This document shows, piece by piece, positions 1 through 64,000 of a stretch of DNA of 64,000 nt; the first letter of the stretch is position 1, and every line of letters begins with the position of its first letter. The stretch comes from an uncultured Candidatus Bathyarchaeia archaeon. Lineage in GTDB: Archaea > Thermoproteota > Bathyarchaeia > 40CM-2-53-6. Below the pieces are notes generated by a model that ran no database searches, had not been told where the DNA came from, and saw only the letters and a list, made by a program, of their open reading frames with translations. The stretch covers positions 6,360 through 70,359 of the forward strand of contig CAYMZN010000002.1 of assembly GCA_964394935.1 (NCBI GenBank), in the 5' to 3' direction. The position numbers and the translations under genes were made by a program.

Positions 1-1
1 G

Positions 2-352
2 AAGGCAATCAATCCGCTCTCCCTTGAAGGCCAGATCGAAGGCGGAGCTATCCAAGCATTGGGATATGGCCTGATGGAACAGCTCATTCACGTCGACGGA
101 ATTGTTGCCAACCCTACTCTGGGGGACTACTATATTCCAACCTCGCTTGACATACCGGAGATTCAGACAATCATCGTCGAATACCCAGGACCAATCGGAC
201 CGTTCGGAGCAAAGGCCATGGGAGAACCACCTGTAGATCTACCGGCCGCTGCCCTTGCGAATGCAGTTGCACACGCTACGGGCTCAAGAATATTCAGTAT
301 CCCTCTCACGGCTGAGAAAGTCCTCTTCGCAATCAAAGACGACCAACAGTGA
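2..352 (+). CDS. Mo-hydroxylase large subunit (xanthine dehydrogenase / aldehyde oxidoreductase / CoxL family), C-terminal fragment; the 5' end lies outside the window
   Basis: The frame is open from the window edge. Translation KAINPLSLEGQIEGGAIQALGYGLMEQ...FGAKAMGEPP matches the conserved C-terminal block of molybdopterin-binding subunits. Track ORF 59..352 is only the part after an internal TTG. Confidence 0.75.
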   Translation, partial: KAINPLSLEGQIEGGAIQALGYGLMEQLIHVDGIVANPTLGDYYIPTSLDIPEIQTIIVEYPGPIGPFGAKAMGEPPVDLPAAALANAVAHATGSRIFSIPLTAEKVLFAIKDDQQ

Positions 353-460
353 ATCACTCAGGTCCGCTCTCAGGACCGTTCTTGATATTCAGGAAATGCT
401 TTATCGAAGCGCTCCGGCGCGTAGGGGGAACGACTGGTTCGAACTGGGATGTTGGTGTAG

Positions 461-1360
461 TTGTGGAATTTCAAAGCTGAACAGAAGATCTTCCAGATTG
501 GAGGGGTGAAGGCCGGAGGTGTTCCCGGGCAGCGTCCTGTCGTGCTGGTTGGAACACTCTTCTATCATCACCACAAAGTTGTGATAGATGAGAATGCCGG
601 AACCTTCGACGAAGAAGCCGCCGAGGAGCTTCTGAAGACCCAGGATGAGATGTCTGACAAGACTGGAAACCCATGCATGGTAGACGTTGTAGGTGCAAGT
701 GTTCCCGCGATGAAGAGCCATCTCGAATTTGTGGTAGACCACACTAAAGCTCCCGTCATGATTGACGGCCCGTCCGCCGAGATCAGAGCAACGGGACTTT
801 CATACGCAAAGGAGCAGGGAATCCTCGACCGAATGATCTACAACTCAATCAATCCAAGCAGCAAACCCGACGAACTCAAAATGGTTCAGTCATCCGGCAT
901 CGACACCGCAGTTTTTCTTGCGTATAACATGAAGGACTTCAGCACAGCCGGTCGGACCACTGCCATCAGAGAGCTCGTAAGCAAGAGGGAGGACTTCGGA
1001 ATCACGAAACCCCTCATCGATACATGCGTGCTGGACCTGCCCACGCTCGGCCAAGCTCTTCGGGCGTTGTTCGAACTGAAGGATGAGATGGGCTTCCCGG
1101 TTGGTTGCGGTGCTCACAACGCGGTCGCTCTTTGGAGGGGACTGAAGACCAAGATGGGTGAACACGCCGTAAAGCCAATCCTTGCTTCAGTGAGCGCCGC
1201 CACTGCAGCGGTAGGCGCTGATTTTGTGCTCTATGGGCCGATCGATGATGCGAGGCTAGTTTTTCCCGCGGTGGCAATGGTTGACGCCGCGTACAGTCAA
1301 ATCCCGATAGAGAAGAGGATCCAGATCCCGAAAGATCATCCTAGGTACAGAATTGGCTAG
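461..1360 (+). CDS. MtrH-family methyltransferase (tetrahydromethanopterin S-methyltransferase subunit H-like)
   Basis: 299 aa with a TTG start. The N-terminus FKAEQKIFQIGGVKAGGVPGQRPVVLVGTLFY and overall length are typical of the MtrH family. Confidence 0.7.
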   Translation: MWNFKAEQKIFQIGGVKAGGVPGQRPVVLVGTLFYHHHKVVIDENAGTFDEEAAEELLKTQDEMSDKTGNPCMVDVVGASVPAMKSHLEFVVDHTKAPVMIDGPSAEIRATGLSYAKEQGILDRMIYNSINPSSKPDELKMVQSSGIDTAVFLAYNMKDFSTAGRTTAIRELVSKREDFGITKPLIDTCVLDLPTLGQALRALFELKDEMGFPVGCGAHNAVALWRGLKTKMGEHAVKPILASVSAATAAVGADFVLYGPIDDARLVFPAVAMVDAAYSQIPIEKRIQIPKDHPRYRIG

Positions 1361-1382
1361 GCTGGACTGAGAGGGCCGTTCC

Positions 1383-1961
1383 ATGGATCCAGTCGAGTCT
1401 GTCCTCAAACGGTTGATGGAGACCCCTGGAGTCGTAGCGGTCTCGGTTCTCCCCGATGAGGAGAGAGATTCGCTACAGCGACTGGAGACGGAAGCGAACC
1501 TTCGCCTCGGAATTCCAGGATTAGAGATCGTGAATGAGGGAATCCGGGATGTCCTAGCCCGCCAGCACGCCATCATCATATCTCACTCCCCGGCTCTCAG
1601 GCATCCGCCGGGTCCTATCATCGTCATCAGCGATGAGGAAGACATCGTGGGTGAGGAAGTCTGGGAACCTGGCCGAGCGGAGAAGCTTTCAGAGGACCCG
1701 AATGTTCTCTTCCTCGGCAAGAGCGTGGCTCTCTACCGCGATGCACTCATGCGGGCTAGAGGAAAGCCTCTGAAACTTGTCTACAAAGGTCTACCATTCC
1801 CCGAGCTTGAAGAAGTCCCGGGTGTTCAAGACGTTGTCTCGGTCACAATGACGGTTCCCGTACATTTTGAATTCGCAAAGAAGGCGGGGTGGAATCCCGA
1901 CGACCCTAACCTAGGTACCGTATTGATCGGGTTCAACGAATCAAAGCAGGAGACCAGGTAG
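1383..1961 (+). CDS. hypothetical protein, co-oriented with the MtrH-like gene
   Basis: 192-aa ORF starting 22 nt after the MtrH-like stop. No recognisable motif; no DxHxxG corrinoid-binding signature. Confidence 0.45.
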   Translation: MDPVESVLKRLMETPGVVAVSVLPDEERDSLQRLETEANLRLGIPGLEIVNEGIRDVLARQHAIIISHSPALRHPPGPIIVISDEEDIVGEEVWEPGRAEKLSEDPNVLFLGKSVALYRDALMRARGKPLKLVYKGLPFPELEEVPGVQDVVSVTMTVPVHFEFAKKAGWNPDDPNLGTVLIGFNESKQETR

Positions 1962-1968
1962 CGAAGAC

Positions 1969-3252
1969 TTGTTCTACGAGACGCCGCTCCAGAGACGAGC
2001 GCTCATCCTCACATCACTGACTCACTTCGTGAATGATGGCGTGGCAATGGTGCCCCTGTCCATCTTTCCCCTGTTGCTCACGCTATTCGCATTGGCCCCG
2101 CCCGAACTCGGAGTCGTCGCGGCAATGTGGAACATTACCTCGGTAGTCGGAAGCCCGGCGGTCGGCCACCTCTCTGACCGACTGAAACGGAACAACATTC
2201 TCCTTGCAGCCGGTCTCGTGATGATGGCAATCGGGGTCGTTGGGACTGGCTGGTCGGTTACCACTGGCATGGTCCGGTCTTGGTTGCCTTTGCACGTCTA
2301 CCCTGCGCTTCTTCTGTTCGCGACACTTGGCGGCCTTGGGTCCAGTGTATGCCATCCAGTAGGTGGAACCGTGCTCAGCCAAGCCTACCCGCCAACCAAG
2401 CTCGGAAAAGCGCTGGGACTAAACGGAGCATTGGGTAGCCTGGGGCGGGCCCTCTACCCTAGCCTCGTCGTCATCTTGGTTACTGCCCTCAATCTGGATT
2501 ACGGAGTCATCGCGCTGGGACTCTTCGGTCTTCTTCCCGTGGCTCTGATTGGACTCTTCCCGTTTGAAAGTGCCCGAGACAACTTTCCTCACAGGTCAGT
2601 GAAATGTACAGAGGCACGCAATACGGGTGAGAGTGGGTCGAGGAAGATTAGTACTCTTGGTCGATCAGCGAAGACCAGCGTTCTGGTATTGATGACGATA
2701 GGGCTGTTCCGAAGTTTGTTCGGTCAAGGCGTCGTGAGCTTCCTCTCAGTCTTCATAGTGGAGGTCCAGCGGTACTCCTTCAGTTTCGGCGTGGGCGTGA
2801 TAATGATGATCGCGATCGTCCTGAGCGTCCCGGGGCAGGTGATCTTCGGCCAATTCTCAGACCTGCACAGAACCGCGTCGCTCGGCGTGAACACTGCTGG
2901 TCAAAGCTTGGCAATCATCTTCTACCTTCACGTGCTGTCGAACCCGGTTCTAGCGGTAGCCTTTCTGGCACTGTTCGGGTTTTTCGCGTACAGTGGCTAT
3001 CCAGTATTCCTCTCAGTTGTGGCCGACGCTGTTCCAGCAGAGTTCTTGTCATTGTCGAATTCGATCGTATGGGGCGTCGGAGTGCTAGGCGGCAGCGCCG
3101 TCGGGCCGCTGATAGTGGGTCTCTTCGTCGGAAACAACCTCTCCCTCTTGCCCACGACTTTCCTTATTCTCGCTGTAGTATCCGGACTCTCAACGGGACT
3201 TGTTGCGCTCCTGCCTCGCCGGTCGGAGCAAACGTTCACCCGCACTGCGTAA
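1969..3252 (+). CDS. MFS-type transporter
   Basis: 427 aa with about 12 hydrophobic segments in a two-halves layout joined by a charged central loop (RDNFPHRSVKCTEARNTGESGSRK). Confidence 0.7.
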   Translation: MFYETPLQRRALILTSLTHFVNDGVAMVPLSIFPLLLTLFALAPPELGVVAAMWNITSVVGSPAVGHLSDRLKRNNILLAAGLVMMAIGVVGTGWSVTTGMVRSWLPLHVYPALLLFATLGGLGSSVCHPVGGTVLSQAYPPTKLGKALGLNGALGSLGRALYPSLVVILVTALNLDYGVIALGLFGLLPVALIGLFPFESARDNFPHRSVKCTEARNTGESGSRKISTLGRSAKTSVLVLMTIGLFRSLFGQGVVSFLSVFIVEVQRYSFSFGVGVIMMIAIVLSVPGQVIFGQFSDLHRTASLGVNTAGQSLAIIFYLHVLSNPVLAVAFLALFGFFAYSGYPVFLSVVADAVPAEFLSLSNSIVWGVGVLGGSAVGPLIVGLFVGNNLSLLPTTFLILAVVSGLSTGLVALLPRRSEQTFTRTA

Positions 3253-3293
3253 ATGCACCCGGTAGATCTTGCCCTCTTGGCTGGCGGCTGTTC

Positions 3294-3743
3294 TCACTTG
3301 TTCTTCAATGGGCGTGATTTGATGAGGAGCAGCTGTTGAACATCGGCAAGATCCTCTGCAGATTCCATTCGTATGAACAGCCAACGCCCTTCGGGAAACT
3401 GGCGTGCGTTTTGGAGAACCATCCTCACACTCTTGCCAAGCTTGAGATTGGAGGCTTCCTTGGCTTGGACTTGACCAAGAACCATCTGTACGGTGAAGCT
3501 CCCCTTTCCAGGATACATGGATAGTAATGCCTTTCCTCCTTTCCGAAAACGCATAGCCCATCCGTAGTTCTTGCCATAGAACGTGAAGTCACTCCGGACT
3601 CGATAGTTCTCCGCGATGAACCGAATTAGTTTCTCCCAAAATCTCCTCTTGGCGCCGATCGAGGCGGAGATCTCTTCCACTGTCGGTTGATGTTTCTTGT
3701 CCACAAATGTGCCGATGCTCAAACGGATTCGCCAAGTCTTCAA
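3294..3743 (-). CDS. DUF3788-like protein
   Basis: 149 aa. FYGKNYGWAMRFRKGGKALLSMYPGKGSFTVQMVLG resembles the DUF3788 core. Confidence 0.6.
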   Translation of the reverse strand: MKTWRIRLSIGTFVDKKHQPTVEEISASIGAKRRFWEKLIRFIAENYRVRSDFTFYGKNYGWAMRFRKGGKALLSMYPGKGSFTVQMVLGQVQAKEASNLKLGKSVRMVLQNARQFPEGRWLFIRMESAEDLADVQQLLLIKSRPLKNK

Positions 3744-3764
3744 CAGTGATGTGCATTCTTCATT

Positions 3765-3992
3765 CTAGGTTTTTGGCGGACCGTTGCGAATCCGATCGTT
3801 CGTGGCCTGGATAGGCCATGGGCCCTCCCATCTCCAGCCGAAGCTCCATGGATCGAATGCTTCGAGCCACCATGTGGCGTCCCAGGCCTTGCTTGGCACG
3901 TCCAGACTTTCGTTGAGCATCTCGCCTGTGACCTTCGGATCTACCTCACGGAAAGAGAGCAGGGCGCTAGAAGGCCGAGTGATTCGCCCCAC
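3765..3992 (-). CDS. hypothetical Trp-rich small protein (uncertain)
   Basis: 75-aa ORF in the gap between the DUF3788 and XdhC genes. No motif recognised. Confidence 0.25.
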   Translation of the reverse strand: MGRITRPSSALLSFREVDPKVTGEMLNESLDVPSKAWDATWWLEAFDPWSFGWRWEGPWPIQATNDRIRNGPPKT

Positions 3993-3994
3993 AT

Positions 3995-4789
3995 CTACTT
4001 GCTGAGCGCTTTGACGATGTGGGATGAAATCTTCTTCGAGGAGGCCTCGTGCTCCTTGCCGAGGCGTCTGATCTTGATTATCTCCGCCAGGATGCTCACA
4101 GCTATCTCCTCAGGCGTCTCAGCTCCTATGTCAAGGCCGACTGGGGAGTATACGCGCGCCACCTGTTCCTCAGCGAATCCTTCCTTGAGCAGCTGACTGA
4201 AAACGAGCGCAACGCGCCTTCGGCTAGCTATCATTCCGATGTATGCCGCGTTCGTCTTGAGTGAAGCCTTCAGTGCGGGGACATCATCCTTGTGCCTAGT
4301 CAAGATCACGACGTACGTGGACGGATCGACGTTCACCTTTGAGAAGCCGGTTTCAACGAAGTCGGTAACGACTTCCAACGCCTCGGGAAAGCTCTCCCTC
4401 TTTGCCATAGGATCTAGCACGACGATATCGAACTCAAGCATCTTCCCAATTCGACTCAGAGCTTGACCCAGATGACCGCTTCCGATGATCAGGAGCTTGG
4501 GTGTCGGTTCGATGATCTCGATTGCCACGTCGATCTTGCCTCCACAGTTCATTCCGACACCACCAAAGTCTTCTTCAATCAGATCGTAGCTCTTGACGTG
4601 TACTCCCTTCACTCCTTCTTTGAGCAGTTTACGAGCCTGAGCTACGACTTCGGTCTCAACACATCCTCCGCCGACTGTGCCGACTGTCGTGCCATCGGGC
4701 TGTATGATCATCTTTGCAACGCGCCTCGGCACAGAGCCAGTATGTCCGGTTATGGTGGCGACCGCGAACGTCTTTCCTTCTCTGGTCAA
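3995..4789 (-). CDS. XdhC/CoxI-family molybdenum-cofactor insertion accessory protein
   Basis: The N-terminus FAVATITGHTGSVPRRVAKMII..GTVGGGCVE and a Rossmann-like LLIIGSGHLGQAL match the XdhC architecture. Confidence 0.8.
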   Translation of the reverse strand: MTREGKTFAVATITGHTGSVPRRVAKMIIQPDGTTVGTVGGGCVETEVVAQARKLLKEGVKGVHVKSYDLIEEDFGGVGMNCGGKIDVAIEIIEPTPKLLIIGSGHLGQALSRIGKMLEFDIVVLDPMAKRESFPEALEVVTDFVETGFSKVNVDPSTYVVILTRHKDDVPALKASLKTNAAYIGMIASRRRVALVFSQLLKEGFAEEQVARVYSPVGLDIGAETPEEIAVSILAEIIKIRRLGKEHEASSKKISSHIVKALSK

Positions 4790-4955
4790 TCTGCTGATCG
4801 TTTCGAAGAGTTCGCGCGTTCTGATCTCCTCCCGCTAATTGGTGAGTTGAGACCGACCACGCAGAGGGCTAATCGCCGCGCCTGATTTAAGTGAAGTGCG
4901 TGACGAATCAGCAGCACGCTTTCAATGGACGAGCGCGTTAACTTGATTGGCGTGA

Positions 4956-5546
4956 TTAAGCGGGATTCGGGAAGTACTTGTTGAATTCCTCTTGAGTGTC
5001 GATGTCGATCAACACATTGTCGCTACCGACATCGACATACTTGACCTGCGCTCTGTGTCGGTTGATTACTGCCTTAAGGCCAAATGTGTCCTCATCTATC
5101 TCCGAGACTTCGGGAAACAGTGTCCTGTCTAGGAGGATCGGATGTCCGCTCTGATGCTGATGTGAAGCGATTACTATTCTGCTCTTGGTTCCGCTATACT
5201 CGTCTATGACTCTGTTGATAGATGGTGCGTCTATCAGGGCCACGTCAGCTGGGAGAACCATCATAGCTTCGGCCTCGGGGGAAATTGCCGATAGTCCCAC
5301 CTTGACACTCCCGCTCTGTCCCTTCTCGTACCTATTGTTGACCACGATCTTGCATCTGAGCCGCGCAATCTTTTCCCTGATCTTCTCTGCCTCGTACCCC
5401 AGGACCACGACGACTTCGTCGGCATTTGATCTGATGGCAGTATTCACCACCCGCTCGATCAGTGTCTCTCCGTCGACATTGAGAACTAGCTTGTTCTCCT
5501 TCATCCTAGTGGACTTGCCAGCTGCGAGAACGATTAGTGATATCAC
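4956..5546 (-). CDS. MobA/MocA-like nucleotidyltransferase (molybdenum cofactor cytidylyl/guanylyl-transferase)
   Basis: MISLIVLAAGKSTRMKENKLVLNVDGETLIERVV is the typical NTP_transf_3 N-terminus. The gene ends 8 nt from the upstream amidohydrolase gene. Confidence 0.75.
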   Translation of the reverse strand: MISLIVLAAGKSTRMKENKLVLNVDGETLIERVVNTAIRSNADEVVVVLGYEAEKIREKIARLRCKIVVNNRYEKGQSGSVKVGLSAISPEAEAMMVLPADVALIDAPSINRVIDEYSGTKSRIVIASHQHQSGHPILLDRTLFPEVSEIDEDTFGLKAVINRHRAQVKYVDVGSDNVLIDIDTQEEFNKYFPNPA

Positions 5547-5553
5547 GCGCTCA

Positions 5554-6864
5554 TCACTCTCGCATCTTCATTGGAACGAACTGTGCTGATCCTTCTTTCG
5601 CCAGGATCTCGCCGTCCTTCATTACGACTCGTCCGCGGACTATTGTGGCCGTCGGCCACCCCTTCAGGGTCCACCCTTCGTATGGGGTCCAGCCGACCTT
5701 GTAGTGCAGGTTACTCGCACTCACTTTCCTCTCCGCTGACAGATCGACGATCGTGAAGTCAGCGTCGGCGCCAACTCGTATGCGACCCTTTCTGGGGTAG
5801 AGTCCGAATCTCTTGGCGGGATTCAAGGACAGAAGCCTGGTGGCCTGTTGTATCGTAATTCGGTTCTTGTTGACTCCTTCGCTTAGGACGATGGGGAGCA
5901 TCGTTTCGATGCTAGGGACTCCGCCCCAAGCGTCCCAGATGTTCTCCCAGCCAACCTCCTTCTCGTCCGCCTCTCCCGGGGCATGTTCGGAAGATATCAT
6001 GTCGACCGTCCCGTCAGACAGTGCACGCCAGAGAGCTGCAACATCAGCTTCGGTCTTGAGGGGCGGATTCATCTTCAGGTAAGGCCCGAGCTTCAGCACA
6101 TCCGCCCTAGTAAGCGTCAGGTAGTGTGGGCATGTCTCAACTGAGACATCTACCTTTTCCTGCTTGGCTTTGGCAACCAGACGTGCACCTTCGCTCGTGG
6201 ACATATGTGAGATGTGCAGCTTGCTTCGAGCGGTGCGTGCAAGTCCTATCGCGTCGCTGATTGCCTTCTCCTCCACGGCGTTAGGTTTGCATTCATTGTG
6301 CGCGATCGGATCGACCCTTCGCGCCCTCTTCAGCTCGAATGTGAGCTTCTGGCTGAGCTCCTCATCCTCCGCATGAACATTCGCGATTGCCCGAAATCGA
6401 ACAGTGTTCTTCATGAGAGCTAGCAGGGTCGGGTGATCAATGTAGTAGGGAGCGCACATGAAGGCCTTGAAAGAACAAATCCCGAGCTGGACTAGAGCCT
6501 CGACGTTTCCTATGTTCGCTTGCTTCATCATGCCCGCATGGAGAGAGAAATCGACGACTGCTTGCTGAGTTCCCCTACCGATCTTCTCTCTTGCTGCTTC
6601 AGAGTTGTCGACGGGGGTACTGAGAACCATGTCGACAACGGTGGCGACACCCCCAGCGGCTGCTGCATGTGTCCCGCTCCTGAAATCTTCACGCTTCCTG
6701 TACTGAGGATCGTCTATGTGAGCGTGAGCGTCCACAACGCCAGGTAGTACAAACTTTCCATGCGCATCGATGACCTCATCTGTTTGTGCGCTGATCCTCT
6801 TGGCGATCTTGGCTATCTTTCCGTTTTGACTGAGGATATCTGCCCGGACGGTCTTCCCGTCCAT
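5554..6864 (-). CDS. cyclic amidohydrolase (allantoinase / hydantoinase / dihydroorotase superfamily)
   Basis: Metal-ligand blocks are present: DAHAHID, SFKAFM (carboxylated Lys), NVHAED and LHISHMS. The usual (S/T)DHAP block reads SEHAP. The conserved N-terminal strand SLLIKNGTVV is encoded in frame upstream of the first ATG (6865..6900), with no ATG, GTG or TTG before the upstream stop. Confidence 0.75.
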   Translation of the reverse strand: MDGKTVRADILSQNGKIAKIAKRISAQTDEVIDAHGKFVLPGVVDAHAHIDDPQYRKREDFRSGTHAAAAGGVATVVDMVLSTPVDNSEAAREKIGRGTQQAVVDFSLHAGMMKQANIGNVEALVQLGICSFKAFMCAPYYIDHPTLLALMKNTVRFRAIANVHAEDEELSQKLTFELKRARRVDPIAHNECKPNAVEEKAISDAIGLARTARSKLHISHMSTSEGARLVAKAKQEKVDVSVETCPHYLTLTRADVLKLGPYLKMNPPLKTEADVAALWRALSDGTVDMISSEHAPGEADEKEVGWENIWDAWGGVPSIETMLPIVLSEGVNKNRITIQQATRLLSLNPAKRFGLYPRKGRIRVGADADFTIVDLSAERKVSASNLHYKVGWTPYEGWTLKGWPTATIVRGRVVMKDGEILAKEGSAQFVPMKMRE

Positions 6865-7039
6865 GACTACGGTGCCATTCTTGATGAGAAGAGATGACGT
6901 GGCCCGTCCACCTACTATGCTCCTCTGCTGGATAGCCCTGCTGAGCTAGCGCCTCCAGCTGTCAAGGGTGTCTCTTTGCTGTTGTCAAGGTTAAGATCTT
7001 TAGCATGTCATCTCAGACTGCTTGACAGGGGGCAGCAGC

Positions 7040-8404
7040 ATGACCTCGATTCTGGTGAAAGACGGGATAATCCTTACCATGGATCCGGATCAAAGAATAC
7101 TCTCCGATCACTCGATAGTCGTTGACGATGGAAGGTTCCAAGCGGTCGGAAAGACCGCTGACATAACTAGAGATTGGAAGACCAATGAGACTGTCGATGC
7201 ATCGGGCGGCATTGTTATGCCGGGTCTTGTCTGTAGTCACACTCATCTGTACGGCATGCTCCTGCGCGGAGCCAAACTGGACATTGTCCCCCCGTCCGAT
7301 TTCACTCAGATCCTTCAACGCATCTGGTGGCCAGTTGATGAGAATCTGACGTTTGAAGATGCGTACGCGAGCGCTCTCATCGGATGCCTGGAGTTTCTGA
7401 AGACAGGCACGACAATGTTTGCCGATACTTACTCTGGACCGAATTCGATCGAAGGCGTCCTAGATAGGATCGCCAAGGCGGTAGATGAGGTCGGAATCCG
7501 AGGCCTCATTGCCTTCGAGGCGACGGAGAGGCATTCCAAAGGAGAGGGAGAGAGAGGCGTCCAAGAGAATGTACGCTTCGCGAAACGAACTCGCCAGGAG
7601 CAACGATCGAAAGTCATGCCACTCTTCAGTCTGCACGCCTCATTCACGGTCACGGACGAACTAATCCAGTCAGTCCGTAGAGTGGCGAGTGAGCTGGGTG
7701 TCCCCGTGACAATTCATACCTCGGAGGGTCTTGGCGATCTTCAGCACAACATGGTGCGCTATAGGAAACGTACGGTTGAGAGACTGCGTGACGTTGGTCT
7801 CTTGGCTCCCGATGTTGTTCTTGCTCATTGCGTCCACGTCAACGATACTGAGCTAGACATTGTGGCTGCGTCAAAAGCAAAGATCGCCCACAATCCCATG
7901 AGTAACATGCTCAACGCTGTGGGAGCCGCTCCGGTGCCAAACATGCTCAGAAAGGGGATCACCGTCGGGCTAGGCAATGACGGCTACATCTTTGACGGGT
8001 TCGAAAACATGCGAGCTGCCTACTTGCTCCACCGGCTCGTCTCAAGAGACCCAAACGTAATCGACCCATACAGGATCCTCGAGATGGCAACTATCAGAGG
8101 TGCCGAACTCTACAGTTTGGGTAAGGAATTGGGCTCCATCGAAGTTGGAAAGAGAGCTGACCTCATTCTGATCAAACCGGAGATTCTTCCCACTCCACTT
8201 AGCTCAGACAGTGTTGTTGGACATCTGATCAATTCGATAGATGGAGACGATGTCAACACGGTAATGGTTGACGGGAGAATCGTCGTGAAAGAGCGAGCAA
8301 TCCTCACGGTAAACGAGAAGGAAGCCCAAAGGAAAGCCCAAGAAGCCGCTGCTGGGCTGTGGGAACGTCTCAGAACCGCGAAACCTCAAGTAGACATCCT
8401 CTGA
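7040..8404 (+). CDS. SsnA/chlorohydrolase-type aminohydrolase (nucleobase or nucleoside deaminase family)
   Basis: MTSILVKDGIILTMD..., SHTHLYG, and DFTQILQRIWWPVDENLT are typical of the SsnA/ATZ-TRZ amidohydrolase family. I prefer the second Met (7040) over the track start at 7022. Confidence 0.7.
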   Translation: MTSILVKDGIILTMDPDQRILSDHSIVVDDGRFQAVGKTADITRDWKTNETVDASGGIVMPGLVCSHTHLYGMLLRGAKLDIVPPSDFTQILQRIWWPVDENLTFEDAYASALIGCLEFLKTGTTMFADTYSGPNSIEGVLDRIAKAVDEVGIRGLIAFEATERHSKGEGERGVQENVRFAKRTRQEQRSKVMPLFSLHASFTVTDELIQSVRRVASELGVPVTIHTSEGLGDLQHNMVRYRKRTVERLRDVGLLAPDVVLAHCVHVNDTELDIVAASKAKIAHNPMSNMLNAVGAAPVPNMLRKGITVGLGNDGYIFDGFENMRAAYLLHRLVSRDPNVIDPYRILEMATIRGAELYSLGKELGSIEVGKRADLILIKPEILPTPLSSDSVVGHLINSIDGDDVNTVMVDGRIVVKERAILTVNEKEAQRKAQEAAAGLWERLRTAKPQVDIL

Positions 8405-8448
8405 TCTTAAAACCTATTTTCGTCAAATCCTTTCGAACCTCGGTAGCG

Positions 8449-9387
8449 GTGAATCTAGTGGTCTGCGATGTCGTTGTGATCGGTTCTGGGCCTGCCGGGC
8501 TGACGGCAGCGGTCTATTGTGGCCGGGCACTATTGAAGACACTTGTCATCGCTGGAGCAGTACCTGGCGGCCAGCTCATGTTGACCACTGAGGTGGAGAA
8601 CTTTCCAGGTTTCGAGCAACCCATTCTCGGCCCTGACCTCATCCAGCGGATGAGGAAGCAGGCAGAGCGATTCGGCGCCGAGTTCGTACAGGACGACGGG
8701 ATAGGAGTTGATTTCAAGACGCGCCCCTTCAAGATCAAAACAAATGGCGGGACATTCGAGGCAAATGCCGTGATTATCGCAACCGGCGCTTCCGCAAAAT
8801 GGCTCGGGCTGGAGTCCGAAAGGCGCCTACGCGGCAAGGGCGTGTCAAGCTGCGCCACCTGTGACGGATTCTTCTTCCGAGGGAAGGACACCGTCACCGT
8901 GGGGGGTGGCGATGTGGCCATGGAAGACACGATCTTTCTCACAAAGTTCGTGAACCATGCCGCGGTAGTCCACCGGCGCAACCAGCTTCGTGCCAGCAAA
9001 ATCCTACAGGAACGTGCCTTCAGGAATCCGAAGATATCGTTCCTCTGGGATTCGGTTGTCGAGGACATTCTGGGCCAGCAGAAGGTCGAAGGCGTCCGTG
9101 TCAGGAACCTGAAGACGGGCAAGCAAGATGTGCTGAAGTGCGACGGCGTATTCGTCGCGATAGGGCACCAGCCGAACACCGCAATATTCCAAGACCAGAT
9201 CGAGTTGGACCAGAAAGGGTACATCGTCACGGGGAAAGGAACGGCCACTAGTGTGGAAGGCGTCTTCGCCGCAGGCGACGTGGTTGACTTCCATTACAGG
9301 CAAGCGGCGACGGCAGCAGGGGATGGATGCCGTGCAGCCATGGACGCGGAGGACTATCTCGAAGACAAAGGTCTGCGTGCCCAGTGA
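8449..9387 (+). CDS. trxB: thioredoxin reductase
   Basis: CDVVVIGSGPAGLTAA (FAD GxGxxG), the redox-active CATCDG, a second Rossmann motif VTVGGGDVAMED, and VFAAGDV. The GTG at 8449 avoids overlap with the upstream gene. Confidence 0.85.
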   Translation: MNLVVCDVVVIGSGPAGLTAAVYCGRALLKTLVIAGAVPGGQLMLTTEVENFPGFEQPILGPDLIQRMRKQAERFGAEFVQDDGIGVDFKTRPFKIKTNGGTFEANAVIIATGASAKWLGLESERRLRGKGVSSCATCDGFFFRGKDTVTVGGGDVAMEDTIFLTKFVNHAAVVHRRNQLRASKILQERAFRNPKISFLWDSVVEDILGQQKVEGVRVRNLKTGKQDVLKCDGVFVAIGHQPNTAIFQDQIELDQKGYIVTGKGTATSVEGVFAAGDVVDFHYRQAATAAGDGCRAAMDAEDYLEDKGLRAQ

Positions 9388-9484
9388 GCTATGACGTCTT
9401 GGTGAATCTAACGGCCGCCGAGCATCCTGACCTCGGTAACACATTTATCATATAGCCTTGAACCCTCAGTGTTGCGGTCGGAAA

Positions 9485-9877
9485 ATGTTCCCAAAGATCC
9501 TCGATCGGGTCGAGGAGATCATGACCAGGCACGTGGCCACAGCCAAGCCTGAAGACCATCTGGTCACGGCGGCAAAGACGATGCTTGAGAGGAAGATCGG
9601 TTGTGTGGTCGTGGTTGACCAAGAGAAAGTTGTCGGCATAGTGACGGAGAGCGACATGGTGAGGTGCGCCGCGAATGGACACGACCCGAACCGTACACTC
9701 GTCAAGGACATTATGAAGAGCCCCCCAGTGACGTGTAATCCTGAGGCGCCAATAGAGGAAGCCTACGCGCACATGAGGCGTAACCAGATACGCCACCTAC
9801 CGATCGTTGACAAAGGCGTTCTTGTGGGCATCGTAACGATGAAGGACCTCGTCTCCGTCGGCAAACTGATCCTATAG
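9485..9877 (+). CDS. CBS-domain pair protein
   Basis: Two CBS repeats (IMTRHVATAKPEDHL..., IMKSPPVTCNPEAPIEEAYAHMRRNQIRHLPIVD). The ATG at 9485 lies about 35 nt downstream of a TATA-like TTTATCATATA. Confidence 0.7.
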   Translation: MFPKILDRVEEIMTRHVATAKPEDHLVTAAKTMLERKIGCVVVVDQEKVVGIVTESDMVRCAANGHDPNRTLVKDIMKSPPVTCNPEAPIEEAYAHMRRNQIRHLPIVDKGVLVGIVTMKDLVSVGKLIL

Positions 9878-10549
9878 CAAGTATGGCGCCCGAAGCTGAT
9901 GCCGTTCGGGTCCCGCTAGCGTCCAGCTGGCTTACGTCTACAGACACTTGAGCATTCACGCCTTTCTGCTCGAACGAGCATGTGCGGTCCTCTGACACCC
10001 CCAAGATCGGTACGTGAAGGACCGCACGGAAAAAATTCTGACGGATCGCGGCGAATCAGCGTCCAATGCTCAAACTAACCCCAAAACACGCCGACACACA
10101 GACCCGAATTCCCGTTTTTCACGCCGAACACGCCTCATGTTTCCTGTGAGGCTCGGTGTGCGCTACGGCCTACAAACCCACGTTTAAAACTGTCAGGCAG
10201 GGTGCTGGGAGAAGGCGTTGAACGTCCGGTCCAACTCCTGAGATTGCATGGCCTCGCTTTGTTCGGCCAGCTGATATTGCCTCTTGGCTTTTGGCTATTC
10301 TCATCAGAAATGGTGCACTTGTAACAGCATCACTGCAGCCCAGGGATGATGCCGACGCCCAAAGGGACGCCTATGCTTCATGGCCGCTTCACTTGGTGCT
10401 CGTTCACTTCAGGGTGGTCTCAAAAGAATCCTGGTCTTCCGCAACTACGTCTCCAGATGGTTGATGCTGTATTCTTTCAAAAGGGAATGAGGGAGCGACG
10501 TAGGAATCATTATCAAGAAAGTCTGGTCTCGGCTGAGGAGGGGTGTGGG

Positions 10550-11410
10550 TTGAGATCCAGCAGAAGAATCCTGATTGTCGGTCTTCAATCCCATAACGCA
10601 GGGAAGACCACGTTATGCAGAGCGTTGATCTGCGGCTTCAAGGAGTCGGGGGTGAACCTTGTCCCATTCAAACCGCATTCCGGAATAAGCTACTGGACCC
10701 AGTTCGACATTTTTCGGGAGAGCCTCGTCAGGGGCATCCTGCTCTCCAGCGACATCATAGAGCTAGAGCAAGCGGCTCATTCCGGCATCCCTCTTGAAAT
10801 CTTGAATCCTGTGAGTCGTCTCAGCAGTCCTGTGTTGGATAGAGGGATACCTGAGGAGAGGCTGGTCTTCCGTGAGTTCGTCGCACAGAGATTCACCCGC
10901 TATGATGGCACCAAGCCAGGCAACATCTACTATCTCAATGGCACGATGAATTTCAGCAATATGAGGGACATGAGAGAATTCTATCTGGCAATGAGGAAGA
11001 AAGCCGAAAAGATTGTCTTCACCAGGAATTTTCAGCAGCTGGTCAAAGCGTATCTGGACAACTTCGACAAGGCGACTTCTTCATGTTACCAATTCCTGCA
11101 GGATAAGCCACTTCTACTGGAAAGCTTCAACGATGCCGCCTATCCCTGCAACGGAGCAGAGAACTGCGGCCTTGTGCTCGGCGTGTGCTCCAACGTGGTC
11201 CTGCAGTTCAAGGCCGATGAGTACTTCAAGGCCATAGAACTACGCGGACAGCAGAAACCCAAGTTGCAGCTGACGACCACGGATGTAATCGCTCCCTCTC
11301 TAATCAAACGCAAGTATCAAGTTCAACCACTCTCCAACCAAGAGAGAAGCGAACCAGCAAGGCTCGTCGACAACTACTCAAAGATCATCGACGACCTAGT
11401 GAGACACTAG
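10550..11410 (+). CDS. P-loop NTPase (BioD/CobQ-like nucleotide-binding fold), function unknown
   Basis: RILIVGLQSHNAGKTTLCRAL is a Walker-A strand-loop. The TTG at 10550 is preceded by GAGGAGGGG. The track start at 10346 would add 68 non-conserved residues. Confidence 0.5.
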   Translation: MRSSRRILIVGLQSHNAGKTTLCRALICGFKESGVNLVPFKPHSGISYWTQFDIFRESLVRGILLSSDIIELEQAAHSGIPLEILNPVSRLSSPVLDRGIPEERLVFREFVAQRFTRYDGTKPGNIYYLNGTMNFSNMRDMREFYLAMRKKAEKIVFTRNFQQLVKAYLDNFDKATSSCYQFLQDKPLLLESFNDAAYPCNGAENCGLVLGVCSNVVLQFKADEYFKAIELRGQQKPKLQLTTTDVIAPSLIKRKYQVQPLSNQERSEPARLVDNYSKIIDDLVRH

Positions 11411-11575
11411 CTACACTTCCCTAGCGTCCGCTTCGTCATCTGACGGCCAGCCGGAGACGTAGTGTACTGTTTACTCACAGACATGCTGCTGCCATGTGGC
11501 TTCGGTGGTTGAAGGCAAGCATAAGAGACAATTTGTGCAACCCCCAGATGGATTCATGGCCCTTCTTGAGGAGGA

Positions 11576-11938
11576 ATGGAGTTGGGCGAGCCTTCTGAAG
11601 AGAAGAAACCTCAAGTCTTCGACATCACGTCTCTCGACACGTACGACCTGCTGGCGCTGTTCATTAGCGTACTCTCCGCCCAGGCTTGGCAACACCTGGG
11701 ACTACGCGTCAAACCGGGAACAGACAAGATCGAGGAGGATCTTGAAAGAGCCAATACGGCTATCGATTGCATCTCATTCATGGTTGAGAAGCTGAAGCCT
11801 CGTTTGACTGAAGAGGAATCGAAGAGGCTGTCGAGCGTGACCGCGGACCTGAAGATGAACTTTGCAAGAGTCAAGCTAAAGAAGTGCGTATTCAGCATCT
11901 CGGGTCTGTCGGCCACAAAAGTGAACGATGTCCCGTAA
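11576..11938 (+). CDS. DUF1844-like small protein
   Basis: LLALFISVLSAQAWQHLGLRVKPGTDKIEEDLERANTAIDCISFMVEKLKPRLTEEE resembles the DUF1844 core. Confidence 0.45.
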   Translation: MELGEPSEEKKPQVFDITSLDTYDLLALFISVLSAQAWQHLGLRVKPGTDKIEEDLERANTAIDCISFMVEKLKPRLTEEESKRLSSVTADLKMNFARVKLKKCVFSISGLSATKVNDVP

Positions 11939-12490
11939 CGTGCGCTGCGACGCGCCGAAACCAGAGAACGGAAATGTGGATATGCGCGCCTCTTCCACAT
12001 CACCTGCTGCACAAGCTGGTTGTGCCGTTACGACTCGGAGAGGGGTCCGTGTTGTGTACAGCTGGTTCTTCGTCTTTCCGATCGCTATCTCGACAAATTC
12101 CCGCAAGACCTTATTGATCAGGTACTGCGTCGGCTCGCCGAAAGTTATCCTCGGGCATCTTGGATCGACATAGACGTATATCCGTCCGTAGGGCCCATTC
12201 CAGCTCGCAGCCTGTTGCCTGCCGTGGAGCGGTTTCTTGCAGACGATAAACGGCCACATCTTGCAGGCGTAAGGCTTCTCAGCCTGCAACCCGCAAAGCC
12301 GACAACTGCTCTCGCAATACTGGAATATGCAGCGGCCGTCGCGACGTTTTCTCAGGTAGGCTCGTCCTAGACCCAGGATTACGACATCATGGCCGTAGCG
12401 GTGTGAGATTCTGGCGTACTCATGCATGGTGACGAGTACGCTGAACCATTTGCAGCATTCACCGCATGCGCCGCAGTTCCATGAAGCCAC
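11876..12490 (-). CDS. YkgJ-family Cys-cluster (zinc/iron-chelating) protein
   Basis: The N-terminal CGACGECC plus a later C..C..C pattern is typical of UPF0153/YkgJ. Confidence 0.6.
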   Translation of the reverse strand: MASWNCGACGECCKWFSVLVTMHEYARISHRYGHDVVILGLGRAYLRKRRDGRCIFQYCESSCRLCGLQAEKPYACKMWPFIVCKKPLHGRQQAASWNGPYGRIYVYVDPRCPRITFGEPTQYLINKVLREFVEIAIGKTKNQLYTTRTPLRVVTAQPACAAGDVEEARISTFPFSGFGASQRTLRDIVHFCGRQTRDAEYALL

Positions 12491-12827
12491 TCTCGACCAT
12501 GGGAGGAACTTGGCTCAGTCACCTTCATGAACCTCGAAGTTGCCAGCGCATCGATCCTGAGATACTGTGGTGTAAGTCATTACGCCAAACTCGACCGAAG
12601 AGACAACAAAGAACTCCTCTTCTGGTGGGTCATAGCCTACCGTTGGCCTGCTCCAACTCTCTGGCGAAAATGCTGATTCCCTAGATCGTTGTAGGCTTGG
12701 GACCTGTCACATCGCTTGTGTGCGCCTTCCGAGAAGCATGGTAATCCTCAGTAGAGATCAGTAAAGCACGAAAGATCATGCGCCCGGGGTGGGATTTGAA
12801 CCCACGCGGCCCCAAGGGCCAACAGCT

Positions 12828-12850
12828 TACTTGGCCCAATTCATTGTGAT
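12828..12850 (-). other. putative tRNA intron 2 (23 nt) at canonical position 37/38
   Basis: Removal yields the loop CUCGAGA. Only a relaxed BHB forms: the central helix CUCG/CAAG has one C-A mismatch and there is no clear inner helix. Confidence 0.45.
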
Positions 12851-12857
12851 CTCGAGG

Positions 12858-12890
12858 TTCAACGCCAAAGCACATCGAAGCGCTGAGGCT
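12858..12890 (-). other. putative tRNA intron 1 (33 nt) at non-canonical position 30/31
   Basis: BHB motif: central helix CGAC/GUUG, bulges AG|A and AA|C, inner helix GCC/GGC. The predicted cuts coincide with the junction needed to build the anticodon stem. Confidence 0.6.
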
Positions 12891-12945
12891 CTGTCGCCGT
12901 ACCTGGCTCGGCAACCCGGGCTGCACGACCGGATGCTTCCACACG

Positions 12946-12953
12946 CATAAATG
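12946..12953 (-). promoter_or_regulatory. TATA-like box upstream of tRNA-Ser
   Basis: The minus strand reads CATTTATG, ending about 24 nt before the tRNA 5' end. This is typical archaeal promoter spacing. Confidence 0.45.
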
Positions 12954-13258
12954 TCGTTCTCTGGAGGTCTGCGACTCCCCTGTTGCTCAGCATAGGGGGT
13001 GGACTTTCAATAATCCTGTCTGTTCCTCATGCAGCCTTTCCGTGAAGATGTATTGGTCTGTGTACGATTCCTTGACCTCCAGAGTGAGGATGCTGCGAGT
13101 GGACGGCGGTGAGGGGAATGCTAATCACATATCTCGCACAAAGCGAAATCGACGATTGACATAGCCCATCCTAGCCCAGCATGTGACGGGCTTCAAAATA
13201 GGCTTAAGATATACCTACCATCGAAACTTGCGAGGGCCGAACAGCCAAGAGATCGCGA

Positions 13259-13621
13259 ATGAGTCATGCCCTATGCGTCGTCTGCGGAAAGGAGATACCG
13301 TACTCATTCGGCAGACCACGCCGCGTCTGCTCCCATGAATGCTACGTAATGTGGAAGCGGAGACGATACTACCGGCAGAAGTTCCTCAAACGAATCGTGA
13401 GAATATCCGGTGCCGATCTGGACTTCGAGGCAGCAACCTGCGAGTGCGGGTCAGAAATGCTAGCGTGGACGCTGGAAGGTGTTTTCTGCACAAACTGCGG
13501 CGTTCAAAGCCGATTTCACGGAGTGGAAACGTGGATCCCCGCCGAGTTCATTCCAACCCCTGCGTGCAGGTGCTCCGACTGTAAGCGGCAGGCGCCTTAC
13601 CTGCTCTGGCTATATGCATAG
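13259..13621 (+). CDS. Cys-rich putative zinc-ribbon protein
   Basis: 120 aa with CVVCG...C..EC, CECG...CTNCG and CRCSDC pairs. No family recognised. Confidence 0.4.
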   Translation: MSHALCVVCGKEIPYSFGRPRRVCSHECYVMWKRRRYYRQKFLKRIVRISGADLDFEAATCECGSEMLAWTLEGVFCTNCGVQSRFHGVETWIPAEFIPTPACRCSDCKRQAPYLLWLYA

Positions 13622-13751
13622 GGGACTTTCTGCCCAACGTTCCGAGTATTATTGAACGTCTTCTATTTGTCTACGGCCGCTAGCGTGCCGGCTGCCTCTT
13701 TCTTGTGATGGGATCTATATCGGCCCTCGATGAGACCTGTGAGAGAGTGTC

Positions 13752-14306
13752 ATGACCGAGCTGGTTACGGAGACCCGGTACGGGTACAAGGGAAGACTGC
13801 TGAAACTGCGAGTTTCGAAGGTAAAGCTGCGAGGTGGTCAACAGACGACTCGGGAGATAGTCGAACATCCCGGCGCAGTGGCGATCGTCCCTCTCCTAGA
13901 CGCGAAGACGATCCTGGTCACCTTGCAATACAGACTCGCAGCCACCAAGCATATGGTCGAAATTCCCGCCGGAACGTTGGAGACGTGCGAGAGCGCTCTC
14001 TCATGCGCGAAGAGGGAACTAGTTGAGGAGACGGGATATGCAGCGAGACGAATCCGGAAGCTTTTCTCCTGCTATCTGGCGCCAGCGTATAGCACGGAGA
14101 AGATTCACTTCTTCCTCGCGAGCGGCCTGGTTCGAAGAAGGGCAAAACAGGCCGAAGATGAGACGATCACCGTCCGAGCCATGAACTTGATTGAAGGCGT
14201 GAGAGCAATCGAGCGCGGTGAGGTCCAAGATGCGAAGACGATCTGTGCACTCTACTACCTAGCCGCGCATCGAAGAGCAGGGTCGCGGAAACGGAAGGCA
14301 CAGTAG
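13752..14306 (+). CDS. NUDIX hydrolase (ADP-ribose pyrophosphatase-like)
   Basis: Nudix box GTLETCESALSCAKRELVEETGY, preceded by the ADPRase-like N-terminus GYKGRLLKLRV...VEHPGAVAIVPL. Confidence 0.8.
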   Translation: MTELVTETRYGYKGRLLKLRVSKVKLRGGQQTTREIVEHPGAVAIVPLLDAKTILVTLQYRLAATKHMVEIPAGTLETCESALSCAKRELVEETGYAARRIRKLFSCYLAPAYSTEKIHFFLASGLVRRRAKQAEDETITVRAMNLIEGVRAIERGEVQDAKTICALYYLAAHRRAGSRKRKAQ

Positions 14307-14307
14307 T

Positions 14308-15282
14308 TTATCGGGTGGCCGCTAGGTCGGCGATGTCCACATTTATTCCCGACATCCCCTTGAGAGCGGAAACGACAGTCGCTAACCGATCGATCGTCTG
14401 GGGCTTCGCGTTGACCAATCCTCGTTCTGCTGTTCGAATGCTAGCTGTCGTCTCCCCGCTAAGCCGGGTGACCTCCTGAGCGAGGGCAAGGTTCCTAGTG
14501 AAGACTGCATCGACCGCATCCTTGTGCATTCGGTTAAGCGTCGCACCAGCCCTGTCGATACTCCGGATCGTACCGTCTATCTCTTTGCCACCCAAGCGGG
14601 GCCACGTGCTCTTTGCGATGTCAGTTGCATAGTCTGCGAATTTTTCGACGAAGCTTGCGAGGATCCTATAGTCTAGGCAGTCTATGGGGCTCGCTCCAAC
14701 CTTCTCGCCTACTGCTGGGTCGGTCAGAGCAGCCCTGACAACTCTCACTAGAAGGAAGTAGAGTCTGTCAACATCCTCGTCGCGTTCAACAACGGTATGT
14801 GCAAGCCTCGCGTCCCCTCGGACGAACGATGCAACCGCGTCCTTCTGCATAGCCAGCGTGATCAAGTGAAGTCTCCGCAAGATCTTGTCTGGAAACAGTA
14901 AGGACGGTTCGATGAGACATTGTACGACCATCTTCCTTGCATCCTCCTCCACGATCTCGAGGCCCACTAGGCTCCTGGCAATTCTTCTGACCGTCTCCTT
15001 TACGTCCGAGTTTAGGGCCTGTTGGGAAACGATTTCGAATACGTCGTACCCGAGCAGATACTTCTCCTCGATCTCTCGCTGCAACAAGGGCCCTGGTGTC
15101 AACGTGACGGTGGTTATCTTCCGCTCTTGTTGGCCGTAGGGTTCGGCGAGGATCTTCCCGTCTTTCCGTTCAGTGAAACTTAGGATGGCTCCTTTATCCA
15201 GCTTGTTCCTCAGAACCCATGGCTTGGGGACGGTCACGAAGAATGTGCCGTCCGCGGTCCTCTGGAGTCGACGGAGATCCAT
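14308..15282 (-). CDS. AbrB/SpoVT-domain plus PhoU-domain regulator (archaeal phosphate uptake regulator-like)
   Basis: MDLRRLQRTADGTFFVTVPKPWV is an AbrB-type swapped hairpin, followed by two PhoU-like helical repeats. I prefer Met-13 of the track ORF as the start. Confidence 0.7.
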   Translation of the reverse strand: MDLRRLQRTADGTFFVTVPKPWVLRNKLDKGAILSFTERKDGKILAEPYGQQERKITTVTLTPGPLLQREIEEKYLLGYDVFEIVSQQALNSDVKETVRRIARSLVGLEIVEEDARKMVVQCLIEPSLLFPDKILRRLHLITLAMQKDAVASFVRGDARLAHTVVERDEDVDRLYFLLVRVVRAALTDPAVGEKVGASPIDCLDYRILASFVEKFADYATDIAKSTWPRLGGKEIDGTIRSIDRAGATLNRMHKDAVDAVFTRNLALAQEVTRLSGETTASIRTAERGLVNAKPQTIDRLATVVSALKGMSGINVDIADLAATR

Positions 15283-15417
15283 GCCTACCTCAACACTGGC
15301 TATTCGATGGAGCTTCACTCAAATTAATGAAGTGATCAACGACCACTCCGTTTAAGATAGACCGACATGATCTAGACGTCGCAGGCCGTTTTGGACTCCT
15401 CATCGGAAGGCTTCCGC

Positions 15418-16944
15418 ATGCAAGTTCACGACGAATTGAGGCGAGTGGTAGAGCGCTTGGTCGCTGCGGGATGGCAACTCAACAGCGAAGCCTTCCAACT
15501 TCTCCAAACTTTGGGAGGTCAGCTCGACCATGACAAGCTGACCGATGAGCTACTCGCTACAGCAGAGAAACAAGTGGCGAGACCGCGCTTGATTGACGGC
15601 AGCATTGTGGAGCAAGCCCTCAACCGCTTGCTTCCCGCGCCTAAGAGCAGCGAGGCGGCCCAACCGGTCAGAATTGAAGTGCCGTTCGCAGCCGAAATCG
15701 ACAGCGAGATGAAGGTGTTGAAGGATCCCGCAAGCATGTTGAGCCCAGGGGGCTCGATTGAGGAGTTTAACCTTCACTTTCGAGATAGATTCACCAAGCT
15801 TCGGGGGATACTACAGAGGCGGACAGATGTACGCGACGCACGCACGATCTCCGATGCCCTCAGCGCTGAGCCCAACGAGCGAGTGAAACTGATCGCTATG
15901 GTAATGGAGAAGCGTGAACGTGCGAACAAACTATTTCTTACAGTAGATGATCTCGAGGATACCGCGACTGTTCTGGTCCAAACTGATCGTGATCGTCAAC
16001 TCTACGACGCAGCGTTGCGAGCTCCGCTCGATCAAGTGGTTTGCATAGAGGCTGTGAAGAGCCGGGGCAATCTTCTGATCGCTGAGAGGCTTACGCTTCC
16101 TGACATCCCTGAAAGGAGACCGCGAGGAGCAGAACAGGAAGTCTACGCTGTACTCCTGTCTGACGCACACATCGGGAGCCGGAAGTTCTTGGAAGACGTT
16201 TTCAATCGAGCAATTCTCTGGTTGAAAGGCAAGGTAGGCAATGCTCAGCAGCTATGCGTGGCCCACCGAACTAAGTACGTGATTATCGCGGGAGACCTCG
16301 TAGATGGAATAGGCGTGTATCCACGACAGGAAGATGAGCTCAGCATTCCGGACATCTACGAGCAGTACAAGTTTGCGGCCAAATTCGTCGAACAGATTCC
16401 CGACTACATGGAGGTCATCCTAATCCCTGGCAACCATGATGGGGTCAGGCAGGCCCTTCCTCAACCGGCAATCCTGAAGGAATTCGCCGAGCCGGTGTAC
16501 GACGCGCGAGCGATGATGTCGCTGGGCAACCCGTGTGAGGTTGAACTCCATGGCGTACGTTTTCTGCTGCACCATGGTCGAAGCCTCGAGGACTTGTTGA
16601 CGAGCGCTCCAGGCATGAGCTTCGACAGGCCGGAGAAAGCAATGGAGCTTCAATTGAGGTGTAGACACCTAGCGCCCGAGTATGGCAACCGAACATCTAT
16701 TGCGCTGTCGCGCGCTGACCACCTAGTAATCGAGGAACCACCTGACGTGTTTCACTCAGGACATATCCACGTGTTTGGTCACGAAAACTACCGGGGAACT
16801 CTCATAGTGAACTCGGGCGCTTGGCAGTCTCAGACGGACTATCAGGAACGGTTGGGCCTGGAGCCGACGCCGGGTCTCCTCCCGTTTGTGAATCTTCAAA
16901 CATTGAAACTGGGCGTTATCAATTTCATGTCAATGGAATCTTAG
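15418..16944 (+). CDS. dp1: DNA polymerase II (PolD) small subunit DP1
   Basis: Calcineurin-like phosphoesterase blocks LLSDAHIGS, IIAGDLVDG, IPGNHD and HSGHIHV, an OB-fold region and a C-terminal NSGAWQSQT. Confidence 0.9.
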   Translation: MQVHDELRRVVERLVAAGWQLNSEAFQLLQTLGGQLDHDKLTDELLATAEKQVARPRLIDGSIVEQALNRLLPAPKSSEAAQPVRIEVPFAAEIDSEMKVLKDPASMLSPGGSIEEFNLHFRDRFTKLRGILQRRTDVRDARTISDALSAEPNERVKLIAMVMEKRERANKLFLTVDDLEDTATVLVQTDRDRQLYDAALRAPLDQVVCIEAVKSRGNLLIAERLTLPDIPERRPRGAEQEVYAVLLSDAHIGSRKFLEDVFNRAILWLKGKVGNAQQLCVAHRTKYVIIAGDLVDGIGVYPRQEDELSIPDIYEQYKFAAKFVEQIPDYMEVILIPGNHDGVRQALPQPAILKEFAEPVYDARAMMSLGNPCEVELHGVRFLLHHGRSLEDLLTSAPGMSFDRPEKAMELQLRCRHLAPEYGNRTSIALSRADHLVIEEPPDVFHSGHIHVFGHENYRGTLIVNSGAWQSQTDYQERLGLEPTPGLLPFVNLQTLKLGVINFMSMES

Positions 16945-17586
16945 CTCGTTTCCGGCAAGGGCGAGTCCTTTAGCCAAGATCCCGGCAACACGGATCGGCT
17001 CAGGAACCCTTGAGGTCGTAGAGTATGCTCTAATGACGGTTTTAGCATTAGCAGCTGAGATCCCGACCGCTTCAAAGTACAAGGGCTGCTCGCACGGCTT
17101 TGGAGCGAACACATGGATTCTGCCCAATTCCCGCACGAGACGCCAGCGAGTCTTCCAGTCTGGGAAATGCTTCTTGAGTGCACGTTTGACAGAGGCGTTG
17201 TTGGGTTTGTCTCGGGAGACAATGATCATTGGGATGTGCAGGACATTATGAAGACGTCTGCAGTCTACGATGTTGAATCCGGCAAAGGACGCTCCTGAAA
17301 GGAAGATTATGTCAGCTCGTCTCCTCGACAGGAGTCGAAGAATCACATCGGTCGTGTCAAGCTGGTCCACATGGACCATACCAAGCCGGACATCGTTGAT
17401 CCTAAGGCCGCTGAACCAGACAGCAACAAGGGACGCCAAAGAATGGGGTGAATCCGCTGTTCGACCCTTTACTGATGGACCATCGTCTAGGCCTACAGCT
17501 CTAACCGTTTGGGGCGCGCTTCTGAAGAGATCTTGCCACGTGGCCGAATAGTCGTCCGACGAGGGTATCCTCCGAATAGGTTTCAA
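16930..17586 (-). CDS. DUF99/UPF0215 family protein (endonuclease V-like fold)
   Basis: VGLDDGP and FLSGASFAGFNIVDCRRLHNVLHIPMIIVSRDKPN match the DUF99 core. Its only canonical start overlaps the 3' end of cdc6 by 86 nt. Confidence 0.65.
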   Translation of the reverse strand: MKPIRRIPSSDDYSATWQDLFRSAPQTVRAVGLDDGPSVKGRTADSPHSLASLVAVWFSGLRINDVRLGMVHVDQLDTTDVILRLLSRRRADIIFLSGASFAGFNIVDCRRLHNVLHIPMIIVSRDKPNNASVKRALKKHFPDWKTRWRLVRELGRIHVFAPKPCEQPLYFEAVGISAANAKTVIRAYSTTSRVPEPIRVAGILAKGLALAGNELRFH

Positions 17587-18751
17587 CTATCACTCTAGGG
17601 GAAACTCCGAGTCTTATCTTCTTGGTTCTGCCATATCGCCCAAAGCTGACTACACGTGCGTTGAGGATTCCCATTACGTCGAGTTCGTTCACCAAACCGC
17701 TGACTCGCCTCTGGGTAAGAGGATCTAGGCCTGCGACCATGCAGAGCTCATGGTAGACCTCGTAGATGTCACCAGTGATCACTCCCTCAGGAGTGTGATT
17801 GCTCGCCAAGTAAGCACAGACCAGTACGATCTTGGAGTGGACAGGGAGGGACTTCAGGACCTCGGCTACTCTATCATGCTCTATCTTGTGCTGTGCGCGT
17901 TTTACGTGATCCTCCTCGATCTTCCGTGCCCCTTCTCGTTCCGCGAGTTCTCCTGCCACGCGGAGCAAGTCCAGAGCCCTTCTTGCATCTCCATGCTCGC
18001 CCGCGGCAAGACCTGCACAAAGTCGGAGAGGAGCTTCCGACAGGACACCGTCAGAAAATGCAAGCTTAGCCCTGTCAAGCAGAATGTCATAGAGCTCGTT
18101 TGCCAAGTAGGGTCTGAAGACGACTTCCTCTTCGCTCAGGGAACTCAGCACCCGCGGGTCGAGGAACTCTTTGAAATGTAGGTCATTAGATACACCGACT
18201 ATTCCAATCCAGCTCTGTAGGAGCTCCTCGTTGATTCTGGTCAGCTCGTACAGTAGAGAATCGTCTTGGCGGTTCTTCACGAGGGCGTCTATTTCGTCTA
18301 GCACAACAATTAGCGCCATCCTGTCAGCGTTGAGAGCGTTCCGGAATCTATCAATAACCTCGCCCAATGCTAGGCCTGTGAACGGAATCTCAAGTCCAAC
18401 ACATCTGCAAAGATCGGCTAGTACTCGGTAGTTGCTTCCGGCCATACGACAATTAATGTAGGAGATTCGAACCGGCGCGCCGACATTCTCGGCCTTCTTC
18501 TTCAGCCTCTCCAAGACGAACTTCGCTACTATCGTTTTTCCAGTTCCAGTCTTTCCGTAAACGAAGAGATTGGATATCTTGGAACCGCCTAGCGCCGGAG
18601 CCAAGATGGCGCCAAGCCTTTGGATGTGCTCAGCGCGGTGAGGGAGAGTATTGGGTATGTAATCGCTCCTTAGAACATCGCGGTTCGCGAACAGCTGCGG
18701 TCCAGCGAGGAAGTTATCGAAGATGCCTTCGAGAACATCTCGGGACTGCAT
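17501..18751 (-). CDS. cdc6: Orc1/Cdc6 replication initiator
   Basis: Walker A GKTGTGKT, Walker B VVLDEID, a C-terminal winged helix, and the N-terminal LRSDYIPNTLPHRAEHIQRL motif. I prefer Met-29 (18751) of the track ORF as the start. Confidence 0.9.
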   Translation of the reverse strand: MQSRDVLEGIFDNFLAGPQLFANRDVLRSDYIPNTLPHRAEHIQRLGAILAPALGGSKISNLFVYGKTGTGKTIVAKFVLERLKKKAENVGAPVRISYINCRMAGSNYRVLADLCRCVGLEIPFTGLALGEVIDRFRNALNADRMALIVVLDEIDALVKNRQDDSLLYELTRINEELLQSWIGIVGVSNDLHFKEFLDPRVLSSLSEEEVVFRPYLANELYDILLDRAKLAFSDGVLSEAPLRLCAGLAAGEHGDARRALDLLRVAGELAEREGARKIEEDHVKRAQHKIEHDRVAEVLKSLPVHSKIVLVCAYLASNHTPEGVITGDIYEVYHELCMVAGLDPLTQRRVSGLVNELDVMGILNARVVSFGRYGRTKKIRLGVSPRVIVETYSEDTLVGRLFGHVARSLQKRAPNG

Positions 18752-18753
18752 AA

Positions 18754-18771
18754 GATGGAGCTCCACTGGTA
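18754..18771 (-). repeat. mini-ORB-like element
   Basis: The minus strand reads TACCAGTGGAGCTCCATC. 8 of 11 positions match the TCCAGTGGAAA core. It lies 3 nt upstream of the preferred cdc6 ATG. Confidence 0.35.
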
Positions 18772-18888
18772 ACGCCTGTGTTTCGAGTTGAACTGGTAAT
18801 AATAGTCGTTGTCGAGAGAAAGAAACAAGTGGCAACAGAAAAGTTGAGGGAGAGAACGGAAAAGCAAATTGTGGTCGGTGGAGAGAAA

Positions 18889-18915
18889 CCCCGGGACCCC
18901 TGTGTTTCTATTGGA
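18889..18915 (-). repeat. ORB (origin recognition box) repeat 1
   Basis: The minus strand reads TCCAATAGAAACACAGGGGTCCCGGGG. 19 of 27 positions are identical to ORB 2. Confidence 0.6.
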
Positions 18916-19082
18916 GGTAGTGAGCTCGTGGTTGTTGATTGTAGGAGTAATAATAGCCCTCGTGTCATATTGGGGCCCCGGATGTCATAAGCGAGCTGGT
19001 AGGGATTATTGTAGTGAACACACGAGTGCTTGGACCGCTGGCGTCAGCGGACAGGCGTTGATGGGGAGAGAACTGACACGGG

Positions 19083-19109
19083 TCCAGTGGAAAGTAAGGG
19101 GTTAGGGGG
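19083..19109 (+). repeat. ORB repeat 2
   Basis: TCCAGTGGAAAGTAAGGGGTTAGGGGG matches the conserved archaeal ORB core TCCAGTGGAAA followed by G-runs. Confidence 0.75.
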
Positions 19110-19208
19110 TACTCGGTCCTTGCGAACAGCCCTCTGTCTTGTGCTCTTCCCGCCTGATCCTCGGGCCAATGAGCGGTCGGGGACGGACTTTGGCTCACAT
19201 TTTGTGAA

Positions 19209-19238
19209 GGGGGCGAGGCCCCTCCGCTTCCGCTGGAA
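19209..19238 (-). repeat. ORB repeat 3
   Basis: The minus strand reads TTCCAGCGGAAGCGGAGGGGCCTCGCCCCC. Confidence 0.6.
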
Positions 19239-19269
19239 TAGCTCATTTTTCCTATGGAAAAAGATAGCG

Positions 19270-19749
19270 ATGTGTTGGTACGCCTGGGCCAGCTTAGTCT
19301 TAAGTGCGCGGGGTTCACATCATGGTGCGACGTGTGAGGGCTTGGGAGTTAGGCGGGTCAAGATAGATTTCTACGACGAGTCGGGGTGCCGGCACACCAT
19401 ATCACTCGAGGGTCCCCTAACCCGCGACAAGATAGGCCGGATTCTCGACTACGCCGAACTCATGGGCGGTCTGTCCTCGAAGCCCGCTCTCAACGCCCCT
19501 CCATCATACGCCCGCACCAAACTCGAACGCATTCGAGACCTCCTAGTCCACAGACTTAAGGACACTATGTTCTCCTCCGACGAGGTCAGAAATCTGTACC
19601 AGGAGTTCTATGCGGAACCGATACCGCTCACAACGGTTGCGACCTATTTGTCCAGGCTTGCGGACAGAGGCCTCATGCGTCGTTCGTTCTCCTCGGGGCG
19701 TTGGCGCTACTGTCTGGCCGACAGCGCGACTACTGTCCCGGTCCCCTAG
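19270..19749 (+). CDS. hypothetical protein with a C-terminal winged-helix-like region
   Basis: The track ORF 19030..19749 runs across ORB 2 and ORB 3, so I use the first in-frame ATG after ORB 3. The C-terminus PLTTVATYLSRLADRGLMRRS looks like a wHTH recognition helix plus wing. Confidence 0.4.
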   Translation: MCWYAWASLVLSARGSHHGATCEGLGVRRVKIDFYDESGCRHTISLEGPLTRDKIGRILDYAELMGGLSSKPALNAPPSYARTKLERIRDLLVHRLKDTMFSSDEVRNLYQEFYAEPIPLTTVATYLSRLADRGLMRRSFSSGRWRYCLADSATTVPVP

Positions 19750-19750
19750 T

Positions 19751-20434
19751 TTACCGCTGAATCGCCTGGACTATTGCCTCTCTGACTTTCTCGCTAAGGC
19801 GATACTCGTAAGGTTGACGTTCTGTCTCCCTTTCAACAAAGCCTTGCTCGAACAGAGACTTCATCAACCGCGCTGTGTGCTCCCGTGACTTCGTCATGAG
19901 TCGTCCTATCTCGGGAGCGGCTCTCGGCCCGCTGACCAACATCTCGAGGACTTTGCGCTCAGTCGGTGTGAGCTTCTCAAGAGTGTGTTCTGTTACGACG
20001 CCCACAGGTGCGGAGTCAACGCCTTGTCCGATCTGTTGAGAGCGAGTCATTCGGTCGACATGAACCCGTAGCTCCTCAAATTCCTCCTGTACCCTCTTCA
20101 GGTTCTTCTGCAAGGTCTCAACCTTGTCTACGAACCGCCTCACGTTCCCTATCCACTCTTGCATATACCCAAGTAGGCGTTCCTTGTCACTAGTTCCCAC
20201 ATCCGCCACCGGACGCGCTTGCTTTGCGGTCAGCATCTGAACCTGTTCTGAGATTTCCTTCACCGCCACCTCGTTTCGTTGTATTCGAGTTGAGAGTGAC
20301 GCTACTATGGCCGAGAGAAGCTGTCTGGCCTCTCGGTAGCTCATACGTGAAATGTCGAGTTTCCGCAACACCATACCAGTTAGCACGGCTCCAAAACTCG
20401 CCGAAATGGCCGCAAACACCCAGAAATAATCCAA
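19751..20434 (-). CDS. membrane-anchored coiled-coil protein with a C-terminal MarR/TrmB-like wHTH
   Basis: N-terminal TM segment (YFWVFAAISASFGAVLTGMVL), a long heptad-rich middle, and C-terminal LTPTERKVLEMLVSGPRAAPEIGRLMTKSREHTARLMKSLFEQGFVERE. Confidence 0.55.
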   Translation of the reverse strand: MDYFWVFAAISASFGAVLTGMVLRKLDISRMSYREARQLLSAIVASLSTRIQRNEVAVKEISEQVQMLTAKQARPVADVGTSDKERLLGYMQEWIGNVRRFVDKVETLQKNLKRVQEEFEELRVHVDRMTRSQQIGQGVDSAPVGVVTEHTLEKLTPTERKVLEMLVSGPRAAPEIGRLMTKSREHTARLMKSLFEQGFVERETERQPYEYRLSEKVREAIVQAIQR

Positions 20435-20520
20435 GGCAATCCTTGCGGCCTAGTTATTCACCGGATCTGTTCTTATGCCTTCAATACTTCAAATTTGTCA
20501 AACTAGGGCTAGAACGCAAC

Positions 20521-20702
20521 GTGATTTCACTGTGACGCGACACGTGTAGCAGTGCTGTGATTCCGATCGACCGTGTGTTCCCGTTTCGTCTAGGCCACGC
20601 CCGGCCTAGTGTGACCGGTGTGATGTCACACCATATTAAGCACGGGCGGAGTTTGATGTGAACTAGGGATTTGGGCAGCGTGCCGCCGTCACGTGATGTC
20701 AC
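20521..20702. promoter_or_regulatory. three copies of the half-palindromic motif GTGAT(T/G)TCAC (candidate operator sites)
   Basis: GTGATTTCAC at 20521..20530 and GTGATGTCAC at 20620..20629 and 20693..20702. The middle copy sits inside GGTGTGA-TG-TCACACC (20617..20632). Confidence 0.3.
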
Positions 20703-21180
20703 GTTGGCGTTTGAACGAAGTCATCCTTGCTAGCTCTCCAACAGCGGCTTCAAGGGCATCTTCCAACACCTTTGTGGCGCTTGTGGCCTCGGAATCCTTA
20801 TCACGTCCTGTTTCCCGCCTGGCATCGAGGACAGTCTTCATTTCATCCCCCAAGCGGAGAAAAGGCTCCAGTTTCGGGCTGTCAAATAGACCGAAGTAGG
20901 CGAGGAGGAAGACCGTGTATATGGATTTGATGACGTTTCGGCGGGCCTGGGAGAGAGATCGATTGAACGCACCTTTGCTTACTCTACGTTGGTGTGATCG
21001 AAGGCGAGGTCTTCCATCCTTTGGGGGGACCTGAGTACCTGGCCACAAGACATCTATGAGAAACGTAACAAACTGAACCTTCGTTAGATGACTGTTCACC
21101 AGTAATGTCTTCGCAAGAGTGTCATCCCGCAACCTAGCGAGCGACCAGTGAATGGGCGATTGGGGCCGTTCTTCGCTCAT
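20689..21180 (-). CDS. hypothetical protein
   Basis: The track ORF extends to 21546 but would overlap the well-supported Elf1-like gene on the opposite strand. I trimmed it to the internal Met at 21180; the Met at 21306 is also possible. Confidence 0.35.
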   Translation of the reverse strand: MSEERPQSPIHWSLARLRDDTLAKTLLVNSHLTKVQFVTFLIDVLWPGTQVPPKDGRPRLRSHQRRVSKGAFNRSLSQARRNVIKSIYTVFLLAYFGLFDSPKLEPFLRLGDEMKTVLDARRETGRDKDSEATSATKVLEDALEAAVGELARMTSFKRQRDIT

Positions 21181-21324
21181 CTTAGAGGCTTCTCCGAGGG
21201 ATACATTCTTGTATCCCTGGGGATGTAACGCTCTTGCCTGATAACAGTTTCCGGGTCTACTCAGCAAGCCATCATGGAACGTTGAAATAAGCGGGACGTC
21301 ACCCATGCGCCCCGTGAAACAAGT

Positions 21325-21600
21325 ATGGGTCGTCGACGCCGGCGCGTCATTAGGATAGTCAAGAAGAAGCTGCCGACCATCTTCACCTGTCCCGTCTGCA
21401 ACGAGGAAGGGATGAAGGTCACACTGCCCAAAGGCGCAGGCATCGCTGTTGTCCGGTGCGCGGCGTGTGGAGCCAAAGACGAGTTTGACGTTCCTCGTGG
21501 CGCTCAGATGGTCGATGTCTACTGCAAGTTTACGGACAAGTTCCATGGAACCGGGAAGACCGAACCCGTAGCTCAGGTGAGCAGCAGCCAGACCGGCTGA
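21325..21600 (+). CDS. Elf1-like zinc-ribbon transcription elongation factor homologue
   Basis: A basic N-terminus MGRRRRR..KKKLPTIFTCPVCN...RCAACG...VDVYCKFTD parallels eukaryotic Elf1 (FxCPFC...C..C...IDVYSDWID). Confidence 0.7.
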   Translation: MGRRRRRVIRIVKKKLPTIFTCPVCNEEGMKVTLPKGAGIAVVRCAACGAKDEFDVPRGAQMVDVYCKFTDKFHGTGKTEPVAQVSSSQTG

Positions 21601-21709
21601 TTTGGAAATCGTTCCGGTACCGAGGAAGCGGGAGGGGCTCGTGCGGGTAGCATTAAATGCCCTCTTTGCTGATTCATTCTGATGTCTAGTTGACCGCCGG
21701 GGCCTTGCA

Positions 21710-24700
21710 GTGACGAGCGCAGAGGCCGACAGTCTTCGCGTCCGATTCGACGAGCTCTATGAAGTGGCAAGACTCGCACGTTCGAAGGGTTTGGATCCCA
21801 CGCTCGAGCCAGAATCACACGTCGCGAGGGATGTCGCTGAAAGAGTCGAGAAATCGGTAGGCCCCTCAGGCATAGCGAGAAGAATCCGAGAACTATCCTC
21901 CATGATTCCACGCGAGGAAGTTGCAATCAAGATCGCCGAGGAGATAGCGTTCGCACATTTCCCGTCCGAGGGAGAAGCTGCAGCAGAGCAGGCGATACGC
22001 ACCGCCGCCGCGATCCTTGACGAAGGCGTTACAGCGGCACCGCTCCAAGGCATCAACACGGTCAAGGTCAAGAACAACCCGGACAGGACCAAGTACCTTG
22101 CACTGTACTTTGCTGGACCGATTAGGTCAGCTGGCGGCACCGAAATGGGCCTCAACGTGGTCGTCGCTGACTATGTTCGCCAGATCGTCGGGCTGAGCAG
22201 GTACAAGGCAACCGAGGTCGACGCCAGACGTTTTGTGGAGGAGCTGAGGCTCTACGAACGTGAAGTGGCAAGGTTCCAGTACAACGTTCCCGATGAGGAA
22301 CTCTTCAACGTCATAATGAAGCTGCCAGTCGAGGTAACTGGAGTAGAGACCGATCCTGTCGAGGTTGCATCGTACAGAAACGTGCCTAGGGTTGAGACGA
22401 ATCGTGTCAGGGGTGGGGCGCTACGGGTCGTTAACGACGGTCTGATAGGCCGCAGCCAAAAGGTTCTCAGAATCGTCGAGAGACTAGCACTCCCCGGATG
22501 GGAGTGGCTACGGGAGCTTCGTCAGCCATCTCAGGAGGCCGACGAGCTTAAAGAACTGAGGTTCATGGAGGATGTTGTCGCTGGGCGGCCAATCTTCTCG
22601 CTTCCAGGGATTCCTGGCGGATTCAGGCTTCGGTACGGAAGGACACGCGCCACGGGTATGGCCGCAGTCGGAATCCATCCGGCGACAATGGTGGTTCTCG
22701 ATGATTTCATAGCAACGGGAACGCAGCTGAGAATCGAGAGACCCGGCAAGGCAGGCATCATCACCCCGGTCGACACCATAGAACCTCCAACAGTGAAACT
22801 CCGAGACGGTTCGGTCGTCAGGCTTGACACCGCTGAGCAGGCAAGGCAAGTACAGAAGTCGATTGAGTCGGTGCTCTTTCTCGGAGATCTGCTAGTCTCA
22901 TTTGGCGAATTCTTGGAGAACAATAGGCCGCTCGCAGCTTCAGGGTTCACCGAAGAATGGTGGGCACAACTACTCGGGGACCAAATCGAACTTGGCTTCC
23001 ACACACCATCGGAGGTAGAACAATCCTGCCGAGTATCCCGTAGCAGACTTCAATCATTCATCGAGGCGCCTCTCCGATCCTTTCCTTCGCCCAATGAAAG
23101 TCTGCTCCTCTCACAGAGGCTGGGAATTCCCTTGCATCCCCGCTATACTTGGTTCTGGGAGAGGCTTTCCGCCGAGGACTGGGCATTCCTCAGGAAGGTG
23201 ATTGGTTCTCGTCTAGCTGCCTTGAAGAGCGAAGCCGGCGCGACATTAGCTCCGATTGACCCTAGAGCGAAAGCTCTTCTCGAAACGCTTTGCATTCCTC
23301 ACACGGTCCAGGATAACATAATCTCCCTTGGTGAGGAGGCGATCGTTCTCGCGGCATGCCTTGGTTCAGATAAGGGGGCGCATGAGATCACAGGAACAAA
23401 CGGCTTGGAAGCTGCGCAGGCAGCCGCAGGATTTCCAATTCTGCCCCGAGGTGGCACCTTTATTGGAGCTAGGATGGGGAGGCCCGAGAAGGCCAAACGG
23501 AGAGAGATGCGTCCCCTTGTACACTGCCTGTTTCCGTTGGGCCTTGGGGGAGGTCCGAGACGGAACATTGCAGAGGCGGTCAGGTTAACAAGTGTCGTAG
23601 AGGTCGAGCTCATTAGGCGTCGTTGCAGAGGCTGCGGGGAGCTTACCCATCAGAGCTCGTGCCCAAAGTGCGGAAGCAGGACAGAAATCGAGAATGTTTG
23701 CCCGAAATGTGGAAGAATAGTTCCACAAGGCCTCTGTCCCGTATGCAGGATCCGCTGCCTCTCGTACGATAGAAGGATGGTATCCCTAGCTGATGTTTGG
23801 ACGGCTGCCTGGAAGAAACTACAGTTGGCAGAACAGCCTGACATTGTCAAAGGTGTCAAGGGTCTGACCAGTGGCTCCAGGTGCCCTGAACGTTTGGAGA
23901 AGGGTATTCTCCGAGCAAGACATGACCTCTCTATGTTCAAGGACGGAACCGTAAGGTTTGATGCAACAAACGCCCCGCTCACTCACTTCAGGCCTGCCGA
24001 GATCGGTGTCACACTGGATAAGCTTCACAGCCTAGGCTACGACATGGATCTCGAAGGTAATCCACTTGAGCATCCCGACCAGCTCGTCCCGATAAAGGCG
24101 CAGGACATAGTCGTCAACGATTCATGCGGAGACTATTTGTTGCGAGTGGCGAAGTTCATTGACGATCTACTAACGAGATTCTACGGACTGCCATCCTTCT
24201 ACAACGTCAAATCCCCTCAGGATCTGATCGGACACCTTGTAGTTGGGCTCTCCCCGCACACTTCCGTCGGCGTGATCGCCCGAATCATCGGCTTCACAAA
24301 GGCGAAGGTATGCTTCGCCCATCCATTCTGGCATGCATCCAAACGGAGAGACTGCGACGGGGACGAGGATTCCGTCACACTCGCGCTAGATGTCCTGCTG
24401 AACTTCTCAAGATCATACTTGCCGTCGCGCATTGGCGGGATCATGGATGCGCCTCTCCTGCTCACCGTGGTGATGAACCCTTCAGAAGTGGCTCGCCAGG
24501 CGTTCAATCTTGAAGCCGTGGAGAGGTTCCCGATCAGGTTCTTCGAAGAGGCATCTACTAATGCGGATCCCAAAGCTCTCACTGACTTGATCGAAGTCGC
24601 CATACATCGAATCGGAACGGAACGGATCCTTCAACCGATCGGCTTTACACACGAGATTGCCGACATCAACATCGGGACTCACGAAAGCGCTTACACCCAA

Positions 24701-25111
24701 CTTCCGACGATGATAGACAAGATGACAGCGCAACTGAATCTTGCGGAGAAGATCAAGGCGGTTGTCGCCGCCGACGTAGCTAGACGGGTCCTTTCGACAC
24801 ATCTGATGAGAGACCTCATCGGAAACTTGAGAGCCTTCTCGACCCAACGGATGCGCTGCATGAAATGCAATTCGAAGTTCCGCCGACCTCCGCTGAGGGG
24901 CGTGTGTCCAAAGTGCGGAGGAAAGATTGCGATGACAGTGTATAGGGGGACCATCGAGAAGTACCTTGACCTTGCCCGCGATCTTGTTCGACGCTACGAT
25001 CTCGGAACCTACAACGCGCAGAGACTGCTCCTCCTTCAGGAGGAGCTAAAGTCCCTATTCCGGGAAGAAACCGAAGAAAAGAAACAACCTGCTCTGGCCG
25101 ATTTCATTTGA
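21710..25111 (+). CDS. dp2: DNA polymerase II (PolD) large subunit DP2
   Basis: 1133 aa with a GTG start. The N-terminus matches DP2 (ARSKGLDPTLEPE..ARDVAERVE), with multiple Cys4 zinc modules (CRGCG...CPKCG, CPKCG..CPVC, CMKCN...CPKCGG) and a catalytic-core block HPFWHASKRRDCDGDED. The length gives no hint of an intein. Confidence 0.95.
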   Translation: MTSAEADSLRVRFDELYEVARLARSKGLDPTLEPESHVARDVAERVEKSVGPSGIARRIRELSSMIPREEVAIKIAEEIAFAHFPSEGEAAAEQAIRTAAAILDEGVTAAPLQGINTVKVKNNPDRTKYLALYFAGPIRSAGGTEMGLNVVVADYVRQIVGLSRYKATEVDARRFVEELRLYEREVARFQYNVPDEELFNVIMKLPVEVTGVETDPVEVASYRNVPRVETNRVRGGALRVVNDGLIGRSQKVLRIVERLALPGWEWLRELRQPSQEADELKELRFMEDVVAGRPIFSLPGIPGGFRLRYGRTRATGMAAVGIHPATMVVLDDFIATGTQLRIERPGKAGIITPVDTIEPPTVKLRDGSVVRLDTAEQARQVQKSIESVLFLGDLLVSFGEFLENNRPLAASGFTEEWWAQLLGDQIELGFHTPSEVEQSCRVSRSRLQSFIEAPLRSFPSPNESLLLSQRLGIPLHPRYTWFWERLSAEDWAFLRKVIGSRLAALKSEAGATLAPIDPRAKALLETLCIPHTVQDNIISLGEEAIVLAACLGSDKGAHEITGTNGLEAAQAAAGFPILPRGGTFIGARMGRPEKAKRREMRPLVHCLFPLGLGGGPRRNIAEAVRLTSVVEVELIRRRCRGCGELTHQSSCPKCGSRTEIENVCPKCGRIVPQGLCPVCRIRCLSYDRRMVSLADVWTAAWKKLQLAEQPDIVKGVKGLTSGSRCPERLEKGILRARHDLSMFKDGTVRFDATNAPLTHFRPAEIGVTLDKLHSLGYDMDLEGNPLEHPDQLVPIKAQDIVVNDSCGDYLLRVAKFIDDLLTRFYGLPSFYNVKSPQDLIGHLVVGLSPHTSVGVIARIIGFTKAKVCFAHPFWHASKRRDCDGDEDSVTLALDVLLNFSRSYLPSRIGGIMDAPLLLTVVMNPSEVARQAFNLEAVERFPIRFFEEASTNADPKALTDLIEVAIHRIGTERILQPIGFTHEIADINIGTHESAYTQLPTMIDKMTAQLNLAEKIKAVVAADVARRVLSTHLMRDLIGNLRAFSTQRMRCMKCNSKFRRPPLRGVCPKCGGKIAMTVYRGTIEKYLDLARDLVRRYDLGTYNAQRLLLLQEELKSLFREETEEKKQPALADFI

Positions 25112-25126
25112 GCGCAGTGGTGGAGA

Positions 25127-25393
25127 ATGGAAAAGACTGAGATACATCCCAAAGCCTACTTAGTTTCCAAGCGAAACGTGAAAGCAGGTCTGAGAGCCCG
25201 TTCCAAGATCCTCTTCATCCTTGAGGAAGCAAAGGGAAGCGCCTCCGAAATTTCGAAACGGAGCGGCCTCGGTTACGAGTGCATCGCATACCATCTCCGG
25301 TCAATGAGGAAGGAGCGGCTTGTGGAGCGATCTGGGCGACGGCCTTACCTCTGGGCGCTCACGAAGTTCGGTCAACAACGGCTGAGCCCATAG
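25127..25393 (+). CDS. small winged-helix (ArsR-like) DNA-binding protein
   Basis: RSKILFILEEAKGSASEISKRSGLGYECIAYHLRSMRKERLVER is a wHTH pattern. Confidence 0.55.
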   Translation: MEKTEIHPKAYLVSKRNVKAGLRARSKILFILEEAKGSASEISKRSGLGYECIAYHLRSMRKERLVERSGRRPYLWALTKFGQQRLSP

Positions 25394-25488
25394 CGGCGCG
25401 AGATGTTGTCGGTCTAGGTCTGAAAGATAGCTACCCGTAATAGGAAGCTACCCAGATCCTTGCATCGAATGTTCCTAGAGGTCTGAAT

Positions 25489-26256
25489 ATGGCGACCACG
25501 CTGAGGGTCTACGAGAAGCCAGCGCTTACGGCTCCAGTGATGATCGCAGGCCTTCCAGGGATTGGTTCTGTCGCGTGGCTCGCAGTGAACCATCTCGTGA
25601 AAGAGCTAAGAGCGCAGTTGTTTGCTGAACTGTACTCTCCATCCTTCTCGCCCAAAGTTTGGCTAGCAGAGGATGGAACCGTCAAGGTGGTAAAGGGAGA
25701 CTTCTACTCCACAAGGAGGAAAGGCGCAGAGGATCTTGTCTTCTTCACCGCCAGCGAGCAGCCACACTCGCCTGAGGGACAGTATGAGCTAGCAGACAGA
25801 GTCCTCGAATTCGCCGAACAACTGTCGGTCAAGAAGCTCCTCACGATGGGAGGTATGGCCACGGACCGATTCACCGATGCACCGAGAGTCTACGGCGCAA
25901 CCACTGACCTAGCGCTCGTCAGTGAACTTGAGAAACACGGGGTTCTGAAGCTTTCGGGCGGTTCCATAACTGGTACCAATGGCCTGCTATTCGGTTTGGC
26001 GAAGCCTAGGAATATCCATGCAATCTGCTTACTGTCGGAGACTCCCGGCTACCTATCTTTTGATGCAGGGGCAGCCCGCGCCGTGCTCGAAGTAATTGGA
26101 AAGATAATTGGCATCCAGGTCGACATGGAAGATCTTGAGAAACAGGCAAAGGAGAACAAGGACGCGATGATCCAGGCCAAGGAGACTGGAAAAAGATGGG
26201 AACGAACCGAACCACGCAAACCAGTCTCCGACCGGGAGCTGTCCTATGTGAGCTGA
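25489..26256 (+). CDS. PAC2-family protein (proteasome assembly chaperone-like)
   Basis: APVMIAGLPGIGSVAWLAVNHLVKEL at the N-terminus and a ~250-aa length are typical of archaeal PAC2/PbaA-like proteins. Confidence 0.65.
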   Translation: MATTLRVYEKPALTAPVMIAGLPGIGSVAWLAVNHLVKELRAQLFAELYSPSFSPKVWLAEDGTVKVVKGDFYSTRRKGAEDLVFFTASEQPHSPEGQYELADRVLEFAEQLSVKKLLTMGGMATDRFTDAPRVYGATTDLALVSELEKHGVLKLSGGSITGTNGLLFGLAKPRNIHAICLLSETPGYLSFDAGAARAVLEVIGKIIGIQVDMEDLEKQAKENKDAMIQAKETGKRWERTEPRKPVSDRELSYVS

Positions 26257-26341
26257 GCTTCAGCGAAGCACTGAATTCGCTGCAAACGTAAGCAGCCTCT
26301 TTGGCAAAGGCATCATAAATGGCATCTCCCTATACACAGCC

Positions 26342-26641
26342 GTGAGAGAGATGCTTCCAGAAGAGGATCTCAGAGTCGCATCGACTATCTTCAACGCGCT
26401 GGGCAGCGTTGTGAGACTGAGAATACTGAAGATGCTCATCGAGACGAAGAAGCCGCTTCACATAAAGGGTGTAGCCCGAAACCTAAACATGGACTACGCA
26501 GCCATCTACAGGCACGTGCACGTTCTCAGAACAGCCAGACTGCTAGAAGTCTTTGAGGTTGGAAGGTCTCGGGTCCTCACGCCACGAAAGCCAGACCTCA
26601 TCAGTGAACTGATTCAAAGGACGAGAGAGGTCGGAGCCTAG
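26342..26641 (+). CDS. ArsR-family wHTH transcriptional regulator
   Basis: VRLRILKMLIETKKPLHIKGVARNLNMDYAAIYRHVHVLRTARLLE. Confidence 0.7.
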   Translation: MREMLPEEDLRVASTIFNALGSVVRLRILKMLIETKKPLHIKGVARNLNMDYAAIYRHVHVLRTARLLEVFEVGRSRVLTPRKPDLISELIQRTREVGA

Positions 26642-26713
26642 TCCGTCACTCAGTAATCTCAGGAAAGCAGATGTCTAAACACAGTGAACAAGGCCGCAGT
26701 ACCACGTGTGAGT

Positions 26714-27334
26714 TCAGGGCTGTCTGTTCTGTCTTTGCGTGTTCGGCAGAAGACCCGGAACTCTCTTCGCCAGTGCGGCATGAATCAGGTATCCCCCAAA
26801 GATGCTGATCGCGCCCGCAATGGCATTGAACACTGCCAAGAATGGGACGAAGGCAACAGCGGCCTGTACTGACTGGAATACGAGAGGCCAGGCAGCTAGG
26901 TTTGCAACGAGCATGATGACAACCCTCGCTAACATCCCCGAGACGGTTGCAAGTCCTTTTGACCCGCTCGAATCAATCTTGTAGAATGGCACCATTCCCA
27001 AGATGGTCCCAAACTCGGCCAACGCTTTCATCGACGCACTTACGACGGCACCGCTCCGGGCCACTATAGCTACGAAAGCTACGAAGCATGTTACCACGGC
27101 CGAATAAGGACCGTACAACAATAGCGAAAGAACAATCGGGATCCCGTCCAAGTCGAATTTCAGAGCTGGAAACATCGGAAACGGAATTTTGACGCCCGCA
27201 AACTTGAGGGTGTAGTCGAACACCACAACCAACGCGCTAAGGATTGCAGTACCCGTAATCTGTTCGGTTCTCAATTGAAGCTCGTGCGCTGTGGATGCAT
27301 CCTGCGGTATATTAGTCGTTGCAGATATCATCAC
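26714..27334 (-). CDS. ECF-transporter S-component-like membrane protein
   Basis: About 6 TM segments. The KFDLDGIPIVLSLLLYGP motif resembles RibU/S-component proteins. No ECF A or T genes are nearby. Confidence 0.5.
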   Translation of the reverse strand: MMISATTNIPQDASTAHELQLRTEQITGTAILSALVVVFDYTLKFAGVKIPFPMFPALKFDLDGIPIVLSLLLYGPYSAVVTCFVAFVAIVARSGAVVSASMKALAEFGTILGMVPFYKIDSSGSKGLATVSGMLARVVIMLVANLAAWPLVFQSVQAAVAFVPFLAVFNAIAGAISIFGGYLIHAALAKRVPGLLPNTQRQNRQP

Positions 27335-27393
27335 AGATCTGCGAGTTCGCCATTATATCAATGAGCAAATCGCAACTCTTCGAAACTTCTGGG

Positions 27394-28128
27394 CTAGATT
27401 ATGGGGGCACCCGTTCTCCGACGCGTTGTAGTGCTTGGGCAGCTCCGATTGACGACACACTTCGGACAAAGAGGGGTAGGCGCTTTGCAGATTTCTCGTC
27501 CAAATCGAATCAGAGAGAGGTGCATTCTCACTCTGCGCTCGGCAGGGATAAGACGCTCCAGAGCGGTCCTGATTTCTTCGTAGCCTGCATTTCTTCGAAC
27601 GATTCCGAGCCGCTTGCTGACCCTCATTACGTGCGTATCAACGGGGACGGTGGGATGACCCGCAACGAAGGCGAGCAGAATATCGGCGGTCTTGTAGCCG
27701 ACGCCAGGCAATTCCATTAGAATGGATCTGGCCTCGGTAGGTTTTCTCTTGAGGACGGGGTCTAGGTCTCCACCGAATCGATCAAGAATGATCGTTGAGA
27801 CCTGCTTGATTCTGGGCGCCTTGACTCTGTAGAGTCCCGCGGGTCTGATGCATTCAATTAGCTCCTCAATCGGAGCCTGCGAAAGAACTTTCGGCGTGAT
27901 CTCGAATCGGCCCTCCAGGCGAGCCATCGCCTTATCCCTGTTTTGGTCGTTCGTGTTCTGCGATAGGATAGTTCCGACGAGAGTCTCAAACGATGTTGCC
28001 GACCCTGCCCAGCTTTGCACAGGAAACCGGCGTAGGATCTTTCCGAGCATGTGTTTCTGCGAAGCGAGCGACGTGCGTCTGGCTCGCATGGCGCACCCCG
28101 GCTTCAGATGCAGATGTGGCCCTTTCAA
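27394..28128 (-). CDS. nth: endonuclease III (HhH-GPD DNA glycosylase with a 4Fe-4S cluster)
   Basis: TILSQNTNDQNRD, the HhH-GPD LMELPGVGYKTADILL..VDTHV, and the C-terminal CKAPTPLCPKCVVNRSC cluster. Confidence 0.85.
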   Translation of the reverse strand: MKGPHLHLKPGCAMRARRTSLASQKHMLGKILRRFPVQSWAGSATSFETLVGTILSQNTNDQNRDKAMARLEGRFEITPKVLSQAPIEELIECIRPAGLYRVKAPRIKQVSTIILDRFGGDLDPVLKRKPTEARSILMELPGVGYKTADILLAFVAGHPTVPVDTHVMRVSKRLGIVRRNAGYEEIRTALERLIPAERRVRMHLSLIRFGREICKAPTPLCPKCVVNRSCPSTTTRRRTGAPII

Positions 28129-28213
28129 GTCTTGCTAGCCAATCATGCGTCCTACACGCACCTAGGAGCTCTTCGTGTGGTGCCGTAACGGCTGTGGTAT
28201 CTCCCTGATTCTT

Positions 28214-29563
28214 CTACTTGACTGAGCCGGCTACTTCTTTGACTACGCCTTCGAACACGTCAAGTCCAGCATCTAATAGTTCTCGGGTGATCACCAGTGG
28301 TGGTGCGAACCGCATGGTGGATTTGCCTGCGGTTATGATGGCAAGCCCCCTCTTGAAGCACTTCATCATGATCTCTTGAGCCAGTTCAGGGCCACGTTGC
28401 TTTGTCTCTGGATCTTTGACGATCTCGGCGCCCACCATGAGTCCCTTACCGCGTACATCTCCCAGTATCTGGTATTTCCTCTGCATCTCTTTGAGCCGGT
28501 TCATCAGGTGCGCTCCCTGTTTGATCGCGTTTTCGAGCAGTCGTTCCTCCCTGATCGCCTCAATAACAGCGAGGCCTGCCGCGCAAGCAACAGGGTTTCC
28601 CCCAAACGTTGACGCATGTGATCCGCCTTCCCAGTCCATAAGTTCTTCCTTGCTGACGAGTGCTCCTATGGGAAGGCCGGAGGCCATGGCCTTTGCAACG
28701 CATACAGCGTCGGGAGTGAGATTGAAGTGCTCGATTGCAAACCACTTGCCTGTTCTTCCAATTCCCGACTGAACCTCATCGTCAATCATGATTAGATTGT
28801 ACTTGTCAAGGACCTTTCGCAGTCGCGAGAAATAGTCGTCGGGTGGAACCACGTATCCCCCTTCCCCCTGAATGGCTTCCACAAACATGGCGGCCACATT
28901 TTCAGGCGGCACGTACTTACTGAGCACCTCTTCGTCGATGAAGTCCACGCACCACAGACGGCATTCAGGATACGATAGATGGAACGGGCAGCGATAGCAG
29001 TACGGGTATGGGATGTGGGTCACCCCAGGGACAAGTGGAAAGAAATGTCTGCGTTGCACAGGCTTGCTCGCGGTCAGGCTGACAGCCCCCAGAGTTCGTC
29101 CGTGAAATGCTCCCGTATAGGCGAGGAAGAGGGAGTTCCGCGTGTGCCATTTGGCCATCTTCATGGCTGCTTCGATCGCCTCGGCGCCGCTGTTGGAGAA
29201 GAACACTCTTTTCGAGAAGGCGCCGGGGGTGATCTTGGAAAGCTCCCGGCCGAGCTCCACTATAGCTTGATAGTAGAAATCAGTGTATGAGTAGTGGATC
29301 AACTTCTTGGTCTGCTCAGTGATTCTCCCGACAACTTTCGGATGACAATGGCCCACATTAAGAACGGCCAGACCCGAGTTGAAGTCAATGTATTCATTAC
29401 CGTCGACATCTCTAACGATGCATCCTGATCCGGACTCCGCTACAAGTGGATACCATCTAACCATAGACTTCGAAATGCAGGATTCATCACCACGAATGAG
29501 TTCCCGTGCCTTAGGCCCGGGCGGCGTGACCACTATCTTGGGATACCGCACCATCCCACTCAT
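28214..29563 (-). CDS. class-III PLP aminotransferase (4-aminobutyrate / ornithine aminotransferase-like)
   Basis: FSNSGAEAIEAAMKMAK, MIDDEVQSGIGRTGKWFA, and ASTFGGNP. Confidence 0.85.
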   Translation of the reverse strand: MSGMVRYPKIVVTPPGPKARELIRGDESCISKSMVRWYPLVAESGSGCIVRDVDGNEYIDFNSGLAVLNVGHCHPKVVGRITEQTKKLIHYSYTDFYYQAIVELGRELSKITPGAFSKRVFFSNSGAEAIEAAMKMAKWHTRNSLFLAYTGAFHGRTLGAVSLTASKPVQRRHFFPLVPGVTHIPYPYCYRCPFHLSYPECRLWCVDFIDEEVLSKYVPPENVAAMFVEAIQGEGGYVVPPDDYFSRLRKVLDKYNLIMIDDEVQSGIGRTGKWFAIEHFNLTPDAVCVAKAMASGLPIGALVSKEELMDWEGGSHASTFGGNPVACAAGLAVIEAIREERLLENAIKQGAHLMNRLKEMQRKYQILGDVRGKGLMVGAEIVKDPETKQRGPELAQEIMMKCFKRGLAIITAGKSTMRFAPPLVITRELLDAGLDVFEGVVKEVAGSVK

Positions 29564-29647
29564 TTGTCTTCACCAGCGGGCCGAATGCTACACCTGTCGG
29601 ATCAAAAAAGATTTGGGAATGTTGCGAACCCAGCTGATTCGATCTTG

Positions 29648-29932
29648 CTACTTGCCGAGGAGGATCTCTATCGTTGAGATGCTTCCTCGTGATCCGTCCT
29701 GCCGTGTTACTTCTTCCGACCCTATCTCTATGTTCTCAATATCAAGGTCTTTCAGGAACGAGTTCCTGAGCATCAGAACGGTGTCAACAGCCTTTGCTAT
29801 CGCTTGTCCTCGAGCGCGAACCATGACCTCTTCGGCACCCGAGTTGAATAGAGTCACGCAGGCGACTACGTAATTCATGATCGGTTTCTTGCCGATTCTA
29901 ACGAGGTTTGCGTGTTCCATGACGGTGCTCAC
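29648..29932 (-). CDS. albA: Alba DNA/RNA-binding chromatin protein
   Basis: NLVRIGKKPIMNYVVACVTLFNSGAEEVMVRARGQAIAKAVDTV is the canonical Alba core. Confidence 0.9.
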   Translation of the reverse strand: MSTVMEHANLVRIGKKPIMNYVVACVTLFNSGAEEVMVRARGQAIAKAVDTVLMLRNSFLKDLDIENIEIGSEEVTRQDGSRGSISTIEILLGK

Positions 29933-30129
29933 GTTCGGCTAGAGTTGCTGGGTCTGGGCTGTCCCTTGCTTGCCGAGGGTCTGGCCGGTTGTACCTCCTC
30001 CCCTGACCCTATAAGAATAGCGATACTTGTTGAAGATTCTCAGTTGTTCGTAGCCTCTCTTCGATCTCGCTCCGTGATATCTTCGATCTTGTCGTTTGAG
30101 TTCAATCGCACTGATGAACTTTGAAATCC

Positions 30130-30138
30130 TTTAAATTT
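30130..30138 (+). promoter_or_regulatory. TATA-like box upstream of moaA
   Basis: TTTAAATTT ends about 29 nt before the only candidate start (TTG at 30167), implying a near-leaderless transcript. Confidence 0.4.
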
Positions 30139-30166
30139 GGCATGGAGACGTTGTTAGGTCGCAGCG

Positions 30167-31225
30167 TTGGGGTTCGAGGAGTCTGCGCTGAATCTTCCTC
30201 ATCCAAACAACGATAGGGGAGTCAGTGCGCGTCGCGTCCTTTCGGACAGGTTTGGAAGGCCGGTCACCAACGCTAGGATCTCACTGAATTCGAGTTCGAG
30301 ATGCAACTTCAGATGCATTCACTGCCACATGGAAGGTATCAAGTCGGCCTCGTCCAAGTTGATGACGGCCAATGAGATACAGCGCGTCGTCGCGGTCATG
30401 TCTCATTTCGGGATCGACGCCGTGAAGCTGACAGGCGGCGAACCAATGCTTCGCCGAGACATTCTCCAGATCGTGCAGAAGCTGAAGGCCGTAGGGCTAC
30501 GTGAGATTTCTATGACGACGAACGGCACAAGGTTCTCGAAGCTCGCAGAACCGCTGCGTGATGCCGGCCTGTCGCGCGTGAACATCAGTCTTCACAGCCT
30601 TCACAGAGGAAGGTTTCGATTCATCGCCGGAGTCGAAGGATACGATCAAGCACTGAGCTCCGTCAGCGCAGCAATAGGGGCCAACCTTCTGCCGGTCAAG
30701 TTGAACATGACATTGCTGAAGGATGTCAATGACGATGAAATTGAGGAGATGATTCGCTTCGTTCACGGGCTGGGGGGTGATGGCAAAGTGGTCCTCCAGC
30801 TGATTGAGCTCGTTGTCACAGATCCAACGTTCTACTCGAAATACCACTGTGATCTTGGGGCGATAGAGGAGCTTTTGAAAGCTCGCGCTCTAGCGATCTA
30901 CAGGCGGGGGCTGCACAACCGGCCGAGGTATGTCCTGCCAGAAGGAGTCACAGTTGAAGTTGTGCGTCCAATGCACAACTCAGAATTCTGCATGAAAAAC
31001 AATAGAATCCGAATCACGCATGACGGCAAATTCAAGCCATGCCTACTCCGGGACGACAACTGCGTCGACTTTCTAGGCAGGATGAGAGCGGGGGCCTCAG
31101 ACGACCAGATCGCAGAGACATTCAAGCGGGCAGTACTACTGCGCGAACCCTTCTTCAAGAGCCAGGAAATGGGTGTGCCCGCAGTACTACCATCGCAGAC
31201 ATGTTTCCGGGCCTGTCAGGACTAG
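30167..31225 (+). CDS. moaA: GTP 3',8-cyclase MoaA (radical SAM, molybdenum cofactor biosynthesis)
   Basis: The CNFRCIHCH radical-SAM cluster, KLTGGEPMLR, and the C-terminal FKPCL auxiliary-cluster region. Confidence 0.85.
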   Translation: MGFEESALNLPHPNNDRGVSARRVLSDRFGRPVTNARISLNSSSRCNFRCIHCHMEGIKSASSKLMTANEIQRVVAVMSHFGIDAVKLTGGEPMLRRDILQIVQKLKAVGLREISMTTNGTRFSKLAEPLRDAGLSRVNISLHSLHRGRFRFIAGVEGYDQALSSVSAAIGANLLPVKLNMTLLKDVNDDEIEEMIRFVHGLGGDGKVVLQLIELVVTDPTFYSKYHCDLGAIEELLKARALAIYRRGLHNRPRYVLPEGVTVEVVRPMHNSEFCMKNNRIRITHDGKFKPCLLRDDNCVDFLGRMRAGASDDQIAETFKRAVLLREPFFKSQEMGVPAVLPSQTCFRACQD

Positions 31226-31230
31226 CCGAG

Positions 31231-31911
31231 TCAGATTCTACCCGAAGCATCCAGCTTCTGCAAGGCAGTCAACTTTCCCTCGCTTGTGGTCTGGAGTTCG
31301 GTGTCAAAGACGCTCTCGAAAGCATGTACGAGAGGTCTCTTGACCTCAGAGATCGAGACTTCTCTCCCCAGCTGTTCTGTCATTGATGTCATGATTGCGC
31401 TGTCATATCCGCAGGGATTGATCGTATCAAAACATGAGAGATCTGTCGAGACATTGAGAGCGAAACCGTGAAACGTGATCCAACTACGGACGGCAACACC
31501 AATCGAGGCTATCTTCCTCTGGCAGACCCATACTCCTATCCGGCCCTCTATCCTCTGACCTGTGACTCCAAATTGAGCCAAGGTCTCAATGAGCACGCTT
31601 TCGAGGTTTCGCAGATAGCTTCTGATATCCCTGTCCCACAACGTGAGGTCTAAAATCGGGTAGCCGACCAGCTGACCGTACCCGTGATACGTGGCATCTC
31701 CTCCGCGTTCGACCTCGTAAACCGGGAACATCTTGGATATGATGTTCTCGGGCCTCGCCGATTTGCCCATAGTTATGACGTGGGGATGCTCCACAAGCAG
31801 CAAGACATCCGGCACAAGCCCCTGTGCGCGTAGTTGTACGAGTTTGTGCTGTAGCTCCCAAGTCTCCTTGTAGTCGCGAGTCTGCAGATCAACGAGTAGC
31901 GTCTTGCTCAT
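31231..31911 (-). CDS. lipB: octanoyltransferase LipB
   Basis: LLLVEHPHVITMGK, VERGGDATYHGYGQLVGYPI, and KIASIGVAV..ITFHGFALNV. The start ATG overlaps the lpdA stop (ATGA). Confidence 0.85.
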   Translation of the reverse strand: MSKTLLVDLQTRDYKETWELQHKLVQLRAQGLVPDVLLLVEHPHVITMGKSARPENIISKMFPVYEVERGGDATYHGYGQLVGYPILDLTLWDRDIRSYLRNLESVLIETLAQFGVTGQRIEGRIGVWVCQRKIASIGVAVRSWITFHGFALNVSTDLSCFDTINPCGYDSAIMTSMTEQLGREVSISEVKRPLVHAFESVFDTELQTTSEGKLTALQKLDASGRI

Positions 31912-33347
31912 GGTGATCTCAAGATATGTATTGCCTTTCCTTTGGCTGCTTCGGTGGCTTCCATGAGGCATTCGGGAAGTGTAGGGTGAGGGTGAACAGT
32001 CAGCCCTAGGTCTTCCAAGGTTGCACCCATTTCGATCGCAAGCGTGGGTTCGCTGATAAGGTCCGTCGCATCCGATCCGACCATGTGCACTCCTAGTATC
32101 TGTTCACTTTCCTTATCCGCAATGACCTTGACGAGCCCGTCCGTCTCACCGACTGCCATTGCTCGGCCTAGAGCGGAAAACGGAAACTTTCCGACGATCG
32201 GATCATATCCTTGCTTCCTCGCTTCTGCCTCGGTCAAGCCGACGGTCGCTATTTCAGGCTCGGTCCAGATGCCACTCGGCATCGCCTTGAAATCAGCCGC
32301 GCTCGCTCGACCCGATATGACCTCCGCCGCTACTATTCCCTGCTTCGATGCCTTGTGGGCCAGCATCGGGATCCCGACAACATCTCCGATCGCATATACT
32401 CCGGGCACGTTGGTCTGCATCTGCGAATTGACCTCAATGAATCCTGCCGGGTCCGTCTTGACGCCTGTGGTCTCGAGCCCGATCTGGTCGGAGTTGGGGC
32501 GTCTCCCAACAACGACCATCACCTTTTCAGCTGGGACTTCAATTTCTCTTCCGTCGGCAAGCTGAGCCCCAACCTTTCCGTCCCTGGCCCATTTGGCGCG
32601 CGCTTTCACATGCGTTTCAACTCTCAATTTTCTCAAGTTGCGCTCGACGACTCTAACGAGTTCGATGTCGACGCCAGGCAACAGTTGGTCTAGCATCTCG
32701 ATGACTGTGACATGGCTGCCAAATTGCGCGTAAGCCATTCCGAGCTCGAGTCCGCTGACTCCGCCTCCTATGACGACAAAGTTCCGAGGCGCTTGCGTAA
32801 ATGAGAGTGCCTCTGTCGTACTGATTATGAAGTTCCCATCAAATTTGAATCCGAGCATTTCCATCGGACGTGATCCCGTCGCAATAATGATGTTCTCCGC
32901 CGTAATCGTTCTAGATTCCTCTTTGGTCTTGATCTCAACCTCGTGAGGACCTTGAAATCTCGCCGAGCCGTGAACGACATTGACTTTGTTAGCTTTGCAC
33001 AGGTAGGCGACTCCAGACGTGAGCCTATCAACCACGCTCTTCTTCCACATCTGGAGTTTCTGAAGATTCATTCTCGGTTGAGATGTTTCGATTCCAAAAT
33101 CTTGGGCCCTCTGGATCTGCTTCATCAGTTTGGCAGCATGTACTATTGCTTTGGAGGGGATGCACCCCACATTCACACAGACACCGCCAAGGGCATCTTT
33201 CTCGACCAACGTGGTTTCTCGACCGAGTTGGCCGAGTCTGATCGCGGCGACATATCCCCCAGGACCTGCTCCGATTACGAGGTTCTCCACCCGGTACTCC
33301 AAGGGTCCCTTCGTCTCCTGTAGAAACTGGCTACGAGGCTTCAGCAT
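31908..33347 (-). CDS. lpdA: dihydrolipoyl dehydrogenase
   Basis: VIGAGPGGYVAA, the redox-active GGVCVNVGCIPSK, VIGGGVSGLE, and the C-terminal HPHPTLPE. I prefer the internal Met at 33347. Confidence 0.85.
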   Translation of the reverse strand: MLKPRSQFLQETKGPLEYRVENLVIGAGPGGYVAAIRLGQLGRETTLVEKDALGGVCVNVGCIPSKAIVHAAKLMKQIQRAQDFGIETSQPRMNLQKLQMWKKSVVDRLTSGVAYLCKANKVNVVHGSARFQGPHEVEIKTKEESRTITAENIIIATGSRPMEMLGFKFDGNFIISTTEALSFTQAPRNFVVIGGGVSGLELGMAYAQFGSHVTVIEMLDQLLPGVDIELVRVVERNLRKLRVETHVKARAKWARDGKVGAQLADGREIEVPAEKVMVVVGRRPNSDQIGLETTGVKTDPAGFIEVNSQMQTNVPGVYAIGDVVGIPMLAHKASKQGIVAAEVISGRASAADFKAMPSGIWTEPEIATVGLTEAEARKQGYDPIVGKFPFSALGRAMAVGETDGLVKVIADKESEQILGVHMVGSDATDLISEPTLAIEMGATLEDLGLTVHPHPTLPECLMEATEAAKGKAIHILRSP

Positions 33348-33486
33348 CCTAATTATGGTGCTGGTCGATTCCAAGATCAAGCCGCATACGTGCTCGCCCC
33401 GGGCCGGTTTCGCGGACACCTGGAATAGGTTAAGATCTAGGGATGGATTGTCGATTAGGTAATAATGCACGGTATCACTCGAATAC

Positions 33487-33939
33487 CTAGAGTTTCGCCT
33501 GTTGCTGAATCTTCTTCTGGTATATCGAATACTCGAGAGTTATGCCTCTGAAGGAATCCCAAAGCTCCAAGACTTCGAACCATACCCCCATCAACATGGA
33601 GCCCATACCGACGCTGAAGATGGCTACGATCAGAGCGGTCTGGACTGGTGTGGGCATTAACATGGAAACTAAGATCACTAGGGAAAGCGTGAGAAAGCAG
33701 GAAACGCCGAGGAACAGACCGAAGAGTGACCACTTTGCATAGCGCGCTCGCTTGAACAATGTTTCCAGTATCCTCTCCACTTCCACATCACGCACGGGCT
33801 GTTTCAGTAGCTGTCTAGTATGATCGACGATCCGCCCGTATCTAGTTTGGATTACGAGACAGAGGAGCCCACCTGTCGATGATAGCACAACGGGTACCAA
33901 CGCCGTCTGCAAAGGAGTAAGCAGAGTCTGCAGATCCAA
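33487..33939 (-). CDS. DUF2721-like membrane protein
   Basis: 150 aa with 3 TM segments. LVIQTRYGRIVDHTRQL resembles the DUF2721 N-terminal motif. Confidence 0.45.
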   Translation of the reverse strand: MDLQTLLTPLQTALVPVVLSSTGGLLCLVIQTRYGRIVDHTRQLLKQPVRDVEVERILETLFKRARYAKWSLFGLFLGVSCFLTLSLVILVSMLMPTPVQTALIVAIFSVGMGSMLMGVWFEVLELWDSFRGITLEYSIYQKKIQQQAKL

Positions 33940-34048
33940 CTAGCTACCGCTCCATCCGGAACTTAGACACGACCATTCATGCGTCCTTTAAGTCTCTTTT
34001 CGAATTCAAGGCCGCGAAAGAGAATGAAGAGGACTGGACCATTTCTCC

Positions 34049-34513
34049 CTATTTGCAGCCTGCGTTGACGCGAAGCCAATAGGTTTCTACTGCTGCAATC
34101 TGCTCTGGAATCTCTGGTCCCCGGCCGCGCTTCCTTCGGACAAGTTCAAAGGCATCCTTTGCAGTGAGACCTTTGTGCACGAGATAGCACGCAAGTATCA
34201 CGCCGGATCGTCCGATTCCGGCGTTGCACGAGACGCCGACCGGAACGCCCGCCTCAAGGTGTGAGTCTATGTATTGGATGATCCTATCGATCTGGGTTTG
34301 GGTCGGTGCGTTAAAGTCAGGAACCGGTTCGTTGTAGTCCTCCAAGCCGACTTCATGGATCTCTTTCGTTGTTACTCGTGACTCGTGAGGTTCAACGAGT
34401 CTTACCAAAGCGCCAACTCCTTGGCGCCTTAGCGCGACGAGGTCCGACTTCGATCGTGGGCCTCTTGACCCTCCAAGTTCCCCATCGATTGTCCAGCTGA
34501 AGCTCAGGTCCAT
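34049..34513 (-). CDS. dual-specificity / tyrosine protein phosphatase
   Basis: CX5R active-site loop VSCNAGIGRSG. Confidence 0.7.
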   Translation of the reverse strand: MDLSFSWTIDGELGGSRGPRSKSDLVALRRQGVGALVRLVEPHESRVTTKEIHEVGLEDYNEPVPDFNAPTQTQIDRIIQYIDSHLEAGVPVGVSCNAGIGRSGVILACYLVHKGLTAKDAFELVRRKRGRGPEIPEQIAAVETYWLRVNAGCK

Positions 34514-34531
34514 GATACCTACACTTGCTTC

Positions 34532-35428
34532 TCAGGAGCTCCCTCGACCTATCCGAGCGACCATGTTCTGCAAGAAGTATTCGCCCGCGCGGTAGGAGCT
34601 CCGCACCAGCGGACCAGAGGTGACATACCGAAACCCCAAATGCTCAGCGAGCTTTCTGTAATTATCGAACTCCTCAGGAGTGACGTATCTCACAACCGGA
34701 AGGTTGCGTGGCGAAGGTCTAAGGTACTGACCCAACGTAAGGAAATCCGTGCCTACGCTTCGAAGGTCACGAAGCGTGTGGAAGACCTCGTCCTGGTGCT
34801 CACCCAATCCAAGCATCAGTGACGACTTCGTAAAGATTCGAGGGTTCAGCTTCTTCACGTATTCAAGGACTCTTAGTGACCGATGGTAGTCTGCTCTTGG
34901 ATCTCTAACCTTCGGGGTTAGTCTCTCCGTAGTCTCAAGGTTGTGACCGATCACGTCAGGGGCCGCTTCAACGACCCTTTCGATCTCTGTGAGACGTCCT
35001 CCGAAATCCGGAATCAGAGCTTCAATGCGTGCATCGGGGGCTTCTGTTCTGATGGCAGTGACAGTTTGGGCAAAATGGGCTGCACCGCCGTCCGGTAGGT
35101 CATCACGGTCAACTGAGGTTATCACGACATACGTCAGTCCGAGTTCTTTGACCGCTCTCGCGGCATAGGCAGGCTCCTCTGGATCCAAGATACCACTCGG
35201 GTTGCCACTCTTGACGTTGCAGAAGCGGCATGCGCGTGTGCAGACCTCGCCCATTATCATAAAAGTCGCGGTGCCACTGCCCCAGCACTCTCCAACATTT
35301 GGGCAGTGAGCTTCTTCGCATACGGTGTGTAGTGAATACTGTCTCAGTAGCGCTTTGAGGCGTGCGTAGGTTGGACCCGAGGGGGCTTTCGCCCTTACCC
35401 ACTTGGGTTTGGACGATGAGCTCATCAT
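34532..35428 (-). CDS. lipA: lipoyl synthase LipA
   Basis: The auxiliary cluster CEEAHCPNVGEC and the radical-SAM cluster CTRACRFC. Confidence 0.9.
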   Translation of the reverse strand: MMSSSSKPKWVRAKAPSGPTYARLKALLRQYSLHTVCEEAHCPNVGECWGSGTATFMIMGEVCTRACRFCNVKSGNPSGILDPEEPAYAARAVKELGLTYVVITSVDRDDLPDGGAAHFAQTVTAIRTEAPDARIEALIPDFGGRLTEIERVVEAAPDVIGHNLETTERLTPKVRDPRADYHRSLRVLEYVKKLNPRIFTKSSLMLGLGEHQDEVFHTLRDLRSVGTDFLTLGQYLRPSPRNLPVVRYVTPEEFDNYRKLAEHLGFRYVTSGPLVRSSYRAGEYFLQNMVARIGRGSS

Positions 35429-35529
35429 GAAACGGTGCCATCAGATCCTCAGCGAAACTATAAAGTTTCCCGGAAAGTTACCGACGATCTTTGCCATGCA
35501 GCAAAGGCCCTTGCGAATGTCCGCGTCCG

Positions 35530-35820
35530 CTAGATGACAAAACCAAATGCCCCGGCAAACCTCTCGACGGCTCTGAACTCGTTCAAGAACTCGATTCCTT
35601 TCTGTGTAAGCCTGTACAAGCGGTCGTCCTCTTCGACGTCTTCTTGAATGACGCCTACCGTCTTCAGCTCCTCCAAGTACTTGAGGAGTCGGTTGTGGGA
35701 TAGATTCGCACCATACAAGATGCGAGTCGGCTTCGCGCGGTTGTTCTCGCGTTGGATAACACGCATGATGTCCACATAGATTCTCATCTGTGAACGGTAT
35801 TTCGGCAGCTTCTGCATCAT
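35530..35820 (-). CDS. winged-helix regulator (COG3432-like)
   Basis: IYVDIMRVIQ...PTRILYGANLSHNRLLKYLEELKTVGVI. Its start overlaps the stop of the upstream membrane protein gene (ATGA). Confidence 0.55.
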   Translation of the reverse strand: MMQKLPKYRSQMRIYVDIMRVIQRENNRAKPTRILYGANLSHNRLLKYLEELKTVGVIQEDVEEDDRLYRLTQKGIEFLNEFRAVERFAGAFGFVI

Positions 35821-36494
35821 TTGGTCCCGGTCACCCGTAGAAGCATCGCGAGCAGCGAGACAAAGCCAAACAGTTGAAGCATGTGTCCGATCACGAACAA
35901 CACTGCGCCTAATGGCGTCAGGATGAAGAGCAGGTGACTCAACGCGAGCAGCAGAAAGCCGAGAAACACAAGCAAGGCGTTCTTGTCCTTTGTCGCAGAG
36001 TAGTTGAGGCCTGTTTGAACGGTGATGTAGAAGACTAGGAAGAGCAGCACGATCTCCGAAACCGGATGATATTCGACCAAGGGACCGAGCAGCTTGATCG
36101 CAGGACCCGGCATAGCTTGGAGAGCCATGAAGCCGAACAACGGAGCAAGCCTAAGCGAGGTCGATGTCGTGCTCAGAGTTCTTGTCTGAGAGACGTAGGC
36201 GAATATCAGCATGCCGTATGCGAGCACCTGGGCAAGGAAATAGATCGTGTATCCAACCAGCGTGAGAACTATGGTACCCCGCAGGGCGCGCGATAGTACG
36301 CCAAGGAAACCTGCAAGAGAGTCGATTAGAAGACCAGCCGACAGTAGCGCGAAACCGAAGTGAAGGTATAGTATCGTCCTCTGTTTCGTTATTCTATATC
36401 CTTTGAAGGCTTGGTACGCTATGGCGAGAGCGATGATGAAGGCCACGAACTCCATGAGGCTGTCAAAGCCAACGAACCACCGCGGGCCGACCAA
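35817..36494 (-). CDS. polytopic membrane protein (about 7 TM), unknown function
   Basis: Hydrophobic-segment pattern only. Confidence 0.5.
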   Translation of the reverse strand: MVGPRWFVGFDSLMEFVAFIIALAIAYQAFKGYRITKQRTILYLHFGFALLSAGLLIDSLAGFLGVLSRALRGTIVLTLVGYTIYFLAQVLAYGMLIFAYVSQTRTLSTTSTSLRLAPLFGFMALQAMPGPAIKLLGPLVEYHPVSEIVLLFLVFYITVQTGLNYSATKDKNALLVFLGFLLLALSHLLFILTPLGAVLFVIGHMLQLFGFVSLLAMLLRVTGTK

Positions 36495-36700
36495 GATTCC
36501 TCACGTCGTTTCGCGTCAAGCGCCCTAGGGAGCTATTGTGCGTTGTGGACGATACGTATAGCTGTCACTTTTCGTAGCTCAGCTGTATTTGTTGGCAGAT
36601 GCCTCAGTCTCGGGTCGTGCGTGGGCACAGCTCGATAAAGGGAACCCTTCACGGATTTTGAATGCAATTAGGCTAGGGCGTACTCATCGTTGCCGCGCCT

Positions 36701-37258
36701 TCACGTCAACAGCAAAGCTATACCGGGGAATATTGCATAGTTATGTGTTCGCAACATCTGGACGAGAAACTCGCCTTCCTTTGTGCCAGCTACTGTGTCT
36801 TCGTAGGGACACACCATGGTCAAGGGCAGTTCCAAACGTCTCCCAAGGATCTTCTCTCTTCTGATGATCTCATCAACCATTCCACGTTTGACCAGCAATG
36901 TCGCGTCAGTCGCCACCCTCACGGGTCCTTCGTGTTTAGTGAGATCTTTCATGTATATGCTGATCCTCACGTCGTCCAGTCGACCCTCTGCCGTTGTGAC
37001 CGCTTGATAGTCAGCTATCGCAAGCGAACCGTCGGACTCATGCTTACCCACGTTGATTCCCCAGCGTTTCATTGCCTCTCTCACCTCATGTACCGGCTCA
37101 TGGGCGGTAACGTAAACCGCGACGCCCTGGTTCTGGAGCGCTCCTTGAAGGAACGGGAAGATCAGCTCGCGTTTTGCGTGGATGTCGGAGTAGAACAGAA
37201 CGGCGTGATCATGAGGAGCTAGGCCTTGCAGTGTTCTGACAATGTCAGACCTCTCCAA
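36701..37258 (-). CDS. MEDS-domain protein
   Basis: HDHAVLFYSD near the N-terminus and a ~185-aa length fit the MEDS sensory domain. Confidence 0.55.
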   Translation of the reverse strand: MERSDIVRTLQGLAPHDHAVLFYSDIHAKRELIFPFLQGALQNQGVAVYVTAHEPVHEVREAMKRWGINVGKHESDGSLAIADYQAVTTAEGRLDDVRISIYMKDLTKHEGPVRVATDATLLVKRGMVDEIIRREKILGRRLELPLTMVCPYEDTVAGTKEGEFLVQMLRTHNYAIFPGIALLLT

Positions 37259-37361
37259 CCTCGCTCAGGCAGACGAGCCTGCCAAGGCGTATTTGACCGT
37301 TGTGCACCGACCCAAGCGCGCTTTAGAGATTACTGAGAATCCTGCCTCCTCCGGGGCTTCA

Positions 37362-38531
37362 CTAGGTAGCCCCAATTGCCGAGAGGCGTTCCGCATCCTT
37401 CGCCGAGTAGCCAATTTCTTGCAAGATCTGGAGTGTATGCTCGCCAAGTCTCGGTGGAGGTATTCTCACTGTCAACGGACTTTGAGACATTCGGATTGGT
37501 GTAGCAAGTTCATTCAACTTTCCGAATGCTTCCGTCTCCATTTCGATAATCATGCTTCTAGATCTCACATGCGGATCTACGGGAACCTCATCGATGTCAT
37601 AAACCGGAGCGCAAGGAATACCTTGATCGTTCAGAGTTCGGATCCATTCATCCCGGTTCCTCTCGCGGAACACCCTGGCGAGATCGTTCCGAATCTGTTC
37701 AGATTCCTCTTCACCGGCAAATTGCTGATCTTGGTATTTCTCCAATCCTAGCGTCCTGCACAATTCGGTCCAGAACTTGGCCTCAAGAGGGGCAATGGAG
37801 ATGAACTTCCGATCCGCGGTCTCGTAGATGTTGTAGAAAGGGGCGGCGCCGGACAGAGGTAGCCTTCCCCTCTCTGTAGACATTCCAGCGAAATGGAAGC
37901 TGAAGGGCATGATCATCGAAGCGACCGCCGCATCCATGAGCGAGATATCGATGAATTCCCCTTTGCCGGTCTTCTCCCTTCGGTACAGTGCAGCCAAGAT
38001 CGCCACAGCCGCGTGGACCCCAGCTAGGAGATCAGAAATCTGCACGGCTGGAATGACAGGCGGTCCTCCTTTGTGCCCGGTGACTCCGACTGCTCCGCTG
38101 TATGATGTGTAGGTGAGGTCATGACCGACGAGGTCACGGTACGGCCCGGTCTGTCCATATCCTGAGATCGAGCAGTAGACTATGCGTTGGTTGATTCCGC
38201 TGATAGTCGGATAACCCACACCCAGTCTCTCTGCCACACCAGGCCGAAAACTCTCAACAAAGACCTCGGATCGCTCTGCAAGTCTGCAAACCACTTCTTG
38301 GGCCTCGCTCTTTTTGAGGTTGAGCGTGATGCTTCGCTTGTTCCGGTTTAGCAAAAGGAACGCAGCGCCGGTGTCTCTGATGAACGGCGGGGCGGAACGG
38401 GCGTAGTCGCCAATTTCGGGCTGTTCGACCTTTATCACATCCGCACCAAGGTCACCGAGAATCATTGTGCAAAGTGGACCGGGCATTAGCCTACTCAGGT
38501 CGAGAACGCGTACGCCGTCGAGCGGTGGCAT
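37362..38531 (-). CDS. family III CoA-transferase (CaiB/BaiF; alpha-methylacyl-CoA racemase-like)
   Basis: LDGVRVLDLSRLMPGPLCTMILGDLGADVIKVE and the downstream family-III blocks. Confidence 0.85.
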   Translation of the reverse strand: MPPLDGVRVLDLSRLMPGPLCTMILGDLGADVIKVEQPEIGDYARSAPPFIRDTGAAFLLLNRNKRSITLNLKKSEAQEVVCRLAERSEVFVESFRPGVAERLGVGYPTISGINQRIVYCSISGYGQTGPYRDLVGHDLTYTSYSGAVGVTGHKGGPPVIPAVQISDLLAGVHAAVAILAALYRREKTGKGEFIDISLMDAAVASMIMPFSFHFAGMSTERGRLPLSGAAPFYNIYETADRKFISIAPLEAKFWTELCRTLGLEKYQDQQFAGEEESEQIRNDLARVFRERNRDEWIRTLNDQGIPCAPVYDIDEVPVDPHVRSRSMIIEMETEAFGKLNELATPIRMSQSPLTVRIPPPRLGEHTLQILQEIGYSAKDAERLSAIGAT

Positions 38532-38647
38532 AGCTATCTCGGGTATCGTATGCGCAGGTGACAGGATATTACAGTGATTGGGTCTGCAACGTCAATACCG
38601 TGAGGCAACAACGTCCCCGGGGGGAGAGACTCCGGACTGCGATGCCG

Positions 38648-38830
38648 CTAAGGCGTAGTCATCATGATCAGCTTGCCTTCAGAGAAGTATCCCTTCAAGC
38701 CACATAACTGGCAGACTGCGCCGAGCCGGAAGCCAGAGTCCTCCTCGTAATAGACATTCAAGGACTCTCTGAGGCATCTGGGGCAGCGGTTCCCTGAGCT
38801 CTTCTCCATCATTATCCAAGACAGTAACAA
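38648..38830 (-). CDS. small zinc-ribbon protein (uncertain)
   Basis: CPRC...CQLC pairs in a 60-aa ORF. Confidence 0.35.
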   Translation of the reverse strand: MLLSWIMMEKSSGNRCPRCLRESLNVYYEEDSGFRLGAVCQLCGLKGYFSEGKLIMMTTP

Positions 38831-38952
38831 GCTGACTCCAATATAGCCAGAAGACGTAGCTGAAACTATTCGCTCGTCCTGCGTGTGTAAGGACTTTTAG
38901 AAGGTTTGAGGTATCTCGTGGGAAAGTCTAGTTGGTCTGAGCCACGTCCAAC

Positions 38953-39558
38953 ATGCCCGAGTCCTCTCCAGCGGTTTCGACAAAACGTGAATACCATCTT
39001 CCGCAGGCCAACTGTCCATCCTGTAATCATGTGGGCCTAGAGGTCGCTGAGGTGGAATACCAGGTTGAGAATTTCGGACTATTTCTCATGTCCGTCACTG
39101 AGTGCAGATCTTGCGGCTCGAAGCACAGCGATGTTTTCTCTCTTACCACTCGCGAGCCAGCCGCCACAAGCATAAAGGTCACGTCCGCTGATGATCTGAA
39201 GATCCGCGTTATTCGTGGCAACACAGCTACCGTTCTAGTGCGGGAGCTCGGCGTGTCGATACAGCCAGGCTTGGACAATGAAGGGTTCGTCTCCAATGTT
39301 GAAGGGGTGCTTGTCAGGATTGAAGATGTCCTGCGGTTCTTGGCGCGCTCGCTGCAGGGACGGAAGAAGAAGAGAGCGAACTTGGTGCTCAGGAAGATTG
39401 AAAGAGCTAAAGAAGGCAGGCTACGGTTTACGCTCGTGTTGAAGGATCCGTTCGGAAACGGCACGATCGTCTCTGAGAAGGCGAAAAGGCGCAGGATAGG
39501 TGAAAGGGAGCTAAATAGGCTCAAGTTCGGCGCCCAAGCGATCATGGCTAGGAAGTGA
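38953..39558 (+). CDS. ZPR1-type zinc-finger protein
   Basis: CPSCN...CRSCG zinc ribbon followed by a ZPR1-like beta domain. The ~200-aa length is typical of archaeal ZPR1 homologues. Confidence 0.7.
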   Translation: MPESSPAVSTKREYHLPQANCPSCNHVGLEVAEVEYQVENFGLFLMSVTECRSCGSKHSDVFSLTTREPAATSIKVTSADDLKIRVIRGNTATVLVRELGVSIQPGLDNEGFVSNVEGVLVRIEDVLRFLARSLQGRKKKRANLVLRKIERAKEGRLRFTLVLKDPFGNGTIVSEKAKRRRIGERELNRLKFGAQAIMARK

Positions 39559-39565
39559 CCATGGC

Positions 39566-39856
39566 TTGTCTTCGTCTAGGCCCACACTTTTCCACATGCT
39601 CGAGAAACTTCTCGGCAAACGGGTGCTCGTGGTGGTGGAGCGTGACTTCGGATACGAGGGAGAACTGACCGCTATCTCTCATCATCCTCCTGGAATATGG
39701 CTCTCAGACGCCGAGGCCATTGTTCTGCGATCAACCGTGGTCAATCCCATTCCGCAGGTTGTAACGAAGGAGCGGAGGCATGAGCTCTTCCTGCATCTGA
39801 ACTCCGTGCTCAGAATTGAGACAGCAGCTGAAAGTGGAAAGGCAAGTGAGAAATAA
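39566..39856 (+). CDS. Sm-like (LSm) fold protein, tentative
   Basis: LEKLLGKRVLVVVERDFGYEGELTAI resembles an Sm1 motif. The start is uncertain (TTG 39566 or ATG 39596). Confidence 0.4.
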   Translation: MSSSRPTLFHMLEKLLGKRVLVVVERDFGYEGELTAISHHPPGIWLSDAEAIVLRSTVVNPIPQVVTKERRHELFLHLNSVLRIETAAESGKASEK

Positions 39857-40859
39857 TACGGTAGGCTGGCTCGGCGGTGTTGTGATCAACACCGACGATG
39901 CAAGGCTTGTCTTCGATCCGGTCGCAGCCCGCAGTATGGAGCGTGATGCGCGCGTATTCATCTCACACGCACACTCAGATCACACGTTCGGCTTCCATTC
40001 AAGCGTGATGAAGTACTCGACAGAAGAGACCCGGTGGATCTACGAGAAGCTTAGAGAGAAAACCGTACAGAACTGGCGCGCACTTGAGTACGGCTGCAAG
40101 ATCCGCATTGGCGATACGGAGGTGCTTCCACTCAATGCAGGTCACATGCTCGGTTCTGCACAATTCAAAGTCATCACGAGAGACCACACGTATGTCTACA
40201 GCGGCGACCTTAATTGCGTTAACACGTTGACAACCGAAGCTGCTGAAGTTCCTGAATGCGATACTCTCATCGTTGAAGCGACATATGGCGATCCAAGTTT
40301 CATCTTTCCGCCGCGGGAAAGAACGTACGCGAGGATTGTCAACTGGGCCCTGCGCGAAGTGAAAGCGGGACACATGCCCACCTTTCACGTCTATTCCTCA
40401 GGCAAATCGCAGGAGATCGTGAGGCTGTTCAACGTCTACACTAAGCTTCCAGTCGTCTGCACCCCGGTCGTTTGTAGAGCAAACAAGGCATACAGTGAAG
40501 CGGGAATAGGCCTCTCGTTTCTGGGGGCTGAAACAGCAGAAGGAAGGAGGTTGCTCCGCAAGGGCAACTGCATCTTCGTCACCACGACCGGAACCAACTC
40601 ACTAGTTCCGAGCCATGCCTCAGAAGCGATGGCGACGGGTTGGGCGGTCCGCTTCGGCTCGGGAAGCTACGCATCATTTCCTCTGAGCAGTCACGCGGGC
40701 TTCGACCAACTCATTAAGTACGTTGAGAAGACAGGAGCAAAACGGGTTTACGCGTTCACAGGTTACAGTGAGCTGATATCAAAATACTTGAGAAAAGAGC
40801 TGCAGATCGATGCAGATCCGCTTCCTCTACTGTCGCAGAGAAGCATTCTAGATTTCTAG
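39846..40859 (+). CDS. MBL-fold / beta-CASP-like hydrolase (putative RNA-processing nuclease)
   Basis: HAHSDH, LIVEATYGD (beta-CASP motif A-like), and SSHAGFDQL. The GTG at 39846 overlaps the upstream stop. Confidence 0.65.
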   Translation: MRNNTVGWLGGVVINTDDARLVFDPVAARSMERDARVFISHAHSDHTFGFHSSVMKYSTEETRWIYEKLREKTVQNWRALEYGCKIRIGDTEVLPLNAGHMLGSAQFKVITRDHTYVYSGDLNCVNTLTTEAAEVPECDTLIVEATYGDPSFIFPPRERTYARIVNWALREVKAGHMPTFHVYSSGKSQEIVRLFNVYTKLPVVCTPVVCRANKAYSEAGIGLSFLGAETAEGRRLLRKGNCIFVTTTGTNSLVPSHASEAMATGWAVRFGSGSYASFPLSSHAGFDQLIKYVEKTGAKRVYAFTGYSELISKYLRKELQIDADPLPLLSQRSILDF

Positions 40860-40875
40860 AAGGACGCATCAACGT

Positions 40876-41058
40876 CTACTTGAAAGTCATGTAGGCAAAG
40901 AGGCTAATCGCGATTAGCGCCACCGCCAGCACCAAGACGACCTCTGGACGCACCTTGATTCCAGGAGTCTCTTCCTCAAAGAACCTTAACAATCCAGCGC
41001 TGGCCGCTGGCATCGGGGCCTCACTTCTTCGACGTTTCTCTCGTCTGCTCAAGGACAC
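40876..41058 (-). CDS. secG: preprotein translocase subunit Sec61beta/SecG
   Basis: SAGLLRFFEEETPGIKVRPEVVLVLAVALIAISLF is the Sec61beta signature plus its TM segment. Confidence 0.75.
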   Translation of the reverse strand: MSLSRREKRRRSEAPMPAASAGLLRFFEEETPGIKVRPEVVLVLAVALIAISLFAYMTFK

Positions 41059-41524
41059 GCCTTCCAGCAGATTGACCGAGGTTGACGTCCTCTTAAACCT
41101 TCATGCGTCTGGGCAAAGCGTCAGGCATGCGCCCAAAGATTCGGCCGGATCTGTTGGCGCGTTTGCATGGACAGTTCGGGTTCCAACTTCTCTGAGCATC
41201 GTGTGCCCACGTGTTGCGAACGCAATGCCAGTGCCGACGAGTCCTTTAGGCCCGGTCCAAACCATTTGCCTCACAATACACGTATAGTCTCCAAGAGTAG
41301 ATACATGCGCTGTGTCCCATCGCGAGACAAGATCGAGGGCAGGCTACACAAAGGATCGTTCGCGGTCGTTGCGTCACCTTTTATACTAGTCCCGTCCTCT
41401 GCTTATGCAGTATACTGAAGATCTTACCTGCGTGGATGACGGAAGGGCCGTCTGGCCCATGCCGATTATCGCTGCGAGTATTATCTTTCGTATAACTAAC
41501 GAATAGGGACGGTGGAAAGTGAAG

Positions 41525-41677
41525 ATGGGTTACGAGAATCGACGTTACGGTGCCCCGAGGCAAATGACGAAAGTCAAATGCTCCGACTGCGGCGCAGAGA
41601 CGGAAGTACCGTTTGTGCCGACGGCGGGCAGACCAGTCTACTGTAGAGAGTGCTACCAGAAGCACCGAAGGTACTAG
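41525..41677 (+). CDS. small CxxC-CxxC zinc-ribbon protein (50 aa; below the track length cut-off)
   Basis: My own translation: MGYENRRYGAPRQMTKVKCSDCGAETEVPFVPTAGRPVYCRECYQKHRRY. A GGTGG lies about 10 nt upstream of the ATG. C..C-x(n)-RPVYC..C is a recurrent small zinc-ribbon module. Confidence 0.55.
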   Translation: MGYENRRYGAPRQMTKVKCSDCGAETEVPFVPTAGRPVYCRECYQKHRRY

Positions 41678-41718
41678 GCCAACAGCTTTAGGCCGAAACC
41701 GTGTGGCTTTCCTAGTTT

Positions 41719-42090
41719 TTGTTCCTCACTTCTGTCGTTCCTCGAGAGAGTCGAGCCTCGCAATCCCCTCCTGACCTGTCTACTTCCCTTCGACAAAAGC
41801 CTCAATACCGTCGAACGAGTCCTCTCACATTCAAGCAGGAGAGAAGATCGATACCGCGTTTCAAGCGTCCTGGCATCGGCGAGGACGAGGTCAAGGAGAG
41901 GGTTCTCAAGATGATTAGGAGAGTTTCTCCGCACGGGTACGGCGTGGAATTCAGAAAGATACGTCAAGTTGGCGACCTTTGGGAGGCGGAGGGCTACTTC
42001 CGTACGGAGGGGAAGGACTTGCCTCGTCGTTTCATGATTAGGTTCAACGCGCAGGGCGCGGTCAAGTTCAAAGACATAGAGCCGCCTTGA
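41719..42090 (+). CDS. hypothetical protein (start uncertain)
   Basis: Only the C-terminal ~70 aa looks protein-like. The internal Met at 41911 is an alternative start. Confidence 0.3.
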   Translation: MFLTSVVPRESRASQSPPDLSTSLRQKPQYRRTSPLTFKQERRSIPRFKRPGIGEDEVKERVLKMIRRVSPHGYGVEFRKIRQVGDLWEAEGYFRTEGKDLPRRFMIRFNAQGAVKFKDIEPP

Positions 42091-42216
42091 GAAACATCAT
42101 CCTCGATCCGGGCGAGCATCATAATACGCTGGTGACGCAGGATATGTCTGGACGGTTCAACGCGAATTCTGGGGTCTATTACACTTCCGTGCTCCTTGAG
42201 AACACTGTTCCACACG

Positions 42217-43570
42217 TCATTGTCGGATCTTGATGTACTCGTAGGCTGACCGTGCGGTCTCGAACGCGTAGTGCACCTTCTGGAAATCCTTGCGGAACAT
42301 CGCAACATCGGCCTTGACTCTTCCAGGAGGTTCCTTGTCGACGATCACGCGTTTGATGAACTCGGCCACCTCGACCATCTGTGACCGCTTCATGCCGAGA
42401 CGCGTGATCTCCGAGACGCCTATGCGTATCCCGCCAGGGTTCTGGTAATGTCGTCCGGCCTGAATGTCGCCTGGAAGTAGTTGTCGGTTCACAATTATGT
42501 TCGCCTTCTCCAGAGTCCTCTCAATGTCTCCTCCGAGGCCGTACTTGCTCGTATCAACGGCGATCTGATGCGATTTCGTGAATCCTTTGCTCTCCGCAAG
42601 TGTGTTCAGGCCACGTTCATGCAACGCTTGCCCCAGTGCTTGAGCGTTTGCAACGATCTCGGATGCGTACTCGCGACCGAACTCTAGCATCTCTGCAAAC
42701 GCGACGGCCTTCCCCGCGACGGTGTGAAGGTGATGGTTGCTCGTGTTTGACGGGAACGTGGCCTTCTTGATCTGTTCAGCATACTTCTCAAATGAGACGA
42801 CAGCACCGCCCTGAGGGCCGAAGAGGGTCTTGTGTGTGCTCATCATCATGATGTCCGCGCCCTCCCGGAGCGGGTCTTGGAACTGTCCACCCGCGATCAG
42901 TCCAGAGACGTGAGCCGCATCGTATGCAACCGTGCATCCAACCCCGTGGAAATATTCGGCGAGCTCCTTGACCGGGTGCGGAAAGAGGAACAGGCTTCCC
43001 CCAAATGTTGCAAGCTTTGGACCCTTCCCATCCTTGATCATCCTGTCAACTCTGCCCTTGGTCTTATCGGGATCGATGTTCATCTCGTTCCGGTCAAAGA
43101 CGAAGTACTCCACGTCGAGGCCGTGGACACTACCGGCGGTTCCGTTGAAGTCCCTCTTTCCCATGGAGATGTGACCGCCGCTCGGGATCGCCAAAGCCAT
43201 CATGACATCTCCGGGGGACGTGAACGCCGTGTAGGCGACCAGGTTGGCACAGACACCAGACACCGGGCGGACATCAACGAACTCTGCACGGAATAGCTGC
43301 TTCGCTAGGTCAATGCAGATCTGCTCGACCTGGTCAATGTACACGCATCCAGCGTAGACTCTCTCCCCAACCCAACCATGCAGAGGCTCGGCCACGAAGG
43401 CACGACGCCTATTCTGCGTAGCGGTTACCGAAGTCAGAAATCACTGCTTCGCGGACCGCCGGGCTGGGAACGTTCTCGGAAGCAATTAGCGGAATGCTCT
43501 CCGAGAACCAGCTGTGATGCTGCTCGAGCAGCTCGAAGACCTTCTCATACGAGCTCCTGGCAGAACTCAC
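42217..43570 (-). CDS. glyA: serine hydroxymethyltransferase, interrupted by a 34-nt BHB-type intron (exon 1 43412..43570, exon 2 42217..43377)
   Basis: Exon 2 holds GCVYIDQVE, VRPVSGVCAN, the STHKTLFGPQGG PLP-Lys block and HHLH. Exon 1, in another frame, encodes MSSARSSYEKVFELLEQHHSWFSESIPLIASENVPSPAVREAVISDFGNRYAE and then stops at TAG. The spliced product is 439 aa. Confidence 0.85.
43378..43411 (-). other. putative bulge-helix-bulge intron in glyA mRNA
   Basis: RNA: ...CUAC[GCAG](AA|U)[AGGC]GUCGUGCCUUCGUGGCCGA[GCCU][CUGC](AU|G)GUUGG... It has a 4-bp central helix, two 3-nt bulges on opposite strands and a 4-bp inner helix. Cuts after the second bulge nucleotide join GAA|GGU in frame. Confidence 0.7.
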
Positions 43571-43656
43571 TCATTGTTCCCCTCAAGGTAGAGTAGCTGC
43601 CATCAACTAAATCACTCTTTAGATAGATCATGTAACCTTGATCGAGCGTCCGGGGC

Positions 43657-44379
43657 ATGAATTCGACTAAGGGCAGGCATCGTCGGCTACGGCGGGATGT
43701 CAAAGCCAGCAGGGTGAAACTGAGGGCAAGAAGGTATTTTGCAGCTGTGGCGAATCAGTGGGACAGAATGCGCGAGGACTTCTTCGACTCCACAATCGCC
43801 AAATCCATAGTGAAAGCGTCGGCTGTCAGGCCCGGAACCACCGTGGTCGATGTCGGTTGCGGAACAGGCTTCCTCACACAACAAGTTGGGATGCAGACTC
43901 AAGGCAACGCAAAGATCGTGGGCGTCGATCTTTCCCCTTCAATGTTGCAGATCGCCAAAGAGAACTTGGGCAAGATTGGATTGCTCGAATCAGTGGAGTT
44001 CAGAGTCGGAGACGCCGAGAACATTCCAGTTGACGACAACTTCGCTGATGCAGTCCTTGGAAACATGGTCCTCCATCACTGCCCAAGGCCAAGACGAGCC
44101 ATCTCGGAGATGACTCGAGTCCTCAAGCCAGGCGGTAGGCTCGCGGTAGCAGATTTGGAGAAGCATAACGAGCGGTGGCTGAGGGACGAGATGGCCGACC
44201 GATGGCTCGGGTTTGAGCTGAAGAAAGTCGAAGAGTGGCTTGAGGACGTTGGCTTGGAAGACGTGAAAGTGGAGCTGGCGAGGACAAAGTGTTGCGGCGT
44301 CTCTCTGCGTGGGAGGAAAGCGGAGATAGGCATCTTCATCGCGAGCGGCTCGAAACCGAAAGGCCGTGCCATCCTCTAG
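43657..44379 (+). CDS. class I SAM-dependent methyltransferase
   Basis: VVDVGCGTGFLT (motif I) and a type-11 methyltransferase layout. Confidence 0.75.
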   Translation: MNSTKGRHRRLRRDVKASRVKLRARRYFAAVANQWDRMREDFFDSTIAKSIVKASAVRPGTTVVDVGCGTGFLTQQVGMQTQGNAKIVGVDLSPSMLQIAKENLGKIGLLESVEFRVGDAENIPVDDNFADAVLGNMVLHHCPRPRRAISEMTRVLKPGGRLAVADLEKHNERWLRDEMADRWLGFELKKVEEWLEDVGLEDVKVELARTKCCGVSLRGRKAEIGIFIASGSKPKGRAIL

Positions 44380-44386
44380 CGTGCAG

Positions 44387-45865
44387 TCATTCGATCTGTC
44401 TTCTCGCGCGTAGAATTTCTCTTCCCCTGTCCGTCAGTTGGTACTGGAAGATCTCTCGTTTGGTAATCGAAACCCTAGGCCTCACCCTTGCTATGAGATT
44501 CAACCCCTCAAGCTCGGTCAGATGCTGATAGACGCTCGGAAGTTTCACAGAAACTCCAAATTGGTCCGCGAGCTCCTTCCAAATTCCGTAGCCGTGGGCT
44601 GGAGACTCGCTAAGCAGCTGCAGGATCGAGAGTTTCGTACCTCCAACTTCTAGGGTAAACTCTCTTGGCTCCGTCCGTCTCAAGAGCCTATCGAGTCTCT
44701 TCGATCGGTCAATATGTTGCCTTACAGCCTTCGGATCTTTGAGTCCGGCTCCGGTTATCACGCAGACTACCTCTTCATCCCGCTCGGTTCTACCAGATTT
44801 GACAGCCTTGGCAAGTCCTGCGATCGCTGCAGCTGCTGCTGGTTCTGCGAAGATTCCTTCAGTGTGAGCCAGCAAGGCTGTTGCCTTCAGGATCTCGTGA
44901 TCGGTGACCGAGATGGCCGACCCTTTAGACTCTCTAAGAGCCTTTAGTGCTATGAACCCGTGCAACGGGGCTGAAACTGCTATGTCCGCGGCGAAGGTCT
45001 TCACCGATACCTGTGGCTCGACATCGGTCTTGTTCGAATTGAACCCCTGAACGATTGGAGCGGCTCCCTGGGGTTGAACGCACGTCATTCTCACCGACTT
45101 ATCTCCAACGAGGTTGGCTCTCCTAAGATCTCTTAGGATCTTCCAGATCATCGCAAGGTGGCCGCCGCTGCCGACCGGAACTACGATCCTGTCAGGTAGC
45201 GCCCAGCTCAGCTGTTCGCATATCTCCAGTCCTGTCGTCTTCTCGCCTTCCAAGAAGAATCGGCTTGCAGGCGAGACTATGTACTGGTTCGAAGACGGCT
45301 CGATTCTCTTCAGCGCTTCTTCGTAGTCTCTCACAGGCTCAAGCTCGGCTCCGTAGGCAATCATCTGATAGAGCTTTCCCGTGTCTACGAACTGAGGGAG
45401 AAATAGCCTGCATCTGGCTCCCGCCTTCGCCGCGTAGGCCGCTGCGGATGCTCCTAGGTTCCCCTTCGCTCCGCACGTTAGAATTCTGCGCCCAAGTTCC
45501 TTTGCCTTCGACGCCTCGACCGTCATTCCCCGGTCTACGAATGAGCCGGTCGGGTTCGTGGTTTCATCCTTCAGGAGAAGTTTCCTGACTCCGATCTCAC
45601 GCGCAAGCCTGGGGCAATCGTGCATGAATGTGCCGCCCTCACCCAGTGAGACCACGTTCTCTTCGTTCTGGATTGGAAGGAGCTCACGATACTTCCATAC
45701 GCCGGGGCTTCGCGTCTGAAACTCGGCACTCGTGAAGATCTGCCCAACCTTCTGGTAGTCATACTCGAACAGTAGGGTGCTGTGACACACCGGGCATCCG
45801 ACTGCATCAAGATTCCCCTCGACAGACCCGCATCGAGGACATTCAAGCGATGTGACCAAAGACAC
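44387..45865 (-). CDS. threonine synthase-like PLP enzyme with an N-terminal zinc ribbon and a C-terminal PadR-like winged-helix extension
   Basis: CPRCG...CPVCHS; the fold-type II block KDETTNPTGSFVDRG (PLP Lys replaced by the usual ThrC context); GNLGASAAAYAA. The C-terminal ~95 aa read SILQLLSESPAHGYGIWKELADQFGV..LPSVYQHLTELEGLNLI...YQLTDRGREIL, a PadR pattern. I prefer the GTG at 45865 or TTG at 45859 as the start. Confidence 0.75.
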   Translation of the reverse strand: MSLVTSLECPRCGSVEGNLDAVGCPVCHSTLLFEYDYQKVGQIFTSAEFQTRSPGVWKYRELLPIQNEENVVSLGEGGTFMHDCPRLAREIGVRKLLLKDETTNPTGSFVDRGMTVEASKAKELGRRILTCGAKGNLGASAAAYAAKAGARCRLFLPQFVDTGKLYQMIAYGAELEPVRDYEEALKRIEPSSNQYIVSPASRFFLEGEKTTGLEICEQLSWALPDRIVVPVGSGGHLAMIWKILRDLRRANLVGDKSVRMTCVQPQGAAPIVQGFNSNKTDVEPQVSVKTFAADIAVSAPLHGFIALKALRESKGSAISVTDHEILKATALLAHTEGIFAEPAAAAAIAGLAKAVKSGRTERDEEVVCVITGAGLKDPKAVRQHIDRSKRLDRLLRRTEPREFTLEVGGTKLSILQLLSESPAHGYGIWKELADQFGVSVKLPSVYQHLTELEGLNLIARVRPRVSITKREIFQYQLTDRGREILRARRQIE

Positions 45866-45887
45866 CAACGGCAGGCACGATCGGCCG

Positions 45888-45911
45888 ATATATAGGTAAG
45901 CGCTTATATAT
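45888..45911. promoter_or_regulatory. back-to-back TATA boxes of a divergent promoter
   Basis: ATATATAGG and CTTATATAT form a near-palindrome. They lie about 25-30 nt from the minus-strand start (45865/45859) and about 34 nt from the plus-strand start (45945). Confidence 0.5.
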
Positions 45912-45944
45912 GCGTCTTTTTCGTGGCGGTCGTGGAGATGCTCC

Positions 45945-46451
45945 TTGGCTCGGTCAGGAGTCGCAGCCAAGCTGGCGCTTGCTGCGGCGTTGGCTGCAAC
46001 AACCACGGTTGCAACGATGCTGGTTCAGATACCGATTCCGCCGACGAGAGGATACCTGAACTTCGGAGACATCATGGTCTTCACCAGCGCTCTGTTATTC
46101 GGTAGGTTCGTCGGAGGCCTCGCCGGAGGGATAGGCTCGGCTACAGCTGATATGATCACGGGATACGCATATTTTGCGCCCTACACACTGATAATAAAGG
46201 GTCTAGAGGGCTTTCTTGCAGGTGCAGTCAGGGACGGAAAGAGCAGCCGCCGCGATGCGCTCGGATGGTTCGTCGGTGCTATCGCCATGCTTTCAGGCTA
46301 CTTCCTGGCAGAAGCATACATGATGGGCTTCGGGGTTCCAGCCGCGCTTGTTGAGGTGCCTGGCAATAGTATCCAGGTTCTCTCGGGCGCAATCGTTGCG
46401 ATTCCGCTGGCTAGAGCGCTCAGGAACAGGATTCCGAAGATCCTGATATAG
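45945..46451 (+). CDS. ECF S-component-like membrane protein (ThiW/BioY-like fold), tentative
   Basis: 168 aa with about 5 TM segments. GYLNFGDIMVFTSALLFG and ADMITGY..YTLIIKGLEGFLAG resemble S-component motifs. Confidence 0.5.
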   Translation: MARSGVAAKLALAAALAATTTVATMLVQIPIPPTRGYLNFGDIMVFTSALLFGRFVGGLAGGIGSATADMITGYAYFAPYTLIIKGLEGFLAGAVRDGKSSRRDALGWFVGAIAMLSGYFLAEAYMMGFGVPAALVEVPGNSIQVLSGAIVAIPLARALRNRIPKILI

Positions 46452-46468
46452 GCAGTGGGCTGCGGCAA

Positions 46469-46930
46469 CTAGGTTCCAATTAGGGCTCTGATCCGTTTCA
46501 TCTGTTCATGGGGAAGCCGTTTTCGTGCAGTGAACGTTACCTCATCTCCGGCTTTCCTCGGGATTATGTGGACATGGATATGAGGGACGAGCTGGTGAGC
46601 GGCCTTTCCGTCGTTGATCGAGATGTGTGATCCTTGTGCCGACATCTTCCTCATGATTCTCTCGTTGAGTTCTTGGACCTTGGCGAACAACTTGACAACT
46701 TCAGCTTGAGGAATCTCGCCAAACCGTTCATAGTGACGTTTCGTCAGGAGTAGTGTGTGTCCATCCGTGATAGGGTGCTTGTCCAGAATAGCGATCAAGT
46801 CATCGTCCTCGTATACGATGTGAGCCGGTGCCTTCTTGGCTATGATATCGCAGAACACGCACGACAAATCTGTCAATCTTCTGCGGAGGTTCGGTGTGTC
46901 TTTGAGATATTCTTTGCTAGGGATCATCAA
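46469..46930 (-). CDS. HIT-family nucleotide hydrolase/transferase
   Basis: Histidine triad HIHVHIIPR and the N-terminal CVFCDI. Confidence 0.8.
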   Translation of the reverse strand: MMIPSKEYLKDTPNLRRRLTDLSCVFCDIIAKKAPAHIVYEDDDLIAILDKHPITDGHTLLLTKRHYERFGEIPQAEVVKLFAKVQELNERIMRKMSAQGSHISINDGKAAHQLVPHIHVHIIPRKAGDEVTFTARKRLPHEQMKRIRALIGT

Positions 46931-46995
46931 GTTTTTGTACTTTCACCTTGCTCTCCCGCTTATCTTCTCCCCGATGGTTCATATCATTCCGATGA

Positions 46996-47322
46996 TTGAT
47001 GCCGCCGAGACCTCCGCTTCTCACCATCATAGGCAACGAATCGAGGCTCAGGATCCTTCTGGCTCTGGCAAAACATGTGGGCGAATCGTTGAGCGTGTAT
47101 AAGATCTCAAAATTCAGCGGTTTGGAAAGGAAAGTGATTAGGGTGCATCTGAGAAAACTCGTCGCCGCCGAATTAGTTCAAGCAAAGGCATACGGGCCCA
47201 TCTTTCTCTATAGCTTGAACAGGCAAAGCATACCAGTTCAACGCCTCATGGACCTGTTTGACAGTTCAAGGCTGCTGGGCGAAGTCTCAACGCCGATGCT
47301 CTACTATGCGTCCTGTCCGTAA
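46996..47322 (+). CDS. ArsR-like wHTH protein
   Basis: SRLRILLALAK...SVYKISKFSGLERKVIRVHLRKLVAAELV. Confidence 0.55.
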   Translation: MMPPRPPLLTIIGNESRLRILLALAKHVGESLSVYKISKFSGLERKVIRVHLRKLVAAELVQAKAYGPIFLYSLNRQSIPVQRLMDLFDSSRLLGEVSTPMLYYASCP

Positions 47323-47337
47323 AACGCCTAGGGTTCA

Positions 47338-48420
47338 CTAGTTCTTCGCCCAGGCCAGTAATGTTTCCTGAGACAGATCAGTCCGCCTCAGGTTCGAGAG
47401 CCTAACTCCCACAAGACGGATCTTCCTGCGATCTTTCTCGAACTCGCTGAAGAGAGATCGCACCGAGTTCTGTACTATGTCCAATCGGTTTGCGTAGTCG
47501 TTCCTGCTATTGGCTCGGGTGAATGTTGAGAAGTCTTCAAACCTCAGCTTGATGCCGATCGTGCGCCACAGGAACCCGTCTTGGGTTGCCCGTGCATGTA
47601 CGTCCCTGGCAAGTTTGTCTAGCGTTTCAATGACGACGCGTCTGTCTTCGATGTCTTGCTCAAAGGTAGTTTCCGTACTGATGGACTTGATGTCGTATGA
47701 GGTCACGACCGGCGTTTCGTCGATCCCATTTGCGATCTCCGAAAGTCTAACGCCCCACTTTCCAAACAATTCGACCATTCGTCCCGCGGGGAAGCTTGCC
47801 AAGTCTCCGATCGTCTTGATGCCCACTTTCTCGAGGATCTCGGTGCTCTTGTTTCCTACGCCGCTAATCCGGGAGACGGGAAGGGGGCGGAGAAACTTCG
47901 GCGTTTCGTCAGGAGTGACCGTTGTGAGTCCATCAGGTTTCTGATGGTCGGAAGCGATCTTGGCGATTGCCTTGTTGGGGGCGATACCGATCGAGCATGT
48001 TAGTCCCTCCCGAGTCTCGATCTCCTCCTTGATCCTCTTGGCGATCTTCGCGGCCTCTTCGAAATCAGCTGCCTTGTCAGACAGATCTAGGAATGCTTCG
48101 TCAAGTCCCATCGGCTCGAGCTTGTCGGAGAAGCTACGGAGGGTGTCCATTATGCGTGCGGAGACTTCCTCGTACAGGGCAAAGTTCGGTCTGAGGTAGA
48201 CTGCTTGAGGGCAGAGTCGATATGCTCTCGATATCGGCTGAGCGGAGTGAACTCCAAACCTGCGCGCCTCGTACGAGCAGCCGGCAACGACGCCGCGCCC
48301 CTTTCCACCTTTGGGGTCCGCCCCCACGATTATTGGCAGACCAGCTAGCGTTGGATTCTGACGCCTCTCAACCGACGCGTAGAAGGCGTCCATGTCAACA
48401 TGGAGTATTATTCGCGGCAT
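47338..48420 (-). CDS. dinB: Y-family DNA polymerase IV (Dpo4/DinB)
   Basis: ILHVDMDAFYASVE, LDEAFLDL, SIGIAPNK.AKIAS and the little-finger region. I prefer the internal Met at 48420. Confidence 0.9.
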   Translation of the reverse strand: MPRIILHVDMDAFYASVERRQNPTLAGLPIIVGADPKGGKGRGVVAGCSYEARRFGVHSAQPISRAYRLCPQAVYLRPNFALYEEVSARIMDTLRSFSDKLEPMGLDEAFLDLSDKAADFEEAAKIAKRIKEEIETREGLTCSIGIAPNKAIAKIASDHQKPDGLTTVTPDETPKFLRPLPVSRISGVGNKSTEILEKVGIKTIGDLASFPAGRMVELFGKWGVRLSEIANGIDETPVVTSYDIKSISTETTFEQDIEDRRVVIETLDKLARDVHARATQDGFLWRTIGIKLRFEDFSTFTRANSRNDYANRLDIVQNSVRSLFSEFEKDRRKIRLVGVRLSNLRRTDLSQETLLAWAKN

Positions 48421-48773
48421 CGAAGATCCAGCGCCCAATAGCGGTCTATTTCTCTGGCTATTAAGACGGCTGAGGCACGCCTGCCGATCGAAGAATTTAG
48501 CTCGGAAGGCACTGCGCTGATTCAGGCTGCGAGCTTTCTGTCGCGAAAACAATGGGAAAGGAGAGAGATCCTGCTTGAGCGACCATTCAGGTTGTCGGAA
48601 CGGAGTAGAAGATGCAAGAAAAGGGTTGACGGTGCATGCACCGGTGATTACGAAGCGAGCCGGCTGCGCCTTCCACCTCTAGTGGTGGGATACATTGTCG
48701 CGGATGTGTTTATGGTCGCAGATCGCTTGGCCGACTCCTCGTGCTTCATGCTTCGCTGTCCGGTGATAGGGCA

Positions 48774-50180
48774 TCAGTAAGGTAGGCCTGCCAGCCACGG
48801 ATAGAGCTCCCTCAGCTTCTTCATAGCTTCCTGCACCTCTTCTTCCGGATAGGCGTATGGTTCCAGCTTTCCGTGGAGGTAGTCGTCGAAGGCCTGCATA
48901 TCGAAGTGGCCGTGGCCGCAGAGCAAGAAAAGAATGGTCTCTTCGCGGCCTGTCTGCTTGCACCTTAGAGCTTCATCGACGACGGCTTTGATGGCGTGTG
49001 ATGGTTCAGGGGCCGGCACTATTCCTTCAGTTCTGGTGAAGAGCTTCGCGGCATCGAAGACCTCAAGCTGGTTGTAGGCCACTGTTTCAACTTTCTTCTC
49101 CAATGCCAACAAGCATAGGGTAGGCGCCTTGCCGTGGTAGCGTAGGCCGCCGGCATGGATCGGCGGTGGTATGAACTCGTGGCCCAGGGTGTGCATCTTC
49201 ACTAGGGGGGTTAGTCTCGCTGTGTCGCCATGATCGTATCTGTATTCGCCCTTAGTAATAGAGGGACAAGCGCTGGGTTCAACAGCTATGAACCTGGTTT
49301 CCTTAGGCGCCTTCGCTGAAACTTTGTCGCCGTAGAAGGGCCAGAATAGCCCGGAGAAGCTGCTGCCTCCGCCTATGCATCCGAAGACCGCATCTGGGTA
49401 TTCGTCGATACCCTCGAGCTGCGTCTTGGTCTCAAGTCCCACGACGGTTTGATGCATCAAGACATGGTTAAAGACGCTCCCGATTGAATAGTTGGCCTCA
49501 TCATGAGTGAGCGCGTCCTCAACGGCTTCGCTAATGGCTATTCCCAAGCTTCCAGGGCTGTCAGGGTCTTTCTTCCGGATCTTCCGGCCAGCCTCCGTTT
49601 TCGTGCTTGGGCTAGGGTTAACCTCGGCGCCCCAGAGTTCCATTAGAACCCTCCTGTACGGTTTTTGGTCGTAGCTTGCCTTCACCATGTACACCGTACA
49701 TCCGAGGCCGAACGCCGCGCAGCCAAAGGCCAAGGCGGACCCCCACTGGCCAGCGCCTGTTTCCGTCGCCAGACGTTGTTTTCCCTCCTTCATGTTGTAG
49801 TAGGCCTGCGCAACGGCGGTGTTGGGCTTATGGCTTCCAGGCGGGCTCACTCCCTCGTACTTGTAGTAGATCTTGGCGGGAGTCTTCAGGGCTTTCTCCA
49901 GTCCCACGGCCCGGAAAAGTGGGGTGGGTCTCCAAAGCCGGTACACCTCCCTGACTTCTTCTGGAATGTTTACCCATCGCTCCTGGCTGAACTCTTGAGC
50001 GAGGATCTCCTTGGGGAATATCTGAGGGACGATCCCGGGCCCGGGTGCTCTCGTCGCTGGATCTATGATTGGAGGTAGGGGGCGGGGTAGGTCGGGCAGA
50101 ACGCAATACCACTGCTTCGGGATCTCGTCCTCGGTCAGGACAACCTTCCGGGACGAGTGTTTGGTTGACAACTGCGTCAT
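48774..50180 (-). CDS. TrpB2-type tryptophan synthase beta-like PLP enzyme
   Basis: The long N-terminal extension [20 protein letters not shown] (PLP Lys) and GGGSSFSG are typical of TrpB2. Confidence 0.8.
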
Positions 50181-50498
50181 AGGCCCCCTAGGACTCTGAT
50201 GTGCTACTTAACGCTTTGGTCAGCATTTTTATACCCCAGAGCATGCTTCGGCGCATCGACGCCAATCTCTGAGAGCATTGACTGAGGATCGGAGGCTCAC
50301 CAAGCCCACGACACAAGCAAGAATCAGAGGCCTCGATCTTCGCGAAACTAAGCCCGGTTGGCTGGTTCCTCCACTATAGGGGCGCGTGATCTATTCGGAC
50401 TCAAGGCAGGTTTGGATCTTGCCGGGTACAGAATCCTCGGGGAGAACAATCCTTATCGCTTAAGACTTTGTTGTACGAATGTGTACATCGATGTGTGA

Positions 50499-50999
50499 AT
50501 GTGGCGCCAGATATCCGAGCGGCTCAAAGAGTACCCGGGGCGTCTGAGGGTAGCGAGGGCGCTGGTTGAGCTTGGGCTGAGTGTCAGAGAGGGCAGGATC
50601 TTCTGCGGCGACGTAGAGCAGTCGGAGCTCAAGATGGCTAGGGCGGTCGGCGTAGACCGACGCACTGTGAGGGAGACCGCTGAGTTCATCGAGTCTGACC
50701 CCGTTCTCAGTTCCGTCTTCAAGGGCTTGAAGCCGGCGGGGCCTTTCCTGCCAAAGGTCGCAAGGTTCCTGGGCTACCGTGTGATAGAGATCTATGCAGA
50801 TCCTCATGCAGTCGGAATCGTTGCTGAAGCTTCAGCGCTGATCTCTAAAGAGGGCATCTCCATTCGGCAAGCTGTCGCCGACGATCCTGACCTGACTCCA
50901 GAGCCAAAACTCACGCTGGTAGTAGAGAGGGAACCGTCCGGAGACACGCTTCAGAAGATGCTTAAGATTCCAGGCGTGACGAAAATTGCCACGTACTAG
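50499..50999 (+). CDS. ACT-domain regulator of amino-acid metabolism (COG2150-like)
   Basis: RVARALVELGLSVREGRIFCGDVE..ARAVGVDRRTV is followed by an ACT-like C-terminal half. Confidence 0.6.
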   Translation: MWRQISERLKEYPGRLRVARALVELGLSVREGRIFCGDVEQSELKMARAVGVDRRTVRETAEFIESDPVLSSVFKGLKPAGPFLPKVARFLGYRVIEIYADPHAVGIVAEASALISKEGISIRQAVADDPDLTPEPKLTLVVEREPSGDTLQKMLKIPGVTKIATY

Positions 51000-51837
51000 T
51001 CCTGGGAAGGGTCGATCACTGGAACTACGAGATCTCATTTCAATCGCACGGGAGGCTGGGGATGCGCTTGCAAGAGATTTCGGCAAGAAAGAGCTGTCTG
51101 AGGTGGTCGGAGTTGGTTGCTGTGGAGATGAGACTGTTCGTGCAGATCGTCTCGCCGAGGAGATTGTGCTCAAGAGGTTGGGCGAGATCGGAAACATAGA
51201 AGTGATCTCTGAGGAAGCGGGGCGCGTCCTATTCGGCAAACCGGAGTATAGAGTCGTCCTCGATCCGCTGGACGGCAGTTCAAACTACGCCCGCGGCATC
51301 CCCGTCTTCTCGGTCTCGATGGAAGTTCTAACCATGCCCACTAACGAGCCTTCGATGGCGGTAATCTACGAGCCAATGCGACGAAGGACATTCTGGGCAG
51401 AGCGAGGACGAGGTGCATACTTGGACGGTTCAAGAATCCAAACCAACCGTGAAAGACCGTTTGAGGAGTGCTTATTCGATATGGACCTACATACAGCCGC
51501 AGACAAGGCGAGATTCATCAAGTTCGTCGATGCGTTTCGTAGATTCGGGCTCTCCCTGAAGAGTTTCCGCAGCCTTGGATCCTGTGCGGTTTCACTTGCC
51601 TATACGGCCTGTGGAACACTCGATGGTTTTCTCGACTTCTCTAAGAATAGCAGGATGGTTGACATAGCCGCAGGGCTAGTGATACTTCATGAAGCAGGAG
51701 GTATAGCCACGGACATTCACGGCAAGCCAATCGAAGAAGGATACGAGTCAGTAATCGCATGCTCCAGCCAGCAGATCAATCTCAAGATCAGAAAACTTCT
51801 GAGAGGCGAAACAAGTCCCAGAGAACAACCTGCCTAG
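50986..51837 (+). CDS. inositol monophosphatase / fructose-1,6-bisphosphatase family (SuhB-like)
   Basis: ISEE, VLDPLDGSSNY and the WDIAAG-like VDIAAGLVI block. Confidence 0.8.
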   Translation: MPRTSPGKGRSLELRDLISIAREAGDALARDFGKKELSEVVGVGCCGDETVRADRLAEEIVLKRLGEIGNIEVISEEAGRVLFGKPEYRVVLDPLDGSSNYARGIPVFSVSMEVLTMPTNEPSMAVIYEPMRRRTFWAERGRGAYLDGSRIQTNRERPFEECLFDMDLHTAADKARFIKFVDAFRRFGLSLKSFRSLGSCAVSLAYTACGTLDGFLDFSKNSRMVDIAAGLVILHEAGGIATDIHGKPIEEGYESVIACSSQQINLKIRKLLRGETSPREQPA

Positions 51838-51971
51838 TCGTCGCACATCTTGCCCCAAGGTAACAACTGTGAAGGAACACAGATCGCCGTAGCCACTGTC
51901 GGCAGCTTTCTGTATGCCATATGCGAAACGCCTATGAGTAATCCATAGTGGTCTTGCGCACAGTGCCTCGT

Positions 51972-53036
51972 ATGCAGGTCGCGACAGAGAAGCCGAAGCT
52001 GTTCGGGTCACTCGTATCCGAAGTGTTGAACCGCGACCTATGCACGTTCTGCGGCGCCTGCGTAGCAGTGTGCCCAGTCTACATACTCCAGATACAGGGC
52101 GAGAAACCCACGATGCGGGGCAAATGCGAACTCTGCCAAGTGTGTTACTACTCTTGCTCAGCGGCGGAGTTTCCGAGGGAGGAAGTTGAGAAGAAGATCT
52201 TCGGACGAGCCAGGAACCCAGACGAACCAATTGGTATCTATCAGACCGCAGCGAACGGGCGGTCTACGAGGGAAGAGATCCTCACCAAGAGCCAAGATGG
52301 CGGAGTCGTCACGTCCATCCTAGGTCACTCGCTCGAAAATGGGAAGATTGAAGCCGCGGTGGTAACATGCACCGACAGTGGAGTGCCTTGGAAGTCCGTC
52401 CCCTGTGTAGCGCTGAACTACCGTGATGTCCTCAACGCCGCTGGAACGAAGTATACACCAAGCCCGACTCTCATCGGGCTTATGTCCGCAGTCGAGGAGT
52501 ATGCAAAGAAGAGCGTCGCGATCGTGGGAACCCCATGCCAGATTCGGTCGTACAGGAGAATGCAGACATCGCTTCTTGGAGCGATGAAGCTCGCAAAGTC
52601 GGTCTCCTTGGCGATCGGGCTCTTCTGCATGGAAAGCTACCGACACGATGACTTCCTAGGAGACTACCTACGAGCTAGGAACATCGATTTGAGCCAGGTG
52701 AGCCGCTTCGCGATAAAGAAGGGAAAATTCAGAGTCTATGTCCGAGGCGAGGAGGCTCTGACTGTTCCACTCAAGGAAATTGACGAGTTCGTGCGATCTA
52801 GCTGCAGAGTCTGTGATGACTTCACCGCCGAATTTGCCGACATATCGGTCGGAGGGGTCGGGTGTCCAGGTGGCTGGTCCACTGTGATCGCACGGACGTC
52901 GCGTGGACAGGAATTCCTAGCAGAAGCCGAGAGGAATGGTTGGCTAGAGTTGAGAACAATAGATCCAGGGAGACATGGAATCGAACAGGTGCTTAAGCTC
53001 TCTGCAACAAAAAAAGCACGTGTCCAGAAAACCTGA
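51972..53036 (+). CDS. FrhB/FdhB-family (F420-reducing hydrogenase/dehydrogenase beta subunit-like) flavo-iron-sulfur protein
   Basis: The N-terminal 2x[4Fe-4S] CTFCGACVAVCP / CELCQVCYYSC, QDGGVVTSIL, and the C-terminal CRVCDDF. Confidence 0.7.
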   Translation: MQVATEKPKLFGSLVSEVLNRDLCTFCGACVAVCPVYILQIQGEKPTMRGKCELCQVCYYSCSAAEFPREEVEKKIFGRARNPDEPIGIYQTAANGRSTREEILTKSQDGGVVTSILGHSLENGKIEAAVVTCTDSGVPWKSVPCVALNYRDVLNAAGTKYTPSPTLIGLMSAVEEYAKKSVAIVGTPCQIRSYRRMQTSLLGAMKLAKSVSLAIGLFCMESYRHDDFLGDYLRARNIDLSQVSRFAIKKGKFRVYVRGEEALTVPLKEIDEFVRSSCRVCDDFTAEFADISVGGVGCPGGWSTVIARTSRGQEFLAEAERNGWLELRTIDPGRHGIEQVLKLSATKKARVQKT

Positions 53037-53142
53037 CCCCGTAGCTGCTCTGCAAACAATACCCTGGCGGGCCCGGTGGAAACTTCGCGGACATGCGACG
53101 CAGTAGTTCACGAGTCAGGGGCCTAGCAGACGATGGCGCTTG

Positions 53143-53580
53143 CTAAGCAGCGCCAGCAGACTTGCTGATGATTTCCCATAGTTCCTCTTCAAGAGTTGCG
53201 CCATGTTGAGGTTTCTCAACGAAACGTCCTTTTTCTCTCCAAGACTTCTCATGAACGACTATGGTAGGGATCCGGAGTACCTGCATCTCCTCTGCTATGT
53301 CCCGGTTTTCATCAAAATCGACAACCTTGACGGAGATGTTGCTGTTGTTGGCTTGAATCAGGAGTTTTGCCAAGCTAGGTATATGAGCGCGGCATTCCGC
53401 ATTCCACTCAGCGGAGAACACTACCATGAAGTACCGCGAGTTGATCGCAGCGAATTTGTCAACGATTTCCTGCTTCGGTTGATACTCTTGGACTCTACGT
53501 TTCATTGTCTGCTTGCTGTTTGGATTCCTGACAGTGTTGATGTAGTCGAAAATGTCTTTGCCGATCTTCATCGCCATCAA
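53143..53580 (-). CDS. thioredoxin-fold protein with a monothiol WNAEC site
   Basis: FSAEWNAECRAHIP sits where thioredoxins carry WCxxC. A cis-Pro context RIPTIVV is present. Confidence 0.5.
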   Translation of the reverse strand: MMAMKIGKDIFDYINTVRNPNSKQTMKRRVQEYQPKQEIVDKFAAINSRYFMVVFSAEWNAECRAHIPSLAKLLIQANNSNISVKVVDFDENRDIAEEMQVLRIPTIVVHEKSWREKGRFVEKPQHGATLEEELWEIISKSAGAA

Positions 53581-53658
53581 GAGTTCGTCAACTCAAGATA
53601 GTCTTATTGTCTAGAGCCAGAAGATTTCGCTTTCAGGATTCATCCAGTGTACGACTCG

Positions 53659-55629
53659 CTATTCCTGGAGAAACACTTTATCGGTATGAAGAACGAGCTT
53701 TCCCGTCTGAGGATCGCGTCTCATGATGCCGAAGGCTTCTATCCTCATTCCAGCAAGCTTCCCAGTGGCATCTATGGGTAGAGCTACGGTACTCGTCCTT
53801 TTCGTTAATATTTCTTTCTGAGCCCAACTCACACTCTTGCCAATCAGACTCTGCGGGTCCTTTGTTCGGACCTTCGCGACGATTGTGTCGGTTCCATCAT
53901 CAAGCCGCATGTGTGCTGAAAGTAACCAAGCCGGTTGGGCCTGAACACCGTGAGTCGGGCATACGAATTGGTCGTCAGAGGGAGCAACTGGTTCTTCACA
54001 TTGACTGCAGACAGAAGCAAGGGCCGCATCCTCTCCCGCATCGAGGACTATTGCTCTGACCCAGACTTGCTCATTCTCTTTCAACGCGATGAAGTTGCGG
54101 ATTTCGTTTGAAGGGGGATGCTCATCTCTAGTGTGAGCCAAGACCTCAAGGTTCGATGCTTGAACCGTATTTAGTTCGGTTTTCTCTGCTAGGCCAGGTC
54201 TAGGCAAGAGGCCGTAGACTCGGATTCTAGTGCCGGTTCGAAGTTTGCCGGCCTCAGCCGCGTGTGATCTCCAAAATGAGACCCTCGCCTCGCCCGTATC
54301 GTCGCGGATCTGAGTTGATGTTACTTGAACCTTCTCGCCTTTCGCAGTCGTCACCTCCCTGCTCTCAGGTTCGGCAACGACTTCCCCTTCTATCGCCACG
54401 AGTTCCGAATTCGACCTAACCTCGCCGATCTTGCTGATCTTGACGTTGACCGTCTCGCTTGTGTCTTCCACTCTCTGAACAAGGGCCGTCCTTCCTACGC
54501 TCACCGAGACCTGCCCAAGCCTAAGGCTCGGCATAGCATCCTCTATTCGAACAATGTCGCCTGCTCTCAGCTGGGACGCAAGTTCGGCCTTGTCGTCCCA
54601 CAATGAAACGGAGACTATTCCTGTCTCATCGCCAACAAGTATCCGCGAAATCGCAACCCTCTCACCACTCTTTCGCTTCACCTGTTGCAGGCTACTGACT
54701 CCAACAACACGTGCCACTAAATTCGCAGTTGGCAGGTTGGGTTTCAGTTCACCAATCTTGTGGAGCCTTATCTCTGGGACCTCGAAACCCTTGGGCGGAC
54801 TCTCAAGAAGGACGGCTTTCGTTCTACTCTCTAGGTGAATCTCAAGTCGACCGGAGTTGTCTCGGCGTAGCCTACCATTACGAATTCTAAGAACGTCACC
54901 CCTCTTGAGGTTCCGCAGTTCCTCCGCTCTCTCATTCCAGGCGACGATGGGCATAGACCCCGTCTTGTCCGCGAGCATGGTCCTGAGCACTGTTCCCCTC
55001 TGTCCGCTCCTGTCGAACTCGTAGAGCCTGGGTCTAGAATGGACGATGCCTAGCAGATTGAGTTCGATGGCCGGTTCTCTTACGTCTCCTATCAGCGTAA
55101 TCTCGACTTCAGGCTCGGATGCTACTGCGATCTCGCTTCGTTCGCCTACGTTGAGTTCGACTTCGCCTGTGAGACCGGCACGTGTGTAGCCATGTCTAAT
55201 CGTGATCGATCTTCCGGCAAGGTCGCCGTGCTTGAGTATCTCTTCAACCTTCGTATCCCAAACAATGCAGCTGATCTTTCCAGTTTCGTCGCCGAGAAGA
55301 ATCTTCACAACGCGCCCAGTTGAGCCGTCCTGGCGAACAAAACTCTTCAAGGGTTCAGCGGTTAGGACCTTTCCGGTCAGAGTGATGTCGTTCAATCCGG
55401 CGACAAGTTTTCGAATCTCGATGCTCGGGGCGGCGGTTGGTTCTGTTTCAATGAGTAGTTCCTCTGCCACGAGTCTAGCGGATCCTTCATCTGAAAGCAG
55501 GTCTTGAGCTTCTCGCCTCTTCTCTTCAATGAGGTCTTGAACCTGCTCGCGTGTCAAGTCCTTCCGGTGGGCTAGGATCTTTGCAATGAGGTATTCCATG
55601 GCGCCCAAGTTTTCTTCTCCGATGAGCAT
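53659..55629 (-). CDS. replication protein A-like ssDNA-binding protein (multiple OB folds plus a zinc finger)
   Basis: Four repeated OB-like units (ITLTGKVL..., LNLLGIVH..., ANLVARVVGV..., VAIEGEVV...) and CSQCEEPV..(13)..CPTH. Confidence 0.8.
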   Translation of the reverse strand: MLIGEENLGAMEYLIAKILAHRKDLTREQVQDLIEEKRREAQDLLSDEGSARLVAEELLIETEPTAAPSIEIRKLVAGLNDITLTGKVLTAEPLKSFVRQDGSTGRVVKILLGDETGKISCIVWDTKVEEILKHGDLAGRSITIRHGYTRAGLTGEVELNVGERSEIAVASEPEVEITLIGDVREPAIELNLLGIVHSRPRLYEFDRSGQRGTVLRTMLADKTGSMPIVAWNERAEELRNLKRGDVLRIRNGRLRRDNSGRLEIHLESRTKAVLLESPPKGFEVPEIRLHKIGELKPNLPTANLVARVVGVSSLQQVKRKSGERVAISRILVGDETGIVSVSLWDDKAELASQLRAGDIVRIEDAMPSLRLGQVSVSVGRTALVQRVEDTSETVNVKISKIGEVRSNSELVAIEGEVVAEPESREVTTAKGEKVQVTSTQIRDDTGEARVSFWRSHAAEAGKLRTGTRIRVYGLLPRPGLAEKTELNTVQASNLEVLAHTRDEHPPSNEIRNFIALKENEQVWVRAIVLDAGEDAALASVCSQCEEPVAPSDDQFVCPTHGVQAQPAWLLSAHMRLDDGTDTIVAKVRTKDPQSLIGKSVSWAQKEILTKRTSTVALPIDATGKLAGMRIEAFGIMRRDPQTGKLVLHTDKVFLQE

Positions 55630-55727
55630 TGGCTCCTGGTCGGCTTGCGAGTCTCCCCTTGATGCAATAGCGTCTCAACCCTTATAATCGAACATTATGG
55701 TAGACGGGAAGGATCCGGTGGTCAGGA

Positions 55728-56048
55728 ATGGTTGCGAGCGCGCGTACGCTGACGACCGTCGCTTGGGGCTTGTTCTTCATCCTCGTCGGCGGCGCTTGGA
55801 TCTACGGTCAAGCGTACGGCATAGATCTGGGAACAATTGTCGCGATAGGTGTTGGACTCATACTGATCGGCTTGAACATTGGCAGACACTTCATAGGCGC
55901 CCGGATGGGCAAGTTCAGTCTGGGAATAGGCATACTTGCACTCTTGATTGGTCTCGCGAGGTACGCCGGAACACCCGTGGATATCGTACCCCTAATCATC
56001 ATCTTAGTCGGGCTCTTCATAATAGCAGAGGCAATTGTGAGAAAATAG
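55728..56048 (+). CDS. small membrane protein (3 TM)
   Basis: Hydrophobicity pattern only. Confidence 0.4.
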   Translation: MVASARTLTTVAWGLFFILVGGAWIYGQAYGIDLGTIVAIGVGLILIGLNIGRHFIGARMGKFSLGIGILALLIGLARYAGTPVDIVPLIIILVGLFIIAEAIVRK

Positions 56049-56178
56049 GACCAGAGTCACGCAACGTCGCTACGGTCGGTTCGTTCCATCGCTTCCCAGG
56101 ATCTAGAGCAAATCTTGGTCCCCCCGCGCCGCTGCCGATGGTTTTTTGGGCAACGTTGGTAGCATCGCTAGGTAGAGT

Positions 56179-56454
56179 GTGTTTCGATTCTTGGCTGAAG
56201 AACGGTTGGAGCAGATTGGACAGATAAGACACTACTACACCAAGATCGGCGTCGCTGTAATCGACTTGACCGCCAAGGTAGCTGTCGGCGACACGATACG
56301 GGTCAAGGGTATGACCTCAGACTTTCGCCAGAAAGTTGAGAGTATGCAAATCGAGCATGTGAACGTGCAGAACGCGAACGCCGGGCAATCAATCGGGCTC
56401 AAGGTCATGGACAAGGTCAGAGAAGGAGACCTTGTCTACAAGATTCTCGCATAA
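56179..56454 (+). CDS. EF-Tu domain-2-like small protein (translation elongation factor-like beta-barrel)
   Basis: IRHYYTKIGVAVIDLTAKVAVGDTIRVKGMTSDFRQKVESMQIEHVNVQNANAGQSIGLKV. The start is uncertain (56179, 56191 or 56206). Confidence 0.55.
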   Translation: MFRFLAEERLEQIGQIRHYYTKIGVAVIDLTAKVAVGDTIRVKGMTSDFRQKVESMQIEHVNVQNANAGQSIGLKVMDKVREGDLVYKILA

Positions 56455-56472
56455 GTCGAGAAGACCCTAAAC

Positions 56473-59325
56473 TCAGTCCCAGAAAAGCCTCGTCCTAGCA
56501 TAGTCGCGCTCGGCCTTGAGTATGTCAACATAGAAGTCCTCTTCCGTACGATGTAGTCTCCTGAGTACTCTGACCGCAGTAGTCGGTCCAACTCCTCTTC
56601 CGCTCATCGCAATCGCGGCTTTCTTTCCGTATGTCTGCATTAGACTGGCGCTCAGCCAAGCACGTCTGTACGCCTGATCCTCCTCGCCAGATACTTGCTG
56701 ACGCCGGGCTCGACGTTTCACAAGTTTGGCGAGTTCATCATCGCCTAGATATGTTGCAGCGACTAATGTGGACTTGCAATTCGGACATCTTATCATCTCA
56801 GGAAGGTCGCCGACGACTCTGATTCCATCCCAGTCGCCCTTATAGAGGCAAACCAGGCGAACGCGAGACGCAAGTAACCTCTCCTTGATGATCTGGGTGA
56901 GGGACTTGCTCGGTATGGCAGGTCGAAGAAGGTCGTGTGGAATGATCTTGTCGACGATCGGCAGGGCGAGTGCAGAGCAACTCCCGTCTTTCGCCTGTAC
57001 GACCTGAAGAGAGATTGCACCATCTGAGATGCGTCTGATAAATTCCTTGGCGTGTTCCAAGTCAAGCTTCTCGAGGAAGACTTCCCTTTTCGTCTCCTCA
57101 CCGATCGGAGTATCTTTGAAGATCTTCACCAGAAGTCTGGCTCTGCTCGCCTTGTATTCGGCTGCTCGTTCTACAACCCCGAATCTCTTCGCGACATGCC
57201 AGTGTCTCCACGCGAACGTGTCAGATATCCCTAGTGACGTGCCGACTACTTCCTCAAGATGATCCGGGGTTAGTTTCCGCAGTTCATTCTCTACGAGTCT
57301 AGGTTCTATCTTGAAGGGGCAGATGAGGGCAATTCTGTAGGAATCGGTTTGTGCGGCAACGTTCACGCCGAGCCTTGAGCTCAGCAACGAAGCCAAAGCT
57401 AACGATAAGGTCTCATTAGCTAGAGTTCCAAGACATGCATGTACCACTATACAGTTCTCGAATTTCTCCACCACGGCAACAGTATCCGTTGGGACCGGGT
57501 AGCCCTCGACCTGAGACGTGATGGATTCAACGGCCTTCTGCACGGCTTCACGGGTAACATCCAGATTGTCTGCAACTTGAGCAAGCCGCTCAGAGTTGTC
57601 GACGCTTGCAGCGATCGCGCCTCGGAGATGACCAACTTCACTAGCAACGTCGTAGCTGACAGGTATTATTTCACCTTCCCAGCTCGGGATCGCGTTAAGT
57701 GTCGGGGTTGTTGGTTCAACCTCGACTGACAACTCATGTTCATTGACCGCTATGACTTTCCACGTTTGACCATGCATAATTAGCTCTGTTCCTGATTTGC
57801 ACTTGCGAGCAACAAAGTCCTGATCTAGTGTGCCGATCTTGCGTTTGCGGAAGAAATCGAATACGACGTACCTTTTCACGTCAGGTATCATTGAGATGTT
57901 TTGGAAGTAGTATCTGAATGTATTCGGAGACCGTGGTCTCAGTATGTCCTCCTGAACTGTAATCACTCTGCCAGCATGGAGTTGCTTCACAACAGACATG
58001 AATGCTTCAGGCGTCAGACCACGATACGGATACGCGCGCTTGACGATCTCGAATGCTTCTCCAACGGTAAACCTACGGAGATCTAGGATCAGGCCCGCTA
58101 TCTGATGCGCCAAAACATCAAGAGCATTTTCGTGAATGATTGTCGGTTCCAATTTCTCCTTCTTTGCGTTTCGTGCTATGACCGCTGACTCGAGAATGTC
58201 ATCTACGGATGCTCCGACTATGATGCCTTTCGCGGTGCCTCTGAGCCTGTGCTCGCTTCTGCCTATTCTCTGAATGAGACGGGTCGCTTGTCGTGGTGAC
58301 ATGTATTGGATGATGAAGTCGACTGAACCGACGTCTATTCCCAGCTCGAGTGAGGATGTGCAAACGACCGCCTTGACTTTGCCGCTGTGAAAGTCTCGCT
58401 CAACTTCCTCTCGAATCTCTCTTGAAAGAGATCCGTGATGGACGCGTACTGGGGCGTGTGAATCGAGAGCTCTCAGCTGAGAACCAACCGCTTCTGCATG
58501 CTCACGAGTGTTCGTGAACACTAGAACAGAATTCTTTTCGTCTATCAGTTGAGCGATGCGTCTTGCCCGGCCGATAGAGGATGGCGGGACACTGAACTTC
58601 TCGCTTTGTTCTCGGTCCGCTGAGGTTGGTGAAACGTAGTCGACCTTGACCTCGAATCCTCTTCCTTCTTTGGACTTCACAATTACTATGTCCCTGTCAG
58701 ACCCAGCAAGGCACTTGGCTATCCTGTCCTCATCACCGACTGTTGCTGATAGCCCGATACGCTGGAGGTCCTGGTTCGTGAGGTTCCGCAGGCGCTCCAG
58801 GCCGAGCGCAAGTTGGACTCCGCGTTTGTCAGTTGCCAACTCATGTATCTCATCCACGACAACCCATCTGACATTCCGCAAATGCTGCCGCATGCGCTTG
58901 CCAGGCAGGATCGCTTGCAGGGTCTCTGGAGTAGTGATGAGCATGTCGGGAGGAGCCCTTGCCTGAAGCGCTCGGGTAGCCGTCGGGGTGTCTCCGTGTC
59001 TGACCTGAACTTTGATTCCGAGGTCCGCGCCGATCTCAGATAGCCTACGTAAGATGTCTCTATTCAGTGCACGGAGAGGGGTCACATATAGTATGGATAT
59101 GCCTCGTGTCTCGTTCCTGCCTCGTGCCGCAACGAAGAGGTCAAAGACGGGCAGGACCGCTGCGAGGGTCTTTCCTGTTCCTGTGGGAGCTATGAGGAGA
59201 GCGTTCTTGCCCTCTAGGATCGGTCGAATTGCGAGCTTTTGGATATCGCTAGCTTCTGCTATCTCCAGCTTTCCTAACTGTTCTCGTACAGGTCTTTGCA
59301 GCAGAGCGAACGCATCATCTGACAA
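56473..59325 (-). CDS. lhr: Lhr-type large SF2 helicase
   Basis: LIAPTGTGKT, VVVDEIHEL, SAT, VFTNTR, and QRIGRSEHR, followed by a long Lhr-like winged-helix/domain-4 region and a C-terminal CPNC zinc motif. Confidence 0.9.
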   Translation of the reverse strand: MSDDAFALLQRPVREQLGKLEIAEASDIQKLAIRPILEGKNALLIAPTGTGKTLAAVLPVFDLFVAARGRNETRGISILYVTPLRALNRDILRRLSEIGADLGIKVQVRHGDTPTATRALQARAPPDMLITTPETLQAILPGKRMRQHLRNVRWVVVDEIHELATDKRGVQLALGLERLRNLTNQDLQRIGLSATVGDEDRIAKCLAGSDRDIVIVKSKEGRGFEVKVDYVSPTSADREQSEKFSVPPSSIGRARRIAQLIDEKNSVLVFTNTREHAEAVGSQLRALDSHAPVRVHHGSLSREIREEVERDFHSGKVKAVVCTSSLELGIDVGSVDFIIQYMSPRQATRLIQRIGRSEHRLRGTAKGIIVGASVDDILESAVIARNAKKEKLEPTIIHENALDVLAHQIAGLILDLRRFTVGEAFEIVKRAYPYRGLTPEAFMSVVKQLHAGRVITVQEDILRPRSPNTFRYYFQNISMIPDVKRYVVFDFFRKRKIGTLDQDFVARKCKSGTELIMHGQTWKVIAVNEHELSVEVEPTTPTLNAIPSWEGEIIPVSYDVASEVGHLRGAIAASVDNSERLAQVADNLDVTREAVQKAVESITSQVEGYPVPTDTVAVVEKFENCIVVHACLGTLANETLSLALASLLSSRLGVNVAAQTDSYRIALICPFKIEPRLVENELRKLTPDHLEEVVGTSLGISDTFAWRHWHVAKRFGVVERAAEYKASRARLLVKIFKDTPIGEETKREVFLEKLDLEHAKEFIRRISDGAISLQVVQAKDGSCSALALPIVDKIIPHDLLRPAIPSKSLTQIIKERLLASRVRLVCLYKGDWDGIRVVGDLPEMIRCPNCKSTLVAATYLGDDELAKLVKRRARRQQVSGEEDQAYRRAWLSASLMQTYGKKAAIAMSGRGVGPTTAVRVLRRLHRTEEDFYVDILKAERDYARTRLFWD

Positions 59326-59681
59326 TGACGATCACTGTGACTCAAAGCAGCCAGTTCGTGGGATCGTAACATCACTCACTAGGCGCTAGATTCTCTACAA
59401 GCTCGTTTCGCGAATCCGGGTCTTCCGTTTATCCGTTTCGTCGCTGGGCAAGCGATCACCCGGGAGCCGGGAACCCGTCTTCGCGGCGTTCTATTTCTAG
59501 ATTCAGCTCTTCTCGTATACAAGATATACAAAGACCAGAACTAGCGCGATGAACGAGACGACTGTGACAGCAATTTGTACAAGTGTGTAGTATTCGTCGG
59601 CTGTCAATCCTCCGCGCCCGCCTCGTTGTGGGGGTACAACGAAGTTTCGAATTTAAACGATTCTGTGGTCATAGAGCGAGA

Positions 59682-60113
59682 TCAGGGCGCAGTTTCAGGT
59701 CTCGTCCTCCATTGCTGAGTGATCTTACTGTATTGCGTGTCGCGGAGGTCGCTGGTTCGGAATTTTCCGAGCGCAGATGCGGTCTTCTGTGCGATTATGT
59801 GATAGCATAAAGCCCTCTTTCCATCCATTACGCGGAAGTAATAGTCGTCACAGTTGCAGAAGCTAGTTTCAGGGATTACTTGGTAGACTCCCTTTCTGCC
59901 TTTCACAGCCCAGATCACGCGCCCGCTTGGCCTGAATCTGAATCTCTGAACCTTTCGCTTGTCAACGAGTTCGAGAGCGTTCTTTGATCGGTCACCGAAC
60001 TCTTCCTCAAGTGCGGCTCTCTGATCATCTGTAAGCGTGCCGGAAGTTGCAATGCTCTGACAGACCCGTTGAATTGTCTGGAGCTCTTTTTCGTATGCTT
60101 GCGACATGTTCAT
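59682..60113 (-). CDS. SWIM zinc-finger protein
   Basis: CNCDDYYFRVMDGKRALCYH is a CxCx(n)CxH SWIM motif. Confidence 0.7.
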   Translation of the reverse strand: MNMSQAYEKELQTIQRVCQSIATSGTLTDDQRAALEEEFGDRSKNALELVDKRKVQRFRFRPSGRVIWAVKGRKGVYQVIPETSFCNCDDYYFRVMDGKRALCYHIIAQKTASALGKFRTSDLRDTQYSKITQQWRTRPETAP

Positions 60114-60174
60114 TCCGGCCAGTCATGTGAGTTCCTCAGAGTCTCAAGCCTTTGATTAAGGATATGTTGAAACA

Positions 60175-61083
60175 ATGCGAGTTGACAAGAGTTCGGCGCA
60201 GACAGAGAAGGCGTCCAGATTGGCGGGGTACAGCTTGGCGCCGGTGGATGACTCTCCTTCCCTGCTTTTGCAGGGTAAGGGCGAGCGAGTCCTCGTCATC
60301 GGCGACTTGCATATTGGTTGGGAAGTGAATCTTGCGCAACAGGGCGTTCACGTTCCCTCGCAGACCTCCAAACTGGTGGACCGGCTAGTCGATGTCATCG
60401 GGAAGTCGAATCCCACTAGGATCCTGTTTTTGGGTGACGTGAAGGACACCGTTGTCGGAGCGGAATTGGAGGAGTGGAAGGACATCCCAGAGTTCTTCGA
60501 GAAACTTGTCCCGCTCGTCCCGGACATTCAGATCATCCAAGGCAACCATGACGGCAACATAGAGCCCATGACGCCTCCGCAGGTCAAGATTCTCCCGCCA
60601 AGCGGCGTTGCGCTATGGGGAAAGTACGGCGTCTTCCACGGGCACGCTTGGCCGGCTCCTGAACTGCTCGGATGCGAAGTTCTGATTCAAGGCCACCTGC
60701 ACCCGGTAGTCGCATTCACAGACGCTCTCGGCTACAGGATCACGAGGCCGGTCTGGGTTCGCGCACCATGTGACGGAGCAAGATTGGCTCGTGCGATTCT
60801 GAAACAGCCCAAACTTCGAAGGATCAAAGACCTTGAAGATAAACTCAGGGAACGCTACGGGGCCGAGCTGAGAGTCTCACGCTGCCTCTTCGTGCCCACT
60901 TTCAACGACTTCTTAGGTGGTCGGCCAATCAACACGAGGAGACGTTCTGAAACAAAATGGACTAGGACCGACCGCTTTGGGCCCCTGCTGAGACGAAGAA
61001 TCGTGGACATGAATGAGGCAGAGGTTCAGCTCCTGGACGGGACCTATCTCGGAACGGTCAAGCAACTTCGCGCCTTTGCGTAG
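60175..61083 (+). CDS. calcineurin-like metallophosphoesterase
   Basis: VIGDLHIG, FLGDVKD, GNHD, HGH and GHLHP. Confidence 0.75.
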   Translation: MRVDKSSAQTEKASRLAGYSLAPVDDSPSLLLQGKGERVLVIGDLHIGWEVNLAQQGVHVPSQTSKLVDRLVDVIGKSNPTRILFLGDVKDTVVGAELEEWKDIPEFFEKLVPLVPDIQIIQGNHDGNIEPMTPPQVKILPPSGVALWGKYGVFHGHAWPAPELLGCEVLIQGHLHPVVAFTDALGYRITRPVWVRAPCDGARLARAILKQPKLRRIKDLEDKLRERYGAELRVSRCLFVPTFNDFLGGRPINTRRRSETKWTRTDRFGPLLRRRIVDMNEAEVQLLDGTYLGTVKQLRAFA

Positions 61084-61634
61084 GTGCGTCGTTGCGTGAG
61101 CAGCATTGGCGGGGAGAATAGAAAGCATGGGCTACAGGGCACGAGGGAAATTATCCAGTTGCTCAGAGTAAATATGACAGATGGAGGAAAGCAAACGTAC
61201 GGTTGGAATATAGTTAGAATATTTCGTTGAGAGGAAAAAGGAAATCCGCGATAATCGATGAGGCCGGCGGTCAAGTTTTCGGGCCGGCCTTGAGGTCGAA
61301 GACTGGAGAGCATCTCGTCATCTCTTTGGGACAGGAGAGGAACGGGAAGGGCTCTGTCGCCGAGGTCCTAACGCTCTGGTTGAGCGCTAGTTGAGGACTT
61401 GGCAAGGTTCTACGACTCGAAACATATTCCGTTCGAGAAGCCCGACGTTACCTTTGAGAGAAGTAGAGCCGAATAAGGATAACGTTGTCACAGCCCGGCG
61501 CCTCCTTGAGCTATAATAAGCATCTACCGGAGCCCGGTATGGACATTCTGTACATTCCGGCTCGGATTTTTGTAATTGGGGTTTATCTCAAGCTACGGCG
61601 CGCATCGGACAGGGAGATAGCAGCTTGAGATTAT

Positions 61635-62108
61635 GTGGCTGCCTCGGAAGGTGATGCAGGGATCCTAGCTGAGATTCTGGACAGATACCCCAAGGGTGAT
61701 CGGGGCTTTCTGATTCCGATCCTGCAGGACATACAGGAGTTCTGCGGTTACGTTTCACCAGATGCCGTGGATGAGATCGCGGCTTTCACCGGGGTCTCGC
61801 CCGGGGAAGTCTTTGGCGTTGCTTCGTTTTACTCTCATTTCCGGTTCACTGAGCCGGGCAAGCACACCATCAAGGTGTGCCGCGGCACAGCGTGCCATGT
61901 GCGGGGTAGCGAGCGCATCTTGGAGATGATGGAGCGTCAACTCAGGATTAAAGCGGGCGAGACAACCCCCGACGGACTGTTCAGCTTGGAACGAGTGGCC
62001 TGTTTCGGGTGTTGTGCGCTGGCACCGGTGGTTGTGACGGACAAAGATGTCCACGGCCGGATGAGCATGACCAAGGCGCAGAGGCTGCTCAAGGAGCATG
62101 AGGTTTGA
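61635..62108 (+). CDS. NuoE/HoxE/HndA-type [2Fe-2S] thioredoxin-like ferredoxin subunit
   Basis: CRGTACHVRG...ACFGCCALAP. Confidence 0.85.
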   Translation: MAASEGDAGILAEILDRYPKGDRGFLIPILQDIQEFCGYVSPDAVDEIAAFTGVSPGEVFGVASFYSHFRFTEPGKHTIKVCRGTACHVRGSERILEMMERQLRIKAGETTPDGLFSLERVACFGCCALAPVVVTDKDVHGRMSMTKAQRLLKEHEV

Positions 62109-62110
62109 TC

Positions 62111-63961
62111 ATGGCAACGCTTGGCGAAATGAGGGCAAACGCCGTTGCTGAATGGCAGGCATTGGAGGAGGATAGCCGGCCATCCGTGCTGATCGGCGCC
62201 GCTACCTGCGGCAAAGCCGCTGGCGCCTTCGACACTATAGCAGCTTTCCAAGAACAGCAGGCGAAGCGCGGACTCGACATGACGATCATCCAGGTCGGTT
62301 GCATCGGCGTATGCTACAAGGAGCCGGTGGTTGCCATCCGCAAGCAGGGACAACCGATGATATTGTACGGCAACGTTAACGCTGACGGGGTCGCCCATCT
62401 GACAGAAAAGTGGCTACTAGGCGAAGATCCCTGCACCGATTTGGCCATTGGTACATTCGGCAATCAACTCGTGAATGGAATCCCTCCACTTTCCTCGCAT
62501 CCGATGCTGGGGACGAAGCCACGCATTATCCTGCGCAACTGCGGCGTCATTGATCCTACCAACTTCAACCATTGCCTCGCTCGTGGTGGCTACGAAGGGT
62601 TCGAAAAGGCATTGGCTTGGACCCCGCAGCAAGTGATTGACGAGGTTAAGAAAGCAGGGCTACGTGGTCGTGGAGGCGCCGGTTTTCCCACTGGCGTCAA
62701 GTGGCAGATCTGCCGCGACCAGCCCGGCGACATCAAGTACCTGATCTGCAACGGTGACGAGGGCGACCCTGGCGCCTTCATGAATCGCTCGCTCATCGAG
62801 GGCGATCCTCATGCCGTGCTAGAGGGCCTGTTGATCGGTGGTTATGCACTGGGCGCCGCCGAAGGCTACATCTACATTCGGGCCGAGTACCCGCTGGCAA
62901 TCGAGCGCCTGAACCTCGCTATCGAACAGATCCGACAAGCCAGCTTGTTGGGCAAGAACATTCTCGACTATGACTTCCACTTTGACATCAAAATCAGAGA
63001 GGGGGCGGGTGCGTTTGTCTGCGGCGAAGAGACAGCGCTGATCGCGTCCGTCGAGGGCAAGCGAGGAATGCCACGCGCGAGGCCGCCCTTCCCAGCTACC
63101 TCTGGCCTTTGGGAGAAGCCCACCGTAATCAACAACGTAGAAACGCTAGCCACTGTGCCCTCCATAATACGCATGGGCGCCGAAGAATATGCTCGGTACG
63201 GCACCGAGCGCAGCAAGGGCACCAAGACCTTCGCCCTTGCCGGCAAGATCAAGAACACCGGTCTGATCGAAGTGCCGTTAGGCACCACGTTGCGGCAGAT
63301 CGTCTTCGACATCGGTGGGGGCATCCTCAAAGACAAGGAACTCAAGGCGGTACAGACCGGCGGGCCGTCAGGCGGCTGTATCCCGGCTTTTCGGCTGGAC
63401 ACGCCAGTAGACTACGAGTCGTTGACAGAGGCCGGCACCATCATGGGCTCAGGTGGAATGATCGTGATGGACGAGAACACCTGCATGGTAGATGTGGCCC
63501 ACTACTTTCTCTCGTTCACCCAGAGAGAGTCCTGTGGAAATTGCCCGCCCTGCCGCGTGGGAACTTGGCACATGCTGAAGATCTTAGAGCGCATCAAGGC
63601 CGGCGACGGCGAGCCGATGGACATTGAGCGGCTAGAGAAGCTGGCTCATACAGTGAAAGTCGGATCGTTGTGCGGGCTGGGTCAGACGGCACCCAACCCG
63701 GTGTTGACTACCCTGCGGTACTTCGGCGACGAGTATCTGGCTCATATCACCGGGCACCGTTGCCCAGCGGCGGTATGCCCGGCGTTGATCACCTACGAGG
63801 TTACCGATGCCTGCACCGGATGCACTCTATGTGCCCGGCTGTGTCCCAGCAACGCGATCGCCGGGGAGAGGAAGCAGAAGCATACGATCAATCCGAAAGC
63901 GTGTATCCGGTGCGGCGCCTGCCACGATAGCTGCAACTACAATGCGATCATTGTCCGTTGA
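62111..63961 (+). CDS. NuoF/HoxF/HndC-type NAD(P)H-binding flavoprotein subunit with N-terminal [2Fe-2S] and C-terminal 2x[4Fe-4S] domains
   Basis: GLRGRGGAGFPTGVKW (FMN/NADH), ESCGNCPPCRVG (N3 cluster) and the C-terminal CTGCTLCARLCP / CIRCGACHDSC. Confidence 0.9.
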   Translation: MATLGEMRANAVAEWQALEEDSRPSVLIGAATCGKAAGAFDTIAAFQEQQAKRGLDMTIIQVGCIGVCYKEPVVAIRKQGQPMILYGNVNADGVAHLTEKWLLGEDPCTDLAIGTFGNQLVNGIPPLSSHPMLGTKPRIILRNCGVIDPTNFNHCLARGGYEGFEKALAWTPQQVIDEVKKAGLRGRGGAGFPTGVKWQICRDQPGDIKYLICNGDEGDPGAFMNRSLIEGDPHAVLEGLLIGGYALGAAEGYIYIRAEYPLAIERLNLAIEQIRQASLLGKNILDYDFHFDIKIREGAGAFVCGEETALIASVEGKRGMPRARPPFPATSGLWEKPTVINNVETLATVPSIIRMGAEEYARYGTERSKGTKTFALAGKIKNTGLIEVPLGTTLRQIVFDIGGGILKDKELKAVQTGGPSGGCIPAFRLDTPVDYESLTEAGTIMGSGGMIVMDENTCMVDVAHYFLSFTQRESCGNCPPCRVGTWHMLKILERIKAGDGEPMDIERLEKLAHTVKVGSLCGLGQTAPNPVLTTLRYFGDEYLAHITGHRCPAAVCPALITYEVTDACTGCTLCARLCPSNAIAGERKQKHTINPKACIRCGACHDSCNYNAIIVR

Positions 63962-63983
63962 CGTGCGCCGGAGGACGGAAGAT

Positions 63984-64000
63984 ATGTCCGTGTCAATGAC
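63984..64000 (+). CDS. 5' end of a further gene in the NuoE/F-like operon (truncated by the window edge)
   Basis: ATG preceded by GGAGGA, 22 nt after the NuoF-like stop. Only 5 codons are visible. Confidence 0.25.

Follow-up and report, generated by a model that had tools for sequence, protein, structure and literature searches.

On the minus strand, positions 12781..12921 of the window (by which we mean the whole stretch of 64,000 nucleotides that was analysed, itself part of an 86-kb contig from a Bathyarchaeia metagenome assembly) carry four arms of a class-II tRNA (acceptor, D, variable and T) but no contiguous anticodon arm. Is this a functional gene whose anticodon arm comes together by splicing and, if so, which tRNA does it specify? 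Judging from sequence comparison, and with a probability that we put at roughly 0.9, we take it to be a functional Bathyarchaeia tRNA-Ser(CGA) gene with two protein-spliced introns of the BHB type, whose expression, splicing and mature sequence we infer. Its predicted product, a class-II tRNA of 85 nt with G73, would read UCG codons. As to the host, the gene for the PolD small subunit lies 2.5 kb away and has its named relatives in Bathyarchaeota.

The minus strand of the locus reads GCCCGGG UU GCCG AGCCAGGUA CGGC G ACAG / AGCCUCAGCGCUUCGAUGUGCUUUGGCGUUGAA / CCUCGAG / AUCACAAUGAAUUGGGCCAAGUA / AGCUGU U GGCCC UUG GGGCC GC GUGGG UUCAAAU CCCAC CCCGGGC G. The acceptor stem (GCCCGGG/CCCGGGC) is followed by the discriminator G73, the 4-bp D stem (GCCG/CGGC) carries a 9-nt loop, the variable arm (GGCCC-UUG-GGGCC) consists of a 5-bp stem and a 3-nt loop, and the T arm is GUGGG-UUCAAAU-CCCAC. 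These arms, together with the coordinates of two introns (Table 1), had been proposed by the first-pass annotation, and all of them were found in place when the sequence was re-read. Excision of the 33-nt and the 23-nt segments leaves three exons of 31, 7 and 47 nt, which together give an 85-nt RNA with the arm ACAGC-CUCGAGA-GCUGU. ARAGORN in its default mode, that is, without introns, calls this 85-mer tRNA-Ser(cga) with a 5-bp variable arm, and the spliced molecule combines a long variable arm, G73 and the serine anticodon CGA, in keeping with the established identity rules for tRNA-Ser (class II, G73). An 87-aa ORF that spans 12681..12944 had been dismissed as spurious, and rightly so as far as can be judged, given that the gene calls of the source contig do not include it and that the intron lengths of the orthologues break its frame. 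CCA is not encoded 3' of G73; in the orthologue group to which the window belongs (acceptor GCCCGGG), the bases that follow instead are CAT, CTT or CCT (window 12778..12780), and in a group with the acceptor GCCGGGG (e.g. L007, L010, L014) CCA is mostly encoded directly after G73.

Table 1. Predicted features of the tRNA-Ser(CGA) locus, from upstream to downstream on the minus strand.
Feature	Window position	Strand	Remarks
TATA-like box TTTATG	12946..12951	-	putative promoter of archaeal type, 25-30 nt upstream of where the mature tRNA starts
Exon 1, positions 1-30: acceptor 5' strand, D arm, G26, anticodon-stem 27-30 ACAG	12891..12921	-	near-invariant in 22 orthologues
Intron 1, 33 nt, between positions 30 and 31	12858..12890	-	BHB motif; pre-tRNA 32..64 = window 12890..12858
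Exon 2, CCUCGAG, positions 31-37	12851..12857 (anticodon CGA 12852..12854)	-	invariant in 22/22 orthologues
Intron 2, 23 nt, canonical 37/38 site	12828..12850	-	relaxed motif; pre-tRNA 72..94 = window 12850..12828
Exon 3, positions 38-73: anticodon-stem 3' strand, variable arm, T arm, acceptor 3' strand, G73	12781..12827	-	

How much weight can the perfect anticodon arm bear? The arm does form exactly as had been claimed, but it is not unique to these two excisions: because the anticodon stem is short of only one base, 65 two-intron solutions yield a stem of 5 bp together with U33 and a purine at position 37, and the anticodons that they produce include UGA, UGU, AGU, UGG and others. The perfect arm was for this reason rejected as proof. 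A plain scan for BHB motifs as evidence on its own was dropped as well, since too many motifs are expected by chance (about 29 loose ones, defined simply as a 4-bp helix flanked by 3-nt bulges, occur within the 141 nt), and it was replaced by a test on fixed junctions. In the pre-tRNA, 4 of 6431 junction pairs combine a 4/4 central helix with at least two outer and at least three inner pairs, and one of these four is exactly the junction that completes the anticodon stem. Neither the BHB motif nor the perfect stem proves the solution by itself; it is their coincidence that is unexpected by chance.

The same analysis bears on the possibility that the gene, still with two introns, has another middle exon, the best candidate being ACAG + CGUUGAA + AGCUGU, which would give tRNA-Ser(UGA). 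Such a reading can draw on the 65 combinations mentioned above and on the good conservation of the CGUUGAA segment. Against it stands, first, the fact that among the 65 solutions none with a different intron-1 junction has a BHB motif, the closest reaching a 4/4 central helix with 0-1 flanking pairs. Second, CGUUGAA reads CGUCCAA in two orthologues (L023 and L030), which would place the anticodon CCA on a serine body. Third, shifting the intron-2 junction upstream brings the variable last bases of the intron, pyrimidines among them, to position 37 or into the anticodon itself. We therefore regard a different middle exon as extremely unlikely.

It is the comparison of orthologues that decides the splice solution in favor of tRNA-Ser(CGA). 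A degenerate pattern for the 3' half, applied to one genome per GTDB species, returned 25 loci, to which one metagenome scan added two more; the tRNA orthologues all come from Bathyarchaeia MAGs. Among the 22 distinct Bathyarchaeia precursors (genomes and metagenomes), both insertions are present at the same two sites in every case; the placement of intron 2 at 37/38 also stands as first proposed. The precursors reduce to seven mature sequences, and one identical 85-mer accounts for 14 of the 22, even though the introns range in length from 23 to 38 nt (intron 1) and from 23 to 27 nt (intron 2) and have interiors that differ freely. Ten exon columns vary, four of which make up two compensatory pairs, 4:69 (C:G to G:C) and 13:22 (G:C to U:A). 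Across the orthologues the cloverleaf is paired in 97.9% of cells, as compared with 29-55% when the partners are slid, and four pairs change on both sides. Two diverged exon groups can be distinguished, and both hold the two introns at the same sites. Taken with the ARAGORN call on the spliced 85-mer, the 22 orthologues bear out both the splice solution and the Ser(CGA) identity that the first-pass annotation had put forward.

Matches to the 3'-half pattern in other phyla are all tRNA-Ser genes and are all uninterrupted; outside Bathyarchaeia, the hits in Thermoplasmata and Parvarchaeota have the anticodon GCU and that in a bacterium has GGA. The archaeal genes, tRNA-Ser(GCU) without interruption, contain the contiguous string GGCGACAGCCUGCUAAGCUGUUGG and share GGCGACAGCCU...AGCUGUUGG with the spliced window RNA, and the spliced 85-mer aligns with them base for base apart from one gap of 1 nt. 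Rfam gives these GCU genes scores of 53.7 and 59.4 bits and detects the uninterrupted tRNA-Ser genes of L015 and L020. An allele that lacks intron 1 (an "empty site") was not encountered in the scan of JGI metagenomes, in which a gap of 0-25 nt was allowed at the intron-1 site; the scan produced just the two further orthologues, both of them intron-bearing, with introns of 23 and 25 nt.

The surroundings of the gene are preserved too. Relatives with 72-75% identity in PolD share the order of the neighbouring genes (thioredoxin reductase, CBS, ..., NUDIX, PhoU, PolD small subunit), and in these relatives the tRNA-like segment occupies the same intergenic gap. Furthermore, every orthologue has an A/T-rich hexamer (TTTATG, TTAATA, TTATTA or TAAATA) about 25-35 nt before the start of the tRNA. 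These observations, together with the exon comparisons, speak against a tRNA pseudogene, decaying or without function, in which the insertions would never be spliced. One could argue for such a pseudogene from the failure of standard detectors to find the gene and from the lack of a strict BHB motif at intron 2. However, the exons of the two diverged groups are under strong purifying selection, with 14 precursors converging on one mature sequence and compensatory changes in the stems; the BHB-forming ends of the introns are conserved as the interiors drift; and the TATA-like box upstream and the surrounding gene order are retained. A pseudogene thus seems very unlikely to us.

For intron 1, the first-pass annotation had described a good BHB motif at the non-canonical site 30/31, and each of its elements was found as described. 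The central helix pairs C25-G26-A27-C28 with GUUG near the 3' end of the intron (4/4), the bulges are A29 G30 | A and A A | C31, and the inner helix GCC/GGC, 3 bp long, runs into a small distal hairpin; an outer helix of 2 bp (G24:C32 and G23.U33) competes with the last pair of the D stem. The cuts predicted by this motif, two bases into each 3-nt bulge, match the 30/31 junction. All orthologues have the motif, with 87.5% of cells paired as compared with 29-49% for slid partners (14 distinct junction sequences); for the central helix alone the paired share is 98%. In L023 and L030 GUUG is changed to GUCC, such that a G.U pair becomes G:C and one pair is lost. Three pairs of the inner helix change on both sides, for example from C:G to U:A, and the hairpin deeper in the intron, whose sequence is entirely different between lineages, still forms a helix. 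Neither the cloverleaf nor the BHB folds are recovered when precursor and mature RNA are folded by minimum free energy; the G+C-rich sequence prefers non-cloverleaf pairings (minimum-free-energy, RNAalifold), and these predictions are uninformative on the splice motifs.

A challenge to a serine identity comes from ARAGORN run with introns allowed (-i). A different single-intron solution with a better score from a tRNA predictor had been named beforehand as one result that would refute the proposal, and in form ARAGORN -i does offer a different single-intron solution, labelling the window locus (12780..12921) and 20 orthologous loci tRNA-Pro(TGG) with an intron of 59-74 nt; the model is, however, clearly the worse of the two. 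The proposed tRNA-Pro(UGG) gene, with one 65-nt intron in the window, is called in 20 of the 22 orthologues, and the bases that it uses are conserved. Nevertheless, its anticodon stem contains an A.G mismatch and a G.U pair, two bases separate the D and anticodon stems, and position 37 is a C. tRNAs carry a purine at position 37. Moreover, the intron would lie between positions 32 and 33, with no BHB motif at the junction (35..99), the 5-bp variable arm would be dissolved, and the cloverleaf energy would be -27.4 kcal/mol for Pro as against -44.2 kcal/mol for Ser. It is established knowledge that G73 and a class-II body do not fit tRNA-Pro. Finally, CCUCGAG and AGCUG would fall within the supposed intron, and yet both are invariant in the 22 orthologues in which the adjoining bases vary. 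Since ARAGORN models one intron only, we consider the Pro(UGG) call a forced artefact, and the probability that the gene encodes tRNA-Pro is in our view close to negligible.

Other detectors say little at this locus. Rfam at the gathering threshold reports nothing in the whole window and, at permissive E-values over 12700..13000, a T-arm fragment of 14.5 bits and nothing else; the introns defeat the tRNA model. Default ARAGORN, likewise, has nothing at 12781..12921. Its one call in the window is a "tRNA-Pyl(cta)" at 54096..54170 on the plus strand, which falls inside a gene for a 656-aa OB-fold (RPA-like) protein on the opposite strand (53659..55629). As no Rfam tRNA match reaches the gathering threshold at 54096..54170 and no pyl genes lie nearby, this call is probably a false positive.

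Intron 2 of the tRNA-Ser(CGA) gene is a different case, for which a relaxed motif had been claimed and is indeed what we find. For an outer helix it depends on the 5-bp anticodon stem, and this stem can form only after removal of intron 1. Next to this stem lies a proper 3' bulge, UA|A (NN|A38 in the orthologues), whereas the central helix between C32 U33 C34 G35 (CUCG) and CAAG has three of four pairs, with the C34.A mismatch in every orthologue. A regular inner helix is missing, and the 5' site falls in an irregular loop. Such a motif is compatible with the relaxed hBH form, not with a strict BHB. The dinucleotide that precedes the 3' splice site differs among orthologues (UA, CA, UG, AA, AU, AC), and A38 is invariant. 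With the first base of the intron and the first base of exon 3 both being A, the junction could equally be read as 37/38 or as 38/39 with the same product; BHB geometry favors 37/38. Because the outer helix of intron 2 requires the removal of intron 1, it is likely that intron 1 is spliced first and intron 2 second. This kind of nested dependence is handled in tRNAscan-SE 2.0 by iteration (PMC8450103).

A further feature of intron 2 is the conserved segment GGGCCAA, which is complementary to U43-U44 and the 5' strand of the variable arm (12831..12837 with 12816..12822 on the minus strand, or pre-tRNA 85-91 with 100-106). All seven pairs of this helix are formed in the 22 orthologues, in G:C, G.U and A:U variants, and structure predictions for the unspliced RNA contain this helix. 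Neither the anticodon stem nor the variable arm nor the splice motif of intron 2 can coexist with it. It is conceivable, even if we think it rather unlikely, that the two introns are not neutral passengers and that the GGGCCAA fold acts as a checkpoint that would enforce ordered splicing or delay the folding of the serine-specific variable arm. If true, the alternative fold would amount to an intron-encoded control of tRNA maturation.

Taken in sequence, the maturation of this tRNA can be pictured as follows, with the order of the cuts deduced from which helices can form. Transcription would start from the TATA-like box about 30 nt upstream, and EndA would then cleave within the BHB motif of intron 1, after the second base of each 3-nt bulge and thus exactly at 30/31. 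Joining of the exons by an RtcB-type ligase would create the 5-bp anticodon stem ACAGC/GCUGU, which could in turn serve as the outer helix of the relaxed motif, such that intron 2 would be cut at 37/38 and its flanks ligated next. Because CCA is not encoded, we propose that it is added post-transcriptionally. Neither EndA (PF01974/PF02778) nor RtcB (PF01139) is among the genes called in the 9.4-64 kb portion of the window. [quoted passage not shown]

Two further observations concern splicing in this lineage more generally. In two orthologues, L023 (1157..1336, plus strand) and L030 (1503..1682, in reverse-complement coordinates), a third intron of 46 nt interrupts the T arm, and ARAGORN finds no tRNA in either. 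Its junction is ambiguous over 59/60 to 63/64, with a good BHB motif at 59/60 only, where the 5-bp T stem forms the outer helix, the central helix has three of four pairs, the bulges are AA|U and AC|U and the inner helix has 6-8 bp. Elsewhere in the window, glyA (serine hydroxymethyltransferase, 42217..43570) contains a 34-nt insert with an in-frame TAG at 43378..43411 on the minus strand, which the first-pass annotation had cited in support of the tRNA introns as an mRNA intron. The insert does look real, its BHB motif being strict (central GCAG/CUGC 4/4, bulges AA|U and AU|G, 4 inner and 2 outer bp) and its removal giving a 439-aa protein that is colinear with the M. jannaschii SHMT across the junction. 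Relatives at 90-93% identity mostly have intact 439-aa genes, one of them (L035) without exactly these 34 nt, and in L036 an identical insert is found between flanking codons that differ. It thus looks like an mRNA BHB intron that only some of the relatives carry, a rarer kind than a tRNA intron; PMC2738675 describes cbf5 as an example of an mRNA BHB intron. From the 59/60 introns and the strict BHB of the glyA insert it follows that BHB-flanked inserts recur in the lineage, and both point to an endonuclease that cuts at non-canonical positions and accepts relaxed motifs.

There are practical consequences for annotation. A gene that detectors miss or mislabel may leave Bathyarchaeia genomes seemingly without a UCG-reading tRNA or with a spurious proline tRNA. 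Such mis-annotation distorts estimates of the tRNA complement and of genome completeness, and pipelines that rely on ARAGORN -i would assign the wrong isotype across Bathyarchaeia.

How does the locus compare with what is known? Introns at 30/31, and genes that carry the canonical intron plus one or two non-canonical ones, have been described for Crenarchaeota, Nanoarchaeota and Thaumarchaeota (PMC4090602, PMC8450103), so that the position and the multi-intron layout are already on record and the mechanism is not new. A literature search on tRNA introns or the EndA type of Bathyarchaeia returned no specific paper. The closest parallel is with the multi-intron tRNA genes of Thermoproteales and other Crenarchaeota, which likewise combine one canonical with at least one non-canonical intron per gene and have BHB or relaxed hBH/HBh' motifs at their junctions; for Pyrobaculum islandicum tRNA-Pro(UGG), introns at 25/26, 37/38 and 56/57 are given (Sugahara et al. 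2007, 2008, as relayed in PMC4090602). Unlike in Thermoproteales, the host here belongs to Bathyarchaeia and not to Thermoprotei, and, in contrast to introns that were described there as recently transposed, both introns of the tRNA-Ser(CGA) gene are at the same site in every orthologue found. A second parallel is offered by the tRNA-Lys(CUU) of Nanoarchaeum equitans and Staphylothermus, which is split at 30/31 (PMC4090602). The break in the anticodon stem is the same, and positions 25-28 hence form one strand of the central helix; the tRNA-Lys, however, is split and joined in trans, whereas here a cis intron of 23-38 nt interrupts a serine tRNA. The locus also resembles a known TACK-superphylum lineage outside Thermoprotei in which non-canonical tRNA introns are frequent and are missed by general-purpose detectors. 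The gene extends a multi-intron tRNA layout that is well documented in Thermoproteales and Thaumarchaeota to a class that is widespread in sediment and soil, with intron positions that are stable rather than recently acquired. The one particular trait of this gene is that two diverged exon groups have both introns fixed at identical sites.
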